Origin: an archaeon
Lineage (GTDB): Archaea > Micrarchaeota > Micrarchaeia > Norongarragalinales > UBA97
Length of the DNA stretch: 59,371 nt
Assembly (NCBI GenBank): GCA_020057405.1
Contig: JAGVFW010000007.1
Coordinates: forward strand, 1-59,371
Direction of reading: 5' to 3'
Positions 1 through 59,371 of this stretch are shown piece after piece. The translations under genes and the position numbers were made by a program. The notes below the pieces were generated by a model. That model ran no database searches. It worked only from the letters and a program-made list of their open reading frames with translations, and was not told the origin of the DNA. Position 1 is the first letter of the stretch. Every line of letters starts with the position of its first letter.

Positions 1-360
1 GTTGTTGTAGCGGAAGAGGTTGCTTGCAGTGCCTGAAGCGCCAGTGGCGCCTTCGCCGACGGTGTTGTTGTAGATGGTGGCGTTGACTTTCGAGATGTCA
101 GAATAGCCGTTGGTGTCTACTATAGTGCAGTTGCACCACACGCGGGTGGTGGTTGCGGCAGTCAGCGTGACGGCATTCTGGCCTGTTCCGCTGACATAAC
201 ACGTGCCCATGACTGGCGCCTGGTTTCCGATAGTTGTCTGGGTTGTGGCCGAACCTTGAGCTGCGGCTCCAGTGATGTAAGGGTAGAAGAAGAACATTGC
301 TGCAACTGCGATTGCCGCGAGTGCAATTGCGATGAATGAACTGGAACCGTTATTTGCCAT
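1..360 (-). CDS. Secreted protein, 3'-partial; candidate fibre/pilin subunit (MANNGSSSFIAIALAAIAVAAMFFFYPYITGAAAQGSATTQTTIGNQAP...)
   Basis: Hand-translated ORF absent from the track because it runs off the window. ATG at 360 with GAGGTG SD; TATA-like TTTAAAAG at ~404-411; hydrophobic signal followed by a Thr/Asn-rich beta-type domain with VWCNCTIVDTNGY. Confidence 0.8.
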   Translation of the reverse strand, partial: MANNGSSSFIAIALAAIAVAAMFFFYPYITGAAAQGSATTQTTIGNQAPVMGTCYVSGTGQNAVTLTAATTTRVWCNCTIVDTNGYSDISKVNATIYNNTVGEGATGASGTASNLFRYNN

Positions 361-418
361 TTGAGCACCTCAATGTAACAATCTTTACTACTGCGAACTT
401 CTGCTTTTAAACTTATCC

Positions 419-769
419 TTAACCTGTTGGCGTTGCTTCGCCTGCGGGCGGCTGGGGCAAGTCCGCTGGCGTTTGCTCGTTTATTACCTGTACCTTGGTC
501 ACGATGCTTTCAGGATTGTAAACGCGAACAACTGTCTTGATTGCCTGCATGCTGTAGTCCCGTGCTGGTACGACTGACGCGACTCCCTTGCCTTCAGACC
601 GGGGAGCGGATAGGACGTAAGACCAAACCAAGAGCGCGGCTATCGCAAGGATGACGAAAACGCCGACTGCAGTGCGAGAATCGACGAATTGATTGGAGGA
701 AGGGGCGGGGTTCAGGCGCGTTTTGCGAACCGATTTAGATAGCTTGGCCCGCTTTGTCTTTCTCTTCAT
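419..769 (-). CDS. Small single-pass membrane protein
   Basis: Basic N-terminus, one TM helix (VGVFVILAIAALLVWSYVL), short extracellular tail; TATA-like TTTAATAA ~25 nt upstream. Confidence 0.7.
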   Translation of the reverse strand: MKRKTKRAKLSKSVRKTRLNPAPSSNQFVDSRTAVGVFVILAIAALLVWSYVLSAPRSEGKGVASVVPARDYSMQAIKTVVRVYNPESIVTKVQVINEQTPADLPQPPAGEATPTG

Positions 770-895
770 AGCAAGAATTCATTTGACCGTGCTTATTAAA
801 GATTAGCATTGGCCGGGGGGGGGAGAACCTGCATTTGCCGATTAAGGCCTTGCGGGACAGGCTGGATTTTCTTCCACTTTTATTCCGGGCGCAGA

Positions 896-3800
896 TTAGC
901 TTTGGCTTGCGACAAAGTCGATAAAGCCGTTGTAGGTGTCGGCGATAATGCCGCTTGGTACGTGCAGGTCAAAGTAGTGCGTGCGGTTTGATGTCAACGC
1001 AACTGTCGCTACTGCGAGGTCATAAGACGAGTTTGGCGTGCTGTCGCCGCCGCGCTCGGTAAACGCCGTTTCGTCGGACATTGTGGTGTCCCAGGCGTAT
1101 TTGATGTTGTCAAAGGTGATGTTCCTGAAGTTTGGCGTAGGGCCAGTGAGGTTGGTATCCTGGTAGGTCATGTCGAGGACGGTGTTGCCCCAGTTAGTCA
1201 CGTTGAGGGATTGCGCCGTTGAGGTGCCGCCCGGGCTTATCGTGCCGAAGGCAACCGCCGACGGGTTGACGGTTATTGCGACGAGCGTGTTTACTGTTGC
1301 AGTCGTGGTTCTCGAAGCCGTGCTTGCGGCGGCGTCGCTTGCGTTAACCGTACACGACCAGCTGCCGGCAGGGTAGAAGTACCGCATTTGGAAGCTGCAG
1401 TTTGCAGTGCCGCCTGTCGAGTTGGCAGAAACGGTAGAGCAGCTGGCGTTGTAGATGCCGATGCGCTGGTACGACGCGTTGTAGAACGACAGCGTCACGT
1501 TTTTCAGGAAAGCCGAGTAGTTGCTTGAGGTGGCGTTGAAGCTCGCGCGGAACTGGGATATCTTGCCAACCGCTCCCGTTACCGAGGCATTGCCGTTGCC
1601 GTAGTACTCCTGCGTCCACGCGCTCCAGTTGCTTTCCTGTCCCGAGCCGTTTGAGGGCGCTCCCTGGCCGTAGAGTGCGGTGATTTCTGCCGCGGTGATG
1701 CTTCGGTTCCAAATCTTGACGGCGTCAATCGAGCCGTCCCAGTAGTTGTTGGAACTTCCGGTTATTTGCTGTGGCGAGCCTATGCGGACATTCACGGCTG
1801 GAACCGTAGTCCACGTGGCGTCAACGTAGGGTGTTGAGTTCACCAGGCTGCCATCAACATAGACGCTCATGTGCGTGAGGTTGTACTGCCCTACTATGAA
1901 GTGCCATAGGTTGTCGTTTATTGCAGGCCCTCCCGCCGCTATTTGGTAGACGGTGCCCGTGTAGGCCATGAATCCGGCCTTGAAACTCGAGTTCATCAAG
2001 AGGCCGCCGTAGACGTAGAAGTTGCCGGAGACTTCGCTGTTCGGTTGTCCAACTATAGCCTTGCTGCTGGCGACTGCCGAGCCCGTCTTGACCCAAGCTG
2101 CGTAAGTCACGCCGGACTGGTTGAACCATCCAGCTGGAATCGTAAGCGAAGTTAAGGCTATTTGTCGTTTTACCCCGCCAAAATCAAGGCACCGCCCAAC
2201 TACGCAGCTTGTAGTGTTGAGCGTCGGGAATAAGCTCGCGTTCGTGGTGTTGGCGAAAGTGGCAATATACCCTTTTCCGCTTAGGTCCAAGCTTTTCAAA
2301 GCTTCAGTCTCATTGCCGGAACTGTCGCCCAAGTCCCACCAACCAACAAGCTGCGAATCGTTGAACGTGTAGTTCTTGGCTCTGAAAGCGAGGCTCACGT
2401 TGGTGAAGTTGTGGATGAAGCCCTCGTTGCCGCGGTTGTCGCTGTTGTTCTCCCAAGCAATTAGTTGGCTTATTTCGCTTGATGTAAGGCTGCGGTTCCA
2501 GATGTGGAGCTCGTCAACCGAACCGTTGTAGAAGGATGAACTGGCGCCTCTGGCGCCAACGCTCAGCAGGTCTGAATTGTTGATGTCGCCCGCCATTATG
2601 GTAAAGTTGCCGCTGCCTACCATCGTTCCGTCAACGTAAAGCACTATAGACCTGTTGGTTAGTTGCGTTCCGTTGACAACGCCAGCAACGTGGTGCCAGC
2701 CTCCGCCGCTTATGTCTCCGCCAGTAACTCCGGGATTGAGCGTGCCGTTGTAAATTAAGAACCTGACTTGCCTCGCGCTTCCGGACGGTAGGCTTCTGAA
2801 TGCAAACGGGTATCCTCCGTTGCCCGCCCACTTTTCTACAAGCGCACCGTTTGTGGCACTCTGGTTGTCCTTTACCCAGAAGGCAATAGTGTATTCGTTC
2901 GTGCGGTTGAAGTTTAGTTCGCCGTTTTTCAACCGCAGGAACTGGTTAAAGCCGTTGAATTGGAAACAGCCGCCAATCTTGCAGGAATTGTTGAAGATGG
3001 GCGTTGCGGCAACCGTTCCGTTTCCAAGCGAACCCGAGTTGTTGAATCGGCTGGAGTCTTTCGTGTCGTTCTCAAAATGCAAAGAAGCGATTACGACATC
3101 CTCTGCGTTCAAGCCCGCCGCCTCAAACCAGCTCCAGTTAGCCTGCGCTAGGGTGGTTCCCGAACTGGCGCCGCTTGGCCGAAGGGGTGTGCTGAAGTAA
3201 GTGCCGTTGGTGGGGGTGAATGAGTTTGACCGGTAGGGGCTAAACACGCTTGCGCTGTCGTTGACGACCGTGTTGTTCATCACGCCAAGCGACAAGTTGG
3301 CCGTCCCGTACGCGGATAGTTTAGTGTAGAGCGCGGTTTCCTCTAGGGTGCCGGAAGCGGTTGCGCTGCCAAAGCCGTTGAAGTCAATTAGCGTGGACCA
3401 GCAGGCGATAGACGTGTTGTCTGGCCCCGGGGTAAGGTCGATTGTCGCGGGGCCGACGGTGACTGACCCAAGATATAGCCCGTTGTTTGAGAAAGTAATC
3501 CACACCGTCTGGCTGGCGTTCATCGTCGCGTTTGTCGTATTCGTGTTCGAGTAGTTGACTGCAGTGAGCACGTGCGGAGTGTAGTTGGCGTTCACCGTGT
3601 TGTTGCCGATAAACTGCGTGACTGTGAACCAGCCGGTCACGCCAGTCGAGTCGGTAACAAGATTGCTGAGCAGCGGGTTCGTCGTCGCCGAAGTGGCGTT
3701 GGTGATGTTGACATAAGCGCCCGGAATCACGGTGTAGTTGCTCCAGGTGACGTTCGCGCGAACGAACCAGTCTATCGTTAGGTTGTTGTTGGCGCTGACA

Positions 3801-6800
3801 TCCCAGAGGACCGCGCTTCGGTTAAACGTCGTGTTAAGCAGCCGCAGGTCGGAACTTGTGGACATGTTGATGTCGAAGTAGCCCGCGTCGCAGCCCGCGG
3901 TGCAGTAGTTGATGGTGCCGTTTATGAACTGGTTACCAAGCGCGTTGTCCGCCTTGATGCCGCCGGCCCGCGATGTTATTGTCGTATTGGTGAAGTTAGT
4001 TGCATAGGCGTCCTGCATGTACACGCCGTACGCACCAGTGCCGTTTGTGGAGATGGCGTTGCCGGTGAAGTTGATGTCGGCCGGCGGGAAGGTTCCCGTC
4101 TGTCCGTATATGCCGTGTGCCGAAGTGCCGTTAGTCAGGATGTTGTTGTAGGAATAGTTCACGAACTGCTGGGCGCTTCCAAGCGAAGTTAGGTAAATGC
4201 CATAGCTGCTGGTGCCGAAAGTCTTGAGGTAGTTGTAGCTGATGTTGTTGTTGGTGCCGTCCTGCCCGTGGAGGGCAGTGGCAGACGTTCCGTTGGTGAT
4301 GAGGATGTTGTATTCCGCCACGTTGTCGCTGTTGCCGCTGGTGCATTTGGACAGGGCCAGCGCGTTTGCGGAGGAGCCGTTGGTGTAAATCGTGTTGTTG
4401 GAGAGTATGCCGTTAGTTGACCCGCAGTCTGAAATTCCGTTTGACGAGGTGCCGTTGGTGACAATCGTGTTTTCGGTGATTATTGGCGTGCTTTGGCTAC
4501 TTGCTATTGAAATGCCGTTTGAGTTGTCTCCCCACGTCGTTATTGAATTGCGGGTGACGTTGAACATCATGCCGACCGAAGAACTGCCAGTGGCGATGCC
4601 GGGTGCGCTTGCTCCCCGCGTTACGATGGTGTTACCCGTGACGTTCGCCTTCGCGTTTGTCGGGAAGAGTATGCCGTTTGCGGAGGAGCCGTTGGTGGTA
4701 ATCGTGTTGCTGATTATCCAGTTGTTCAGTGAGCTTATGCCGACGTTTATTCCGACCGCGTTCGAGCCGTTGGTGTAAAGCGTGTTCGCGGTGATGTTGG
4801 TAGAGTTGGTTGTCCTAAGGCCGATTGCGGGCGAACGCGAGCCGTTTGCAGTAAGCGTGTTTGCGAAAATGGTGACCGAACTGGAGTTGGTGATGTTTAG
4901 CGCACCTGCAGTCGTGCCGTTGGTGACAACCGTGTTTAGCGTGATGTTGAGCGTACGGGTATTGTTGAACAGGATGCCAATCGAGCTGGCGCCGTTTGTC
5001 AAAATCGTGTTGTTGCGTATCGTCAGGTTAATCGCGATGTTGTTTCCCGTGCCGTTCAAGTAGATGGCGCTTGAGTTCTGGCTGGTTCCGTTCTGGACGA
5101 ACGTGCACCCTCGGATGGTGATGTTGTCAAAGCCCTCGGCGCTGAAGTTCACGCCCAAGCCGATGCCGGTCTGGGCGTAGAAGACGTTGTACCCCAGGCA
5201 GTCTAGCGTGACATTGGGGCTGGTGATGGTAAAGCAGTTGGCGTCTGAAGCTACGTCGGTTGTGAGCGTGTAGAGCGAGTTTTCAGCCTCCTCTGCCCCC
5301 CGATAGGCAAGCGCTCCGCAGGTTTGTGATGTTGCGGGAGTGACCTGCGTCAGGGCCACCCAGACGGTCTGAGACCGGTTGACTGTCGCGTTAGTGCCGT
5401 TAAACTGCCACGTGCCCTGCGAGTAGTTGGTTGCGGAGAAGTTGTGCGGCGTGTAAGTGACGTTGGCCGTGTTGTTGCCGAAGAATTGCGTTACGACCCA
5501 CCAGGGAGTTGCGCCGTCAGCGCCCGCGACGAGGTTGAGGAACATCGGGTTTGTCGTCGCGCTCGTCGCGTTTGTGACATTGACGTTGGCGCCGTTGATT
5601 GGCGTGGAATTCGTCCACGTTACGTTCGCCCGCGCGTACCACTGGATGGTCAGGTTGTTTGCCAATCCGGCTCCCCAGTTGATGGCGCTTTGGTTGATTG
5701 TCGTGTTAAGCAGCCGCAGGTCCGAGTTTCCAGTCAGGTTTACGTCAAAGTAGTTCGCGTCGCAGCCGGCAGTGCAGTAGTTGATGGTGCCGTTGACGAA
5801 CTGGTTGGCGTACGAGCCGTTTGACGCAATTGCTCCGGCCCGCGATGTTATCGTGGTGTTTGTGAAGTTGACTGCCGTTGCCCTCTCGAGCAGGATGCCG
5901 TAAGCGCCAGTTCCGTTGGTTGAGATTGCGTTGCCGGTGAAGTTTATTATCCCGACCGTGCCGCTTGAGGCGGCCACGTAAATGCCGTGCGCGTAAGAGT
6001 CGTTGGTCAGGATGTTGTTGTAGGAGAAGTTGACGAAACCCTGCGTGGTTGTCCGAATGACGTAAATTCCGTAGCTTTGGCTGCCGAAAGTCTTGATGTA
6101 ATTGTAGCTGACGTTCACTCCGCTTCCGTCGGATTCGTAAATTCCCTGGGAGCCGGTCGCGTTTAGCTTGATTTGGTTGCCCTCGATTGCCATGAGCGTG
6201 TTGCCGGAGATGCTTGTGAAAGACTTGATTGCTATGGCGTTCGTGCCGTTTCCTTGGATGGTGTTGTTGTTTATGATTCCTCCATCCAATTGTGCAACCG
6301 AGATTCCAATCGAGCCCGTGTTGTTGAGGAAGATTGTGTTTTCAGTAATGTACTTGACTGTCGTAGTGCCGCCGCCGCTGATGCCGGTTTCACTTGTGCC
6401 CAACAACGTAATTCGGTTACCAGTTATGTTGCCTGCCACGTTGATTCCGCCCGCGGTGGCACCCCGGAGTACTATGGTGTTCGAAGTAGCATTTACGACG
6501 CCAGTGTAAGCCCCAGAAATTGCCGAGCCACCCGAGCCATTTGTGCTAATTACGTTTCCTGTTACGAACATCGTGGTGCCCGTGTTTCCATTCGATATGG
6601 TAATTGCCGCGGCGCCGGTTGAGTTGATGTCGATAGTGTTTCGTGATATGTTAACGGCCCCGAAGCCTACCGTGCCTCCGGCCGATATGTATATTCCGTA
6701 GATGGTAGGCGAATTCGAGCCGTTTATCCGGATTGTGTTGCCGGTGATGTTTTCGCCAGTGGCATACATGCCGAATTGAATTCCGGTGGATGTATTCGAC

Positions 6801-9800
6801 ACTATGCTGTTGCCGGTGATGTTCGTGTAGTTGTTGCTGGTTTTGAAATAGATGGGGACTGCGTTTGTCGCGTTTGTCGTCATCACGTTGGTTGCAATCC
6901 AGATGTAGGATGAGTTTGAATAGTTTAGTGCAACGGCCCCCCAGCCGGTTGTCGTGAAAATGTTGCCCGTGACGTTCGTCTGGTTTGAATTTTCAATCTG
7001 AACGCCGACCGACTGGAGCGAGTTGGTCCTGAACGAGTTGTTGTAGATTGTTATGTTCTTTGAGGCATCTGTTGGCGTGCCGTTGAAGTAAATGCCGGTC
7101 GAGTTGGCCGATGTGGAGTTCTCCCAGAAGTTGCATCCCTGCACAGTGATGTTGTCAAGGCCGGTTGTGCTGAAGTTGGCCCCCATGCCGGTTCCCGATT
7201 GAGCGTAGTAGACGTTGTATCCGAGGCAATCGAGCGTAATGTTCGGAGTGGTGAAGGTAAAGCAATTGCCGGCCGAGGCAACGTCGTTTGATAGGGTGTA
7301 GAGTGAGTTTAGGCCGCGTTCGGCGCCGTGGTAGGCTAGGGCGCCGCAGGAGGAGGGCGTGGTTTGCGAGAGGGTAATCCAGACGGTCATGCTCGCATTC
7401 ATGGTGGCGTTCGTATTGTTCAACTGCCACGCGGACTGCGAGTAGTTCACGACCGTGAAGTTGTGGGGCGTGTAGCTGAAGTTGGCCGTGTTGTTGCCTT
7501 CAAACTGCGTAACTAGCGACCAGGCGGTCGCGCCGTCGGAACCGACGAGAAGGTTCGCGTGCATTTGGTTTCCTGCAGCGCTTGTGGCATTGGTGATGTT
7601 TACCCGGGCCCCGACTATGGGTGTGTAGTTGGTCCAGGTGACGTTCGCCCGCGCGTACCACCGGATGGTCAGGTTGTTCTTTGTGCCGGAGCCCCAGCTT
7701 ACTGCACTCTGGTTGAATGTTGCGTTCACCGCGGTTAGGTTTGAATCGTATTCAAGGATGAAGTCGGCGTAAGTCGATGCGCATGCGCCGCACCTTATTA
7801 TCGAGTCCATTTCCAGCGTGTTGTTGCGGGAGCTCCTTGTGGAGTTGACTCCGCCGGAGTTGGCTTGCATGGTGTTCAAGCTAGAGTTGGTGCCGTTGCT
7901 TGCGAAGAGCAGGAGTGCAAAGGCAGCTGAACCCGTGGCGTTGAGCGTGTTTGATCTGATTATCGCGAAATTGGAGTCGCGGGCGTAGAGCGCCGAGCTT
8001 TCGGCGCCGTAGGTTCTAACGCGGTTAAACGTGATGTTGTTGAGTGGCGCTGTCGTCAGGTTGATGCCGCTGGAGTTGACGCCGGTCGTGTTTATCGTGT
8101 TGCCAATCACTACGTTGCCGGTTGCAGAACTCCCGAGCAGCACGATGCCGGAGGACAGGTTGCCGGTGGTGTTGATTGTGTTGGACTGGAGGATGTTGTT
8201 GTTGCCTTGAACTAGGATGCCGTGGCCGAGCGTGCCGGTGGTGTTTATTGTGTTGAAGCGGATGGTGTTGTTGTTAGCGCTGGTCCTCAGCCATATTGGA
8301 TGCCCTATGTTTCCAAAAGCAGGGCTCGCCGTGTCGAAAACAAGGTTGTATTCAAAAGTGTTGTTGATGACGGCCTGCCCGCCGGTTTGATATCCGTTTG
8401 TCGAGCCTCCGGTAACGGTAATGTTATTGGCGCGGAATGTGTTGCCGTAAGCGGTGCCGCCGTAGCCGATTGCCGAATAGCCTGCAAACAAGTCCATGAT
8501 GTTGTTGGACGCGAAGAACGTGTTGTGGACCGCCTCCAGCTCAAGGGCGACCTCGCCGGCTATGTGCGTTACGTTGTTGCTCGACATGTTCGAGTTTGAA
8601 ACGAAGGTCATGAGGACGTTGAACGTGCGGAAGGGCCAGTCGCCGTTGGAGACCAGCGTGTTGTTGTATATTGTGATGTTGTTGGAGTAGTCGCCGGAAG
8701 CCCCGGTTATGTTGAGGGCGGTCGTAATATTCATTACACTGCTGTTGGCATCGAAGATGCAGCCCCTTATCGTGACATTGTCAAGGCCCAATGTGCTGAA
8801 GTTGACGCCGGAGCCGTTCAGCGTCTGGGCGTACCTTATCCTGTGCCCAAGGCAGTCTAGCGTGACATTGTTTCCTGCGATGGTGTAGCACGTGCCTGCT
8901 GCAGTGAGGTCGGCGCCGACGGTGTAAAGGGTGTTCCAGCCGTCAGTGGCTCCGGTGTAGTAAAGGGGTCCGCAATTCGTGGTGGGCACTGAAGACAGCG
9001 TAATCCATACCGTCTGGGTCGAGGTGACGCTCGCGTTGGTGGAGTTGAAGTTGCTTATCGTCCCTGCCGTGAGGTTGTAGGCGGTAAAGTTGTGCGGCGT
9101 GTAAGTGACGTTGGCCGTGCTGTTTCCAATAAACTCGGTTACGAGGAGCCATCCGGTGGCGCCGGTTGAGTCCGCCGGCTGGTTGAAGTGCAGCGGGTTT
9201 GTGGCCGGGTTCGTCGCGTTGGTGACATTGACGAAGGCGCCGACTATCGGCGTGGAGTTAGTCCAAGTCACATTCGCGCGGGCGTACCATTTCTGCGTTA
9301 TGGCATTGGCGGTGCCGAATTGGTAGCTTATTTTCTTCGGCGGAATTTCGGTGTTGATCTGGGTGGTGGTGTTCGTCAGGGTGGCGTTTGAATCAAGCGT
9401 TACGGCTACGCTGACTCCGCTTGTAATGCTCCCGATTTTTATCGTGTCGTTGGTGAACGTGCTCAGTCTCGAGTTGGTGAGGTTTAGCATAGTGGACTTT
9501 CCGTTGCCGTCAATGACATCGTATGACGAGGCGGTGTAGTTGCTTCCGTTTAAGTAAAGCGAGTAGGGCCCGATTGCCCCAGGCCTGAACGTGTTGTGCG
9601 AGAGGGTGTTGTTCAGCGAGTTGTAGAAGTGCGCGGCGTGGGCTTCGCCGGTGCCGGCGGTTGTGACTGTGTTGTTGGTGTAGTTGCCGTAGTGGCTTGC
9701 GGAGGCGTAAATGCCCATCGCTTGGGCGCCGTAGGTGTAAACTGCGTTTTCGCTCACGTTGCTGCCATCTGCAGCTCCAACTCCGGAGTTGCCGTCGATG

Positions 9801-12800
9801 TAGACGCCGTGGGCGGTAGTGCCGCTGGTGTTGACCGCATTGTCAGTCACGTTGGCCCAGTTCGCGGCGGCTAGATAGATGCCGTGGGAAGTCGAACCCG
9901 TGGTGTTGACGGAATTTCTCCACACGACCGTGCTGTCAACGGTTCCGCCTTGGTTTTCTATCCTGATGCCGGTGCCGGTTGCGCCGAAAGTGGAGACTAC
10001 GTTGCTCTGGATTGTGTTGCTGTTGCAGTTGCCGCCGTCGCTTGCGCAACTAACCCCTATGCCATAGCCCGTGGTTGCGTTGTTTTGGACCAGGTTGTTT
10101 TCAATTATGTTGTTTTGTACCGCGGGACCGCCGAATGCGTAAATCCTGATGCCGGCGAGGCTCGAGGCGTTTGCGTATACGGTGTTTCGAGACACCAGCT
10201 GCGAGCTGGAATCGCCTATTTGGATTCCATCCCCGCTCTGCGTTCTGACCGTGTTGAAGCTGAAGTTGTTAACGGTGCTGAGGGAATTTCCGTAAATTCC
10301 GTAGGCGATGCTTCCGTTGGTGCCTATAGTGTTGAAGTCAACCGTGTTGCTGCCGGCCTGATAGAGTTGTATGCCATAACTGCTGGTGCCGTTGGTATAC
10401 ACTGTGTTTGATGTGACGTTGCTGGCAAACGAGCTGGACAGCAAGATGCCGTTTGAGGCTTCACTGATAGAGCCGTTGATGTTTATGGTGTTGAGCGCAA
10501 TCCTCTCAAGGTAGCCCTGGTGGATGTAGGCTGCCGTCGAGGTGTTCAAAATGAAGACATTGGACGAGAGGTTGGTGTTGTTCGTCGTTTGCAGGTAAAC
10601 ACCGTATGCCCCTGTCGCGTTTGTGGTAATCGTGTTGTTGGAGATTGTAAGCGAGCTTGAGTTGGTGACGTTGACTGCATGAGCGGAGGCGCCGTTGGTG
10701 TAGATTGAGCTTTTGGATATGTTGACCGTAAGCGTGTTATTCAGGTAGATTCCCGACGCGCCGGCTCCGTTTGTTACAATGCTGTTGTTGAATAGGGTTA
10801 GGTTTGTCGCCTTGTTCGCGGCGGTGCCGTTAAAGTAGAGTGCTGGGGAGTTGCTGGCTGCCGAGTTGTTGCTGATGAAGTTACACCCCCGTATCGTGAC
10901 GTTGTCGAGGCCGGTTGTGCTGAAGTTGACGCCCATGCCCGGACCGGCCTGGCCGTAGTAGACGCGGTGGCCAAGGCAATCGAGAGTTACGTTCGAAGTT
11001 GTGATTGTAAAGCAGTTGGCGGATGCAGCGATGTCGGCACTAAGGGTGTAAAGCGAGTTGAGGCCCTCCTCGGTTCCCCTGTAGGCAAGCGAGTCGCAGT
11101 TGGTGTGCGTTATGGACGACATCGTAATCCAGGCGGTCTGGCTGGAGTTGATTGTCGCGTTGGTGGAGTTGAAGTTGCTTATCGCGCCTGATGTGAGGTT
11201 GTAGGCAGTGAAGTTGTGGGGTGTGAAGCTCGTGTTGACGGTGTTGTTGCCGAAGAATTGCGTTACGGTCCACCACGGCGTTGCGCCGTCAGTACCTGCA
11301 ACTAGGTTGGCAAACATCGGGTTTGTCGCCGGATTCGTCGCGTTAGTGATGTTGACTAGCGCGCCGACTATTGGCGTGGAGTTCGTCCAGGTGACGTTCG
11401 CGCGGGCGTACCAGTCGAGCGTCAGGTTGTTTCCAGTACCCGCTCCCCACGTCACTGCGCTTCGGTTGAAGGTGGTGTTAAGCAGCCGCAGGCCGGAATT
11501 GCCTGACAGGTTGAGGTCAAAGTAGGCGGCGTCACAGCCTGAAGTGCAGGGTGTTATTGAGCCGTTGACGAACTGGATTGAGGCCGAGCCGTTGACCGCA
11601 AGCGCCCCTCCGCGAGAAGCTATCGTGGTGTTTGTGAAGTTGACTGAAGTCGCCTTCTCGATGAGCACTCCGTAAGCGCCTGTTCCGTTTGTCAAAATAG
11701 TGTTGCCGGTAAAGTTCACTTTTGCAACTACGCTTGAGATGTAAATGCCGTGGGCGTAGGAGCCGTTTGTCAGGATGTTGTTATAGGAGAAGTTTACGAA
11801 ATTCTGCGTGGTGGTTCCCGACACGTAAATTCCGTAACCCTGGGTGCCGGATGTCTTGATGTAGTTGAAGCTTACATTCACGTTTGTGCCGTCAACCTCC
11901 CTTATGCCGACGGCGCTCGTGCCGTTTGAGATAATTACGTTGTTGTCAATGCGGTTGTTCGCATTACCGCCAAGGGCCCAACTAACGCTGATTCCATTGT
12001 TTGACGTGCTGTTAGTGTAGATTGTGTTGTTCGAGATGATGACGTTGCTAATTGCGCTCAGGGAAATTCCGTTTCCCGAGCCGTTAATTACGATTGTATT
12101 TCCAGAAATCCAGCCGCCTGCCATGCCGTTTGATGAGGCAAAACCGCTGCCGCCGCCCCAGGTTGTTATCGAGTTTCCCGTGACATTTACCGAAGCAGCT
12201 GCAGATATTCCCGCAGCCGTGCCTCTGGCAACTAGCGTGTTGCCCGTGATGTTGGCGTTGGCGGTTGATGCAACGCTAATCGGGTTTCCCGAGCTATTTG
12301 TCCGCAGCGTGTTGCTTTGGATGAATAGGTTTTGGTTTGAGCCAGAGAAAATTACTGCATATGCCGCAGTCCCGTTCAGGTCAATCGTGTTTTCGGAGAC
12401 GTTTAGGAAGCCAAAGGCCGTGACGGTTTGAATGCCGTTTGACGAAGTTCCATTTGTTACTATTGTGTTCTTGGAAACGTTTTGGTTTACCGCATAGGCG
12501 GCGAAGTAAATGCCGGTTGAGGTGTTGGTATTGATTACGTTGCTCGTAATATTGGAGAAGTTGCTGTTGAGCACGAAAATACCGTAGGCGTTTGAGGCGT
12601 TTGTCGTCATCACGTTAGTTGCAATCCACGAGTAGGTGGAGTTGGTCAGGTTGATGGCATGGGCTGTTGAGCCGTTTGCGGTAAAAGTGTTGCCAGTGAT
12701 GTTCGTCTGGTTGGCTGTTGCAACCTGCACGCCGACTGACCGAAGCGAGTTGGTCCGAAACGAGTTGTTGTAGATTGTGAGGTTGAGTGCCAGCGTGCTA

Positions 12801-15800
12801 GGGCTGCCGTTGAAGAAAATTCCGCTTGAGGCGGTTGACGCAGTTCCGTTCTCCCAGAAGTTGCACCCGCGGACGGTGATGTTGTCGAGGCCGGTTGTGC
12901 TGAAGTTGGCCCCCATGCCCGGGCCGGCTTGGGCGTAGAAGATGTTGTACCCGCCGCAGTCAAGGGTGACGTTCGAGGTGGTGAAGGCAAAGCAGTTGGC
13001 GTTGTTTGCCACGCTCGTGTTTAGTTGGTAGAGTGAATTCCACCCGTCCTGCGCTCCGCGGTAGGAGAGCGCCTGGCAACCGGAAATTGCGTATGCGTTG
13101 GTCGTGGTGAGCGTGAAGATTGGCGTCACGTTCATCGCGATTTCATTGTCCCAGACGTAAACTCTCCAGCGGAGTGTCGCGCCCGGCGTGGAGTTTAGCA
13201 CTGCAGTCATGTTCGTCTGGTTGACTGTGCCGTTGAGGGCGGCGTTTACCGTCACGTTGTAGAACGTGCCGTTGCCGTTGTCAAACTCAAACGAGTAGTT
13301 CATCAGCTGGATGTCGTCCGTCCAGTTGACGATGAACTTTGTCGACTGGCCGGCTTGAGCCCCATCAGTGCGGTTGTTCGACCACTGGGGCGGCTGGGCG
13401 GTGGCGTAGCTGACGTCGAGGTACGGCCTCCAGCCGGGCGTGGCGTGGTCGCCGGCCGCCCACGAGCCGTTTAGGGAGCCGGCTCCGCTGCCGCTTACGT
13501 TGAAGCCGACTTTGAACAGGTCGTCGCCTGCAGCAACGCTACTGATGTTCAATAACGCATTGGCGTTCATGGTGAAGTTAACGAGTCCGCTTGCGGTTTT
13601 GCAGAGGGTGCTCTGGTTGTACAGCGTGCCGTTGTTGATGTCGGCCCACAGCAGCGTGTTGCCGGCAGTGTTGTCGCCGTAGGCACTCACATTCGCGTTA
13701 AGCTCGTTGAACGCGCAGCGTGGCGCCTGAGTCGTTGGGTTGAGATAAATGGTTATGTTAGCTGCCGAGATGCTCGCGCCGCTGGGTATGGTGCTGACGT
13801 TGAAGACCAGGAACGCAAGAAAGTTTGATTCTTCAGACGCGCCGCAGGCAAGGGACCAAACATCGAACCCATTCAAATTGGTGTTAGTGTGCCTGATGTA
13901 GGCGCTGGCGTCGCAGGCTATGCCGATGTGGCCGTCGGAAGTGCCGGTGGTGTTGGTGTAGAAGCGGACGGTCGTCGGCTGTGAGGTGGGGTACGCGCCG
14001 TGGTACTGCAGCTGGACTGTTTGGCTTGAGGTGAGGGAGAAGTTAGTCGTATTATAGTAAGTCAGGTTGAACCACGAGAAGTTGTAGGGCGTGTAGTTGA
14101 TGTTGGTTGCGGCGTTGCCGATTGATTGCGTGATGAGTAGCCAGCTTGTGAGGCCGCTTGAGTCGGTCACCTGGTTTAGGTACATCGGGTTGGTGTTGAG
14201 GCCCGAGGCGTTTGAGACATTCACGCGCGCGCCGGGGATGAGCGTGCCGTTGTCAAAGCTCGCGTTCGCCCGCACGTACCACTGGATTGTCAGGTTGTTG
14301 CCACTGCCAGCTCCCCACGCGACTACCGACTGCGAGAAAGTCGTGTTCTTCACCGTCAGGTTCGAGCTGTCGCCAAGGAACAAGTCATCAGTGAGGCTTG
14401 CGCAGCCGGAACTGCAGGTGTTGATGACGCTATTGTTCATCAAAGTCAGGCGCGAGTTGCTCGCGTTGAAGCCCGCCTGCTTGTAGGTGACAGTCAGGTT
14501 CTCGAATGTCGTGTAGTTGGTCGCGTTGAGGAACACGCCTGTCGACGTGGTTGCCGAGACTGTTGCCACGTCGCTTGTAATCGTGGCGTTAGTGCTGTTG
14601 ACTAAGATTAGGCCGTGGGAAGTTGCACCCGACGTTGTGTAGTTGTTTGCAGATGCAGTCAAGCCCGCAATGTCAGTTAGCACGGCGGCGTGCGAGCTGG
14701 ATGTCGTCGTCATCACCGCGTTATTAAGCAGCGTGAGGTTGCCCGCCGGGTTGCCCGTGCCCGAGCCGTTAAGGTAGATTGCGGGCGAGCCGGTGCTCGA
14801 CGAGTTTTGGAAGAACTTGCAGTTCTTTATCGTCACGTTGTCCCAGCCCGTGGCGCTGAAGTTGATGCCAACGCCGGGGTTGCTCTGGCCGTAGAAGATG
14901 GAATAACCTGCGCAGTCTAAAGTCACGTTCGCCGAGCCAATGGTGAGGCAGTTGCTAGCGCCGAACATGCTCTGGTTTACACTGTAAAGCGAGTTCCATC
15001 CCGCGCCACTCGTAGGGCCGTTGTATGCAACCGTTTGGCAACTGCCGACCGTGCCGCCGCCCTCGGGCGCGCCTGCAGTGTAGCGTACGATGAGCCTTGG
15101 TTTCCAGGCGGCGGTTGCGCTTTCACTTGAGGAGATTAAGCCGATTACCATGGTGTTTCCGTCCTGGCTTGAGTTGATGCCGAGCCGGAACAAGTTGTTG
15201 CCCGTCAGGACGCTTTGTATGTCCGTTAGCGCCTGTGCGGTGAGCGTGACGTTCTTCAGGCCGGTTGAGGTGCACCAGTTACTGTAATTGTAGGCCGTGC
15301 CGTTGTTCATGTCAGCAAAGAATGCCGCGTTGCCGGCTGCATTGTCGGCGTAGTCGCTTGCATTGGCGTCAAGGGGCATGATTCCGCAGTTGTTATTGCC
15401 AACCCCGGTTTCCACGTAGGCGGTCAGGTTTACCTCGTTTATTGTTGACGTGCTCGGAATGTAGGTGGTGTTGAAGATTATCCATGCCCGATAGTTGACG
15501 GGGCCGGTATCACAGGGCGGCACCATCGTGCTCTTGCCGATGCTCAGCGTGCTTCCGGAAGTGGTGCGCGTGTAGGTGGGGCACTCGTCGTCGCCGATGT
15601 GCCCGTCGCTGGTGCTCGTCTGGTTGATGTAGAGCCCTATCGTGGGGTCGATTGTGACAGGGTACTGGCGGCCCGCGTCTGCAAGCCAAATTGGGTCGGC
15701 GTTCACGGTGATGCGCTTGCCGTTGCCCGAGAGCGTCATCGTCACTGCGTTTGAGAATGCGCCTGCGGCGTCTGTCATGAATGGTGCTTGCGCCACGAAG

Positions 15801-17701
15801 ACGGGAGCGCTCGAGCGGCTGTCCGTAAAGAGTATGTCGTTGCCCGACTGCTCGGCGTCAAGGTTGCGCGTGTTGATGTTGTAGGTGAAGGTGGTCGGGG
15901 CCTGGACGGTATTGAGGATGATTTCCTCCTTTATGCCCGCGCTCGTGCTGGTCAGCTTGAGGTCGGTGTTTGCAAAGGCAGTGGCGTATGTTACGCTGTT
16001 TGCGTCTGAAGCGGCGATTGCGCTGTTGCGGGCACCCACGAGCTTGAATTCCACGCGGGCATCTCCCGCCTCGATTTCGTAGTCCGTGGGGCTTGCAAGG
16101 TCGCCTGAGAAAGTGCCCTTGACCTTATTGGCTTTGGTGCGCAGTTTCTGGCCGACTTGCTCTAGCGCCGTGTCAATCTCTACGAGCTGGCCGTTTTCCT
16201 CGAAAAATAGGTCGCCGGAAGAGATTTCGGCTGTTATCGAGCCGTCGTCGTTGAGGAAATGCCTAGAGAACTTGCTGCGTTTTTCAACAAGCTCGCGCAG
16301 GCGCTTTACTGCTTTCTTTTCGTCCTTCGCGAGCTTCTTTCTCAGCTTCTCGCTGGAGACGAAGGTGAATACGTCTGTCGCATTCCAGTTGCCGTAGGAG
16401 TCGTTTGCGAAGACGCGCCAGCGCGAGGTGCCGTTGGCGGTGACGGCCTTCGAACGGCTGCTGTAGTTTGCAACGCCGTTCATCTCGGTCCAAGAGTCGT
16501 TGGAAAAGTTGCCATTGCCATCGTCAAACTCGAGGATAAAGCCCGAAAGGCTCGTGTTGTCCACCCAAAAGACGGAGAACGTAGTAAGCAGAGACTTGTC
16601 GTCCTCAGTTGTCGTGTTTTCAAACCATTTTGGCGCCTCGGTATCAAAAGGCAATGGCGTCGGGGTCGCGGTTGCTTGCGGGGCCGGCGTTAGCACGAGC
16701 TTGCGGACGCCTAACTTCACCGCGTCAAGGGCCAGCAGGACTTTTGGAAGCTGCGTGCTTGCGACGAGCTTGAATTTCATCGGCGCTGCAATCATGCCAA
16801 GCGTGTCCGCGTTTGCAGTGCATTCTTGGGTCTCAAGTTGCCCGCCGATTTCAATTCCGGGGCAAACGAGAGTCCACGTGTTGTCAATGAGTGCATACAC
16901 GTCAACAGTTGCCGCAGCTGAAGCGCTTTGGAAGAACACCGCGCGCGGGCCCGACGAGAAGTTGCCACCCGGAGTAGGCGTCGGGGTTGGAGTAGGTTCG
17001 GGCGTGGGTTCCGGCGTCGGCGTTTCAGCCGGCTGCGGAGTCGGCGTTATCTCCGGCGTTGGCTCGGGAGTCGGCGTCTCAGTAGCTTGCGGCGTCGGAG
17101 TAATTGTTTCGTTAGTCTCATTCGCCGCCGGCGTCGGGGTGATAGTTTCATTTGTTTCATTGCCAGCGGGCGTCGGGGTTATTGTTTCGTCAACCACATT
17201 CACGCCGCCAGCTTGCGGCGTCGGAGTAGCAGGTTCGACACTCGCCTCGACGCTTGGCTCCGGGGTTATTGTTTCATTCGCTTCCGGCGTCGCCTCAAGC
17301 ACCTCTGCCGCCGAGGCGGTTATCGCGATGGTAAACGAACTCCAGTCCTCCGGCGCTTCGCTTGCATTAAACTCGAGCTCAATTGAAGTCTGGTTCGGCG
17401 TTGCAAGCGGCAAGTCGGCGGTAATGCCGTCCTCCTCGTAGACCTGCAAAGTTATGACCGACGGCACAACGCCTGCGACGACTGCACTGTCAAGCGACAT
17501 CATCATAGCGCCGCCAAAGCCGCCGAAAAGAACGCCCGTAATTTCCTGGCTCAAAAGCCAGCCGAGCAGCACGAGCACAGTGGAGACTACGACTACGGTA
17601 GTTAAGGAAACTAGCCAGTCAGGCCTTTCCTTCCCTCCTCTCGACGCACCGCTAGTAGCGATGCTGGATGCCCTGCCGTGCATGGCACGAAAAGAAGGCA
17701 A
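896..17701 (-). CDS. Giant cell-surface glycoprotein/adhesin (5601 aa): N-terminal TM, PT-rich linker, Ig-like and WapA/DNRLRE-like domains, six right-handed beta-helix modules, two LamG-like domains, C-terminal pilin-like domain
   Basis: Uninterrupted 16.8-kb ORF (likely ATG at 17683). Very dense N-x-S/T sequons; NVTLDC.G and GIY..N.I..N beta-helix motifs; LamG motifs WHHVAGV...LYVDG...GSVDELHIWNRSL and WHFIVGQY...YVDG...GSIDAVKIWNRSI. Confidence 0.9.
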   Translation of the reverse strand: MPSFRAMHGRASSIATSGASRGGKERPDWLVSLTTVVVVSTVLVLLGWLLSQEITGVLFGGFGGAMMMSLDSAVVAGVVPSVITLQVYEEDGITADLPLATPNQTSIELEFNASEAPEDWSSFTIAITASAAEVLEATPEANETITPEPSVEASVEPATPTPQAGGVNVVDETITPTPAGNETNETITPTPAANETNETITPTPQATETPTPEPTPEITPTPQPAETPTPEPTPEPTPTPTPTPGGNFSSGPRAVFFQSASAAATVDVYALIDNTWTLVCPGIEIGGQLETQECTANADTLGMIAAPMKFKLVASTQLPKVLLALDAVKLGVRKLVLTPAPQATATPTPLPFDTEAPKWFENTTTEDDKSLLTTFSVFWVDNTSLSGFILEFDDGNGNFSNDSWTEMNGVANYSSRSKAVTANGTSRWRVFANDSYGNWNATDVFTFVSSEKLRKKLAKDEKKAVKRLRELVEKRSKFSRHFLNDDGSITAEISSGDLFFEENGQLVEIDTALEQVGQKLRTKANKVKGTFSGDLASPTDYEIEAGDARVEFKLVGARNSAIAASDANSVTYATAFANTDLKLTSTSAGIKEEIILNTVQAPTTFTYNINTRNLDAEQSGNDILFTDSRSSAPVFVAQAPFMTDAAGAFSNAVTMTLSGNGKRITVNADPIWLADAGRQYPVTIDPTIGLYINQTSTSDGHIGDDECPTYTRTTSGSTLSIGKSTMVPPCDTGPVNYRAWIIFNTTYIPSTSTINEVNLTAYVETGVGNNNCGIMPLDANASDYADNAAGNAAFFADMNNGTAYNYSNWCTSTGLKNVTLTAQALTDIQSVLTGNNLFRLGINSSQDGNTMVIGLISSSESATAAWKPRLIVRYTAGAPEGGGTVGSCQTVAYNGPTSGAGWNSLYSVNQSMFGASNCLTIGSANVTLDCAGYSIFYGQSNPGVGINFSATGWDNVTIKNCKFFQNSSSTGSPAIYLNGSGTGNPAGNLTLLNNAVMTTTSSSHAAVLTDIAGLTASANNYTTSGATSHGLILVNSTNATITSDVATVSATTSTGVFLNATNYTTFENLTVTYKQAGFNASNSRLTLMNNSVINTCSSGCASLTDDLFLGDSSNLTVKNTTFSQSVVAWGAGSGNNLTIQWYVRANASFDNGTLIPGARVNVSNASGLNTNPMYLNQVTDSSGLTSWLLITQSIGNAATNINYTPYNFSWFNLTYYNTTNFSLTSSQTVQLQYHGAYPTSQPTTVRFYTNTTGTSDGHIGIACDASAYIRHTNTNLNGFDVWSLACGASEESNFLAFLVFNVSTIPSGASISAANITIYLNPTTQAPRCAFNELNANVSAYGDNTAGNTLLWADINNGTLYNQSTLCKTASGLVNFTMNANALLNISSVAAGDDLFKVGFNVSGSGAGSLNGSWAAGDHATPGWRPYLDVSYATAQPPQWSNNRTDGAQAGQSTKFIVNWTDDIQLMNYSFEFDNGNGTFYNVTVNAALNGTVNQTNMTAVLNSTPGATLRWRVYVWDNEIAMNVTPIFTLTTTNAYAISGCQALSYRGAQDGWNSLYQLNTSVANNANCFAFTTSNVTLDCGGYNIFYAQAGPGMGANFSTTGLDNITVRGCNFWENGTASTASSGIFFNGSPSTLALNLTIYNNSFRTNSLRSVGVQVATANQTNITGNTFTANGSTAHAINLTNSTYSWIATNVMTTNASNAYGIFVLNSNFSNITSNVINTNTSTGIYFAAYAVNQNVSKNTIVTNGTSSNGIQTVTAFGFLNVSENTIDLNGTAAYAVIFSGSNQNLFIQSNTLRTNSSGNPISVASTANANITGNTLVARGTAAGISAAASVNVTGNSITTWGGGSGFASSNGMAGGWISGNTIVINGSGNGISLSAISNVIISNNTIYTNSTSNNGISVSWALGGNANNRIDNNVIISNGTSAVGIREVDGTNVNVSFNYIKTSGTQGYGIYVSGTTTQNFVNFSYNNILTNGSYAHGIYISSVVAKVNFTGNTILTNGTGAYGVLIEKATSVNFTNTTIASRGGALAVNGSASIQFVNGSITPCTSGCDAAYFDLNLSGNSGLRLLNTTFNRSAVTWGAGTGNNLTLDWYARANVTWTNSTPIVGALVNITNATNPATNPMFANLVAGTDGATPWWTVTQFFGNNTVNTSFTPHNFTAYNLTSGAISNFNSTNATINSSQTAWITMSSITHTNCDSLAYRGTEEGLNSLYTLSADIAASANCFTITTSNVTLDCLGHRVYYGQAGPGMGVNFSTTGLDNVTIRGCNFISNNSAASNSPALYFNGTAANKATNLTLFNNSIVTNGAGASGIYLNNTLTVNISKSSIYTNGASAHAVNVTNSSSLTISNNTITTNATGAYGVYLQTTNNTNLSSNVFILNTSTAAYIHQGYLERIALNTININGSISEASNGILLSSSFASNVTSNTVYTNGTSSYGIQLYQAGSNTVDFNTIGTNGSIAYGIYGNSLSTVNNFSFNTVRTQSGDGIQIGDSSSQLVSRNTVYANASSLAGIRIYAFGGPAVQNNIIENNLVQNNATTGYGIGVSCASDGGNCNSNTIQSNVVSTFGATGTGIRIENQGGTVDSTVVWRNSVNTTGSTSHGIYLAAANWANVTDNAVNTSGTTAHGVYIDGNSGVGAADGSNVSENAVYTYGAQAMGIYASASHYGNYTNNTVTTAGTGEAHAAHFYNSLNNTLSHNTFRPGAIGPYSLYLNGSNYTASSYDVIDGNGKSTMLNLTNSRLSTFTNDTIKIGSITSGVSVAVTLDSNATLTNTTTQINTEIPPKKISYQFGTANAITQKWYARANVTWTNSTPIVGAFVNVTNATNPATNPLHFNQPADSTGATGWLLVTEFIGNSTANVTYTPHNFTAYNLTAGTISNFNSTNASVTSTQTVWITLSSVPTTNCGPLYYTGATDGWNTLYTVGADLTAAGTCYTIAGNNVTLDCLGHRIRYAQTLNGSGVNFSTLGLDNVTIRGCIFDANSSVMNITTALNITGASGDYSNNITIYNNTLVSNGDWPFRTFNVLMTFVSNSNMSSNNVTHIAGEVALELEAVHNTFFASNNIMDLFAGYSAIGYGGTAYGNTFRANNITVTGGSTNGYQTGGQAVINNTFEYNLVFDTASPAFGNIGHPIWLRTSANNNTIRFNTINTTGTLGHGILVQGNNNILQSNTINTTGNLSSGIVLLGSSATGNVVIGNTINTTGVNSSGINLTTAPLNNITFNRVRTYGAESSALYARDSNFAIIRSNTLNATGSAAFALLLFASNGTNSSLNTMQANSGGVNSTRSSRNNTLEMDSIIRCGACASTYADFILEYDSNLTAVNATFNQSAVSWGSGTKNNLTIRWYARANVTWTNYTPIVGARVNITNATSAAGNQMHANLLVGSDGATAWSLVTQFEGNNTANFSYTPHNFTVVNYSQSAWQLNNTNATMNASMTVWITLSQTTPSSCGALAYHGAERGLNSLYTLSNDVASAGNCFTFTTPNITLDCLGYNVYYAQSGTGMGANFSTTGLDNITVQGCNFWENSTSANSTGIYFNGTPTDASKNITIYNNSFRTNSLQSVGVQIENSNQTNVTGNIFTTTGWGAVALNYSNSSYIWIATNVMTTNATNAVPIYFKTSNNYTNITGNSIVSNTSTGIQFGMYATGENITGNTIRINGSNSPTIYGIYISAGGTVGFGAVNISRNTIDINSTGAAAITISNGNTGTTMFVTGNVISTNGSGGSAISGAYTGVVNATSNTIVLRGATAGGINVAGNITGNRITLLGTSETGISGGGTTTVKYITENTIFLNNTGSIGISVAQLDGGIINNNTIQGNGTNAIAIKSFTSISGNTLMAIEGNQIKLNATGSQGIYESDGSGVNVSYNYIKTFGSQSYGIYVIRTTTQGFVNFSYNNILTNDSYAHGIYVAASSGTVGIINFTGNAISTNGTGAYGILLERATAVNFTNTTITSRAGAIASNGSYANQFVNGTINYCTAGCDANYFDVNLTGNSDLRLLNTTINQSAINWGAGLANNLTIQWYARANVTWTNSTPINGANVNVTNATSATTNPMFLNLVAGADGATPWWVVTQFFGNNTANVTYTPHNFSATNYSQGTWQFNGTNATVNRSQTVWVALTQVTPATSQTCGALAYRGAEEAENSLYTLTTDVASDANCFTITSPNVTLDCLGYNVFYAQTGIGLGVNFSAEGFDNITIRGCTFVQNGTSQNSSAIYLNGTGNNIAINLTIRNNTILTNGASSIGILFNNTRTLNITLNTVVTNGTTAGALNITNSSSVTIFANTLTANGSRSPAIGLRTTNSTNITANTLYTNGSNAVGINVGISSLNNWIISNTITTNGSSANGILFPTNAKANVTGNTIVTRGASAPGIATGSSSVGMMFNVTRNSITTWGDNSNGISIASSQSTPIITENTIVTNGTSSNGISDCGSTNGILSNNTIYTNGSSANALALSKCTSGNSDNVAEYNILITNGTSATALHGQDGTNNNISYNYLKTFGTSSYGIYLTSLGSAQQFVNYSYNNILTNGTSAHGIYGQTGTFPPADINFTGNAISTNGTGAYGVYMQDAYATNFTNTTITSRAGGIKADNALGNQFINGTINYCTAGCDAGYFDINMSTSSDLRLLNTTFNRSAVLWDVSANNNLTIDWFVRANVTWSNYTVIPGAYVNITNATSATTNPLLSNLVTDSTGVTGWFTVTQFIGNNTVNANYTPHVLTAVNYSNTNTTNATMNASQTVWITFSNNGLYLGSVTVGPATIDLTPGPDNTSIACWSTLIDFNGFGSATASGTLEETALYTKLSAYGTANLSLGVMNNTVVNDSASVFSPYRSNSFTPTNGTYFSTPLRPSGASSGTTLAQANWSWFEAAGLNAEDVVIASLHFENDTKDSSRFNNSGSLGNGTVAATPIFNNSCKIGGCFQFNGFNQFLRLKNGELNFNRTNEYTIAFWVKDNQSATNGALVEKWAGNGGYPFAFRSLPSGSARQVRFLIYNGTLNPGVTGGDISGGGWHHVAGVVNGTQLTNRSIVLYVDGTMVGSGNFTIMAGDINNSDLLSVGARGASSSFYNGSVDELHIWNRSLTSSEISQLIAWENNSDNRGNEGFIHNFTNVSLAFRAKNYTFNDSQLVGWWDLGDSSGNETEALKSLDLSGKGYIATFANTTNASLFPTLNTTSCVVGRCLDFGGVKRQIALTSLTIPAGWFNQSGVTYAAWVKTGSAVASSKAIVGQPNSEVSGNFYVYGGLLMNSSFKAGFMAYTGTVYQIAAGGPAINDNLWHFIVGQYNLTHMSVYVDGSLVNSTPYVDATWTTVPAVNVRIGSPQQITGSSNNYWDGSIDAVKIWNRSITAAEITALYGQGAPSNGSGQESNWSAWTQEYYGNGNASVTGAVGKISQFRASFNATSSNYSAFLKNVTLSFYNASYQRIGIYNASCSTVSANSTGGTANCSFQMRYFYPAGSWSCTVNASDAAASTASRTTTATVNTLVAITVNPSAVAFGTISPGGTSTAQSLNVTNWGNTVLDMTYQDTNLTGPTPNFRNITFDNIKYAWDTTMSDETAFTERGGDSTPNSSYDLAVATVALTSNRTHYFDLHVPSGIIADTYNGFIDFVASQS
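3500..15045 (-). repeat. Six large intragenic beta-helix module repeats
   Basis: Head motif C..L.Y.G...NSLY...NVTLDC.G...NFS..G.DN.TI at ~15040, 13080, 11100, 8975, 7350, 5320. Tail motif WY.RANVTW.N.TPI.GA.VN...YTPHNF at ~14280, 11410, 9290, 7660, 5640, 3770. Confidence 0.85.
16975..17290 (-). repeat. Pro/Thr/Glu low-complexity repeats (ETITPTP, EPTP) in the giant protein
   Basis: Visible in the translation. Confidence 0.85.
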
Positions 17702-17743
17702 AAGGGCACTTAAATACTACGCCGTCAGAGGTTTTCCCGAAAA

Positions 17744-18619
17744 CTAGATGCTTTCAAGGACTGCCGCGAGTGCTAGTGCCGCTATGGAATTAAAGAGCAG
17801 AAGCCCGATGTCGATTGCAATGAGCTTGAACTGGGGTTTAGTGTGGTGCTTGTGCATAATCGCAACGCTAAGCACGCCCCCCGCAATCGCCGCGAGGAAA
17901 TACGCCCCGACTTCAAGCATGCCGTGCGGGAGGATGCGGATGAACACGCTGACGAACTCGCCAAAACCGAACTGCCTAAACTGCTCGCCGATGAAAATGC
18001 CAATGACGCTCGCATTCCACAAAAGCAAGTAGATGGCGCCGACCCCGTAGATGAAGCTGAAGAAGAACATGAACAGAAGCACGACCGTATTGTGTTCAAA
18101 GAGCTTCCAAGCCAGGCCGGGCTTGATCACGCGGCCGCTCACCTCGTAGATGCGCACGAAATTCTGGCCGTTCTCGTTAACCACTTCCGAGCGCGTGGTC
18201 TTGACAAACTCGACTCCAAGGCGCGAGATTTCCTGCTGCTGGGGCCCGAACACGGTTGCGCCAATGGCATCGGGAAGAAACGCGTACCAAAGCAGGTAGG
18301 CGACGAAAGCGCCGGCAAAAAAGAGGGAAAACACCTTCAAAAGCGGCAAGTGGTACTGCCACGCGCGCTTTTGCTCAAGAAGCGCGAGCCGCTTTTCCTC
18401 CTCGTCCTCCTCTTTTATCAAAAGCGAGAGGATAAGCGGGATTGCGGGCGCAAAAGCAAACGTGAGGGCCGCCCCAGCCAGATTGGGCAACGCGATGTTG
18501 ATGAGCACTGCCAAGGACACGAAAAGAACGGCGAGAAAGAAAATCAGGCTCGGCCGTTCCCTAGCGTAACTCGGGTCAACAATTTCCTCAAGCATAGTCG
18601 CGGTCTCCTCGCCACGCAA
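17744..18619 (-). CDS. SpoIIM/DUF95-family membrane protein
   Basis: Multi-TM; HN...L.WNASVIG and ILPHGMLEVGAYFLAAIAG motifs. Confidence 0.8.
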   Translation of the reverse strand: MRGEETATMLEEIVDPSYARERPSLIFFLAVLFVSLAVLINIALPNLAGAALTFAFAPAIPLILSLLIKEEDEEEKRLALLEQKRAWQYHLPLLKVFSLFFAGAFVAYLLWYAFLPDAIGATVFGPQQQEISRLGVEFVKTTRSEVVNENGQNFVRIYEVSGRVIKPGLAWKLFEHNTVVLLFMFFFSFIYGVGAIYLLLWNASVIGIFIGEQFRQFGFGEFVSVFIRILPHGMLEVGAYFLAAIAGGVLSVAIMHKHHTKPQFKLIAIDIGLLLFNSIAALALAAVLESI

Positions 18620-18780
18620 ATAAATGCGGTGTAGTTAATAAAGAAAACGCAAGGACGACCGCACTTTGCGACGAAAAGGCTCGGCGCCCATTGCAGGAGC
18701 AGAATTGCCAGTTCGGCGCCCTTTTAAATCCGGCCTGATTTAAATAATCCGAGCGTCTTTTATTGTGTTGGTGAAGTTAG

Positions 18781-18972
18781 ATGGAAGTTGACATTAACCT
18801 CTTGTACAAGGAGATGAAGACCTTGCACAAGGAAGTCGAAAAAAACAATGCCCTTCTTCTTAGCCTAATTCCTGAGGAGAAAGTCAGCGGAAAGGAACTG
18901 GCGCAGCTGCGCAAGATAAAGGCTGAAATGGATTCTGGCAAGGCCACGCCTTACTCGAAGTCGCTCTTCTAG
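18781..18972 (+). CDS. Putative antitoxin
   Basis: 63 aa, GGTGA SD, directly upstream of a RelE-like gene. Confidence 0.65.
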   Translation: MEVDINLLYKEMKTLHKEVEKNNALLLSLIPEEKVSGKELAQLRKIKAEMDSGKATPYSKSLF

Positions 18973-18989
18973 TTTTACGGTGATTTTCC

Positions 18990-19256
18990 TTGTTTTCCGT
19001 TGTGCTAAGCAACAATGCGCTCAAGGCGTTGCGCAAGTCCGACGCAAAGATGCGCAAGAGAGTGCACGCCGTCATTGCCGTCCTTGGCAGCGAGCCAGTG
19101 CCGGTAAAACATTTCGACGTTTTGAAGCTTGAAGGAGCCGATGGCTACTACCGCATTAGGCTCTCAAGCTACCGACTCAAGTACTTTGTCAACTGGAACG
19201 ACAAGAAAATCCAAATTCTCGACTTTGAACGAAGAGACGAGCACACTTACGGATAA
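18990..19256 (+). CDS. RelE/ParE-family toxin
   Basis: F.V.LS..A.K.L.K...KLEG...YRIRLSSYRLKY...ILDFERR...Y pattern. Confidence 0.85.
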   Translation: MFSVVLSNNALKALRKSDAKMRKRVHAVIAVLGSEPVPVKHFDVLKLEGADGYYRIRLSSYRLKYFVNWNDKKIQILDFERRDEHTYG

Positions 19257-19301
19257 GGCCGGCACTGAACTAGGAATACCGCGCCAAAGCAAGGGGGAGA
19301 A

Positions 19302-19373
19302 AGCCTCCGAAGGGATTTGAACCCTCGACCTGTCGCTTACGAAGCGACCGCTCTACCGCTGAGCTACAGAGGC
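19302..19373 (-). tRNA. tRNA-Thr(CGT)
   Basis: Cloverleaf GCCTCTG...GTCGC-TTCGTAA-GCGAC...GGTTCAAATCC...CGGAGGC-T. Confidence 0.95.
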
Positions 19374-19400
19374 GCAAAATAATTAGCTTCGCGAATTCTC

Positions 19401-19688
19401 TTAAAGCCTTTGAAAGCCCTGGCCGGGAGCCGTGCATGCCTTGCGCGACATTTCAGTCACGATGTCGACCCTCGCGGCAATGGGCCGCGTCGTACGCAGG
19501 CTATTGGCAAAAGCGTCGACCCGCTCGGGAGTCGAGCAGGCGAGTATTTCGACGCTGCCGTCAGCAGAGTTCTTTGCGTAGCCCGCCACGCCGTGCTTGA
19601 CTGCCAGATTGTGGCAGTGTTCGCGGTAGCTCACGCCCTGCACTTTTCCTTGGACTAAAAACAGCGCTTCAACAAACTTGCCGGCCAT
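19401..19688 (-). CDS. acyP: Acylphosphatase
   Basis: V.GKVQGVSYR and GYAKN..DGSVE motifs. Confidence 0.9.
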   Translation of the reverse strand: MAGKFVEALFLVQGKVQGVSYREHCHNLAVKHGVAGYAKNSADGSVEILACSTPERVDAFANSLRTTRPIAARVDIVTEMSRKACTAPGQGFQRL

Positions 19689-19694
19689 AGGATT

Positions 19695-20843
19695 TCACTC
19701 GCCTTGCCAGTGGCGTTCCGGCTTGTTTTTCCGGTGGTACTTGTCGGCAGCCTGGTTTGAAAGCTCCTCAAGCACTTCCTTAACCGCCAGGTGCGCGTCC
19801 CAAACGCTCTTGTGGCCAGTCGTATCAGGCGTGCCCGCAGAGATGACGCGGCCCTTGACAAAGAGCCTTGCGCGAACCGCATAGCGGCGCTTGGCGCCCT
19901 CCTGTCTGCTCTTGATGTGGATAGTAAGCATGTCCGCGGCCACGGTTTTGCCGACTTTCTTCAAAAACTCCGCGCCAGTCTCTTCAATGCTCTTTTTGAA
20001 CGCCCGCTCGTCGTCGCGAAGGCCAAGGACGACGACGCTCTCGGGCTCGTCCTTTAAGCAGCAGTGCAGCACGCCAGTTGCAGTCAAGAGGCCGACGGGC
20101 TTGCCGTTCTCGATGACGGGGAGGGCCGTGACGTTCTCGGCGCGCATCAGCCTAGCAGCTTCCTCAAGCGTCGCGTCGGACCGAATCTGCTTTGGCAGCG
20201 AATTCATCACGCTAGTCACGCTCTCGCTGTCAACGCCTTCCATCGTAACCGGCCCGCGGTCAGTGCGGAATTGAGTGCGGTAATGCGGAACCACGTTGAC
20301 TGCAATGTCATAGCTTGTGAGGAACCCCGCCATCCTGCCCGAGTCCCCAATTACGATGACGTGATAGGCGTTGTTTTCCCTCATGCGCGAAATCGCTTGC
20401 GCAAGCGAGACGCCTTCGGAAACGATGACTGCGGGATGCATGTACTCGCTCACGCGCTTTCCCTTCACCGCCTGCGTCCCGGCAAGCAATCCGAGCACGC
20501 TAGCGCGCGTGATGCAACCGGCGAGCTTCTTTTTCTTGAGCACCGGGAGCACGCGGGCATGCGAGTTGAGGAAAAAGTTGACTGCGTCCTCGGCAGTGTT
20601 CACATCAATGTCAAAAAGCATCGTCTTTTCAGCCAAGCCCTTGGCCTTAGTCAGCTCGGCGTCCTCCCGGATGCCGCGAAGAGTGCGGTCGTCGATAACG
20701 CCCGTGACATTTCGCCGGTCGTCAATGACTGCAACCCCGTGCGCGTGGCCGCGAGAGAGAACGGCAATAGCCCGCGACAGCTTGCTATCTGCTGACACGA
20801 CCGGCAATTCCTCGATGACTTCACGCAGTTCCATATTTCTCAC
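19695..20843 (-). CDS. Tandem-CBS protein with C-terminal HPF/RaiA-like domain (candidate ribosome hibernation factor)
   Basis: Four CBS repeats, then a ~110-aa tail (KKVGK...LTIHIK...RYAVRARL...WDAHLAVKEVLEEL). Confidence 0.7.
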   Translation of the reverse strand: MRNMELREVIEELPVVSADSKLSRAIAVLSRGHAHGVAVIDDRRNVTGVIDDRTLRGIREDAELTKAKGLAEKTMLFDIDVNTAEDAVNFFLNSHARVLPVLKKKKLAGCITRASVLGLLAGTQAVKGKRVSEYMHPAVIVSEGVSLAQAISRMRENNAYHVIVIGDSGRMAGFLTSYDIAVNVVPHYRTQFRTDRGPVTMEGVDSESVTSVMNSLPKQIRSDATLEEAARLMRAENVTALPVIENGKPVGLLTATGVLHCCLKDEPESVVVLGLRDDERAFKKSIEETGAEFLKKVGKTVAADMLTIHIKSRQEGAKRRYAVRARLFVKGRVISAGTPDTTGHKSVWDAHLAVKEVLEELSNQAADKYHRKNKPERHWQGE

Positions 20844-20849
20844 GCTCCG

Positions 20850-22424
20850 TTAGAAGAACTTAAACCACCTGGCCAGGTTCACAAGCAGCAGGCCGAGGAT
20901 AAAAATGCTTGCGGCGAGAGTCGCATTGCGCGCCAACCGCTCGCGTTTTTTGCCAAGCGTCGCGCACAGCTCTTCATAAGCAATGCGATAGCCGTCGGTA
21001 GTGAATACCGGCAGGATGTTGACAATCGCGAGCGCGAAGCTGAGAAACGCCGTCAGTCCGAGTATAGTAAGGACAAAAAGCACCGGCTCATAAACCGGCC
21101 GGTATCCCGGCAGCGGTTCGTTCTCAAAGGCAAACGCGGGTGCCTGCATGAGTGAAATGCCGAGCTTGCCGTCCGCGTTAAGCGTGACGCGCCGCTCTTG
21201 CCCGCCGGTCAAAGTAATCGTGAGCGCCTCGCCGGGCTTCTTCCTTGAAATCTCGTCTTTCGCCTCGCCCGTCGTGCGCACGGCAACGCCGCCAATCTTG
21301 TCAATGACATCGCCTGCCGCCAGGATGCCGGTCGAGGGAGAGCCCTTGGGAATATCGCTGACTACAAGCTGCGAGACCTTGCCGGAGTAACTCCGGCCGT
21401 CAGAGGTCCGCAAGTCAACGCTCTTGCTCAAAAGCACTGCGGACATGACGAGGCCAGAACTGCCCTTGGACCCGTCGACAGTGGTGATGACCGTGCCTGC
21501 AGTCAGGAAAGTGGCGAGCGTAGAATTTGATTCAATGGCCGTTACTTGGACTCCGGCAAGCATCATTGGAGCGAGTGACGAGGCGCCCGCGTAGAGCGCG
21601 AAGAAAAGCAGGAAGAAGACGAAGTTCGAAGTCGTCCCCGCAATCAGGATGCGGCGTTTCTTCTCAAGCGCAAGCTTGGTGAATGCGCGCTCGTCGGGCT
21701 CGACAAAAGCGCCAATGGGAAGAAAACCGAAGAGCAATAGCCCGCTTGAATGGATTTTCAGGTTCACCACGCGCGCCAGAATGCCGTGGGAAAGCTCGTG
21801 GACGGCGACGACAATCGCAAGCGCAATCAACCCCTCCCAAAGGGGAATCGTGATGCCGGGAATGACCGGGGCGACACTGGATGGCGCAGTCTTGAGCGTC
21901 AGGATGGCTGCTGTTGACGAAATGAGGGAAATCAGCCCAAGGCCCAACAAGCCCGTCGTCAGGCCGATGAGAAGCGTGAAGCTGTTTAGAAGCGAGTTGG
22001 CTGCCGGCAGGCTCTGCAGCCACCAGTAGAAGGCGGCGACGAGCACTGCGTGAACCCCAAGTTTGCGCCACTCGCTGCGGAAAACATGCGCGGCAATGGG
22101 CAGGCCGTAACTAATTGTGAAGCCGAAGTCCGCAATGGCTTTTGCGGGCCCGGGATACGCCCGCGCAAGGTCATCCATTGCCTTTAGGCCCTTCTTGCTC
22201 CTAAGCATCACGACGCCGTACCAGCCTTCAGAACGGGTTAGGCGGGCAAATATTGTCCCGCTAAAGGACAGGTCGGCCAGAATCACTATCGCTTTTAGGA
22301 AAGTTTCCGCAGTGCTAAACGCGGTTGCAAAGAAAACCACGGCGCTAACGACAATGACCGCCCACGCAGCCGCCTTTTCGTTGCCCGTCATGCTTGAACC
22401 AACAAGTGCTTTTGCCTGAGTCAT
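20850..22424 (-). CDS. Site-2 protease (M50) with PDZ domain
   Basis: HELSH zinc motif, GAFVEPDE, NILP...DG; PDZ-like GILAAGDVIDKIGG. Confidence 0.9.
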   Translation of the reverse strand: MTQAKALVGSSMTGNEKAAAWAVIVVSAVVFFATAFSTAETFLKAIVILADLSFSGTIFARLTRSEGWYGVVMLRSKKGLKAMDDLARAYPGPAKAIADFGFTISYGLPIAAHVFRSEWRKLGVHAVLVAAFYWWLQSLPAANSLLNSFTLLIGLTTGLLGLGLISLISSTAAILTLKTAPSSVAPVIPGITIPLWEGLIALAIVVAVHELSHGILARVVNLKIHSSGLLLFGFLPIGAFVEPDERAFTKLALEKKRRILIAGTTSNFVFFLLFFALYAGASSLAPMMLAGVQVTAIESNSTLATFLTAGTVITTVDGSKGSSGLVMSAVLLSKSVDLRTSDGRSYSGKVSQLVVSDIPKGSPSTGILAAGDVIDKIGGVAVRTTGEAKDEISRKKPGEALTITLTGGQERRVTLNADGKLGISLMQAPAFAFENEPLPGYRPVYEPVLFVLTILGLTAFLSFALAIVNILPVFTTDGYRIAYEELCATLGKKRERLARNATLAASIFILGLLLVNLARWFKFF

Positions 22425-22864
22425 TTTTTTCCCTTCCTGATTTGAGCCACGTCGGCCAGAGTAAATTCGCCACTGCCTTTGGCGGCCTTTGCAACTGCAG
22501 CACCCTGCGCAGCCGATTCGACGACAAGAGTAATGCCAAGCGCTTTTTCGAGCTTTCGGGCCGTCTTCTCGTCAGGCACGCGCTTGCCGGCAATAATTTG
22601 GCGCAGGTAATCGGCGTTGATGAACTGAGTGCGGGCATAATCGTCGGGAGCCTTTCCCATTCGCGTAATCGCGCTTAAGACTATCGGGCCAAACCCGTCG
22701 ACGACCTCGAACTCCTTTTGCGGCGCAAGCGACCGAGCGCTGGGCGAGGCATCCAAAACCGCCTCGCGGCCGTAAGCGACGCAGTTGGCGCACACGTCAA
22801 GCATCGCACCCTCAATATGCGCACGCGTGACGGCCAGCCTCCCGCAAATTGAACAGTCTGTCAA
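22421..22864 (-). CDS. mbf1: Archaeal multiprotein bridging factor 1 (Zn ribbon + HTH)
   Basis: CSICG...IEGAMLDVCANC..YG; HTH ending ARKLEKALGI; FTLAD tail. Confidence 0.85.
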   Translation of the reverse strand: MTDCSICGRLAVTRAHIEGAMLDVCANCVAYGREAVLDASPSARSLAPQKEFEVVDGFGPIVLSAITRMGKAPDDYARTQFINADYLRQIIAGKRVPDEKTARKLEKALGITLVVESAAQGAAVAKAAKGSGEFTLADVAQIRKGKK

Positions 22865-22949
22865 ATACCCACTCCCCTTTCCCAGACTATCCTACTGCGC
22901 CAACTTTTATTTAGCTATGGTTTTAATACAGTCCAGAGCGTGCGTCCAA

Positions 22950-23981
22950 ATGGGAGTAGACTTAGCAGGAATTCTTCAAAAACACCCTACCTCGTTTGAG
23001 GAACTGCGCGGAAAGCGCATCGCAATCGACGCCTTCAACACGCTCTACCAGTTTTTGACAATCATCCGCCAGCCTGACGGCACGCCTCTGCAGGACTCGC
23101 GCGGCCGGATTACTTCCCACTTAAGCGGGCTCTTCTACCGCACGTGCAGCCTCCTCGAGAAGGGCATCCGGCCGGTATTCGTTTTCGACGGCGAGCCATC
23201 GCCACTAAAGGCAAAAACGATTGCCGAACGAGTTGCCAGAAAGCGCGAGGCCGAAGAGGCGATGAAGCGCGCCATTGCCGAGGGGCGGACCGCCGAGGCG
23301 GCAATGCTTGCCCAGCGCACAGCACGGTTGACGCGCGAAATGGTCGAGGAAAGCAAAAAACTGCTCTCGCTTCTCGGCGTGCCGTGGGTGCAGGCGCCCT
23401 CGGAGGGCGAGGCGCAATGCGCTGCAATGGCGGCCGAGGGCATTGTCAACGCCGTCGGCTCCCAGGACTACGACTCCATTCTTTTCGGCGCCCCCGTCCT
23501 CGTCCGTAACCTCACTGTAGCCGGAAAAAGGAAAGTGCCAAAGCGCAGCATCTACGTTGACGTCGAGCCAGAGGAGTTCACCCTCTCCGAGAACTTGACG
23601 CACCTTGGCATCACGCGGCAAAAACTGATTTGGATTGGCTTGCTTGCCGGCACCGACTTCAACGAGGGAGTGCACGGCATTGGCGCGAAAAAGGGCCTCA
23701 AGCTGGTGACAGAGCACGAGTCGTTTGACGAAATTACTAAAGCGCTTGGCCCGCGCGCCGAGGGATTCGACTCCAAGCTCATCGAGGACCTGTTCATGAA
23801 TCCGCCGTCAGTGAAGGTCTCCGAAGACGACCTGCGCTTTGGCGAGCTAAGGCGCGACGGGATAATCGAGCTGATGTACGAGGAGCACGACTTTTCGAAA
23901 GAGCGGCTAGAGTCATCGCTTGCAAAAGCCTTCAACGAACCGCTTGACTCAAGCCAGGCGTCGCTGAAAAAGTGGTTCTAA
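22950..23981 (+). CDS. fen: Flap endonuclease 1
   Basis: MGVDL start at 22950; IDAFNTLYQFL..IRQPDG, EGEAQ, SQDYD, GTDFN; C-terminal PIP box QASLKKWF. Confidence 0.97.
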   Translation: MGVDLAGILQKHPTSFEELRGKRIAIDAFNTLYQFLTIIRQPDGTPLQDSRGRITSHLSGLFYRTCSLLEKGIRPVFVFDGEPSPLKAKTIAERVARKREAEEAMKRAIAEGRTAEAAMLAQRTARLTREMVEESKKLLSLLGVPWVQAPSEGEAQCAAMAAEGIVNAVGSQDYDSILFGAPVLVRNLTVAGKRKVPKRSIYVDVEPEEFTLSENLTHLGITRQKLIWIGLLAGTDFNEGVHGIGAKKGLKLVTEHESFDEITKALGPRAEGFDSKLIEDLFMNPPSVKVSEDDLRFGELRRDGIIELMYEEHDFSKERLESSLAKAFNEPLDSSQASLKKWF

Positions 23982-24925
23982 GACAAGAGCGCGTATGCCA
24001 CGAACGCCGCGGCGCCAAGCACCGGGATTAACCAGACTGCGGCAAACGCCTTTACCGTTGAAATCGACTGCGCCTCGCGGACGGCATAAACCGGCAGTAT
24101 GACGAGCGCGTGCACAACGAGGGCAAGCGCAATGAGTGCGGACACGCCCGCGGTTATTGACAACGGCGCCCCTGCGGCACTCAAGCCAACGAAGGCGGCC
24201 ATGGCAAACGGCACCGCGGGCACTAGAAGCGCAAGCGACCCGGCAAATGCGATTGAAAGCGTGTAAGACTGCTGCTTGAACGTCGCCTTGCCCCCCATGG
24301 CCCTGGCGATGAAGTGCGGCAACACGCTTTTGATGAAACCAGAGACTGCGCCGGCAACGAAGATGAGGGCAAGGAAGGCCGCGGCCGTGACTGGACCCGC
24401 GTCCATTAGCGCGGCGTCAGCATCCAGTATTACAGTTGCTGGCAAATCAGCAAGAAAGCCTGCGTTGCTAAGAAAGTCAATCGCCCCAACTGATGACGCG
24501 ACAATCATCAAAAGCGCGATAAACGCTGGCGGCAGCCCGAAGCCAAGGACGGCCTTGAGATACCCCGCGTGATACCGCGACTTGCGGAAAGTGATTACGG
24601 GGTTGGTGATGCAGGTGAACCACGCCGCCATAGTCGGAAAGTGCGAGGCATCCTCGCCACCAATCTTGACGACATCAAGAATTTTTGACGCCTCATCGGC
24701 CTTTGCGCGCTCGGTCTGCATCAGTTCCTTGCCAGCGTCAAAATCGCTGGTCTCAAGCTGGGCCTTGGTAAACTCCTTTTGCCCCAAGGAGGCGGCAACT
24801 GCAATCGCTTCGCGCACATCCTCGCCACGCCAGCCGGCCGCCTCAAGCGTCTGGATAATGTCCGTCTCCTCGTAGCCTAACGACCGGGCGCCGCGGACAA
24901 AATCAACCAAATCCTGATAAACCAT
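23978..24925 (-). CDS. Yip1-like multi-pass membrane protein
   Basis: Short helical N-domain (L..AGW....V.EA) plus ~5 TM; H.IAR.MGGKATF motif. Confidence 0.65.
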   Translation of the reverse strand: MVYQDLVDFVRGARSLGYEETDIIQTLEAAGWRGEDVREAIAVAASLGQKEFTKAQLETSDFDAGKELMQTERAKADEASKILDVVKIGGEDASHFPTMAAWFTCITNPVITFRKSRYHAGYLKAVLGFGLPPAFIALLMIVASSVGAIDFLSNAGFLADLPATVILDADAALMDAGPVTAAAFLALIFVAGAVSGFIKSVLPHFIARAMGGKATFKQQSYTLSIAFAGSLALLVPAVPFAMAAFVGLSAAGAPLSITAGVSALIALALVVHALVILPVYAVREAQSISTVKAFAAVWLIPVLGAAAFVAYALLS

Positions 24926-24936
24926 TTACGATGACC

Positions 24937-25500
24937 TCAGATGCCCAGTCCCTTCGCGGCTATAGCGAGGACAGCAAAGTGCGCCACGCGCGAAACCAGC
25001 AGGAAAGCCCCGAATTTTGCCACATCCATCCTACTCATTCCGGCAATAAAAGTCAGCGGGTCGAACACCGCGCTAAGCGGCAGCACGCCAAAAACCAAAA
25101 GGGCGATGCCACCCCATTGGTTGAACCACTCGCGCGCCTGGCCAACTGCCTCCTTCCCGACCTGCTTTTCAACCCACTTTTCACTCAAGACGAAGGCCAT
25201 GGCGTAGTTGATGAAGCCACCGATAATCGAGGCAACCACTGCGACGACGAAGAGCGCGAACGGGTCGTTGAACACTTGGAGTGACGCAATGAAATAGACG
25301 TCAACGCTAAATGGCAACAGCGTGCTGCCCAAAAGCACCACTAGAAACGTGCCAAACAGGCCGTACTTTCCGGCAATCCCGCGGACGCTTTCAGCCGCGC
25401 CGGGAAACGCGAGCACTAAAAGCTTTAGCGCGACGAGCACGACGAGCAAAAGCGCGAGTGCGACACCGACGGTCTTGAGCAGTTCCCGTTTTTTCCTCAT
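24937..25500 (-). CDS. DedA/VTT (YqaA-like) membrane protein
   Basis: GSTLLPF, ASIIGG.INY, DPLTFIAG..RM...F motifs. Confidence 0.85.
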   Translation of the reverse strand: MRKKRELLKTVGVALALLLVVLVALKLLVLAFPGAAESVRGIAGKYGLFGTFLVVLLGSTLLPFSVDVYFIASLQVFNDPFALFVVAVVASIIGGFINYAMAFVLSEKWVEKQVGKEAVGQAREWFNQWGGIALLVFGVLPLSAVFDPLTFIAGMSRMDVAKFGAFLLVSRVAHFAVLAIAAKGLGI

Positions 25501-25550
25501 TTTAACACAACCTTACTTGCCCCCCATTTTTAATCCAATGCGGCCCATCA

Positions 25551-26099
25551 TTACTTTCCATAGAGGGGCTCAAGTAAGTCCGCGCGGGAAACCACCCCGA
25601 CAATCTTGCCGCGTTGTGCAACGACAACAAGCGGACAAAACCGCAGGAGGCTTGAGACCGCCTTAATCGACGCTTCAGGCGACACTGTCGGCGGCGCGTC
25701 TTCCATCACTTCTTTCACCGCCGCCGCGTGCTTGCCCTCAACCATCGCCGCCAGGACATCGTTTTCGGAAACAACGCCGACCGCGTGGCCGCCTTCAAAG
25801 ACGGGCATTTGGGAAATGTCGTGCTCGCGGAACTTGCGCACGGCCTCCTTAAGCGACGAGCCCGGAGTAACCGAGACGATGCGCTTGCTCATCACAGCTC
25901 GCGCGTTAAGCTCCTTTTCCCGGCCGTACCCCTCAAGCGTCTCAAACAGCTTCACGGCCTTCGAGTACCCCGGGTCAATCTCGCCGTACTCGACTTTTGC
26001 CACAAACGACTGCGAAAAGCCCGCCGCGCGCGCAAGCTGGGACTGCGTCAGGCCAAGACGCCGCCGCATCACACGCACCTCGCTTAATGGTTGGAACAT
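25551..26099 (-). CDS. XRE-HTH + CBS transcriptional regulator
   Basis: RRRLGLTQSQLAR.AG.SQS..AKVE.G..DP.YS followed by a CBS pair; probable ATG at 26099. Confidence 0.9.
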   Translation of the reverse strand: MFQPLSEVRVMRRRLGLTQSQLARAAGFSQSFVAKVEYGEIDPGYSKAVKLFETLEGYGREKELNARAVMSKRIVSVTPGSSLKEAVRKFREHDISQMPVFEGGHAVGVVSENDVLAAMVEGKHAAAVKEVMEDAPPTVSPEASIKAVSSLLRFCPLVVVAQRGKIVGVVSRADLLEPLYGK

Positions 26100-26228
26100 A
26101 GGGCTATCAGGCGATTTTAGATAATAAACCTTTGCCCTAGATATTCCGATTAGAATAATTGTGCCACCAAGATATATTAGGTTCCGCGGGGCCAACTAAT
26201 TAAGAAAAAACTTCCAAGGTGAGGATAC

Positions 26229-27386
26229 ATGGCAGAAAAGCAATTGTTTACTTCAGAGTCGGTAACTGAAGGTCACCCTGACAAGATTTGCGACCACATC
26301 TCGGACGCTTTCCTTGATGAGATTCTGCGCCAGGACCCCAACGGGCGCGTGGCTGTCGAGACGCTCACTTCAACCGGCCTCATCCTCGTTGCGGGCGAGG
26401 TGACGACAAAGGGCTATGTCGACGTGCAGCGCATTGTGCGCGAGACGCTAAAAGAAATCGGTTACACCAACCCCGAGTTCGGCCTTGACTACCAGGACTG
26501 CTGCGTGCTAACTGCCATCCACGAGCAGAGCCGCAACATCGCAGTCGGCGTTGACTCCGGCGCCCAAAAAGAGCAGGGTGCCGGCGACCAGGGCATGATG
26601 TTCGGGTTTGCGTGCAACGAAACACCCGAGCTAATGCCGCTCCCAATCATGCTTGCCCACGGCCTGACGCGCCGGCTGGCGCAGGTGCGAAAACAAAAGA
26701 CTCTTTCTTGGGTGAGGCCCGATGGGAAAGCGCAAGTGACTGTCGAGTACGAGGGCGGCAAGCCCAAGCGGGTCGACACTGTCGTCGTCGCAGTCCATCA
26801 TGACCCGAGCGTAACGGCTGAGAAAATCAAGGCCGACGTGATGGAGCACGTCATCAAGCCTGTCTGCGGCAAGTGGATTGACGCTGCGACGAAGTTCCAC
26901 ATTAACTCAACCGGCATTTTCGTCGTCGGCGGCCCAGAGGCGGATACGGGTGTCACGGGCAGGAAAATCATCGTCGACACTTACGGGGGATACGCGCGCC
27001 ACGGCGGCGGGGCGTTCTCAGGGAAAGACCCGTCGAAAGTCGACCGCTCGGGCGCCTACGCGTGCCGTTACATCGCAAAGAACATCGTCGCAGCCGGCCT
27101 CGCCGACAAGTGCGAAGTGCAGCTCTCCTACAGCATCGGCGTTGCCGAGCCGGTTTCAGTGCTCGTCGAGACTTTCGGCACGGGCAAGATAAGCAGCGAG
27201 AAGCTCACTGCGCTTGTGCGCAAGCACTTTCCCATAAAACCCGCCGACATTATTTCCCACCTCAAGCTCTTGCGTCCAATCTACAAGAAGACCGCGGCCT
27301 ACGGCCACTTCGGACGCGAGGACCCGGATTTTACTTGGGAACTAAAGGACAAAGTCGAGCTTCTAAAGCGCGAAGCTGGAATCTAA
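26229..27386 (+). CDS. metK: S-adenosylmethionine synthetase, bacterial/eukaryotic type
   Basis: [34 protein letters not shown] signatures; AGGTGAGG SD. Confidence 0.97.
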
Positions 27387-27397
27387 AAAAAGTTTAG

Positions 27398-27517
27398 TGG
27401 GCCCGAAGGGATTTTCGCGGCCTTTTCTTTTCACTCGCTAGCTTAAGAAAAGGCTTTCGAACCCTCGAACCTTTCGATTATCAGTCGAACGCTCTGACCA
27501 GGCTGAGCTACGAGCCC
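27398..27517 (-). tRNA. tRNA-Ile(GAT) with a 44-nt intron in the T-loop (59/60; intron 27412..27455)
   Basis: Anticodon arm TTCGA-CTGATAA-TCGAA; removing the hairpin insert restores GAGGG-TTCGAAT-CCCTT. Confidence 0.9.
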
Positions 27518-27657
27518 ACGGATTACATAGTGTTGGGATTATGGTATTAAAGGTGTCGAAAAAGAGGGGAAGCGAAAGGGAGTTAACAAAGGTGAACGCG
27601 CTTCACGGTTAAATCCGCGCGTCTTCATCCGCCCCAAACAGGGGCGTTAATCAAGGC

Positions 27658-27687
27658 TTATTTCTTCTTCTTCTTCTTGGCTGCCAT
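27658..27687 (-). CDS. Putative 9-aa basic micropeptide MAAKKKKKK
   Basis: ATG preceded by GGTGGTGA SD; TATA TTTATAAG at ~27752-27759; hairpins in the 5' leader and downstream. Confidence 0.45.
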   Translation of the reverse strand: MAAKKKKKK

Positions 27688-27814
27688 TACGTTTTTCACC
27701 ACCGAATTTTTGAAAAACCGTTTTCGGTTTTGTAACATCATTCAGCAGTTACTTATAAACTTTATGCACGAACAATCTATTAGCACAACCGGGAGTGCGC
27801 ACCAAGTTTTCGCC

Positions 27815-27889
27815 GCTCCGATCGTCTAGCCCGGTCAAGGACGCAGGACTCTCAATCCTGCAACCCGGGTTCGAATCCCGGCCGGAGCA
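27815..27889 (+). tRNA. tRNA-Glu(CTC)
   Basis: CAGGA-CTCTCAA-TCCTG anticodon arm; CCGGG-TTCGAAT-CCCGG T arm; one A:C mismatch at the base of the acceptor stem. Confidence 0.93.
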
Positions 27890-27958
27890 CTATCATTTTT
27901 TGCAAATGCTCGCTTTTCATTTCGATAGTGTTAAAAGCGTCCAGAGGCAAATTTGTTC

Positions 27959-28192
27959 ATGGAATTTACTGCCATAATAAAGAAAGGGGAAAAGCAGTTC
28001 GTTGCATTGTGCCCCGAATTGGATGTTGTCAGCCAAGGCCGTACTGTTGATAAAGCCATAGACAATCTCAGGGAAGCTGTCGAGCTCTACATTGAGGAGA
28101 TGGGCGTTCCCAAAGGTACGGGAAGCAGGAAAACTATCGTCGCTAGCTTTGAGGTAGATGCGCATGCCAAAGCTTCCCCATCTGTCGGGTAA
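27959..28192 (+). CDS. HicB-family antitoxin (short form)
   Basis: FVALCPELDVVSQG.T...AI.NL.EAVELY.E motif. Confidence 0.9.
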   Translation: MEFTAIIKKGEKQFVALCPELDVVSQGRTVDKAIDNLREAVELYIEEMGVPKGTGSRKTIVASFEVDAHAKASPSVG

Positions 28193-28391
28193 AGAAGTAA
28201 TCAAGGCGCTTTCCAAAGCAGGTTTTAATCCCGTCCGCCAGAAAGGAAGCCACGTAATTCTCGTAAAGCCATCTCCTGAAGGAGAACGGGCGCTCGTGGT
28301 GCCGTTGCACAGGGAAATTGATGTCGGAACTCTTCTCGAAATAATTCGCCAGGCTGGTTTGAAAAGGGACGCGTTTCTAAAATTGCTGTAG
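28158..28391 (+). CDS. HicA-family toxin
   Basis: SGKEVIKAL.KAGF...RQKGSH...VVPLH.EI..GTL..II.QAG. Confidence 0.92.
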   Translation: MRMPKLPHLSGKEVIKALSKAGFNPVRQKGSHVILVKPSPEGERALVVPLHREIDVGTLLEIIRQAGLKRDAFLKLL

Positions 28392-28444
28392 AATAGAGCA
28401 CTTCGACTATTTACAGTTCCCGGCCGGAACACTTTTGATTTTCA

Positions 28445-28813
28445 CTAATATCCGGTTCTGCCGAGTATCCAAGACCAGCCAGCCTTTGGCTGTTCGTGTT
28501 CTGCCACGATTTTGATTGTTAGCACGGAATCTTTTTCAGAGAACTGGTAATGTGCGCCCCATCGCTGGTCTATGCGACTATTGTCTTTTACTTGCGAGTA
28601 AACCGAATTCAACTGCTGTTGTAAAGTTTTATCGAATGGCACTGCTTTTTTGATTACAAAGCCTTTTTTGAGAGTTATTTTGAGGGTGCTTTCAGACGCG
28701 CGTTCGTGCTTAAAGTCTCCAAACTCGTAGTGTGCGCCCAGAGATTGGCTCAAGTAATCCAGGCCTGCCTTATGCACTTCCCTTTGCTCCTTCGGATTCA
28801 TTTCGGGTCTCAT
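28445..28813 (-). CDS. Hypothetical protein (islet cargo)
   Basis: 122-aa ORF with GGAGG SD, lying between tRNA-derived repeats. Confidence 0.6.
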   Translation of the reverse strand: MRPEMNPKEQREVHKAGLDYLSQSLGAHYEFGDFKHERASESTLKITLKKGFVIKKAVPFDKTLQQQLNSVYSQVKDNSRIDQRWGAHYQFSEKDSVLTIKIVAEHEQPKAGWSWILGRTGY

Positions 28814-28957
28814 CTTTTCTCCCTCCTATGTGCACTCTATCAGGTTCAAGTGGTTTTTAATCCTGCAACCAGGGTTCGAATTCGGGCCGGAGCACTTCTA
28901 TTTTTGCAAATGCTCTAATTATTTAATTTGTTTGGCGTATGAATTGCAGGTGGGTTC

Positions 28958-29956
28958 ATGGATTTCTATTCTGCCGCGTTGGTTGTTGGCGAAATCGTCG
29001 GCGTAATGCTTGCGGCATTCGTTGTCGGCAAGTTTCTCTACAAGATTTTCCTCTCGCTTGCAAAGCGACTAACTGCAGCGACTAAGACTAACCTCGATGA
29101 CTTCATTTTGCAGGCAGTCGAAGGCCCGCTTGAGGCGGTATTCATAGTGCTCGTTGTTTTCCTTGCATCTGACTACCTTGCAAACGTCGAGTTTGTCGGA
29201 AACCTGATTTTGAGTTACTCGTACGCAATCACGATATTGCTAGCAGCCTACCTGTTGGCGGAAGTTGTCGGCGCGGTTCTGCGCTGGTACTATGAAGAGG
29301 GCCGGGCGCACTCTCGCTTCAAGATGGATGTCACCCTGCTTCCGTTCCTCCGAAAAGTTAGCCGGGGGGTCATCCTCATCCTCGGAATCACTTCGGCCCT
29401 CGCGGTAGTTGGCTTTGACATCAGTGGCGTAATCGCTGTTGCCAGCGTAACTTCACTCATATTAGGTCTTGCCTCGCAGGAGACGCTTGCAAACATCTTC
29501 GCAGGTCTTGCCCTGCAGCTTGACCGGCAGGTAGTCTACGGCGAGTACCTGCGCTTTACGAGCGGCGAAGTCGCGAGGCTCAAGCACATAGGCGTTCGAA
29601 GCACGCAGCTCGATGACGGCAACGGCAGCATCATCGTCATTTCAAACAGCGAGTTTGCAAAACAGCGCCTCACCAACCTCTCGCGGCCGGTCCAGTCGTT
29701 CAAGTCGTCCCTGCAGGTGGCGCTACCGCTAAAGAAAGGCGTTTTCGCAAGGTTTGAGAAATTCATCGCTGGTGAAGTCAAGTCCTCAAAGCTTGCGGGC
29801 CTGAAGGCCGATTCGTGCGAAGTCAGGCTTGACCACGTGGGCGTTGAGGCACTAACGGCCACCGTTTCTTTCTGGGTTGAGGACTACCCTTCATTGGCTG
29901 CGGCCAAGGACTTTATCAACCGCCGCGCGCTCGCGTTTGTCGAGGGAGCGAAGTGA
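28958..29956 (+). CDS. mscS: Small-conductance mechanosensitive channel (MscS family)
   Basis: TM helices; GLASQETLANIFAG, IGVRST...ISNS motifs. Confidence 0.9.
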   Translation: MDFYSAALVVGEIVGVMLAAFVVGKFLYKIFLSLAKRLTAATKTNLDDFILQAVEGPLEAVFIVLVVFLASDYLANVEFVGNLILSYSYAITILLAAYLLAEVVGAVLRWYYEEGRAHSRFKMDVTLLPFLRKVSRGVILILGITSALAVVGFDISGVIAVASVTSLILGLASQETLANIFAGLALQLDRQVVYGEYLRFTSGEVARLKHIGVRSTQLDDGNGSIIVISNSEFAKQRLTNLSRPVQSFKSSLQVALPLKKGVFARFEKFIAGEVKSSKLAGLKADSCEVRLDHVGVEALTATVSFWVEDYPSLAAAKDFINRRALAFVEGAK

Positions 29957-31264
29957 ACCGCGCTTTGGGCTTTGCTTCCGCTTCTTGCCGACCCACTTGA
30001 CTTTCAAAAAGTGAGTCGAGCACGAGAAGCACGGGTCGTAGCTGCGGATTAGCTTCTCAATTTGCATCACGAGCGTCTTGTCGTCTCCCACAAGCAGGCT
30101 TGGCAGGATTGCGCGAATGTCCTCCTCCATCTTGCGCAGGTTCTGCGCGGTGGGCGTGACGATGTTTGCAAAATCGATTTTTCCCTCAGCAGTGATGACG
30201 TACTCGTGCCAGAGGATTCCTCTGGGGACTTCAGTTGCCGAAATTCCGCGCGACTCGTACGGGGTAAACTCGACGATGGGCTCGGGTTTGATTGACTTAA
30301 GCTGCCTGCAGATGCCTGCCGCCTCGTCGGCGTAATGCACGAGCTCAAGGGCTTGTGCGAAGTTGTTGACGTAAGGATTGTAGTCCGGGAAAAGCACGCC
30401 CGTGTCTTTTGCAATCGCCCGTGCCTTTGGCGAGAGGAAGCGGAAGTTGTTGTTGATGCGGGCAAGGGCACCGACGAAGTAAGTCTTTCCTTCCTTGACG
30501 ACGAAATTGGCGGTCGAGTAAGGCTCGTGGTATTCGGCGATGTAGCTGGCGTAGTCGTCCGGCGAAAACATTCGCGTCTCGCTTTTTAGGTTGCTTGAAA
30601 ACATCGGGTAGTCGACGCCGTTGTAAAGCGAGAAACTGTCGGCAGGTGCTTCGAAGTCGGGGTTTTTCAGGCCGCCAAACAGCCGCGCGGTTGCCTCGAC
30701 GTCAGGGGCGATGCCCTTTAGCTGTTCCTGCAAGTAAGCCATCTTCTCGGCTGGCGGGAATTTGAGGAACCCGCCGATTGCGGCTGACACGGGATGCAAG
30801 TCGCGGCCGCCGACGGTGCGGATGATTTCGTTGCCGGCCTTCATCATCCGAAGGGCGCTTTTTACCTGCGGCTTGTACTTTGGCAGCATGCTGAAAACCG
30901 ACTCGTGACCAAGGTAGTCCGGCAGGGCGAGGAAGTAGAGGTGCGTCGCGTGGCTCCGGATGCGCTCGCCGATTGCGAGGAGCTTGCGCAACTGCATCGT
31001 CTGCTTTGACGGCACGACGCCGAACGCGTTCTCAACCGCGTGAATGGCGCCAAGAGTGTGCGCGCAGCTGCAGATGCCGCAAATGCGCGAGCTCAGTTCG
31101 GAAGCCTCGTAGTAATACCGTCCTTTGAGTATTCCCTCGAAATAGCGTGACCCCTCAATCGACGATAGGTGGCACTGCTTGACCTTGCCCGCGTCCACTT
31201 CTAGGGTGAGCGTGGCATGGCCCTCGATTTTAGTCAAGTGGCTAAGGCTTATTGTTTGCGGCAC
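29891..31264 (-). CDS. Group 3b [NiFe]-hydrogenase large (alpha) subunit
   Basis: KIEGH, L1 RICGICSCAH, PRG.L.H, L2 DPCFSCSTH plus a C-terminal extension. Confidence 0.93.
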   Translation of the reverse strand: MPQTISLSHLTKIEGHATLTLEVDAGKVKQCHLSSIEGSRYFEGILKGRYYYEASELSSRICGICSCAHTLGAIHAVENAFGVVPSKQTMQLRKLLAIGERIRSHATHLYFLALPDYLGHESVFSMLPKYKPQVKSALRMMKAGNEIIRTVGGRDLHPVSAAIGGFLKFPPAEKMAYLQEQLKGIAPDVEATARLFGGLKNPDFEAPADSFSLYNGVDYPMFSSNLKSETRMFSPDDYASYIAEYHEPYSTANFVVKEGKTYFVGALARINNNFRFLSPKARAIAKDTGVLFPDYNPYVNNFAQALELVHYADEAAGICRQLKSIKPEPIVEFTPYESRGISATEVPRGILWHEYVITAEGKIDFANIVTPTAQNLRKMEEDIRAILPSLLVGDDKTLVMQIEKLIRSYDPCFSCSTHFLKVKWVGKKRKQSPKRGSLRSLDKRERAAVDKVLGRSQ

Positions 31265-32087
31265 GGAAAATTATCTCCACTTCAGCAGGCATTTTCAGCC
31301 CGGCGAACATCCTCATCCTGTCGCGGATGAACTCCTTCGAATAACCTTTTTCCTCAAGCAGCTTCACCATTGCCGGCACATTCGCGTCGTCTGTGAGGCC
31401 CCGGCAACCCCAGCACTCAAACCCGCCATTGACGCAAACGGCGTTGCAGCCTCCCCGCGTGACGGGACCGAGGCACGGCTTTCCGGACTCGAGGAGGCAC
31501 GCGTTGTTGTTGCGGCGGCATTCAATGCACACCGGGTTGTTGAACGTCTTGGGTTTGTTGCCCCCGACGATGTCTGTGATGAATGAGAGGATTTCCCGCT
31601 TGTCGGGCGGGCAGCCCGGAATGGTGTGATCGATTTTCACGTAGTCGTCAACCGGGCTTGGGTTTATGTCCTCGATACCCCGGTCTTTTACGTAAAGAAG
31701 GTGCTCGTAGTTTTCCTTCAGCGTGAAGTTCCTGTAGGCTGGCACGCAGCCCGTGTGCGCGCAGGCGCCCAATGCCACGAGGACTTTGGTCCTCTCGCGC
31801 AGCTTTTGGAGCGTCTCAAGGTCGTTTCGCGACGCGACTAACCCCTCGACGAAGAGAAAGTCGAAGTCCCGCTCGATGTTACGCTCGCGCACGAACGGAA
31901 ATGCGGTCACGTCGATGATTTCAACGAGCCGCAGGATTTCATCCTCGTTAAAGAGCACGCTAAGCTGGCAGCCAGCGCAGCCGGTGAGGCCAAAGAAGCC
32001 GACGCGCAATTTTGGGTTAGTGTCAGTTGGCTTGGGCCAGAAGACCGGGCCTGCCGGGGCGGCGTGAACTTGCGTTTGTTCAGTCAC
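31242..32087 (-). CDS. Group 3b hydrogenase small (delta) subunit
   Basis: GCAGC, GACA..G, PGCPP, VCIEC...CLGPVT.GGC.A.C...C.GC.G. Confidence 0.92.
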   Translation of the reverse strand: MTEQTQVHAAPAGPVFWPKPTDTNPKLRVGFFGLTGCAGCQLSVLFNEDEILRLVEIIDVTAFPFVRERNIERDFDFLFVEGLVASRNDLETLQKLRERTKVLVALGACAHTGCVPAYRNFTLKENYEHLLYVKDRGIEDINPSPVDDYVKIDHTIPGCPPDKREILSFITDIVGGNKPKTFNNPVCIECRRNNNACLLESGKPCLGPVTRGGCNAVCVNGGFECWGCRGLTDDANVPAMVKLLEEKGYSKEFIRDRMRMFAGLKMPAEVEIIFRAANNKP

Positions 32088-32935
32088 TCTTGAATCCCCC
32101 CGATTTCATCATACCTAAAGACCGGCCCGTCGATGCAGGTGAACTTCTCGCGAATCATGCAGTGGCAGCACTTGCCGATGGCGCAGTACATCAGGCGCTC
32201 GGCGCTTACGAAAATCTGGTCGTCGTGAAAGCCCTTTGCGTGCAGCACTTGCGCAGCGGCAGCCATCATCTTGGGCGGGCCGCACATGAAAGCCACGCTG
32301 CCGTCCTTCTCAAGCGACGCTTTCTCAAGCATTGCCGTCACAAAACCCACGTTTCCCTCAAAGCACGTGTTGGCCGGGTTCTGGTCGACGCTTAAGCTCA
32401 GGTCAAATTTGTCTTTCCACCTATTGTGGTGCTCCTTGAAGAGCAGGTCTTCGGGAGTCCTGCATCCGAAGAACAACTGGATTTTGCCGTAATCCGCACG
32501 GTGGCGTTCGACATACTCGATAATCCCCTTGAGGGGCGCGATGCCGCAGCCGCCGCCAATCATGATTAGGTTGTTGCCCTTGAGTTCCTTGACGGGATAC
32601 CCTTTGCCGTACGGCCCGCGGATGTAGACCGTGTCGCCCTTGCGAAGCTCGGCGAGGGCGTTAGTCATGTTGCCAACTTGCTTGATGTTGAGTTCCAGCT
32701 CCTCGCCCGAATACGAGCTGATTGAGATGGGGCATTCGCCAACGCGGGGGAGAGTCACCTGCACGAATTGGCCCGGCTCGTGTACGAGCTTGGCCGATAG
32801 CTTTAGAGTGTAAGTGTCGGTAGTCTGGCGTTCAAACTTGGTTACCTTACATTCGGTGGGCATGAACGGGTTGCTTACCGTCAGGGCGATTGCTTTCTTG
32901 GCCGTGCGGGCCCGCGGTTTGCTTTTAGTTTCCAT
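32084..32935 (-). CDS. Group 3b hydrogenase gamma subunit (FAD/NAD(P)-binding, 2Fe-2S)
   Basis: PGQF, RGPYG.G, GGGCG.APL, CGPP.M, C.IGKC.HC...C.DGPVF. Confidence 0.92.
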   Translation of the reverse strand: METKSKPRARTAKKAIALTVSNPFMPTECKVTKFERQTTDTYTLKLSAKLVHEPGQFVQVTLPRVGECPISISSYSGEELELNIKQVGNMTNALAELRKGDTVYIRGPYGKGYPVKELKGNNLIMIGGGCGIAPLKGIIEYVERHRADYGKIQLFFGCRTPEDLLFKEHHNRWKDKFDLSLSVDQNPANTCFEGNVGFVTAMLEKASLEKDGSVAFMCGPPKMMAAAAQVLHAKGFHDDQIFVSAERLMYCAIGKCCHCMIREKFTCIDGPVFRYDEIGGIQE

Positions 32936-33906
32936 TACGCCTTCATCTCGTTGATTCCCGTCACGAAGTCAATGCGCGTGGGGCATCCCGTGATGCACCT
33001 GCCGCAGCCGACGCACAAGTTGACTCCGTTCTTTTCCTTGAAGTAGTCGAGCTGGTGGAATATGCGGTGCTTGAACCGGTCCTCGCGGCTCTCGCGGTAG
33101 ACGAAACCCCCGGAGACTTTGGTGAATTCCTTGAGTTGGCAGGACGACCACTCGCGCACGCGCTCGGAACTCTCGTCCTGCAAGGAAGGCACTTCGCGAA
33201 GCTCGAAGCAATAGCAAGTCGGGCAAAGCGTGGTGCATGCCCCGCAGCTAAGGCAGGCGTCGACCATGGGCTTCCAACCCGGATTGTCGTAGACGCCCGA
33301 AATGTCCTTGACTTTGAGCTTGTCCACGCCTTCAATGAACCTGTCCTCGTCGGTCACCGCGTAGTCGGACGCGGTGAAGAATTTTTTGAATTTCTTGAGG
33401 AAAGCCGCGCCCTTGCCGCTGCCAACCTGGACGAGGTAGGCTTCGCCGCGGTCGAAAAACATGAGGTCGTGGAAGTCCTTGAGGTCAAGCGAGCCACAAA
33501 AACAGTGTTCGCTAGGTGCTTCGTTGCAGTGGAATCCGATGAGTAGCGAGTCCTCCCGTTGGGCCGCGTAGTACGGGTCGGCAACGCCTGACGAGAAGAC
33601 CATGTCCTGGTGCAGCACGCCGTTTAAGTCGCACCTCCGAACGCCGAAGAACACGCGCTTTGGCGCCTTCTTTAGGGGCGCGGTGAAGCGCTTGCCGTCA
33701 AACTTGAGTATTACTTCGTGCTTGCGGAAGAAAAATTCCTTTAGGGGAAAGAAAGGCTGTTCGTCAAGGCAAATTTTTGCAGGGTCACTAACGGCCTCGA
33801 AGCGCACGATATCCGTCCGGACGGGCGCAATCAGCTCGAAGTCTCCGGCGATTGCCGATAGGAATGGATTGAGGTTTGCCCTGTTCATTGAGTAGGCTGC
33901 CGTCAT
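32935..33906 (-). CDS. Group 3b hydrogenase beta subunit (4Fe-4S)
   Basis: CLSCGACTTLCPTCYC and CVGCGRC...CP; probable ATG at 33906. Confidence 0.9.
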   Translation of the reverse strand: MTAAYSMNRANLNPFLSAIAGDFELIAPVRTDIVRFEAVSDPAKICLDEQPFFPLKEFFFRKHEVILKFDGKRFTAPLKKAPKRVFFGVRRCDLNGVLHQDMVFSSGVADPYYAAQREDSLLIGFHCNEAPSEHCFCGSLDLKDFHDLMFFDRGEAYLVQVGSGKGAAFLKKFKKFFTASDYAVTDEDRFIEGVDKLKVKDISGVYDNPGWKPMVDACLSCGACTTLCPTCYCFELREVPSLQDESSERVREWSSCQLKEFTKVSGGFVYRESREDRFKHRIFHQLDYFKEKNGVNLCVGCGRCITGCPTRIDFVTGINEMKA

Positions 33907-33991
33907 CTTCTCACTCACGAGGGCAATTACCGAGCCAGCGAATTTAACGGTTTGCAACGGGTATAAATGGCAAAATGCCTTTTACTCAAGC

Positions 33992-34318
33992 ATGCACGAT
34001 GCGGTGATGGCGGTCCAGATTACGGCGGCAGTCAAGAAAAGCGCCAAAGGAAAGCCAGTCAAGTCCGTCACGTTATTGCTTGGCGAGTACTCTGGCTTTG
34101 AGAACCACGACATCAAGGGCGCACTCGAGGCCGTTTCAGGCTGGAAAGTCAGGGTTGAAATCGAGAAGGCGTCGGCCAAGTGCTCGTGCGGCTTTACGGG
34201 CCGGCCGAAGCTCCTTGAGCGCGGCCACGACTTTTGCCTCTACGAGTGCCCCAAGTGCGGCAAAGTGCCGAAGCTAGTCGAGGGCGGCGAGATTGCAGTT
34301 AAGGAAGTGGTTTGCTGA
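33992..34318 (+). CDS. hypA: Hydrogenase nickel chaperone HypA
   Basis: MHD N-terminus; C.C and CPKC zinc ligands; GGE..V. Confidence 0.8.
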   Translation: MHDAVMAVQITAAVKKSAKGKPVKSVTLLLGEYSGFENHDIKGALEAVSGWKVRVEIEKASAKCSCGFTGRPKLLERGHDFCLYECPKCGKVPKLVEGGEIAVKEVVC

Positions 34319-34527
34319 TGTGCCTGGCTTATCCCGGAAAGATTATTGGAATAAAAGGCGATTCCGCAACCGTTGACTACGGGTCGGAAAAACGCGTGGC
34401 AAAGTTAATTGAGCGCAAGTACAAAGTAGGCGACTATGTCGTCGTGCAGGGAAAAGTCGTTATCGAGAAGATTCCGACGAGGGACGCGGTGAAGTGGCTT
34501 GAAACAATCAAAAACGGCACCTGCTAG
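34318..34527 (+). CDS. hypC: HypC/HupF chaperone
   Basis: MCLAYPGK...VGDYVVV.G; TGATG coupling to hypA. Confidence 0.85.
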   Translation: MCLAYPGKIIGIKGDSATVDYGSEKRVAKLIERKYKVGDYVVVQGKVVIEKIPTRDAVKWLETIKNGTC

Positions 34528-35020
34528 ACGCGGCAGCGGCGGGGAGCTTCTCCCTGAAGTTTACTTCCTGCGCTACGCCTTTCCCTGCACGTTCGTCATC
34601 AAGATGCGAGGCCAGGTTGACGACGCAACTTTTCAGCTGCTTGAGAAAAACGCGATTGACGGCAAGCCCGTTGCCAGAACAGTCCTAGAGCGCGTTTACA
34701 AAAAGGCATTTGCGCGCATGAAGCAGGTCGCAAAAGACCTGGGCAAGGCAAGTTATTGGGACAACGAAGTCATTCGCGAGTATTTTGTCAACCGCCACAA
34801 CCCGATGATTGCCCGCGACCCGGAGTATGAGTCCGCGCCCGAGTCAATCCGCGAGCTTTGCAAGACGGTAACCGCCAAGATTGTCGAAAAACGCGACGGC
34901 TTTCTCATCGTGAAGTACGGCGCGGGCAAGACGCGCGTCGTTGGTTCAGTCTTCGTTCCCGAAGCTAAAGTCGGTGACGAAGTAATACTCCACTACGGGT
35001 TTGCAATAGAGAAAGCCTAA
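34499..35020 (+). CDS. Hydrogenase-associated protein with C-terminal HypC-like OB fold (DUF6390-like)
   Basis: FLRYAFPC N-terminal motif; VGDEVILHYGFAIEK C-terminus. Confidence 0.6.
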   Translation: MKQSKTAPARRGSGGELLPEVYFLRYAFPCTFVIKMRGQVDDATFQLLEKNAIDGKPVARTVLERVYKKAFARMKQVAKDLGKASYWDNEVIREYFVNRHNPMIARDPEYESAPESIRELCKTVTAKIVEKRDGFLIVKYGAGKTRVVGSVFVPEAKVGDEVILHYGFAIEKA

Positions 35021-35916
35021 GCCCGGATTGCGCTTGCCGCCGGAGCGGTTGATTCAACAGACTTTATTGCGAGCACCGCGCCCGCCGCGAGCAGGATTGC
35101 CCCAATCGTCTGGCCGGCGGTTACCTGCGTTCCTGCAAAAGCGTAGTTTAGCGCCGTCGTAATCGGAGAGCCGAGCAGAAGGATGCAAGTCGCGGCAGTT
35201 GCGCTCACGCGCGAGAGGCCGTGGTACCAGGTCCAGTTATAGGCCAAGAGGATTACTGCCGAGGCGGCGATCCACGAGAGCTGGCTGGCCGAAAGCTTCG
35301 CCGCAAGCGAGAGCTCTCCCGTGGCGGCCATGTAGATGGCGACGAAAACCGCGCCAAAGAACATGCGGCCAAAGGCCAGGGCGCCGGGTTGGATTTCGGC
35401 AAGCAAGTGCTTTGAAAAAGTGTTTTCAACTGCCCACAAGACTGTCGCCGCAAGAATAAGCAAGTTGCCGGCAGTCAACGCGGCCGGAGCGCCGCCTAGG
35501 AACAGGAAGTTGCCGGCAAGCAGGGCGGCTGCGGCCGCAAGCATTTTCTTGTCAAGCTTTTCCTTGAGGAAAACGACTGCAAGGGCCGCCACGAAGACGA
35601 ACATGGTCTTTTGGATGAATGCTGATTCGGCACTCGTCGTCAGCTGGAGGCCGCGGAAGAAAAGCAGGAACGGTATTGAACCCCCTACGAGGCCGACGGC
35701 CGTCAAGGAAGCCCACTGGCGCTTTGAGAGCCCGACGATGCTGGCGAAATTGCGTTGCAGCAGGATGATTGCGGCTAGGCTGGCCGCGACGAGAATGCCC
35801 CTGGCGAGGACGTAGAGGTCCGAGTTTATTCCCGCAACGCCGAACTTGTTGAGGAAAATCGAGGCGCCGCTGATGCCTGCGGTTGCCAAAACAAGCGCAA
35901 GTCCGTTCTTGTCCAC
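35017..35916 (-). CDS. EamA/DMT family transporter
   Basis: ~10 TM in two repeats; FLKEK motif. Confidence 0.88.
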   Translation of the reverse strand: MDKNGLALVLATAGISGASIFLNKFGVAGINSDLYVLARGILVAASLAAIILLQRNFASIVGLSKRQWASLTAVGLVGGSIPFLLFFRGLQLTTSAESAFIQKTMFVFVAALAVVFLKEKLDKKMLAAAAALLAGNFLFLGGAPAALTAGNLLILAATVLWAVENTFSKHLLAEIQPGALAFGRMFFGAVFVAIYMAATGELSLAAKLSASQLSWIAASAVILLAYNWTWYHGLSRVSATAATCILLLGSPITTALNYAFAGTQVTAGQTIGAILLAAGAVLAIKSVESTAPAASAIRA

Positions 35917-35966
35917 GAAATGCTTACTGAAGCAAGATTTAAGTTGCTTTCGAGCGTAGGAGGCTA

Positions 35967-36362
35967 GTGGCCAAGCTCAAAAACCGGTTCGTGCTGGTTT
36001 TCGGCAATCCTTTTATCAAAGGCGATGCCACCGGCCCCGGGCTTTCACATTTTCTTGAGAAAAAAGGCTTTACCGTAATCAAGTGCTCTGCTGCCGACGA
36101 GCTCCTTTTCTATCTCGACCGCGACTTTGCAATCCTAGACGCGGCGAAAGGAATACGGAAGACGACGCTCTTTTCCGACGCAGAAAGCATCGCGGCGGGC
36201 AAGCTTGTCTCACTCCACGATTTTGACCTGGGTTTTTTCCTCAAGCTCTTGGCGAAGACAGGGCTAAAAAAGAAAGTCAGGATAATCGCGGTTCCCTACG
36301 GTTCAAGGCCCGCTGATGTCGAGGACGACGTGGCCGCGGCTTTGGAAAAGGCCTTCAAGTAA
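35967..36362 (+). CDS. Hydrogenase maturation protease-like (HycI/HyaD)
   Basis: VFGNP...D, ILDAA, SLHD motifs. Confidence 0.75.
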   Translation: MAKLKNRFVLVFGNPFIKGDATGPGLSHFLEKKGFTVIKCSAADELLFYLDRDFAILDAAKGIRKTTLFSDAESIAAGKLVSLHDFDLGFFLKLLAKTGLKKKVRIIAVPYGSRPADVEDDVAAALEKAFK

Positions 36363-36443
36363 AGGCAGGAAATTTCCCGAAGCGGGAGTTGCGGGAACGC
36401 CGGTAAATTGACATTATTAAGCGTTGGCCGAGAAAAAACTTTC

Positions 36444-38444
36444 ATGCGATTTGCCGAACGGGCGGCCGGACTGTTTTTTGAGCACAGGCTTCTGGCCTGC
36501 CTCAGCGCCACCCTAGTTGCATTCGCGCTCTACGCCGGGGCAACCCCACTCCTTGCGCTTTCACTCGTCCTCTTTGCAATCCTGCCCGGCTACCTGCTGC
36601 TCTTGCTCATTATCGAGCAAACTGACCTTGAGCGCGTGCTCATGGCCGTGCCGGCAAGCATTGCCTTTGTCAGCGCAGTCACCTTAGTGCCGAACATCTT
36701 GCTCGACGTAAAGTCAGTTGACGCGAATCTCGTCATAATCGAAACGCTTGTGCTGCTTGCCTTGCTTTTTGTCCGCGGGGCCAAGCATACGGCGCGCGAG
36801 TCGACGACGACCGTCGCGATAGTCGTGGTGCTTCTTCTCGCAGCCTCGATTTTCTCCATCCATCTTCTCGGCTCGACGCTTGGCAACGACCTGCCCCTTG
36901 CGGTGCACTCCCTTGACAGCGCGGACCAGATTACCCAAATCCAGTGGAACGCGAAAAGCCACGACAGCACGCTCTCGACGACATACACGTTCGGGGAAAA
37001 AGTGTTTAACACCGCCCTGACCCCGCCTTCGATACTCACGCAGGTGCTCATGGTGCAATTTTCTGGTGCCGAGGCGTGGAACGCCAACGACGCGTTCCTC
37101 CTGCTAATCTACGTGACGATGGTGCTTGGCGTTTTTCTGCTATTCCGCCGCTGCGCGGGAGAGATGGCGGGAATCGCCTGCGCCGTTTCACTCATCGTGC
37201 CGCTAAACCTGCTTTACGTCTCGCCATTCTACTTCGGCCTCTGGCGACTCGTCTTCTCGATGTTCATCATTCCCTTCTTGATTTACTTTAGCCTCGCGTT
37301 TTTTGACGGCCGCGGAAAAGACGCGCCGGCGGCGCTCGCAATTCTATTGTTCGTACTACTCCTGACGCACCCGACCGACATTGTCGCGGCGGCAGCTTCC
37401 CTTGCTTTCGTGGCGGCCTTTGCCATCTCAAGCGGCCGGTACCGCGAGTTCTTTGCACCCGCAGCAGTCGCGGCGCCGGTTTTCATCCTCATTGCTTTCC
37501 CGCTTTTCGTCCAGTACTGGGCTGGTCTCTTCGCGCCCGCTGCTGCATCGTCGGGATTCTTTTCGCTTGGCTTTGATGCCGATAAAGTTTACGGGTCGGT
37601 CCTTGGTCCCACGCTAATCAAGCTCGCCGCGCACTGGCCGGTTCTCCTCGCGGGATTCTTGGTTTCCCTCGCGCTGTTTGTTGCTGCGGTAAGGCGGGGT
37701 CGCGGTGAAGCGCTTGCCGCAGACTGGCGCGTGCACTTGTTCGCAAATCTCGCGATTTGCTTTGGCGCAGCTTTTGGGGCGCTCCCAGTGCTTGGCCAGT
37801 ACATTCCAAAGCTGCGCTACGTCCTGTATTCCGACTTCATCCTGCCGCTGATCGGGTTGGGTGCCTTCTTCATTGCCAAAGAAGCGCTTCGGCAGGCTGG
37901 CGTCCGAAATTCCGCCGCGGCAATGGCTTGCGCTTGCGTCGCCCTGGTGATTCTTGCCGCGCCCTGGGCTTACGGCTTTTACACTCCCGACGAAGGCTGG
38001 CTGAAGGGCAGCGCTGGCGAGATACTGCTTGCCTTGCGTGACCACGTGCCGGACAACGCGAAAGTTTTGTTCCTCACCTACTATTGGCAGCACATGGGCT
38101 GCATTTCGGGCCACTCGTGCTTCCAGGGTTCCCAGGCAGGCCTTGCCGAGATGGCCGCGGCGAACAAGTTCTCAAGGCGTTTCCCGATTGACCCGCCTTG
38201 CTGGCCGGCGATGAAAAAAGTGGGTTTCCTAAACTACGAGCTCGTCCCAAACTGCTCTCCGGGCTTTGACTATGGCAACATCTGCAACTACGACATCATC
38301 GTAGTCGGCCACTTGCCCAGTTACTCAAACTACACGCTTGCCCTCGTTGACAAGCTAAACGGCCACTACGCCTACTTGTACCAAAAGGGCGGCTTTTCGG
38401 TCCAAAAGCGAGTCTCAAGCGACGCAAACTGCTTGCCGGAGTAA
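36444..38444 (+). CDS. Large polytopic membrane protein, possible GT-C glycosyltransferase
   Basis: Many TM helices, DSAD loop motif, LLTHP, C-terminal soluble domain. Confidence 0.55.
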   Translation: MRFAERAAGLFFEHRLLACLSATLVAFALYAGATPLLALSLVLFAILPGYLLLLLIIEQTDLERVLMAVPASIAFVSAVTLVPNILLDVKSVDANLVIIETLVLLALLFVRGAKHTARESTTTVAIVVVLLLAASIFSIHLLGSTLGNDLPLAVHSLDSADQITQIQWNAKSHDSTLSTTYTFGEKVFNTALTPPSILTQVLMVQFSGAEAWNANDAFLLLIYVTMVLGVFLLFRRCAGEMAGIACAVSLIVPLNLLYVSPFYFGLWRLVFSMFIIPFLIYFSLAFFDGRGKDAPAALAILLFVLLLTHPTDIVAAAASLAFVAAFAISSGRYREFFAPAAVAAPVFILIAFPLFVQYWAGLFAPAAASSGFFSLGFDADKVYGSVLGPTLIKLAAHWPVLLAGFLVSLALFVAAVRRGRGEALAADWRVHLFANLAICFGAAFGALPVLGQYIPKLRYVLYSDFILPLIGLGAFFIAKEALRQAGVRNSAAAMACACVALVILAAPWAYGFYTPDEGWLKGSAGEILLALRDHVPDNAKVLFLTYYWQHMGCISGHSCFQGSQAGLAEMAAANKFSRRFPIDPPCWPAMKKVGFLNYELVPNCSPGFDYGNICNYDIIVVGHLPSYSNYTLALVDKLNGHYAYLYQKGGFSVQKRVSSDANCLPE

Positions 38445-38500
38445 CCGGTTGTGCATCAGTTTTAAATCACCAAACGCAGTCAATTTGCTGACTCCCCCCG

Positions 38501-38926
38501 ATGAACAAAGTTTTGCTCAGGATGTTTTACCTCTTGCTCGCCGCAATCGCCTTTTTCGAGCTAGTTTTAAGCAACTTGTTTACCCTCGCGTTTAACCTTG
38601 GTCCGACTGCGCGGACTGCAGGCCTGACTGTGCAGATGGAAATCCTCCGGCTTGCAATCCTCATTGCCTTGGACGCGGCCGCCGGCCTTGGCGCCCTTGC
38701 CGCCTCCGAGGCCGTGCGGCGCCAAGACTCTAGCTTGCTCAAGAAAACCTCGCTCTTGGCATTCATCGGCTTTGGCGTCTACGCGCTCTACCAGCTAGCA
38801 TCCTCTTGGCTGCTTCTTTCCTCCGAGTTTAAGCTTCCCACGGCCTTAGCCGGCCTTGCCTACGGCGCGTTTGGAATCCTGGCGTTCCACTTCGGCCGCA
38901 CGAAATTCCCTCGGCAAGCGGGCTAG
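38501..38926 (+). CDS. Four-TM hypothetical membrane protein
   Basis: Hydrophobicity pattern. Confidence 0.65.
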   Translation: MNKVLLRMFYLLLAAIAFFELVLSNLFTLAFNLGPTARTAGLTVQMEILRLAILIALDAAAGLGALAASEAVRRQDSSLLKKTSLLAFIGFGVYALYQLASSWLLLSSEFKLPTALAGLAYGAFGILAFHFGRTKFPRQAG

Positions 38927-38976
38927 CCCCCAAAACCACCTTCTTTTAAATAATGCCGTTGCGTGAGTGTAAACAA

Positions 38977-39489
38977 ATGAAGCTCGCGTTCATCGACGTA
39001 ACCGGCAACAAGCTAGACGCATATGAAGCCTGCACGCAATTGTGCGAGTCTCACGTGGCCGACGTAACTTTAAGCCGCATAACCGCACCAGACCTGCTAA
39101 AGGTGCCAGTGTGCGCCAAACGCGCGCTCGAGGAAGGCGCCGAGGCGGCAATCGTCTTCTACAACGCGACTGCTGAAGACAGCCACGCCCTCGACTTAGT
39201 GCACGAGAAAATTATTGACGTCGAGCTCGAGTCACGCAAGTTCGTGTTCTTCACACTCGTCTTTGAGGACGAGTGGCGTTCGCCCCAACAGCTTGCCGAA
39301 GTGGCCCAGGAGCGGCTCGCCCAATCGCTTGAGGCGCTCTTCCGTTCAGTGCATTCCGAGTCGTCGGAGCCGGTTGAGCAAGCACCCGTTCCAGAGGAAG
39401 GCTCGATGGGAATGTTCGCTCAAAACCAAGAGTCTGAAGAACAGGCGCCTGAACTCCCTCCGTCCGGTGGCGGACGCGGGCTATTCTAG
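38977..39489 (+). CDS. Divergent archaeal riboflavin synthase (lumazine-synthase fold) homolog
   Basis: MKLAFID...R.TAP....PV.AK...EEG...V.EDE...LAEVA.ER resembles archaeal RibC; acidic tail. Confidence 0.6.
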   Translation: MKLAFIDVTGNKLDAYEACTQLCESHVADVTLSRITAPDLLKVPVCAKRALEEGAEAAIVFYNATAEDSHALDLVHEKIIDVELESRKFVFFTLVFEDEWRSPQQLAEVAQERLAQSLEALFRSVHSESSEPVEQAPVPEEGSMGMFAQNQESEEQAPELPPSGGGRGLF

Positions 39490-39492
39490 ATT

Positions 39493-40269
39493 TTACTCGC
39501 TCCATTCAAGGAGCCCGCGTGCTTCGGGTGACTCGAGACCGCAAACGAATGCCACGAGCAACAGCGTGAAGCCCGAAAGGAAGGAAAGGAAGATGGCGTT
39601 TACCTTCCCAATTACCGCAAGCCACGTTATCGCCATTGCGACTATGACGAACAGGCCGATTACGAGGGCTTGGCTGTCGTGCAGTTTTGTCGAACCGCGC
39701 AGGCCGCGGCCGACTGTCTTAATCCGGCCCCGCACGCTGCCGCTAAACGGAAACAGCCAGTTCACGCCGGATGGCGTTAGCGAGTCGTGGTAAAGATGGA
39801 GGAGCGCACCTCCGACCATGCCCTCGAGGACGAGGGAAGTGATTGCAAGCGGCAGGATGTTGAAGTAACTGAACGCATTGAAGATAATTGCCCAAAAGGC
39901 GCTCGTCAAGGCGACTCCAGCAAGCGAGTGCATGAACCCGCGGTGCTTTGCCGCCTGCGAGTGCCCTGCGAGCCTTACGAAAAACGCTATCGGCTCGTAG
40001 AAGAGATAGCGGGTGACGTAGCCCACGATTTGAAACGGCGTGCTTGCTGCCCGCGAGTCTATTTTCGCGTAAGCGCCGAGCAACCCGCTGCTTTGGCGGT
40101 GTAACATCCGCGAGTCAACTGCGTCGGAGTCGGGGATGAGAACTCCTAAAAGCGTGCCGAATAAGAAGAGTGCCGCTCCGGCGGCGGTGATGTACCCCTG
40201 GTCTGCAAACGCGTAGGCGAGCGGCAGGAAAAGCAGGGCCGCGAGCAGCAGGTGGGTTTTTCCAAGCAT
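39493..40269 (-). CDS. Membrane metal-dependent hydrolase (YdjM-like)
   Basis: TH, PD.D, HRGFMHS, HL.HD.LT..G motifs. Confidence 0.85.
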   Translation of the reverse strand: MLGKTHLLLAALLFLPLAYAFADQGYITAAGAALFLFGTLLGVLIPDSDAVDSRMLHRQSSGLLGAYAKIDSRAASTPFQIVGYVTRYLFYEPIAFFVRLAGHSQAAKHRGFMHSLAGVALTSAFWAIIFNAFSYFNILPLAITSLVLEGMVGGALLHLYHDSLTPSGVNWLFPFSGSVRGRIKTVGRGLRGSTKLHDSQALVIGLFVIVAMAITWLAVIGKVNAIFLSFLSGFTLLLVAFVCGLESPEARGLLEWSE

Positions 40270-40340
40270 GTGACCTGCATTAGGTTTCTTGAGTTAAAAA
40301 AGGGTTTCGCGACCCGCGTATCGGCCGGGGGGAGGCGGCT

Positions 40341-40622
40341 CTACCTCTTGTAAGCGTCGTCGTGGTGCTCGAGGCGGTCGAACAGTATGAACCGCTCTTT
40401 CTTGAACACTCGGAAAAACAGCACGAAACTGCCTATATGCACGCGTTTGTAGTCGCTTAAGTCATGCCGCAGGTTCTTGTAGTGGTCTATCGTGCTTTCG
40501 TCGTTAAGCTGCGTTACCTGCTCGATTTTTGCAAAAACGGCCTTTGCAAGCGCGGGATTCCTCTTGGCCGCCTTGCGAAGCACTTCCTTAAGTTCGTCTG
40601 TCAGGTCAAACTTGAAGGCCAA
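40341..40622 (-). CDS. RelE/StbE-family toxin
   Basis: YKNLRHDLSDYKRVHIGSFVLFF...HHDDAY. Confidence 0.88.
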   Translation of the reverse strand: MAFKFDLTDELKEVLRKAAKRNPALAKAVFAKIEQVTQLNDESTIDHYKNLRHDLSDYKRVHIGSFVLFFRVFKKERFILFDRLEHHDDAYKR

Positions 40623-40627
40623 GTGAA

Positions 40628-40885
40628 TCAGTCCCCGGCGAGCCTACGCAATTGCGCAACGCTGGTAGTCCGAAAGCCGTGCTTTTCCACGTGCGCGTCG
40701 GTCGAACGGATTATCTTGCGCACCAGCTCGTCCTTCACTTCAGATTCGACAAACTGTTCGCCGTAAAGCTCTGCAAACTTGTCAAGCGCCTCGCCCTTGT
40801 CCTTAAGCCCGTACTTTTCCTTGACTACCCCTAGAACCCGGTTAGTCCGGTCTTTTACCTTAAGGTTGACAGTCACGAAAGCCAA
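40628..40885 (-). CDS. Antitoxin (DUF2683-like)
   Basis: NRVLGVVK.KYGLKDK.EA motif upstream of the toxin; AGGTGAGG SD. Confidence 0.8.
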   Translation of the reverse strand: MAFVTVNLKVKDRTNRVLGVVKEKYGLKDKGEALDKFAELYGEQFVESEVKDELVRKIIRSTDAHVEKHGFRTTSVAQLRRLAGD

Positions 40886-41014
40886 ATTGCCTCACCTAAC
40901 ATAAACTTAGCTCAAGTAATATTTAAACCAAACGGTGCCAAAACGGCGCGCCAATCCGGACGCGATTAACTCGACTAAAAACAATTATTTGCCTACTCCC
41001 GCACAAGCTTACTG

Positions 41015-41737
41015 ATGGAAGAGCGGTTTTGGGAACTTGACGCACTGCGCGGGCTTGCCGTAGTGGGCATGGTGGTATTCCATGCCGCGTTCGACTTGAG
41101 CTACTTTAGGGGATTTCCCTTCGACGTAACGAACGGGTTCTGGTGGCTTCTCGCGCGGGCTGTCGCAACGACTTTCGTGCTAGTGTCCGGTTGTGTGCTC
41201 GCCATCAGCTATGGAAAGGTGGCTAACGGCGGCATCCGGACGGCGTTTGACAAGATTTTCCCGCGCTCGCTAAGGATTTTCGCCCTCGCCCTCGTCGTGA
41301 CTGCCGCGACTTTTCTGTTCCTCTCGGGAAACGGCACGATTTGGTTCGGCGTGCTGCACTTCATGGCAGTCGGCAGCCTCATCACGCTGTTATTCATGGG
41401 CCTTGGGTGGCCCCAGCTGATTTGGACTGGCATCGTCATGGTTGCCGCCGGTTTTCTGCTCGAGTCAGTCACGGTCCAGACGCCCCTGCTATTGTGGCTT
41501 GGCTTGCGGCCCGCCGGCTTCTACACTTTCGACTACTTTCCCCTCCTCCCGTGGCTGGGCGTGCTGTTGTTCGGCGCGGCCATTGGGAAGAGATGGTACG
41601 GGAGCGGCGTGCGCGGCTTTCAGCTGCCAATTGGCGAAAACGGGTTGACGCGCGCACTTGCGTTCGTTGGCCGGCATTCGCTGGCGATTTACTTTATCCA
41701 CCAGCCGCTTCTTATCGGCGCTATATTGTTGGCTTAA
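41015..41737 (+). CDS. DUF1624 / heparan-alpha-glucosaminide N-acetyltransferase-like membrane protein
   Basis: R.WELDALRG.A...M..FH, FGVLH, DYFPLLPW, GRHSL.IY.IHQP. Confidence 0.88.
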   Translation: MEERFWELDALRGLAVVGMVVFHAAFDLSYFRGFPFDVTNGFWWLLARAVATTFVLVSGCVLAISYGKVANGGIRTAFDKIFPRSLRIFALALVVTAATFLFLSGNGTIWFGVLHFMAVGSLITLLFMGLGWPQLIWTGIVMVAAGFLLESVTVQTPLLLWLGLRPAGFYTFDYFPLLPWLGVLLFGAAIGKRWYGSGVRGFQLPIGENGLTRALAFVGRHSLAIYFIHQPLLIGAILLA

Positions 41738-42002
41738 GACGGGAGAGCGCGCTTCGCAGGGCCATCTCGTCAGTGCCCTTGACTAGAGTGCCGGAAACGT
41801 CGACAATGGGCACTGAGGCAGAGCCGGTCTCGCGCAAAAGCTTTTCTGCTGCAAAAGCGCTGACTGTGACGTCGACTTCAGAGAACACCGCACCGGTGGT
41901 CAAGAGCACTTGGCGCACGCGCCGGTAGTTGGGGTCAACTGGCGACCCGTAGAGCGTGATTTCCTTGCCCTTTGAGAGCATGGCGTTTTTTCCGAATTCC
42001 AT
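41721..42002 (-). CDS. Glutaredoxin-like protein lacking CxxC
   Basis: ITLYG.P....R...L....V.F.EVDV...TG..SVP...V.G...G.D. Confidence 0.7.
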   Translation of the reverse strand: MEFGKNAMLSKGKEITLYGSPVDPNYRRVRQVLLTTGAVFSEVDVTVSAFAAEKLLRETGSASVPIVDVSGTLVKGTDEMALRSALSRLKPTI

Positions 42003-42044
42003 GGTTGGTAATTAGGTGGGGCAAGCATTTTAAGGCGAGCCTCA

Positions 42045-43061
42045 GTGTCCTACAATATGCGATTCAACCCACCTGAATCGTCACTAGCCATCGGCGGCCG
42101 GACGCTTGGCCTCGACAGCGACGGCGACGTGGCATTCGTTTCTCATGCGCACTCCGACCACACTTCTTTCTTGCGCAAGCGCCACACCGTCCTTGCAAGC
42201 GAGGCGACTCTAGACTTAATTGTCGCCCGCGGCGGCCGCCGGCACGAGCCGGCAGAAGTAAAATTTGATGGGGCGAAAATTTCACTGCACGAGGCCGGCC
42301 ATGTCCTCGGCGCCAGGCAGGTGGCGGCCGAGTTTGACGGCAGGAAATTCGTTTACACGGGCGACTTTAACGCAAGCGCCTCACTCACCTGCCCCGCGGC
42401 CGAAGCGGTTGCCTGCGATGAACTGCTTGTCGAGTGCACTTTTGGCTCGCCCGAATGGGTTTTTGACGACCGATTCAAGCAGTACGCGGAGATTGCAGAC
42501 TGGGTCAAACGGCAGAAAGAGCAGGGCAATGCCGTCCTCTTCGGATGCTACTCGCTTGGAAAGGCCCAAGAGATAGTCGCCGTGCTAAACGAGTACCTTG
42601 GCGAGGCGCCGGTCGTCTCCGGCACGGTTGAAAGCGTTTGCAACGTCTACAAACGCCACGGCGTCAAGCTTGATTTTGTGAGCGGCACGAGTGCCGAAGC
42701 CGAGCGCGCGTACAATGGCGCTTTTACCGCAATCGTCCCCTCCGGCTCGCTCTCGTTTGAGACAACCTTGGCAATTAGCGAGCGTTACCGCCGACCGGTG
42801 CGGACCGCAATTGCTACCGGCTGGGCGCTGCGCAATTCGTTTGCCGGCGTTGACGCGGCATTCCCGCTAAGCGACCACTCGGACTACAATGCTCTAAAGA
42901 AATTCGTCGAGGCGACTGGCGCGAGGAAAGTTTGGTGCACTTACGGTTTTGCAGAAGAGTTCGCCGCCGAGCTGCGCCGCGAGGGCGTTGACGCGTTTGC
43001 AGTAAGCGAGGAGTCGATGCAAAAGCAGTTGGTAGAGTACGCGGGTGATGGAGTTGTCTAG
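42045..43061 (+). CDS. Metallo-beta-lactamase/beta-CASP-type nuclease
   Basis: SHAHSDH, AGHVLG, YTGD, ECTFG, YSLGKAQE, LSDHSD. Confidence 0.88.
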   Translation: MSYNMRFNPPESSLAIGGRTLGLDSDGDVAFVSHAHSDHTSFLRKRHTVLASEATLDLIVARGGRRHEPAEVKFDGAKISLHEAGHVLGARQVAAEFDGRKFVYTGDFNASASLTCPAAEAVACDELLVECTFGSPEWVFDDRFKQYAEIADWVKRQKEQGNAVLFGCYSLGKAQEIVAVLNEYLGEAPVVSGTVESVCNVYKRHGVKLDFVSGTSAEAERAYNGAFTAIVPSGSLSFETTLAISERYRRPVRTAIATGWALRNSFAGVDAAFPLSDHSDYNALKKFVEATGARKVWCTYGFAEEFAAELRREGVDAFAVSEESMQKQLVEYAGDGVV

Positions 43062-43395
43062 CGGAATTCTCTTTGTTTACTGCACTTTCTCCACCAGGGC
43101 CGAGGCAGAACGCGTTAGCGCGCTGTTGGTCAAGGAAAACTTGGCAGCCTGCGCGAATGTCATGGCGGAATGCACGAGCTTCTTTAACTGGAAGGGCAAC
43201 TTCCAGACCGGTCGGGAAACACCTGCAGTTCTAAAGACAACGGCTAAGCGCTATCCGGCTTTAGAAAAACGCATCAGGCAACTGCACTCTTACGAAAACC
43301 CGGCGATAGTCGCCCTGCCGGTAACGAAAGGAAGCAAGCCGTACCTGAAGTGGGTTGGCGATTGCTGCAAGCCTGCTGGGGCTAGTAAGCACTAG
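43045..43395 (+). CDS. cutA: Divalent cation tolerance protein CutA
   Basis: LAACAN...S.F.W.G...E...KT...HSYENP.I...YL.W. Confidence 0.92.
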   Translation: MMELSSGILFVYCTFSTRAEAERVSALLVKENLAACANVMAECTSFFNWKGNFQTGRETPAVLKTTAKRYPALEKRIRQLHSYENPAIVALPVTKGSKPYLKWVGDCCKPAGASKH

Positions 43396-43404
43396 CCTCA
43401 TTTT

Positions 43405-44898
43405 TTAGCCAGCGTATCCTGCAACGCACTGGCGGGTGGCTTGGCTCCACTGGCACTGGCCGCCAATGCATCCGCAGCCTGACGCGGTGTAGCACGCGTA
43501 CTCTGCCTTCCACTCGCAAGTGGTTATGATCGAATCCGAATTGCGGCTGCGGCACACTTGCCCGCTGCATCCGTCAACAACGCAGTCTGTGCTTGTGTTG
43601 CAAAGCACTATTGCTGTTGGAATTGGGGTCGGGAAGATGGTTGGGACAGGCGAAGGCTCGACTAACGGCAGCGAAAGAGTGCACGCTCCGGTAGCCTTCA
43701 CCCAATACCCTACGCCGGGCTCGAGTGCTTGCGAAGCAACATACCTGCTTAAGCGCGAGTCGTAGCGCCAAGGGCCGCTGGTTATCCCGCAATTGCGCGA
43801 GATGCGGTAAAAGTCAATTGATTGTGAGGGGGCGCCAATGAGGTTCCATCCTTGCACCAGGCCGACGTGGTACAGCGCCGGCGTGAGCACGCCACTGCCT
43901 TCAAATGTCATTGAGCAGCCGGCGCTCGCCCTGAACCAATAGCCCTTACCACCCGCAAGGCCGCTTGCGTCAACACGCCTGTAGGCGCCGTTGGTGTACT
44001 CCCAGAAAGAAGCGGCTGCGCAAGTGCTGTCCTTGAGCTTGACTGCAGGAAGGAGGGGTACGCTGAAGAGGTTCCAGCCGCTTGCGAAATAGATTGCGTA
44101 TGGATTGTTGCCAGGCGGGGGAGTTGGCTCGCCCGCGCCAAGGATGGCAAACGAGTCAGACGCACTCTCGAGGTGGACCGAGTACTGGCCCGACCTTGCA
44201 GGGTATTGCTCGCCAAGCCTTGTGTAGAGCTGCTGGTTCCAAGTGTGGCTTATGGTCTGGCCGGGCGACAGGTTCTTGACCTGGCACGGCCTGCCGAGGA
44301 TGGGGTTAGTGATGTATAGCTGCATCGAGTTTGAGCGCATGGAATAGAATACGCCGTCGCAATCCATGTACGAGACAACCGTGCTGCCGCCATTGTAGGC
44401 AGTGACCGCTACTTGCTCGCCGAGTGTGTAAAACTCCTCGTCAGCCCAGATGCGGATGCCGTCGCCCGACGAGGCTGGCCTGATTATGAAGTCAACGCGC
44501 ATCCCATTGAAGACGGCGTTGTACGCGCCGGGTGAGGCAAGCAGCCGCGTTCCGACTTCGTCATAGTAATTCTGGTCCCAGGTGGCGCTTGCGCTTTGGC
44601 CTGCCTGCAGTGACTTGGTAGTGCAGGGGTTGGCAAACCACCGGATGCGAGGGTCAGACAAAAGGAGTGCCTGGCCGTTGGGACCGTAGATGTCGGCGAA
44701 TATCTCGCCGTTGGTGCACTCGTTGTAGTCAATTGCGGTTGAACCGCGGTTGGTTAGGGTAAATGTGATGACCTCGCCGGGAGCGTAGGACTGTTCGTCG
44801 GTGCTGAATAGGAATGGCGCTAGTATGTTTGAGTCCGTCAGGGCTCCAGCCAATGCTGCTGCCAAAATAATGCCCAAAACAAAAAGTTTTTCCTTCAT
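43405..44898 (-). CDS. Secreted multi-domain protein with a C-terminal eight-cysteine cluster
   Basis: Signal peptide; two Ig-like repeats (W.Q...G.Y); GWNL repeats; C...GCSGQVC...TTCEW..EY.CY...C.C..G.C.W. Confidence 0.75.
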   Translation of the reverse strand: MKEKLFVLGIILAAALAGALTDSNILAPFLFSTDEQSYAPGEVITFTLTNRGSTAIDYNECTNGEIFADIYGPNGQALLLSDPRIRWFANPCTTKSLQAGQSASATWDQNYYDEVGTRLLASPGAYNAVFNGMRVDFIIRPASSGDGIRIWADEEFYTLGEQVAVTAYNGGSTVVSYMDCDGVFYSMRSNSMQLYITNPILGRPCQVKNLSPGQTISHTWNQQLYTRLGEQYPARSGQYSVHLESASDSFAILGAGEPTPPPGNNPYAIYFASGWNLFSVPLLPAVKLKDSTCAAASFWEYTNGAYRRVDASGLAGGKGYWFRASAGCSMTFEGSGVLTPALYHVGLVQGWNLIGAPSQSIDFYRISRNCGITSGPWRYDSRLSRYVASQALEPGVGYWVKATGACTLSLPLVEPSPVPTIFPTPIPTAIVLCNTSTDCVVDGCSGQVCRSRNSDSIITTCEWKAEYACYTASGCGCIGGQCQWSQATRQCVAGYAG

Positions 44899-44993
44899 TT
44901 GCTATCCCCTTCCACTACAATAGCTTGCGTTGATTTCGCTAATAAACAAAGCCAAATCATTAGCCCCCGCCTTAAGAATCAAAAAAAGTCGAG

Positions 44994-45066
44994 TGGGCCC
45001 GCGGAGAATCGGACTCCGAGTCTTCAGTGTGTGAGACTGACGTCTTAACCATTCGACTACGGGCCC
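44994..45066 (-). tRNA. tRNA-Val(CAC)
   Basis: TCAGT-CTCACAC-ACTGA anticodon arm; perfect acceptor stem; T-loop reads TCCGATT. Confidence 0.88.
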
Positions 45067-45115
45067 GTAGCTAAAATGGGGGGAACAGCGAAAGAATTAG
45101 TGGGCGCGCCAGAAT

Positions 45116-45550
45116 TTATTGGCTTTGCTCTTGGCGCTCGGCTGGAACTTCTTCCTCAACTTGCTCCTGGACTGGCGGTGCCTGGGCTACGGGAACCGGC
45201 TTGCTTGCCGCGGGGAGAGAAGGCCGATAAGCGTCGCGTGGCCGCGGGCCGTGGCCGCTTCCGCGGTTGGCGGCAAAGTTGGTGGGGTTCTCGCGCTCGC
45301 GTTCTCGGCGGCGCTCGTTCTGCTGCTTCTTCTTCTCGAAAATGCGGTTGTGCTTGCCGCAGGAAATGCAATAGCAAACTTCGCGGAAAATCGCGCGGCG
45401 GTAAGTCTCGCGCTCGGCGACCTGGTGGATTTCAAGCGGGTTGGTGAGCATTGGCTTGTCGATGTAGACTGCCTTGTCGCGCCTGACTTGCCGGCCGCAC
45501 TTTTCGCAACGCACAAGGCCTTCCTTGCCGCGTCCGCCTTTCTTTCCCAT
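45116..45550 (-). CDS. rps26e: Ribosomal protein eS26 (S26e) with low-complexity tail
   Basis: GRG...V.C..CGR.V.RDKA...YC.SC..H..I zinc-finger signature. Confidence 0.8.
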   Translation of the reverse strand: MGKKGGRGKEGLVRCEKCGRQVRRDKAVYIDKPMLTNPLEIHQVAERETYRRAIFREVCYCISCGKHNRIFEKKKQQNERRRERERENPTNFAANRGSGHGPRPRDAYRPSLPAASKPVPVAQAPPVQEQVEEEVPAERQEQSQ

Positions 45551-45597
45551 AAAATTAGTTATGTGAGGAAAGCGATTTAAATGCGTCAGCCGCGCGT

Positions 45598-46350
45598 CTA
45601 TCGGCGAGTGCTCTTGGCTTTCTTGCGCAGCCCAAGAATTTGCCCCAGCCTCACCCCGTCAAGGAGTACCGCAGTGGCGTTCTCGACGTCAAAAAGCCGG
45701 TTTTTGAAGAGCGGGCCGAGCAAGTTTTCGGGCTTTTCCGCATTGAATGCGATGCCGCCGGAGAGCTGCGAGTAACACGGGAAGACTATTGCCTTCTGCT
45801 TGCGCGTGCCGAACTTCTTGCTTGCCTTGATGCGGCCCTCAATCCAGGCTTTCTTGAATTCTTTGTGCCCAAGGGCGTCCTCAAAGAGGATGGTCGGGTG
45901 GTTGTTGCCCATGAGAAGAACGTCTGCTGCCAAAAGCGCTTTTGCTGGCCATGCGTGGCCGTGGTGCATGCCGTAAGTTTTGCCTGCGGCAGTGAAAACG
46001 AAGCCCTCGGCGGGCACTAGGGTGATGCCCGGCATGCCGTCGAGGCCAGAATCGTGATTGCCCTTGCAGACCGTGACCGCGTCTACTGCAAGTGCGGCGA
46101 GAAATTCGTGCATCATCTTTCGCTCGCGTTCGTCAAACCCCAGACAATCGTGTTTGAGGTCGCCTAGGACGATTAGCTGCCTGCACTTGAATTGGCGCAA
46201 GAGCCGGTTTAGCCCGTCCGCGACTTTTTTGGGGCGCGGGTAGAGCCGCAGGCCCTTGCGCTGGAGTTCGTATTCGATGCCAAGGTGCACGTCGCTGACA
46301 ACTAGGGCGTTGCCAATGACTGCGGCGGGGACATTCGCGATGAAGCGCAT
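45598..46350 (-). CDS. Calcineurin-like metallophosphoesterase
   Basis: SDVHLG, GDLKH, GNHD, HGH motifs. Confidence 0.88.
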   Translation of the reverse strand: MRFIANVPAAVIGNALVVSDVHLGIEYELQRKGLRLYPRPKKVADGLNRLLRQFKCRQLIVLGDLKHDCLGFDERERKMMHEFLAALAVDAVTVCKGNHDSGLDGMPGITLVPAEGFVFTAAGKTYGMHHGHAWPAKALLAADVLLMGNNHPTILFEDALGHKEFKKAWIEGRIKASKKFGTRKQKAIVFPCYSQLSGGIAFNAEKPENLLGPLFKNRLFDVENATAVLLDGVRLGQILGLRKKAKSTRR

Positions 46351-46377
46351 AAGGGAAAATAAGGAATCGGATGGCTT

Positions 46378-47670
46378 TTACTTCTTCGCCATCGTGTTCT
46401 TGAACTTCTTTGCAGCAGACTCGAGCGCGGTGATTGCGGGCAGTTCCTTGCCTTGCATGAGTTCGAGGAGCGCCCCGCCTGCTAGTGAGATGTGAGAAAT
46501 CTTGTCGGTGGGAATGCCGAACTTCTCAAAAGCCAAGAGCGTGTGGCCGCCGCCGACTAAAGTGTAGGCGCCGCTTCGGGCGACTGCGTCGAAGACTTGC
46601 CGGGTGCCGTTCTCAAACGGCTTTTCCTCGTACTTGCCGCAAGGGCCCTTGACGTAGACGGTCGCGGACTTGAGCACGATTTTTGAGTACTTGTTTGAAG
46701 TTTTGATGCCGATGTCGCCGGACGGAAGGTTGGCGACGACAAGCTGGGTTAGCAGCATTTCCTTGCGGTTACCGTTCTCGTCGGCAACTGCAAAGTCAAA
46801 CGGCGTTTCGATGAACTCGTTGTAGGCGTGGATGAGCTCTCGGACTTGCTGTAGCGCTGCAGTGAATGTCAGCTTGCCGGTAAAGCCCGACTTCTCCAAT
46901 TCCGCTATCTTAGCTTGGGGTAGTTTGTTGCCGCGCGCCATCAGGCACAGCTCGCCGATGATTCCGCTTGTGAGAATCTTGTCGACGATGCCTTTCTTGA
47001 GCGCGTAGTCCATTAGCTTGATGACTTCGTCGGGCTTGGCCCCGCCTAGGAGGTAGACGTTGGGGTGCTTGGCGTTCTCGCGCGCCTTTAGGGCGCCCTC
47101 AAACTCGTGTTCCATCACCGGACCGGCTGCTGAGGGGAGGACGGCGCAGAAGCCAACCATGCTGGCGTGGCCGCGGTGCGCGTTTGAGAACGCGTCGTCG
47201 ACGAAGAGGTCTGCAAGAGGCGCGAGTGCCTTGACTAGCGCGCTTTCTTTCGCGTGCTGTTCGGGCGTCTTCTCGACTGCCTCGTCTGCGAGGTAGCGGA
47301 CGTTGTCAAGGAGCATGATTTCGCCTGCTTTTAGGGCCGCAACAGCCTTCAGCGTCTTTTCGCCGACGACCGCCTTGTCCTCGGCAAAGAGGACTTTCTT
47401 TTCAACTAGCTTTGAGAGAATCGCCGCGTGGGACTTTAGCGAGGTGAAGTCCTTGTCGCCCTTTCGCCCCTGGTGCGCGAGTACTACGAGCTTGCAGCCT
47501 TTTGCCGAAAGCATCTTGACTGTCTCAGCGTGCGCGGTGAAGCGCGGGCCGCTCTGCACTTTCCCGCCTTCGATGGGGCTGTTGAGGTCGACGCGCAAAA
47601 GGACGGTCTTGCCGCGAAGAGTGCCGAAGTCGGCTACGGGAATTATTTGGGATACAGCCATTGGAACCAC
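46378..47670 (-). CDS. pgk: Phosphoglycerate kinase (archaeal type)
   Basis: RVDLNSP, HQGR, DAFSNAHR.HAS, GGAK, GGGH, SLAGGA. Confidence 0.95.
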   Translation of the reverse strand: MVPMAVSQIIPVADFGTLRGKTVLLRVDLNSPIEGGKVQSGPRFTAHAETVKMLSAKGCKLVVLAHQGRKGDKDFTSLKSHAAILSKLVEKKVLFAEDKAVVGEKTLKAVAALKAGEIMLLDNVRYLADEAVEKTPEQHAKESALVKALAPLADLFVDDAFSNAHRGHASMVGFCAVLPSAAGPVMEHEFEGALKARENAKHPNVYLLGGAKPDEVIKLMDYALKKGIVDKILTSGIIGELCLMARGNKLPQAKIAELEKSGFTGKLTFTAALQQVRELIHAYNEFIETPFDFAVADENGNRKEMLLTQLVVANLPSGDIGIKTSNKYSKIVLKSATVYVKGPCGKYEEKPFENGTRQVFDAVARSGAYTLVGGGHTLLAFEKFGIPTDKISHISLAGGALLELMQGKELPAITALESAAKKFKNTMAKK

Positions 47671-47679
47671 TTCCTCTCC

Positions 47680-48777
<1,098 letters not shown>

Positions 48778-50025
48778 CTAAAGCCGCCCGCGCCGCCTCT
48801 CGGCTTCGAGGATGCGCTTTATCGACAGGATGTAGGCGCCCTGGCGCATTGAGTGCTTGCGGCCGTTTGTCGCGTCAAGCACTCCAGTGTAGGCCTTCAC
48901 GATGGTCTCCTCGAGGCGCTTGTTCACTTCGGCCTCGGTCCAGTACTCGCCGTCAAGGTTTTGCAGCCACTCGAAGTAGCTCACGCAAACTCCGCCGCTG
49001 TTGGCAAGAATGTCGGGAATGACGAACACGCCTTTTGCGTGCAAGATGTCATCTCCCTCGGCATCAACGGGGCCGTTTGCGAGCTCAAGCACAATTTTTG
49101 CCTTCACGCGGGACGCGTTGCCTGCGGTAATCTGGTTTTCAAGCGCCGCTGGGACAAGAATGTCAACAGGCAACTCAAGGAGCTCCTCGTTTGACACGCG
49201 CTTGCCTTCAATGCCGTCAAGGCGTTTTTGTTCGTATTGTGCGATGATGCCGGGGATGTCAAGGCCGTTCTCGTCATAGAGGCCGCCCTGAGAGTTGCTA
49301 ACGGCAACGACTTTGGCTCCCCATGAGTGCAGGATGCGGGCGGCGTGCATGCCGGCGTTGCCGAATCCCTGTATGGCTACTGAGGCGCCCTCTAGCTTCA
49401 TGTCAGCGGTCTTTAGGGCCTCGCGGAGAACAAAAGCCCCGCCCATCGAAGTGGAGTACTCGCGCCCTAGGCTGCCGCCGTTGCTGACGGGCTTACCTGT
49501 AATCACGCCTGGCGCGGGTTTGCCAAGCCACTTTTCGTACTCGTCGCGCATCCAGCTCATGACTTCGCCGTTGGTGTTCACATCAGGAGCAGGAATGTCA
49601 ATGCGCTCGCCGACGACTGGGGCGATTGAGCGGAAGTAGGCGCGAGAGAGTCGCTCGAGTTCCGCCTTGCTTAAGGCTTTCGGGTCGACGATGATGCCGC
49701 CCTTGCCCCCGCCAAGCGGGAGGTCAAGGACCGCGCACTTGAATCCCATCAAAAACGCGAGCGTCTTTACTTCCTCGAGGTTCACAGACTGGTGGTAGCG
49801 GATGCCGCCCTTGAATGGCCCGCGGGCGTCGTTTGCTTGCACGCGGTAGCCGAGGAAAATCCGCACTGTTCCGTCATCCATCTTGACAGGCAGGCTGACT
49901 GCTAGGACGCGCTGGGGTGTCGAGAGCAGCTCGAACTCGGCTTTCGAGAGGGCAATCTTGCCTTCCATCTTGCCTAAAAATTTCGCTGCCGTGTCGCAGG
50001 CAAACGAGTAATTGTCTTGGGCCAT
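48778..50025 (-). CDS. gdhA: Glutamate dehydrogenase
   Basis: GPFKGGIRY, GGGKGG, PAPDV, QGFGNAG, ANGP, PDILAN.GGV; probable ATG at 50025. Confidence 0.95.
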   Translation of the reverse strand: MAQDNYSFACDTAAKFLGKMEGKIALSKAEFELLSTPQRVLAVSLPVKMDDGTVRIFLGYRVQANDARGPFKGGIRYHQSVNLEEVKTLAFLMGFKCAVLDLPLGGGKGGIIVDPKALSKAELERLSRAYFRSIAPVVGERIDIPAPDVNTNGEVMSWMRDEYEKWLGKPAPGVITGKPVSNGGSLGREYSTSMGGAFVLREALKTADMKLEGASVAIQGFGNAGMHAARILHSWGAKVVAVSNSQGGLYDENGLDIPGIIAQYEQKRLDGIEGKRVSNEELLELPVDILVPAALENQITAGNASRVKAKIVLELANGPVDAEGDDILHAKGVFVIPDILANSGGVCVSYFEWLQNLDGEYWTEAEVNKRLEETIVKAYTGVLDATNGRKHSMRQGAYILSIKRILEAERRRGRL

Positions 50026-50199
50026 CCTAAACCATTCCTCCAAAAAGCGGTAGTGGGAAGCATTGCTCCCTTCTGCTAGTTTGGCAGACAAGCTTTTTAC
50101 GCCTATTGCTTGCGGCCTTTCCTTTCCACAAGGATTAAAAGCTTGACTATCGTATTTGTGTTGGGCGTCCAACTCGACAACAATTTGAGGTGCTTTTTG

Positions 50200-50751
50200 A
50201 TGGAAACTAATTTGACGAGCGCAAGGAATTTCTTCGCAAGTTTTGCTGTTTTCGCACTCATGGGCTTTTTGCTCGCTGGCTGCCTGAACCAAAGCGGCAG
50301 CGCGACCCCGACGCCTTTTGTCAAGGACGATAGCGGCAACGGGACGGCTCCAACTCCGATTCCCCAAGTAATCGGCACGCCCATCCCGACAGTCACTGAA
50401 ACCAAGACAGGCATCGACAAAATCAATGACACGATTGCCTCAATAGTGCCGGACGGGACATACCAGCAAGACGCTAACTACTCGTACCCCAAGGGCACCA
50501 ACACCGTCCACTTCAGCGTTACCGTCGATGGTGACACCGTTACTAACGTGTCAGTTACTGCAGTTGGCGAGCTCGACCCGATTTCCACCAAGAAAGTCGC
50601 CGACTTTGGCGCGGCCCTCCCAAGCCTCGTCGTGGGCAAGAAAATCAACGAGCTTAACCTGCCTCGAAACGTCGCCGGCAGCTCGCTGACCAACGCGGCG
50701 TTCCAGTCTTATGTGGACGCGCTTGTGGCCAATCATGGCAGTGTAGCTTAA
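50200..50751 (+). CDS. Lipoprotein-like FMN-binding domain protein (flavinylation substrate)
   Basis: LLAGC lipobox-like signal, TP linker, V.GK...EL....VAGSSLT..AF motif; GAGGTG SD. Confidence 0.75.
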   Translation: METNLTSARNFFASFAVFALMGFLLAGCLNQSGSATPTPFVKDDSGNGTAPTPIPQVIGTPIPTVTETKTGIDKINDTIASIVPDGTYQQDANYSYPKGTNTVHFSVTVDGDTVTNVSVTAVGELDPISTKKVADFGAALPSLVVGKKINELNLPRNVAGSSLTNAAFQSYVDALVANHGSVA

Positions 50752-50776
50752 AAACCTTCAAGGGGCTAAAAGCCCA

Positions 50777-51667
50777 GTGATGGAACTGACGGCAAGGTCG
50801 GAACAAGTCCTCGGAACAACTATCGAGGTAAAAGTTCCAGCTGAAGCCGGCTGGTTTCTTCCCGACTGCTTTACCGAGCTCAAGCGCATCGAAGCGGCCT
50901 TTTCCCGATTTCTTGACGACTCGGAACTCTCCAAAATGAACTCGCGGCTGGGCGAGTGGCAGGCCTGTAGCGCCGAAATGGCCTTTCTTCTCTCAAAAGC
51001 GGTTGAAATCAACCGCGCTACTGACGGGAACTTTGACATCACGCTAAAAAATGCGCTTGAAAACCTGGGCTACGACCGGGAATACTCTTTCGTCCCAAAA
51101 GCATCTTCGGGCGCCGACGATAGCCCGCAGTCGCCGCAAGACGTGCAGGTCGACTTGGAGGGCAACCGCGTCAAGCTTCTAAAGCAAGTGGAGTTCGGCG
51201 GCTTTGGCAAAGGCTACGCGCTTGACTGCGTAAGCAATCTTCTTTTGAAAAACGGCGTCGAGCACTACTACATCAACGCGGGCGGCGACATTTACGCGAA
51301 AAAAGGAGCCGGCGGGGACGACTGGGTTGTGCTCCTTGAACACCCTGATGACCGGGAACGCGCCATTGGAACACTCAAGCTCGATGGCCTCTCGATTGCG
51401 GCCTCGGCGCCCAACCGGCGCAAGTGGGCTGGTGACAAGCACCACCTTCTCAACGCAAGGACGCGCCTGCCAGCGCAGGGAGTAAAGGCGATTTTCGTCA
51501 CAGCCAAGGCCGGGCTTGAAGCCGACGCTTATGCAACCGCAATCTTCACCGCAGGTTTTGACGAAGGCATTGCACTCTTTAGAAAGCTGCCTGTCGAAGT
51601 GCTCATGGTCTCAAGCGAAGACAAGATGTTTAAGAGCCCCGGGTTTGCCGGCGAACTGTTTTCCTAA
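50777..51667 (+). CDS. apbE: FAD:protein FMN transferase ApbE
   Basis: GT...FSRF..DSELS..N, FDIT, GG.GKGYA.D, NAGGDI, HHLL..RT, ADAYATA.F. Confidence 0.92.
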   Translation: MMELTARSEQVLGTTIEVKVPAEAGWFLPDCFTELKRIEAAFSRFLDDSELSKMNSRLGEWQACSAEMAFLLSKAVEINRATDGNFDITLKNALENLGYDREYSFVPKASSGADDSPQSPQDVQVDLEGNRVKLLKQVEFGGFGKGYALDCVSNLLLKNGVEHYYINAGGDIYAKKGAGGDDWVVLLEHPDDRERAIGTLKLDGLSIAASAPNRRKWAGDKHHLLNARTRLPAQGVKAIFVTAKAGLEADAYATAIFTAGFDEGIALFRKLPVEVLMVSSEDKMFKSPGFAGELFS

Positions 51668-51675
51668 TCGGCCGC

Positions 51676-51801
51676 TCAATCTTCGGGGTGGACGAAGTGG
51701 AAGGCCACGCCGGCTCCGACCACCAGCAATCCAAGCCAGTCTCCGCTGGCTAGAAACCACAGGCCGCCAAGGCCGATTAGCACCCAGTCAAGGTACATCA
51801 T
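51676..51801 (-). CDS. Putative 41-aa membrane peptide MMYLDWVLIGLGGLWFLASGDWLGLLVVGAGVAFHFVHPED
   Basis: Hand-translated; fills the gap directly downstream of the FTR1 gene; GAGG SD. Confidence 0.5.
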   Translation of the reverse strand: MMYLDWVLIGLGGLWFLASGDWLGLLVVGAGVAFHFVHPED

Positions 51802-51818
51802 GCTCGAGTGTCCTCGGT

Positions 51819-52649
51819 TCATTTCGCGTGCCCCCGTGAAATCTGCCGGTAAATCAAGTAAACTAGCGCCAGGTAGCCAAAATACGCGAGCAACTGCAAA
51901 AGCGACGGGCTGGTGTCGTAACCCACGATGCCCTTTAGCACGCCGCCAACCGCTCCCTTCTCGTGCAACAGCGGGAAAGTGCCGTCGGCGTTCAGAGCCG
52001 GCGTCACGTCGTAAATGTGCTCGATTAGGGGCGGGAGCACGCCAACTTCCTCGAGCTCGTGAACCCCCTGCGAGAGCAGCCCGGCCGCGAGCACCACGAG
52101 GACCGCGCTCGTTGCGAGAAAGAAAGTCTTGAAGTCAAGGCGGATGAAGCTCTTGAACACAAGATAGGCAAGAGCGGATGCGGCTAGCGCTCCCCCAAGC
52201 GCCCACGCTGCGCTGATGGCGCCGGTTGACAATGAAATGCCGTTGAGGAAGAGCACTACCTCGATTCCCTCGCGGAAGACGGCCACGAAGGCGAGTGCTG
52301 CAACGCCCAGCTCTTCCCCGACGTCGATTTTTTGCTTCAAGCCAGCCTCGACCTGCTTGGCCATGTTGCGCTGCCGAAACATCCAGAGGATGAGCCAAGT
52401 GACCAGGATTGCGGCCAAAACCAGCGTGACTCCCTCAAAAAGCGCTTCGTGTTCCTCAAACGTTTCGGCAGCAAAGCCGAACGCCCACGCGACTGCCACG
52501 CTCGCAAGAGCCGCGAGGGCCGAGCCGGCGACAACGAACTTGAGATAACGCGAGTTCCCGCTCTTCTGCAGGTAGGCAGCCATGATGCCTATAACCAAGA
52601 AGATTTCGAAGAACTCTCGGAAAGTTACTATGAATTCAGCTAAGGCCAT
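51819..52649 (-). CDS. FTR1/EfeU iron permease
   Basis: Two RExxE motifs (REFFE, REGIE); GVHELEE. Confidence 0.92.
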   Translation of the reverse strand: MALAEFIVTFREFFEIFLVIGIMAAYLQKSGNSRYLKFVVAGSALAALASVAVAWAFGFAAETFEEHEALFEGVTLVLAAILVTWLILWMFRQRNMAKQVEAGLKQKIDVGEELGVAALAFVAVFREGIEVVLFLNGISLSTGAISAAWALGGALAASALAYLVFKSFIRLDFKTFFLATSAVLVVLAAGLLSQGVHELEEVGVLPPLIEHIYDVTPALNADGTFPLLHEKGAVGGVLKGIVGYDTSPSLLQLLAYFGYLALVYLIYRQISRGHAK

Positions 52650-52889
52650 AAACTCACGACGAAAGTATAACAGAGTAATAACTGCTTATTAAGTGTGGCT
52701 TTCCGTTGGGAAAGTGCTCTCCCCCTGCACTTAGTCCTGGTCTAAGTTCACTCCCCCTGCACTGTCTCCTGGTCTCAGAGCGCAAGCCCGACCGGTTGCT
52801 CTGCGCAGATGTGCTGCATTTGGCATTTTAAAGCTCTCCAGCAATAGGTTCTTGTCGAGAGTTCTTGCGTCAATCAACTTGGTGAAAAA

Positions 52890-53465
52890 ATGCCTGCACG
52901 TTTTTGGGGAAAGCCAGAAAATGCGCCTGCGCATTTGAATTTGTTTCCTCAAAATTCCGCCTGGTTTTCGCACCACCTGCATTCTTTTTCGGAAGCATCA
53001 AGAATACCGCGAGAAGGACTGCTTTCTCAAAAGGAAGCTAAACGACTTGGAATGTCAATTGGTATGACTAATTGGTGGACTGCACATCCGGATAATGATA
53101 ATATACTCCTCTATGAACTCCGCCATCCGTTGGAACGGTTGGAAAGCCAAGATAAGTTTGGAAAGATTCGTGTTCTAATGTGGGGAGACACGCCCACTAC
53201 GCGTGATGAATCTGGCTCATTAGTAAGCAAAACAAGAATTCCTGCAGATTCCGTTTGCGCATTTATTGTTCCAGACAAAGAGAAGCTCAACCCCGATTCA
53301 AACGAACTATCGTTTTTTTACACCGCTCCAAAAAGCAAAGAAAAAGGAGAACTCGCACCTCAAGAAAAAGAAGAGCTCAGGTCCTTTTTGAATGCCGCTA
53401 AAGAACAAGGTATCCCCGTCTACAGCCGCGATGGGGAAAGATTGTGGCCAAAAATCAAAAAGTAG
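52890..53465 (+). CDS. Hypothetical protein, possible ADP-ribosyltransferase-like fold
   Basis: H.......RI.REGLLS and RIP...V..FIV motifs; AT-richer than the flanks. Fold call is weak. Confidence 0.5.
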   Translation: MPARFWGKPENAPAHLNLFPQNSAWFSHHLHSFSEASRIPREGLLSQKEAKRLGMSIGMTNWWTAHPDNDNILLYELRHPLERLESQDKFGKIRVLMWGDTPTTRDESGSLVSKTRIPADSVCAFIVPDKEKLNPDSNELSFFYTAPKSKEKGELAPQEKEELRSFLNAAKEQGIPVYSRDGERLWPKIKK

Positions 53466-53644
53466 CACTTAGAGTCCAGGTCTCCGCTTACTCCCCCTGC
53501 ATAGGTCCACTTCTAGACTACGCCTAAGTGCACTTCTAGGGATTTGAACATCCCATCTTGTTTTCACGCTGGGCTCAAGCTCAAGAACTATTTAAAGACT
53601 GCACCAGCATCGCCTTCAAATACTTACTTTTTCTATTTCGTAAT

Positions 53645-54460
53645 ATGAAGCGTTCGGCAGTAATCACAAACTCTCACGCATTGCCTGTGTTTGAATCATT
53701 GAAAGCCGCTTCCAAGCGCCTTCAGGTTCCAATTTTTCTTGGTGGAGGAAGTTTGCGAGGCTATCATCTGAGAGCATATCACGGCATTACTGCGCCGGAA
53801 CGCGACTATGACGTCTATGTTGCAAGTAATTTGCACGGGATACTGAAACAATTGAAAACCGAGTTTAAGGATGCAAGAATAACTCGTCACAATCTCACGG
53901 ACGGGATGCCTACGGTCGAAGTGGTGCTTCCGAATAACCTCGTCTTTCATTTTGCCACAATCCGTGGAAACGCCAACCTTTACGGGAAAGCTGAGATTGA
54001 GGTCAAAGCCCTGCTGAAAAGCCATGCCGTTACTGGTGCGGACTTCACGGCTAATGCAATGTACTTGGATGTTAACGACCTTAATGCCCCTTCGAGAGTA
54101 TTCGATCCATTTAACGGAAGGGTCGATATCAAGCGAAAAATTATCCGTGTCGTAAGTCCGTCGGTTTTCTCTTCACCGGGTTCTGAACAAGCATTACTCC
54201 GCGCAGCTAGGATGGCCCAGACAATGAAGGGCGAGTTTTCTGACGATACTGCAAGACTGATGAAAGAGAGTGCAGCTAGTGTCACTCGAGTACCGAACTA
54301 TCGGATTAGGCGAGAACTTGAAGCATTACTGAAAGGAGACGACCCGAGGCGGTGGCTTAAAGTGCTTTGGAATTCTGACGTCCTAAAACACCTGTTTCCA
54401 TCAATGACTGCACCTACCCGAGCACAAGTTAGAAGGGAATTGGAAAAACTTCCAAAGTAA
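53645..54460 (+). CDS. Divergent class II (bacterial CCA/poly(A) polymerase-like) nucleotidyltransferase
   Basis: LGGGSLR, DYDV, DFTANAM, DPFNG..DI....IR.V, LLRAAR, RI..EL..LL. Confidence 0.8.
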   Translation: MKRSAVITNSHALPVFESLKAASKRLQVPIFLGGGSLRGYHLRAYHGITAPERDYDVYVASNLHGILKQLKTEFKDARITRHNLTDGMPTVEVVLPNNLVFHFATIRGNANLYGKAEIEVKALLKSHAVTGADFTANAMYLDVNDLNAPSRVFDPFNGRVDIKRKIIRVVSPSVFSSPGSEQALLRAARMAQTMKGEFSDDTARLMKESAASVTRVPNYRIRRELEALLKGDDPRRWLKVLWNSDVLKHLFPSMTAPTRAQVRRELEKLPK

Positions 54461-54714
54461 AATTGAGGCTAGTTATAGATTGCGACTCAATCGTGTCCCG
54501 CAAAGTCCACTTCTAGACCCAGCCTAAGCGCACTCCCCCTGCATCTTGTATCTTTCTAGAGTCTTGACTTTTTCTCCTCGTCAATCCCCTAGAGGCTTCT
54601 CGTCGCTCGCCTAAGAAAGACAGACTCTAGTAAGAAGCTAGAGTTACTCCCCCTAAAGCCCTTAGGCCCGGATACTTATTTCCTTGCAGATTTAAAAGAA
54701 GAGAAATTTTGCCG

Positions 54715-54753
54715 CTAGCAGCAGCAATCGCAGGGTTCGCCGGGTCCAGCCAT
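54715..54753 (-). CDS. Putative 12-aa Cys-rich micropeptide MAGPGEPCDCCC
   Basis: GAGG SD; last ORF of the grx/GDCCVxC run. Confidence 0.45.
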   Translation of the reverse strand: MAGPGEPCDCCC

Positions 54754-54770
54754 CTTCTTCGCCTCTTTTT

Positions 54771-54953
54771 TTACTTGACTGAACTGCTTTCGCACTTGCT
54801 TTTCGAGTAACTGCACACCACGCAGCACGAGGGCGGTTTGGCGGCGATGAGCTTGCCGCAGGAGGTGCATTTCGCGAAGGGCAGGCAGCCGTTCTTGGGC
54901 GTTTGCACTCCGGCTTCCATGCCGCACTCAGGGCAAGTTATTTTGGCCTTCAT
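54771..54953 (-). CDS. GDCCVxC-domain small metal-binding protein
   Basis: ITCPECG...C..F..C..CG......CCVVCSY....C. Confidence 0.8.
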   Translation of the reverse strand: MKAKITCPECGMEAGVQTPKNGCLPFAKCTSCGKLIAAKPPSCCVVCSYSKSKCESSSVK

Positions 54954-54959
54954 TCCAGC

Positions 54960-55199
54960 TTAAAGTCCGAGGGCCTGCTTTATCGAGGGCTTGTCGAAGC
55001 CGACGATTATCTTGCCGTCGATTTCGATGACTGGCACGCCCATCTGGCCGCTGCGCTCTATCATTTCCTCGGCGCGCTCGCGGTCGCTGGCAACGTCAAA
55101 CTCAGAGTACTTCACATTGTTTTCCTTGAAGTACTGCTTTGCCAGCTTGCAGTAGACGCAAGTGGGGGTCGAGTAGATTGTTACTTTGTGGTCAGCCAT
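54960..55199 (-). CDS. Glutaredoxin (NrdH/YruB-like)
   Basis: YSTPTCVYC, SGQMGVPV, GFD. Confidence 0.93.
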   Translation of the reverse strand: MADHKVTIYSTPTCVYCKLAKQYFKENNVKYSEFDVASDRERAEEMIERSGQMGVPVIEIDGKIIVGFDKPSIKQALGL

Positions 55200-55222
55200 G
55201 GTTCTCCAGTCCTCCTAGTAGT

Positions 55223-55930
55223 TCATTTCTTGTTTAATGCGATTGCGTGCGCAGCCCCGTGCTTGCGCTTGCCTTCTGACTCGGTGTCGACATAGCCGTT
55301 GACGATGAGGCGGCCAAGCGGCGTTAGCGTCACGCCAACAGACCCGCCCCTGCGGGTGCAGGTAATGAGGCCAAGCTCGTCGAGGCCGATTTTTTTCTTG
55401 CTGCCGCGCAGGTGGTAGATGACTAGGGGCAGGCTCATGCCCGCCGATGCCGAAAGCGCCTCAAGCGACTTGACTTCCTTCTCTGCAATCAGCTTGAGGA
55501 GATTTAGCTTCTTGTCTGAAATTGCCGAGTAGTAGCTGAACTTCATGATGGGGTAGGCGATGATGCGCTCGTCAAGCACGCCGATTGCCTGGATGCCGTT
55601 GACAAAGGCGGCTGAAAGGGCAATGCAGGAGGTGCGGTAGTCGGCATCGGTGTTGAGGACAATCTTCTTTCCGGGGTTGTCGGACTTGATTTCGGAAACG
55701 GCCCGAAAGACGCCCTCAAAACTCATTTCAGTGAGAGTGCGCGCCTCGACCTTCATCGACTTTGGCAGTTCACGGCTCACGCGCTTGACGTTGGCGTCCT
55801 TCCCCTCGCCATAAGTAAGCATGACGACCTTGTCGGCAGGAAAGAGGTTGAAGCCAAGCGAAAGCACTTCGCCGGCATCGTCGTCCGTCCCAATAATGGC
55901 TACACAAACAGTTTCCACAAACACACCCAA
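55223..55930 (-). CDS. CARF-like Rossmann + winged-HTH transcriptional regulator (Csa3/DUF6293-like)
   Basis: Rossmann N-domain (..AAFVNGI), then wHTH (SL..LS...GMS.PL..YHL...L.ELGLI...LT.LG). Confidence 0.7.
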   Translation of the reverse strand: MGVFVETVCVAIIGTDDDAGEVLSLGFNLFPADKVVMLTYGEGKDANVKRVSRELPKSMKVEARTLTEMSFEGVFRAVSEIKSDNPGKKIVLNTDADYRTSCIALSAAFVNGIQAIGVLDERIIAYPIMKFSYYSAISDKKLNLLKLIAEKEVKSLEALSASAGMSLPLVIYHLRGSKKKIGLDELGLITCTRRGGSVGVTLTPLGRLIVNGYVDTESEGKRKHGAAHAIALNKK

Positions 55931-55943
55931 TAGTTAAATAAAA

Positions 55944-55960
55944 ACTTTAATATTTAAAGT
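55944..55960. promoter_or_regulatory. Palindrome ACTTTAA-TAT-TTAAAGT overlapping the TATA box of the regulator
   Basis: Perfect 7-bp inverted repeat. Confidence 0.5.
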
Positions 55961-56015
55961 ATGGGTTTAACCGGCGTTTTGCCGGCTAAAGGCAGCTTAA
56001 GCTCCGGAAAGCCGC

Positions 56016-56177
56016 TTAGCAGCAGATGCAACCGCACTTGCACTTTGCCGTCGTGATGTCGCAGCAATTGCACGGGCACACGGAATTGGCTGCCTTGGGT
56101 CTTCCGATTGACTTGACAGTTGGCTTTGCAGGCTTGATTGTTTTGACTGACTTTGTAGGATGGATTGTTTTCTTCAT
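56016..56177 (-). CDS. Metallothionein-like 53-aa peptide MKKTIHPTKSVKTIKPAKPTVKSIGRPKAANSVCPCNCCDITTAKCKCGCICC
   Basis: Hand-translated; GGTGA SD; 9 Cys in the last 20 aa; downstream hairpin CCGGC-N5-GCCGG at 55971..55985. Confidence 0.7.
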   Translation of the reverse strand: MKKTIHPTKSVKTIKPAKPTVKSIGRPKAANSVCPCNCCDITTAKCKCGCICC

Positions 56178-56261
56178 AACTCTCACCACGCTAATCCTTT
56201 CGCAGCCCCGAGGTTAAATTGCTTCGCTTAGCCCTACTATGATGCAATTGGCTACTGCAGC

Positions 56262-56357
56262 TTAGCAGCAATAGTGGCCGCACGAGCACGCCTTGCCCTT
56301 CGCCATCTTCGCAGTCTTCTTGGCCGTCTTTGCAATTTTCGTCGTCTTCTTTACCAT
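56262..56357 (-). CDS. 31-aa Lys-rich, Cys-tailed peptide MVKKTTKIAKTAKKTAKMAKGKACSCGHYCC
   Basis: Hand-translated; GGGGTGA SD; TATA-like TTTTAAT upstream. Confidence 0.65.
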   Translation of the reverse strand: MVKKTTKIAKTAKKTAKMAKGKACSCGHYCC

Positions 56358-56473
56358 GCGCTTTCACCCCTCACTAAATGCAAGTTGGTTAAACGCAGAG
56401 GCGATTAAAAAAACTTGAGTTGAAGTCCCGCCGGGCAAAGCCGTAAAAACCTCCGGCCAGCCTATTTTGCATT

Positions 56474-56809
56474 ATGAAGCGGGGCTTCCACTGGTTTACC
56501 TACGCCGAGTGGGCGTTCCTTTTGCTAACCGTGCTTTTAGCGCTCGGGGTGGCTTCGGATGGCTTTAGCGAACGATCAGTACTGGGCACGATTACCAACA
56601 CGTTCTTCGCTTTCCTCGACGTCATTGCCTTAGCCTTAACCGGCGCGGCCGCGGTAGTCGCGCTTGCAAACGGCCTTGGCGTGCTCGCTTTCTTCGCGCT
56701 TTTCGCACTCGGCCTGGTCTTCTTCCGCGAGCGCGTGCTCGAAATTGGCATGATTGCAGTCATCATGCTATTTGCAATAGCAGTTCTCTTTGGCGGCATC
56801 TACGCATAG
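56474..56809 (+). CDS. Small hydrophobic membrane protein
   Basis: 3-4 TM helices. Confidence 0.65.
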   Translation: MKRGFHWFTYAEWAFLLLTVLLALGVASDGFSERSVLGTITNTFFAFLDVIALALTGAAAVVALANGLGVLAFFALFALGLVFFRERVLEIGMIAVIMLFAIAVLFGGIYA

Positions 56810-56872
56810 CTTAAGCTGAGGAAAATAAAAAAAATTGTCCCGGCCAGCCGGGGGTTCTTGAAAAGCAGCTGC

Positions 56873-57580
56873 TTAGGCAGGGAGGGCGAAGTCGGCGTCG
56901 GCAACAGTTGCCGCGTAGGCGGTTGCCTTGGTCTCGGTCTGCACCGTCACGCCCGACTGCGTTGCGCTGTAAGAGACGAAGAGCGGCACGCAATCAGACG
57001 AGATGCAGTAGCGGATGTCGCCTTGCGCGTTGCTTCCCTTGAAGCAGTTGGCAGTCGTGCCTGCGACGCTCATCGTGCCGTCGGCAACATAGGTGTCTGC
57101 GTTTGCCTTAACGTCAGTCTCGACGTTGGTTGCGGGAACCTGCGATGCCTGGCAGTTCCAGCTTCCGCCGGCCTGGAAGCACGAGTTCACGGTCGTTCCA
57201 TCGACAAAAGTGCGGACTTCGACGCCGCTTGATGTGACGTCTGTGCGTATCTTGCCGTCCTTGAAGTACTGCGTCATCTGCACTTGCGAAGATTCGCCAT
57301 TGGTGACAGCTTTGACGGCGTAGTCGACCTTCCATGAGCGGCTGGCTGAAAGGCAAGTCGTGAGGGCTGATGTCTCGACTTTGGGGGTTGGAGTGGCGTC
57401 ATTGACCGCCGGAGTCGGCGTTGCGTCAAGGACTAAGGGCGTCGCAGTTGCAACCGCGACGGGAGTGGGCGTGGCTTCAATCACGGCTGGCGTCGGGGTA
57501 GCCGACGTTGCGCCATTGCCGACACAACCAAGAAGCAGCATCGAAACAGCTAGTAATCCAATAAACTCTTTCACGTACAC
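56873..57580 (-). CDS. Lipoprotein-like secreted protein with ATPTP repeats
   Basis: LLLGC lipobox, TP linker, beta-rich domain ending DADFALP; GAGGTGA SD. Confidence 0.75.
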   Translation of the reverse strand: MYVKEFIGLLAVSMLLLGCVGNGATSATPTPAVIEATPTPVAVATATPLVLDATPTPAVNDATPTPKVETSALTTCLSASRSWKVDYAVKAVTNGESSQVQMTQYFKDGKIRTDVTSSGVEVRTFVDGTTVNSCFQAGGSWNCQASQVPATNVETDVKANADTYVADGTMSVAGTTANCFKGSNAQGDIRYCISSDCVPLFVSYSATQSGVTVQTETKATAYAATVADADFALPA

Positions 57581-57642
57581 TTCACCTCAGGAGTAAGGAA
57601 ACGCAGTAAACACTTTTAAAACCGGACCAAGCGCCCTCCCCC

Positions 57643-57879
57643 CTACCTTTTCTTCGCCTGCTTTACCTGGCTCTTTGCAAACTCGTGCAAAGCGATGCTT
57701 GAGTGGCTGCCCCCTGTGGCCCCCCTGTTGCCCTTGCCTTGAGGCATTGCGCCATACTCTTTTGCAAGCGACAGAATGCCTGCGCGGATGGCCTCTGCCC
57801 GTGTCTTGAAAAAGCCCTGAGCAATCAAACTTTCAAGCGCAGACTCAACAGCACCCTCAAGGCGAACAACAGTCTCCAT
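57643..57879 (-). CDS. CopG/RHH-type DNA-binding protein
   Basis: VVRL......LE.LI..G.F.TR.EAIR.GI..L; AGGTGA SD. Confidence 0.75.
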   Translation of the reverse strand: METVVRLEGAVESALESLIAQGFFKTRAEAIRAGILSLAKEYGAMPQGKGNRGATGGSHSSIALHEFAKSQVKQAKKR

Positions 57880-57989
57880 AAAATCACCTTTTTAGTATTA
57901 AATTGATATGAAAAAGTAGTATTTAAGTCTAACGGCACGACTAACTAGTCTTGACCTACACTAAATTACTATCAAAAACATATCAAAAA

Positions 57990-58976
57990 CTAGACTTTTC
58001 TCTGTTTTTTCCATTCGGAGACCATTTCGTGCGCTGCCTTTTGGAAGGTAGTCTTGGGCACCCAGCCTAAGAGGCGCCTTGCCTTGCTGACATCGTAGTA
58101 CCTATCGTGTGCGATTGTCTCAACTTCCTCGACAACTAGGGGCGGTTTTCTGCCAGTGAGCTTGTGGAACAGGCCGCCTGCCTTGGCAACCGAGTAGGCG
58201 AAGTGCAGGTTGACGTGCTTTGGTGCGAAAGGCACGCCCAGTTCCTTGCAAAGAAGCTTTATTGCTTCTTCCTGCCGGACCGGCTTGTCGCTTGCGATGA
58301 TGAAGTCCTCGTTTGCAATCGGCTTTTCGATTGCGAGGAGGTAGGCGGCAACGACATCGTCAACTGCAACCCAGGAAATGCGGTTCTTGCCGTCCCCGAC
58401 AATAGTCGCCCTGCCTTTTGCGGCTAGTGAAATGAATTTCCTGAAGTTGCTGACATACTCCTTGCCCACCATGACGGTGGGGCGGAGGATGACAAACGGA
58501 ATGCCGCTTGCGGCCACGGTCTCTTCAGCCGCCAGCTTGCTCTCGCCGTAGTAGTTGGTTGGCGTGGGCGGGTGGCCCTCAGTTATTGGCAGCTTGTGCG
58601 GCCGGCGAAAGACGCTGGTGCTTGAGGTGTAGATAAACTTCTTGACTCCGCCCGCCTTTAGGCAAGCCTGGATGAGGTTGACGGTCGCCTCGAAGTTCTC
58701 GCGGAAGAGTTTCTTGCGCGGCGCGAGGTAGTCGACAGTGCCGTAAACGTGGATGACGATGTCAGTGCCCTTGACAAACTGCTTGAGCAGCTCCGCCGGC
58801 GTCTCTCCTTCTTCCGCCAAATCGAGGAAGAGCCGCTTGCTGGCTTTCCTCGGCAGCTTGCTCGCGTCAAGTCTGGGCTGCATCACCAGGCGCACATCAT
58901 AGCCTTTCTTGAGGAGCGCGTCAAGCACGGCGTTGCCCAAGCGTCCGGGGCAACCCGTAAGCAGTACTTTCTTCAC
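57990..58976 (-). CDS. NAD-dependent epimerase/dehydratase (extended SDR)
   Basis: TGCPGRLG, SS..V, YGESK motifs. Confidence 0.9.
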   Translation of the reverse strand: MKKVLLTGCPGRLGNAVLDALLKKGYDVRLVMQPRLDASKLPRKASKRLFLDLAEEGETPAELLKQFVKGTDIVIHVYGTVDYLAPRKKLFRENFEATVNLIQACLKAGGVKKFIYTSSTSVFRRPHKLPITEGHPPTPTNYYGESKLAAEETVAASGIPFVILRPTVMVGKEYVSNFRKFISLAAKGRATIVGDGKNRISWVAVDDVVAAYLLAIEKPIANEDFIIASDKPVRQEEAIKLLCKELGVPFAPKHVNLHFAYSVAKAGGLFHKLTGRKPPLVVEEVETIAHDRYYDVSKARRLLGWVPKTTFQKAAHEMVSEWKKQRKV

Positions 58977-59044
58977 GTAAAACTCAAGGTAAGCACGGAT
59001 TAAAATGCTTCCCGCACCACTCTAATAATCGACTCAGCGATTTT

Positions 59045-59170
59045 GCAGGGGTTGCCGAGTCTGGCCAAAGGCGCGAGCCTCAAGGTCTCTAAAATCATCG
59101 CGCCATTGACTTGAGGAGATGAGCAAGCTCGTCTCTCAGGAGTTCGGGGGTTCAAATCCCTCCCCCTGCA
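59045..59170 (+). tRNA. tRNA-Leu(CAA) with a canonical 37/38 intron (59085..59125)
   Basis: Bulge-helix-bulge: CTCA/TGAG helix with AGG and CAA bulges; long variable arm; GGGGG-TTCAAAT-CCCTC T arm. Confidence 0.93.
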
Positions 59171-59371
59171 CTTAGACCTGGTCTAGAAGCAGACCTTGTC
59201 TCCTACGACTTGTTTTCATATCCAGAGACACAATTTCCCAGAATATAACCTATGCCCCACTTAGACGATGAATGTCTTTCACGATAACTATGGCACACTT
59301 TCCACCTAATGTTCTGGGTGGTGGAAAGTGGGTGTTTTGGAGAAGAAGCGTTTCTTCGTAAATCATTTGAA

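Follow-up and report, generated by a model that had tools for sequence, protein, structure and literature searches.

In the Cp9/Cp34 system of Clostridium pasteurianum, a glutathione-free anaerobe, a glutaredoxin-like protein is reduced by a thioredoxin-reductase-like (TrxR-like) flavoenzyme. Among bacteria, the gene for the GDCCVxC-family protein was found directly 3' of merT and/or merP in 4 of the 5 plasmid loci inspected (348 matching records), and the term GDCCVxC was not found in the literature searched. Metallothioneins are defined, in the excerpt of PMC7558416, as small Cys-rich proteins with metal-thiolate clusters, and the excerpt of a preprint on mycobacteria (bioRxiv 10.1101/834739) treats polycysteine short ORFs as attenuators. 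The phrases 'archaeal metallothionein(s)', 'metallothioneins in archaea' and 'metallothionein from archaea' were absent from the literature searched and, because of this, a conserved family of ribosomally made Cys-cluster peptides in Micrarchaeota would be a first candidate archaeal metallothionein.

The locus described here lies in a window of 59,371 nucleotides, the whole stretch of DNA that was analysed, and the genome of the window is labelled G000. The first-pass annotation claimed six co-oriented genes, three of them tiny, and all six ORFs were found on the minus strand where it had placed them. The features are as follows.

54715-56357, minus strand: the locus, six co-oriented ORFs, all present as described.
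56474..56809, plus strand: gene for a 111-aa membrane protein, divergently transcribed, syntenic with the peptide gene.
56262-56357, minus strand: pep31, 31 aa, basic, MVKKTTKIAKTAKKTAKMAKGKACSCGHYCC, with the end CSCGHYCC-stop; ORF with the SD GGGGTGA 6 nt 5' of the ATG.
56016-56177, minus strand: pep53, 53 aa, MKKTIHPTKSVKTIKPAKPTVKSIGRPKAANSVCPCNCCDITTAKCKCGCICC, with a Lys/Thr-rich N-half; SD GGTGA 5 nt 5' of the ATG.
55951..55970, minus strand: promoter-like element TTAAACCC..CTTTAAATA between pep53 and the regulator gene, kept in G000, G001 and L113.
55223-55930, minus strand: Csa3-like regulator, CARF-like domain plus winged helix, by fold match.
54960-55199, minus strand: YruB-family glutaredoxin-like protein with the active site CVYC (TIGR02196, PF00462).
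54771-54953, minus strand: GDCCVxC-family protein, 60 aa, zinc-ribbon-like, with 9 conserved Cys (NF041374).
54715-54753, minus strand: pep12, a 12-aa micro-ORF, MAGPGEPCDCCC-stop; SD GAGGCGA, 5 nt, ATG.
54690..54714, minus strand: T-rich run cggcaaaatttctcttcttttaaat 3' of pep12, the likely 3' end of the operon; a similar T-run is found in L113.

The three tiny ORFs had been put forward as unannotated genes, each with an SD, and both points held. An SD-like site (GGGGTGA, GGTGA or GAGG) is present 5-8 nt 5' of each ATG, and none of 10 start variants was found in a collection of 15 billion proteins. Across the whole 1,224,631-base G000 genome, 79 of the 51,103 stop-to-stop frames of at least 10 aa end in CC. 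The number expected per 1,643 bases is 0.106 and the Poisson probability of three or more is 1.8e-4, a value obtained post hoc in a genome that contains about 745 stretches of this length. Seven of the 79 lie outside any frame of at least 120 aa, and three of these seven have a start codon and an SD-like site, with pep31 and pep53 among the three. pep12 failed this filter, its 70-aa stop-to-stop frame overlapping the GDCCVxC gene. Rfam gave no match at E<=1 over positions 54300-56700.

Positional orthologues of pep53 were found in two other species, G001 and L113/L114. The orthologue at L113:2149-2298 is 49 aa long (84 % identity over 38 aa) and the G001 peptide, at L003:1239-1382, is 47 aa long. 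The SD and ATG are kept in both G001 and L113, a CxCNCC core is common to the orthologues, and the changes in MKKT are synonymous. Over the 38 codons compared, synonymous and non-synonymous differences number 7 each (pS 0.275, pN 0.079). pep31, a paralogue that only G000 has, aligns with both pep53 and the peptide of G001; it is absent from L113 and G001, and a look-alike of 32 aa, MVVKKTVKKKASGSEMKKSGKAKDCNCNCGCC, was found in G020, which belongs to another family of the order. The G147 peptide ends in a tail, TTDAKGKCKCDCGCC, that closely resembles the pep53 tail, ITTAKCKCGCICC. In every peptide a basic N-half, disordered and rich in Lys, Thr and Ala, leads into a C-terminal CxC/CC cluster that reaches the stop or ends a few residues short of it. 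The last 20 residues of pep53 include 9 Cys; the figure is 11 for the last 25 of the G001 peptide and 4 for the last 8 of pep31. Aromatic residues are absent except for one Tyr in pep31. The CC-stop ending, which had been singled out as the shared mark of the three ORFs, is not a conserved feature, as the orthologues end CCS and CCCGC. pep53 and pep12 have orthologues and pep31 has a look-alike elsewhere, with pN below pS for pep53. We conclude that pep53 and pep31, and probably pep12 too, are genuine protein-coding genes missing from the annotation, and that they form a small family restricted to Micrarchaeota. The locus shows that whole families of genes of 9-53 codons escape gene callers.

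The family was found in only five Micrarchaeota populations, namely 4 of the 401 sampled genomes of the class and one metagenome population. Profile A1, run over 68 genomes of the order, gave clear matches only in G000 and G001, with G020 at E 0.056. Profile A2, run over the 401 genomes, matched six at E<=0.05, of which four were real; the two weak matches (E 0.03-0.04) lay inside frames of 130 and 192 aa. The pattern CxCxCxCC-stop occurred in 44 of the 401 genomes, but a reversed-pattern control also matched many. When 30 listed loci and 9 fetched regions were inspected, 17 frames had a true stop and two of the 17, those of G020 and G147, had a basic N-half. The pattern KCKCxCxCC-stop gave 26 stretches in a species-representative genome collection, with only the G147 contig plausible, and CxCNCC was found at 12 places in 11 of the 401 genomes, with only the G000 place real. 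A word-index homologue search with pep53 returned no candidate and a search of the ESM Atlas returned no usable match. A profile of three peptides found nothing at E<=0.001 among 1.84 billion representative proteins, which for a short, low-complexity profile is weak evidence of absence. At E<=10, none of six peptides matched a Pfam family and none of the peptides matched a PDB sequence.

The order peptide, regulator, glutaredoxin, GDCCVxC is kept in three species (G000, G001 and L113), and the gene for the 111-aa membrane protein, which matched no family, keeps its place and direction in G001 (41 % identity) and L113 (64 % identity). In the two populations where the peptide stands alone, G020 and G147, its gene is found among unrelated genes, with housekeeping neighbours such as genes for a KH-domain protein and a phosphoribosyltransferase, and the next gene downstream in G020 is convergent. 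The GDCCVxC gene was not found in the G020 or G147 genomes, nor the regulator in the G147 genome. The proposal that the six genes make up one system therefore needs to be relaxed, as the association is not obligate, and linkage of peptide and operon is limited to one genus-level clade.

The orthologue of pep12, at L113:3597-3626, reads MNGPGGCCC-stop and has the SD GAGGTGA at identical spacing; an indel of 9 nt, which keeps the frame, and a synonymous CCA/CCC change separate the two. Among the 68 genomes of the order, the pep12 pattern was found in G000 only. The first-pass annotation had allowed that pep12 could be a frameshifted tail of the GDCCVxC gene because of an A-run at its stop. The run exists (TAA, then five more A), but L113 has both a GDCCVxC gene with its own tail and a separate mini-ORF. 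Because the run begins with the TAA itself, lengthening or shortening it leaves the stop in place, and the GDCCVxC orthologues end at the same VK, with an extended tail in L113. The frameshifted-tail idea is rejected. There is a sizeable minority chance that pep12 is not a gene and belongs instead to a hairpin and terminator at the 3' end of the operon that is open by chance in one frame. In both centroid folds its TGC repeats are base-paired to a stretch farther downstream, GCGGC in G000 and GCAGC in L113, and a T-run follows. In addition, (TGC)3 is a simple repeat, and pep12 is absent from G001, L078 and L115. However, both species have retained the SD-like site with its spacing, the ATG and the GGACCNGGC codons, the indel preserves the frame, and the 3' region folds no better than shuffles (z +0.3 and +0.7). 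Part of the conservation of the TGC repeats could be at the RNA level, given the small 3' hairpin in both species.

The glutaredoxin assignment of the CVYC protein was borne out by TIGR02196 (96.6 bits, cut-off 88.55) and PF00462 (73.2 bits). Both Cys of the CVYC site are invariant in 8 orthologues, and the protein is the sole match to PF00462 in the G000 genome. The GDCCVxC assignment also stood, with 54.3 bits for NF041374 against a cut-off of 40; the motif reads PSCCVVC in the G000 protein. Among 29 sequences, eight of the GDCCVxC cysteines are invariant and one nearly so. The AF2 model (pLDDT 78.7) gave weak matches to zinc-finger folds (best VIA-align Z 3.8, to zinc fingers) and none in the PDB at E<=0.001. 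The archaeal protein found no match in plasmids by tblastn, whereas a distant relative, P0029, matched them. The glutaredoxin gene is directly 5' of the GDCCVxC gene in 7 of 9 distinct Micrarchaeota loci, and in G029 and G011 a gene for a TrxR-like flavoprotein follows the pair. The unstudied GDCCVxC family, common in bacterial mer-type operons, thus gains a glutaredoxin partner. The G000 genome, which is 90.6 % complete, has one TrxR-like gene (C6:124580-125476, 308 bits), and gshA, gshB and GCS2 were not found in it. No metal transporter or mer gene is present in the cluster, and MerA was not found in the G000 genome, where the best match (342 bits, cut-off 454) is lipoamide-dehydrogenase-like and has no C-terminal Cys pair.

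A CARF-like regulator had also been proposed, and the predicted fold agrees. The AF2 model (pLDDT 79.6) is closest to Csa3, with an N-terminal CARF Rossmann-like domain and a C-terminal winged helix; the top Foldseek matches were two Csa3 structures, 6wxq_A (E 1.7e-8 over 224 columns) and 2wte, and CARF nucleases (ring nucleases, Csm6, Can2) came next, with TM-scores of only 0.37-0.50. Ten of the 13 members of the regulator family matched the CARF-related Pfam family HFX_2341_N at E<=0.01 (best E 3.2e-7), and the G000 regulator scored 18.9 bits, under the cut-off of 30. Homologues of the regulator adjoin redox or metal genes at 4 of 11 other loci (ZIP and DsbA-like; SOD, thioredoxin and ArsR; glutaredoxin; thioredoxin). 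Cas1 was not found in the 90.6 %-complete G000 genome, and judged by Cas1 no association of the regulator with CRISPR-Cas or cyclic-oligoadenylate signalling was seen. The locus would thus add a CRISPR-independent Csa3-like regulator that often adjoins redox or metal genes. The regulator gene has no SD site and the promoter-like element is about 20 nt 5' of its start codon; we infer that this element is a BRE/TATA promoter giving a leaderless regulator mRNA.

From composition and gene context, the peptides may be metallothionein-like buffers of soft metals or thiols that are encoded beside a thiol/metal operon, a reading to which we give a little less than an even chance. The cysteine tails would form metal-thiolate clusters like those of metallothioneins, and these would buffer thiophilic metals (of the Cu(I), Zn, Cd or Hg(II) type) and possibly oxidants. 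The basic N-half would offset the negative charge of the cluster, or tether the peptide to nucleic acid or membrane. The GDCCVxC protein would be a cytosolic soft-metal acceptor, and the presence of its bacterial counterparts in mer-type operons makes a thiophilic-metal or thiol-buffer reading reasonable. As the search turned up no glutathione pathway, the TrxR-like flavoprotein is the probable reductant of the glutaredoxin-like protein, which would keep the cysteines of the peptides and GDCCVxC protein reduced or exchange disulfides with them. The regulator may tune expression in response to a small ligand. It is a long shot that the peptides are free-standing, gene-encoded thiol carriers, in which case 9-12-residue GPG...CCC peptides and basic CxCxCxCC peptides would replace glutathione or phytochelatin, pick up thiophilic metal ions and pass them to the GDCCVxC protein like the C-terminal MerA Cys pair but in trans, with the lone glutaredoxin recycling them and the CARF regulator acting outside CRISPR immunity. 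At 31-53 residues, the peptides would be a synthesisable probe of the way in which DPANN archaea with reduced genomes and no glutathione cope with thiophilic metals and thiol stress.

An improbable but by no means negligible alternative is that the peptides serve redox and not metal chemistry. They would take the place of glutathione as gene-encoded thiols of low molecular weight or as sacrificial disulfide buffers; peroxides or electrophiles would oxidise them, and the YruB-type glutaredoxin would re-reduce them with TrxR-like electrons. This would suit a genome in which no glutathione-synthesis gene was found and whose sole glutaredoxin-fold gene sits in this operon, and it would suit the TrxR-like flavoprotein adjoining the glutaredoxin-GDCCVxC pair in G029 and G011. 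NCBIfam names GDCCVxC a (seleno)protein family, a name that usually marks redox-active cysteines. However, dense CxCxCxCC clusters are typical of metal-thiolate binding and not of redox couples, bacterial GDCCVxC genes lie in metal (mer) operons, and G020 and G147 have the peptides without the operon.

The Lys/Ala/Thr-rich N-halves resemble basic tails, and this, together with the lone genes beside housekeeping genes in G020 and G147, would fit small, basic, protamine-like zinc-knuckle peptides that bind nucleic acid or ribosomes. The Lys-rich half would contact DNA or RNA and the Cys cluster would hold one structural zinc or cross-link by disulfides. We consider this quite unlikely, as the peptides match no nucleic-acid-binding family and have more Cys than one zinc site needs, and the genes of the G000 clade are co-located with thiol and metal genes.

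We also disfavour, as having little chance of being right, the possibility that the ORFs are Cys-sensing regulatory elements whose peptide product is irrelevant, ribosomes pausing in the run of Cys codons under a shortage of charged tRNA-Cys and so altering expression of the neighbouring thiol genes. Runs of Cys codons at the 3' end of short ORFs directly 5' of a thiol operon are what such a mechanism would use, and the excerpt of bioRxiv 10.1101/834739 supplies a precedent in the mycobacterial polycysteine short ORFs. However, the N-half is conserved as protein, with synonymous changes and pN below pS, and the ORFs are not leaderless, each having an SD site before its ATG. The conserved promoter-like element lies downstream of pep53 and ahead of the regulator gene, and the latter offers no SD to sequester. 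No conserved RNA structure was found to link the Cys tract with the start of the regulator gene (covariation term +3.67). In addition, pep12 is at the 3' end of the operon and not the 5' end, and the G020 member has a convergent gene downstream.

Finally, the first-pass suggestion of leader-core precursors, in which a basic leader and Cys-rich core would be modified by a maturase and exported as a RiPP, can draw on the two-part layout of the peptides, the conserved small membrane protein transcribed divergently and a weak AgrD-family match of pep31 (15 bits, below the cut-off of 19), but is disfavoured and highly improbable, as the genes between 41015 and 58976 gave no match to a radical-SAM, YcaO, lanthipeptide or other maturase family, leaving no maturase within about 10 kb, and the neighbours in G020 and G147 are different.

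The mycobacterial polycysteine short ORFs, as presented in the excerpt of bioRxiv 10.1101/834739, are likewise short and unannotated, with runs of Cys codons by thiol-related genes. They are leaderless, whereas the G000 ORFs have an SD, an N-half under purifying selection and a promoter-like element before the operon, and some members have no downstream gene. The regulator shares the two-domain architecture of Csa3 (2wte, 6wxq), with a predicted fold that matches over nearly the full length, but the sequence identity is only 16-18 % and the neighbours of the G000 regulator are redox and metal genes. As in glutathione-free anaerobes with glutaredoxins that are reduced by TrxR-like enzymes, G000 has a YruB-type CxxC fold and no glutathione-synthesis gene was found in its genome. 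In contrast to Cp9/Cp34 of C. pasteurianum, the cluster has no peroxiredoxin partner, and the conserved partner is GDCCVxC. The 60-aa protein has the NF041374 score and conserved cysteines of the family found in bacterial merR-merT-merP-GDCCVxC modules, but its partners are a glutaredoxin-like protein, a CARF regulator and Cys-tailed peptides, with no MerR, MerT or MerP.

Metallothioneins compared were the bacterial SmtA/BmtA and mycobacterial MymT, and fungal Cu-metallothioneins are a further comparison. Unlike these, the peptides belong to an archaeon, they match no Pfam metallothionein family or PDB chain, and their long polybasic N-half is no metallothionein feature. However, like metallothioneins, the peptides are small, Cys-rich in CxC and CC, nearly free of aromatic residues and, when metal is absent, have no predicted fold.

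The window belongs to a genome of 1.22 Mb in 17 contigs (completeness 90.6 %). As described in the first-pass annotation, six co-oriented ORFs are present at 54715–56357, arranged head-to-tail on the minus strand. Three of them are micro-ORFs (pep31, pep53 and pep12, of 31, 53 and 12 aa), and each has an SD-like site 5–8 nt upstream of the ATG.

56262–56357, minus strand, pep31, ORF
56016–56177, minus strand, pep53, ORF
55223–55930, minus strand, regulator, ORF of 235 aa
54960–55199, minus strand, glutaredoxin, ORF of 79 aa, active site CVYC
54771–54953, minus strand, Cys-rich GDCCVxC protein, ORF of 60 aa
54715–54753, minus strand, pep12, ORF

A T-rich run lies directly 3′ of pep12. The micropeptides are indeed unannotated, being absent from a collection of 15 billion proteins. 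In the whole genome, 79 of the 51,103 frames of at least 10 aa end in CC; seven of these are outside long frames, and three of the seven, including pep31 and pep53, have a start codon and an SD-like site. This rarity indicates that the micro-ORF cluster is correct and is not a composition artefact. Outside the window, on another contig of the same genome (C11:43249–43290; L085:1276–1317), there is a fourth basic CC-ending micro-ORF, MPEKKSRKKHGCC, 5 nt after GGAGGTG, which is one of only three CC-enders in the genome that are both intergenic and SD-bearing. It is preceded by two small membrane-protein genes, one with a CC pair in its membrane helix; downstream of it are a strong hairpin and the gene of a pyridine-nucleotide-disulfide oxidoreductase.

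From comparison of related sequences, we regard pep53 with good confidence as a real gene. In the same-genus genome G001, a 47 aa ORF, MKKTAKKATAKKSTKVSKKMDDCGCNCCTPMKGKPGKGCDCMCCCGC, occupies the pep53 position, flanked by a divergent membrane-protein gene on one side and the regulator on the other. A more closely related metagenome population (L113 and L114, 99.98 % identical to each other and counted as one) retains the whole block; L113 matches the window at ~79 % identity across 1,462 nt, and the population has a 49 aa orthologue, MKKKTAKATKPVKPATKSIGRPKAPNSVCACNCCDITTAKCRCGCICCS. The SD site and ATG are kept in all three. Over the last 38 codons, the window and L113 differ by seven synonymous and seven non-synonymous changes (pS 0.275, pN 0.079). 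Since CCS and CCCGC are the last residues of the orthologues, it is a Cys cluster at the terminus that is conserved, and not ‘CC-stop’ as such. A pattern search recovered remoter members with the same architecture in two other Micrarchaeota genomes, G020 (32 aa) and G147 (41 aa, with the tail TTDAKGKCKCDCGCC, close to that of pep53). No pep31 orthologue was present in G001 or L113; pep31 has the family N-terminus and an SD site, and the G020 peptide is a near-twin in length and layout. We read pep31 as a putative lineage-specific paralogue. Of 401 genomes sampled from the class, four were found to carry the family, as was one metagenome population, and no relatives were detectable among 1.84 billion representative proteins using what is a short, low-complexity profile.

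That pep12 might be the tail of the GDCCVxC gene, displaced by a frameshift, was rejected on the stop position, the orthologue ends and the L113 layout. Because the A-run opens with the TAA stop itself, a longer or shorter run would leave the stop in place, and the GDCCVxC proteins of G001, P0007 and L078 (the latter two from further relatives) terminate at the same VK or KK. The L113 protein, of 82 aa, is extended at its own C-terminus (last residues TCEACQ), yet a separate mini-ORF is still found 3′ of it. This mini-ORF, ATG AAC GGA CCA GGC GGA TGC TGC TGC TAG (MNGPGGCCC), lies 5 nt after GAGGTGA (GAGGCGA and 5 nt in the window), and differs from pep12 by an in-frame 9 nt indel and a synonymous Pro codon. 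It is missing from G001, L078 and L115. Among 68 genomes of the order, the pep12 pattern was found only in the window's own (reversed control, 0 matches). The TGC repeats form a small hairpin in both species, which folds no better than shuffled sequences. On balance, we lean slightly towards pep12 being a translated gene. Between pep12 and an FTR1 permease gene are two genes that look inserted, because they are not at that place in L113. One (53558–54460) encodes a 300 aa protein of the bacterial-type CCA-adding/poly(A) polymerase class, with a PolyA_pol head and RNA-binding domains, and the other (52890–53465) is a 191 aa ORF without an assigned family.

The 60 aa protein reaches the GDCCVxC (NF041374) cut-off. 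Across 29 relatives, eight of its Cys never vary and a ninth almost never does, and the fold weakly matches zinc fingers and zinc ribbons. In the public protein collection, the gene is represented only by a 49 aa product that starts at Met12 (P0014); this lacks the invariant N-terminal CPxC, and the true start is therefore the ATG at 54953. The closest relatives (L113:3329–3577, P0003 and P0005) have a 15–23 residue C-terminal extension ending CEACE or CEACQ, which is missing in the window's genome, G001 and most other members. A 59 aa protein with four CxxC pairs and a weak Zn_Ribbon_TF match (E 2.4e-4) is encoded 3′ of the operon in two relatives (L113:3725–3904 and L115:1052–1115), and was not found in the window's genome by tblastn.

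A glutaredoxin gene is directly upstream of the GDCCVxC gene in seven of nine distinct Micrarchaeota loci, and the pair is followed by a gene for a TrxR-like flavoprotein in G029 and G011. The order in these two (L017 and L019) is radical-SAM activase-like gene, 145 aa gene, glutaredoxin, GDCCVxC and flavoprotein, and their GDCCVxC proteins have a C-terminal extension without Cys. With P0029, a distant relative, 348 plasmid records were matched; the annotated GDCCVxC gene directly follows merT and/or merP in four of the five plasmid loci inspected, and in the fifth is beside thioredoxin and CcdA genes. No mer gene is in the cluster and MerA is absent from the genome. The glutaredoxin reaches the YruB-family cut-off and is the sole PF00462 match in the genome, where no glutamate-cysteine ligase or glutathione synthetase families were found and one thioredoxin-reductase-like gene is located elsewhere.

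The regulator had been called CARF-like, and its predicted structure (pLDDT 79.6) agrees, being nearest to Csa3, a CARF and winged-helix transcription factor, then to CARF ring nucleases, Csm6 and Can2. Pfam HFX_2341_N was matched by 10 of 13 family members; Cas1 was not found in the genome. The regulator has homologues in 13 of 41 related genomes, including this one, and in 4 of 11 other loci they adjoin a thiol-redox or metal gene (ZIP and a DsbA-like protein; SOD, thioredoxin and ArsR; glutaredoxin; thioredoxin). The neighbour at a fifth is cytochrome b5. At L012 (G029 C58), the homologue is beside SOD, a TrmO-like gene, a Cys-rich Thioredoxin_3 protein, an ArsR regulator and a small membrane protein with an LCCLGP motif, an arrangement suggestive of a metal or mercury-type cluster.

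An element, TTAAACCC..CTTTAAATA, ~20 nt upstream of the regulator start codon is conserved in the window, G001 and L113, and looks like a BRE/TATA promoter that would give a leaderless operon mRNA. In that case, the peptide genes would be transcribed as units of their own. A perfect inverted repeat, ACTTTAA-ATA-TTAAAGT (55944–55960), over the TATA-like box is kept partly in L113 and poorly in G001, and could be an operator. Linkage of peptide and operon is confined to one clade of three species. Unrelated genes surround the peptide gene in G020 and G147; searches of these two genomes found no GDCCVxC gene, and that of G147 no regulator either.

The best-supported reading is that the peptides are metallothionein-like, with the terminal CxC/CC cluster of a disordered basic peptide binding thiophilic metal ions, and every biochemical step of it is one that we infer. 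The cluster would perhaps scavenge oxidants too; a purely redox role, as a thiol buffer, is unlikely. In this genus, the peptides stand beside a thiol/metal operon, whose GDCCVxC protein may accept soft metals and whose glutaredoxin-like protein may serve as a thiol reductant dependent on TrxR. It is distinctly improbable that the micro-ORFs are cysteine-sensing attenuators, as the N-half is conserved, the putative promoter intervenes between peptide gene and operon, no RNA structure linking the two was found and some members have no downstream gene. Nucleic-acid-binding zinc peptides are an equally doubtful proposition. The leader-core alternative, in which the peptides are RiPP precursors, is very improbable, with no maturase found within ~10 kb.

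The peptide finding is real and merits a bench test, as a candidate function only and of small spread. No metallothionein family matches the peptides, and phrases for archaeal metallothioneins were not found in the literature searched. Whereas all three larger genes belong to known kinds, the peptides form a new family of very narrow distribution, which is most suitably classed as a novel version of the metallothionein idea.
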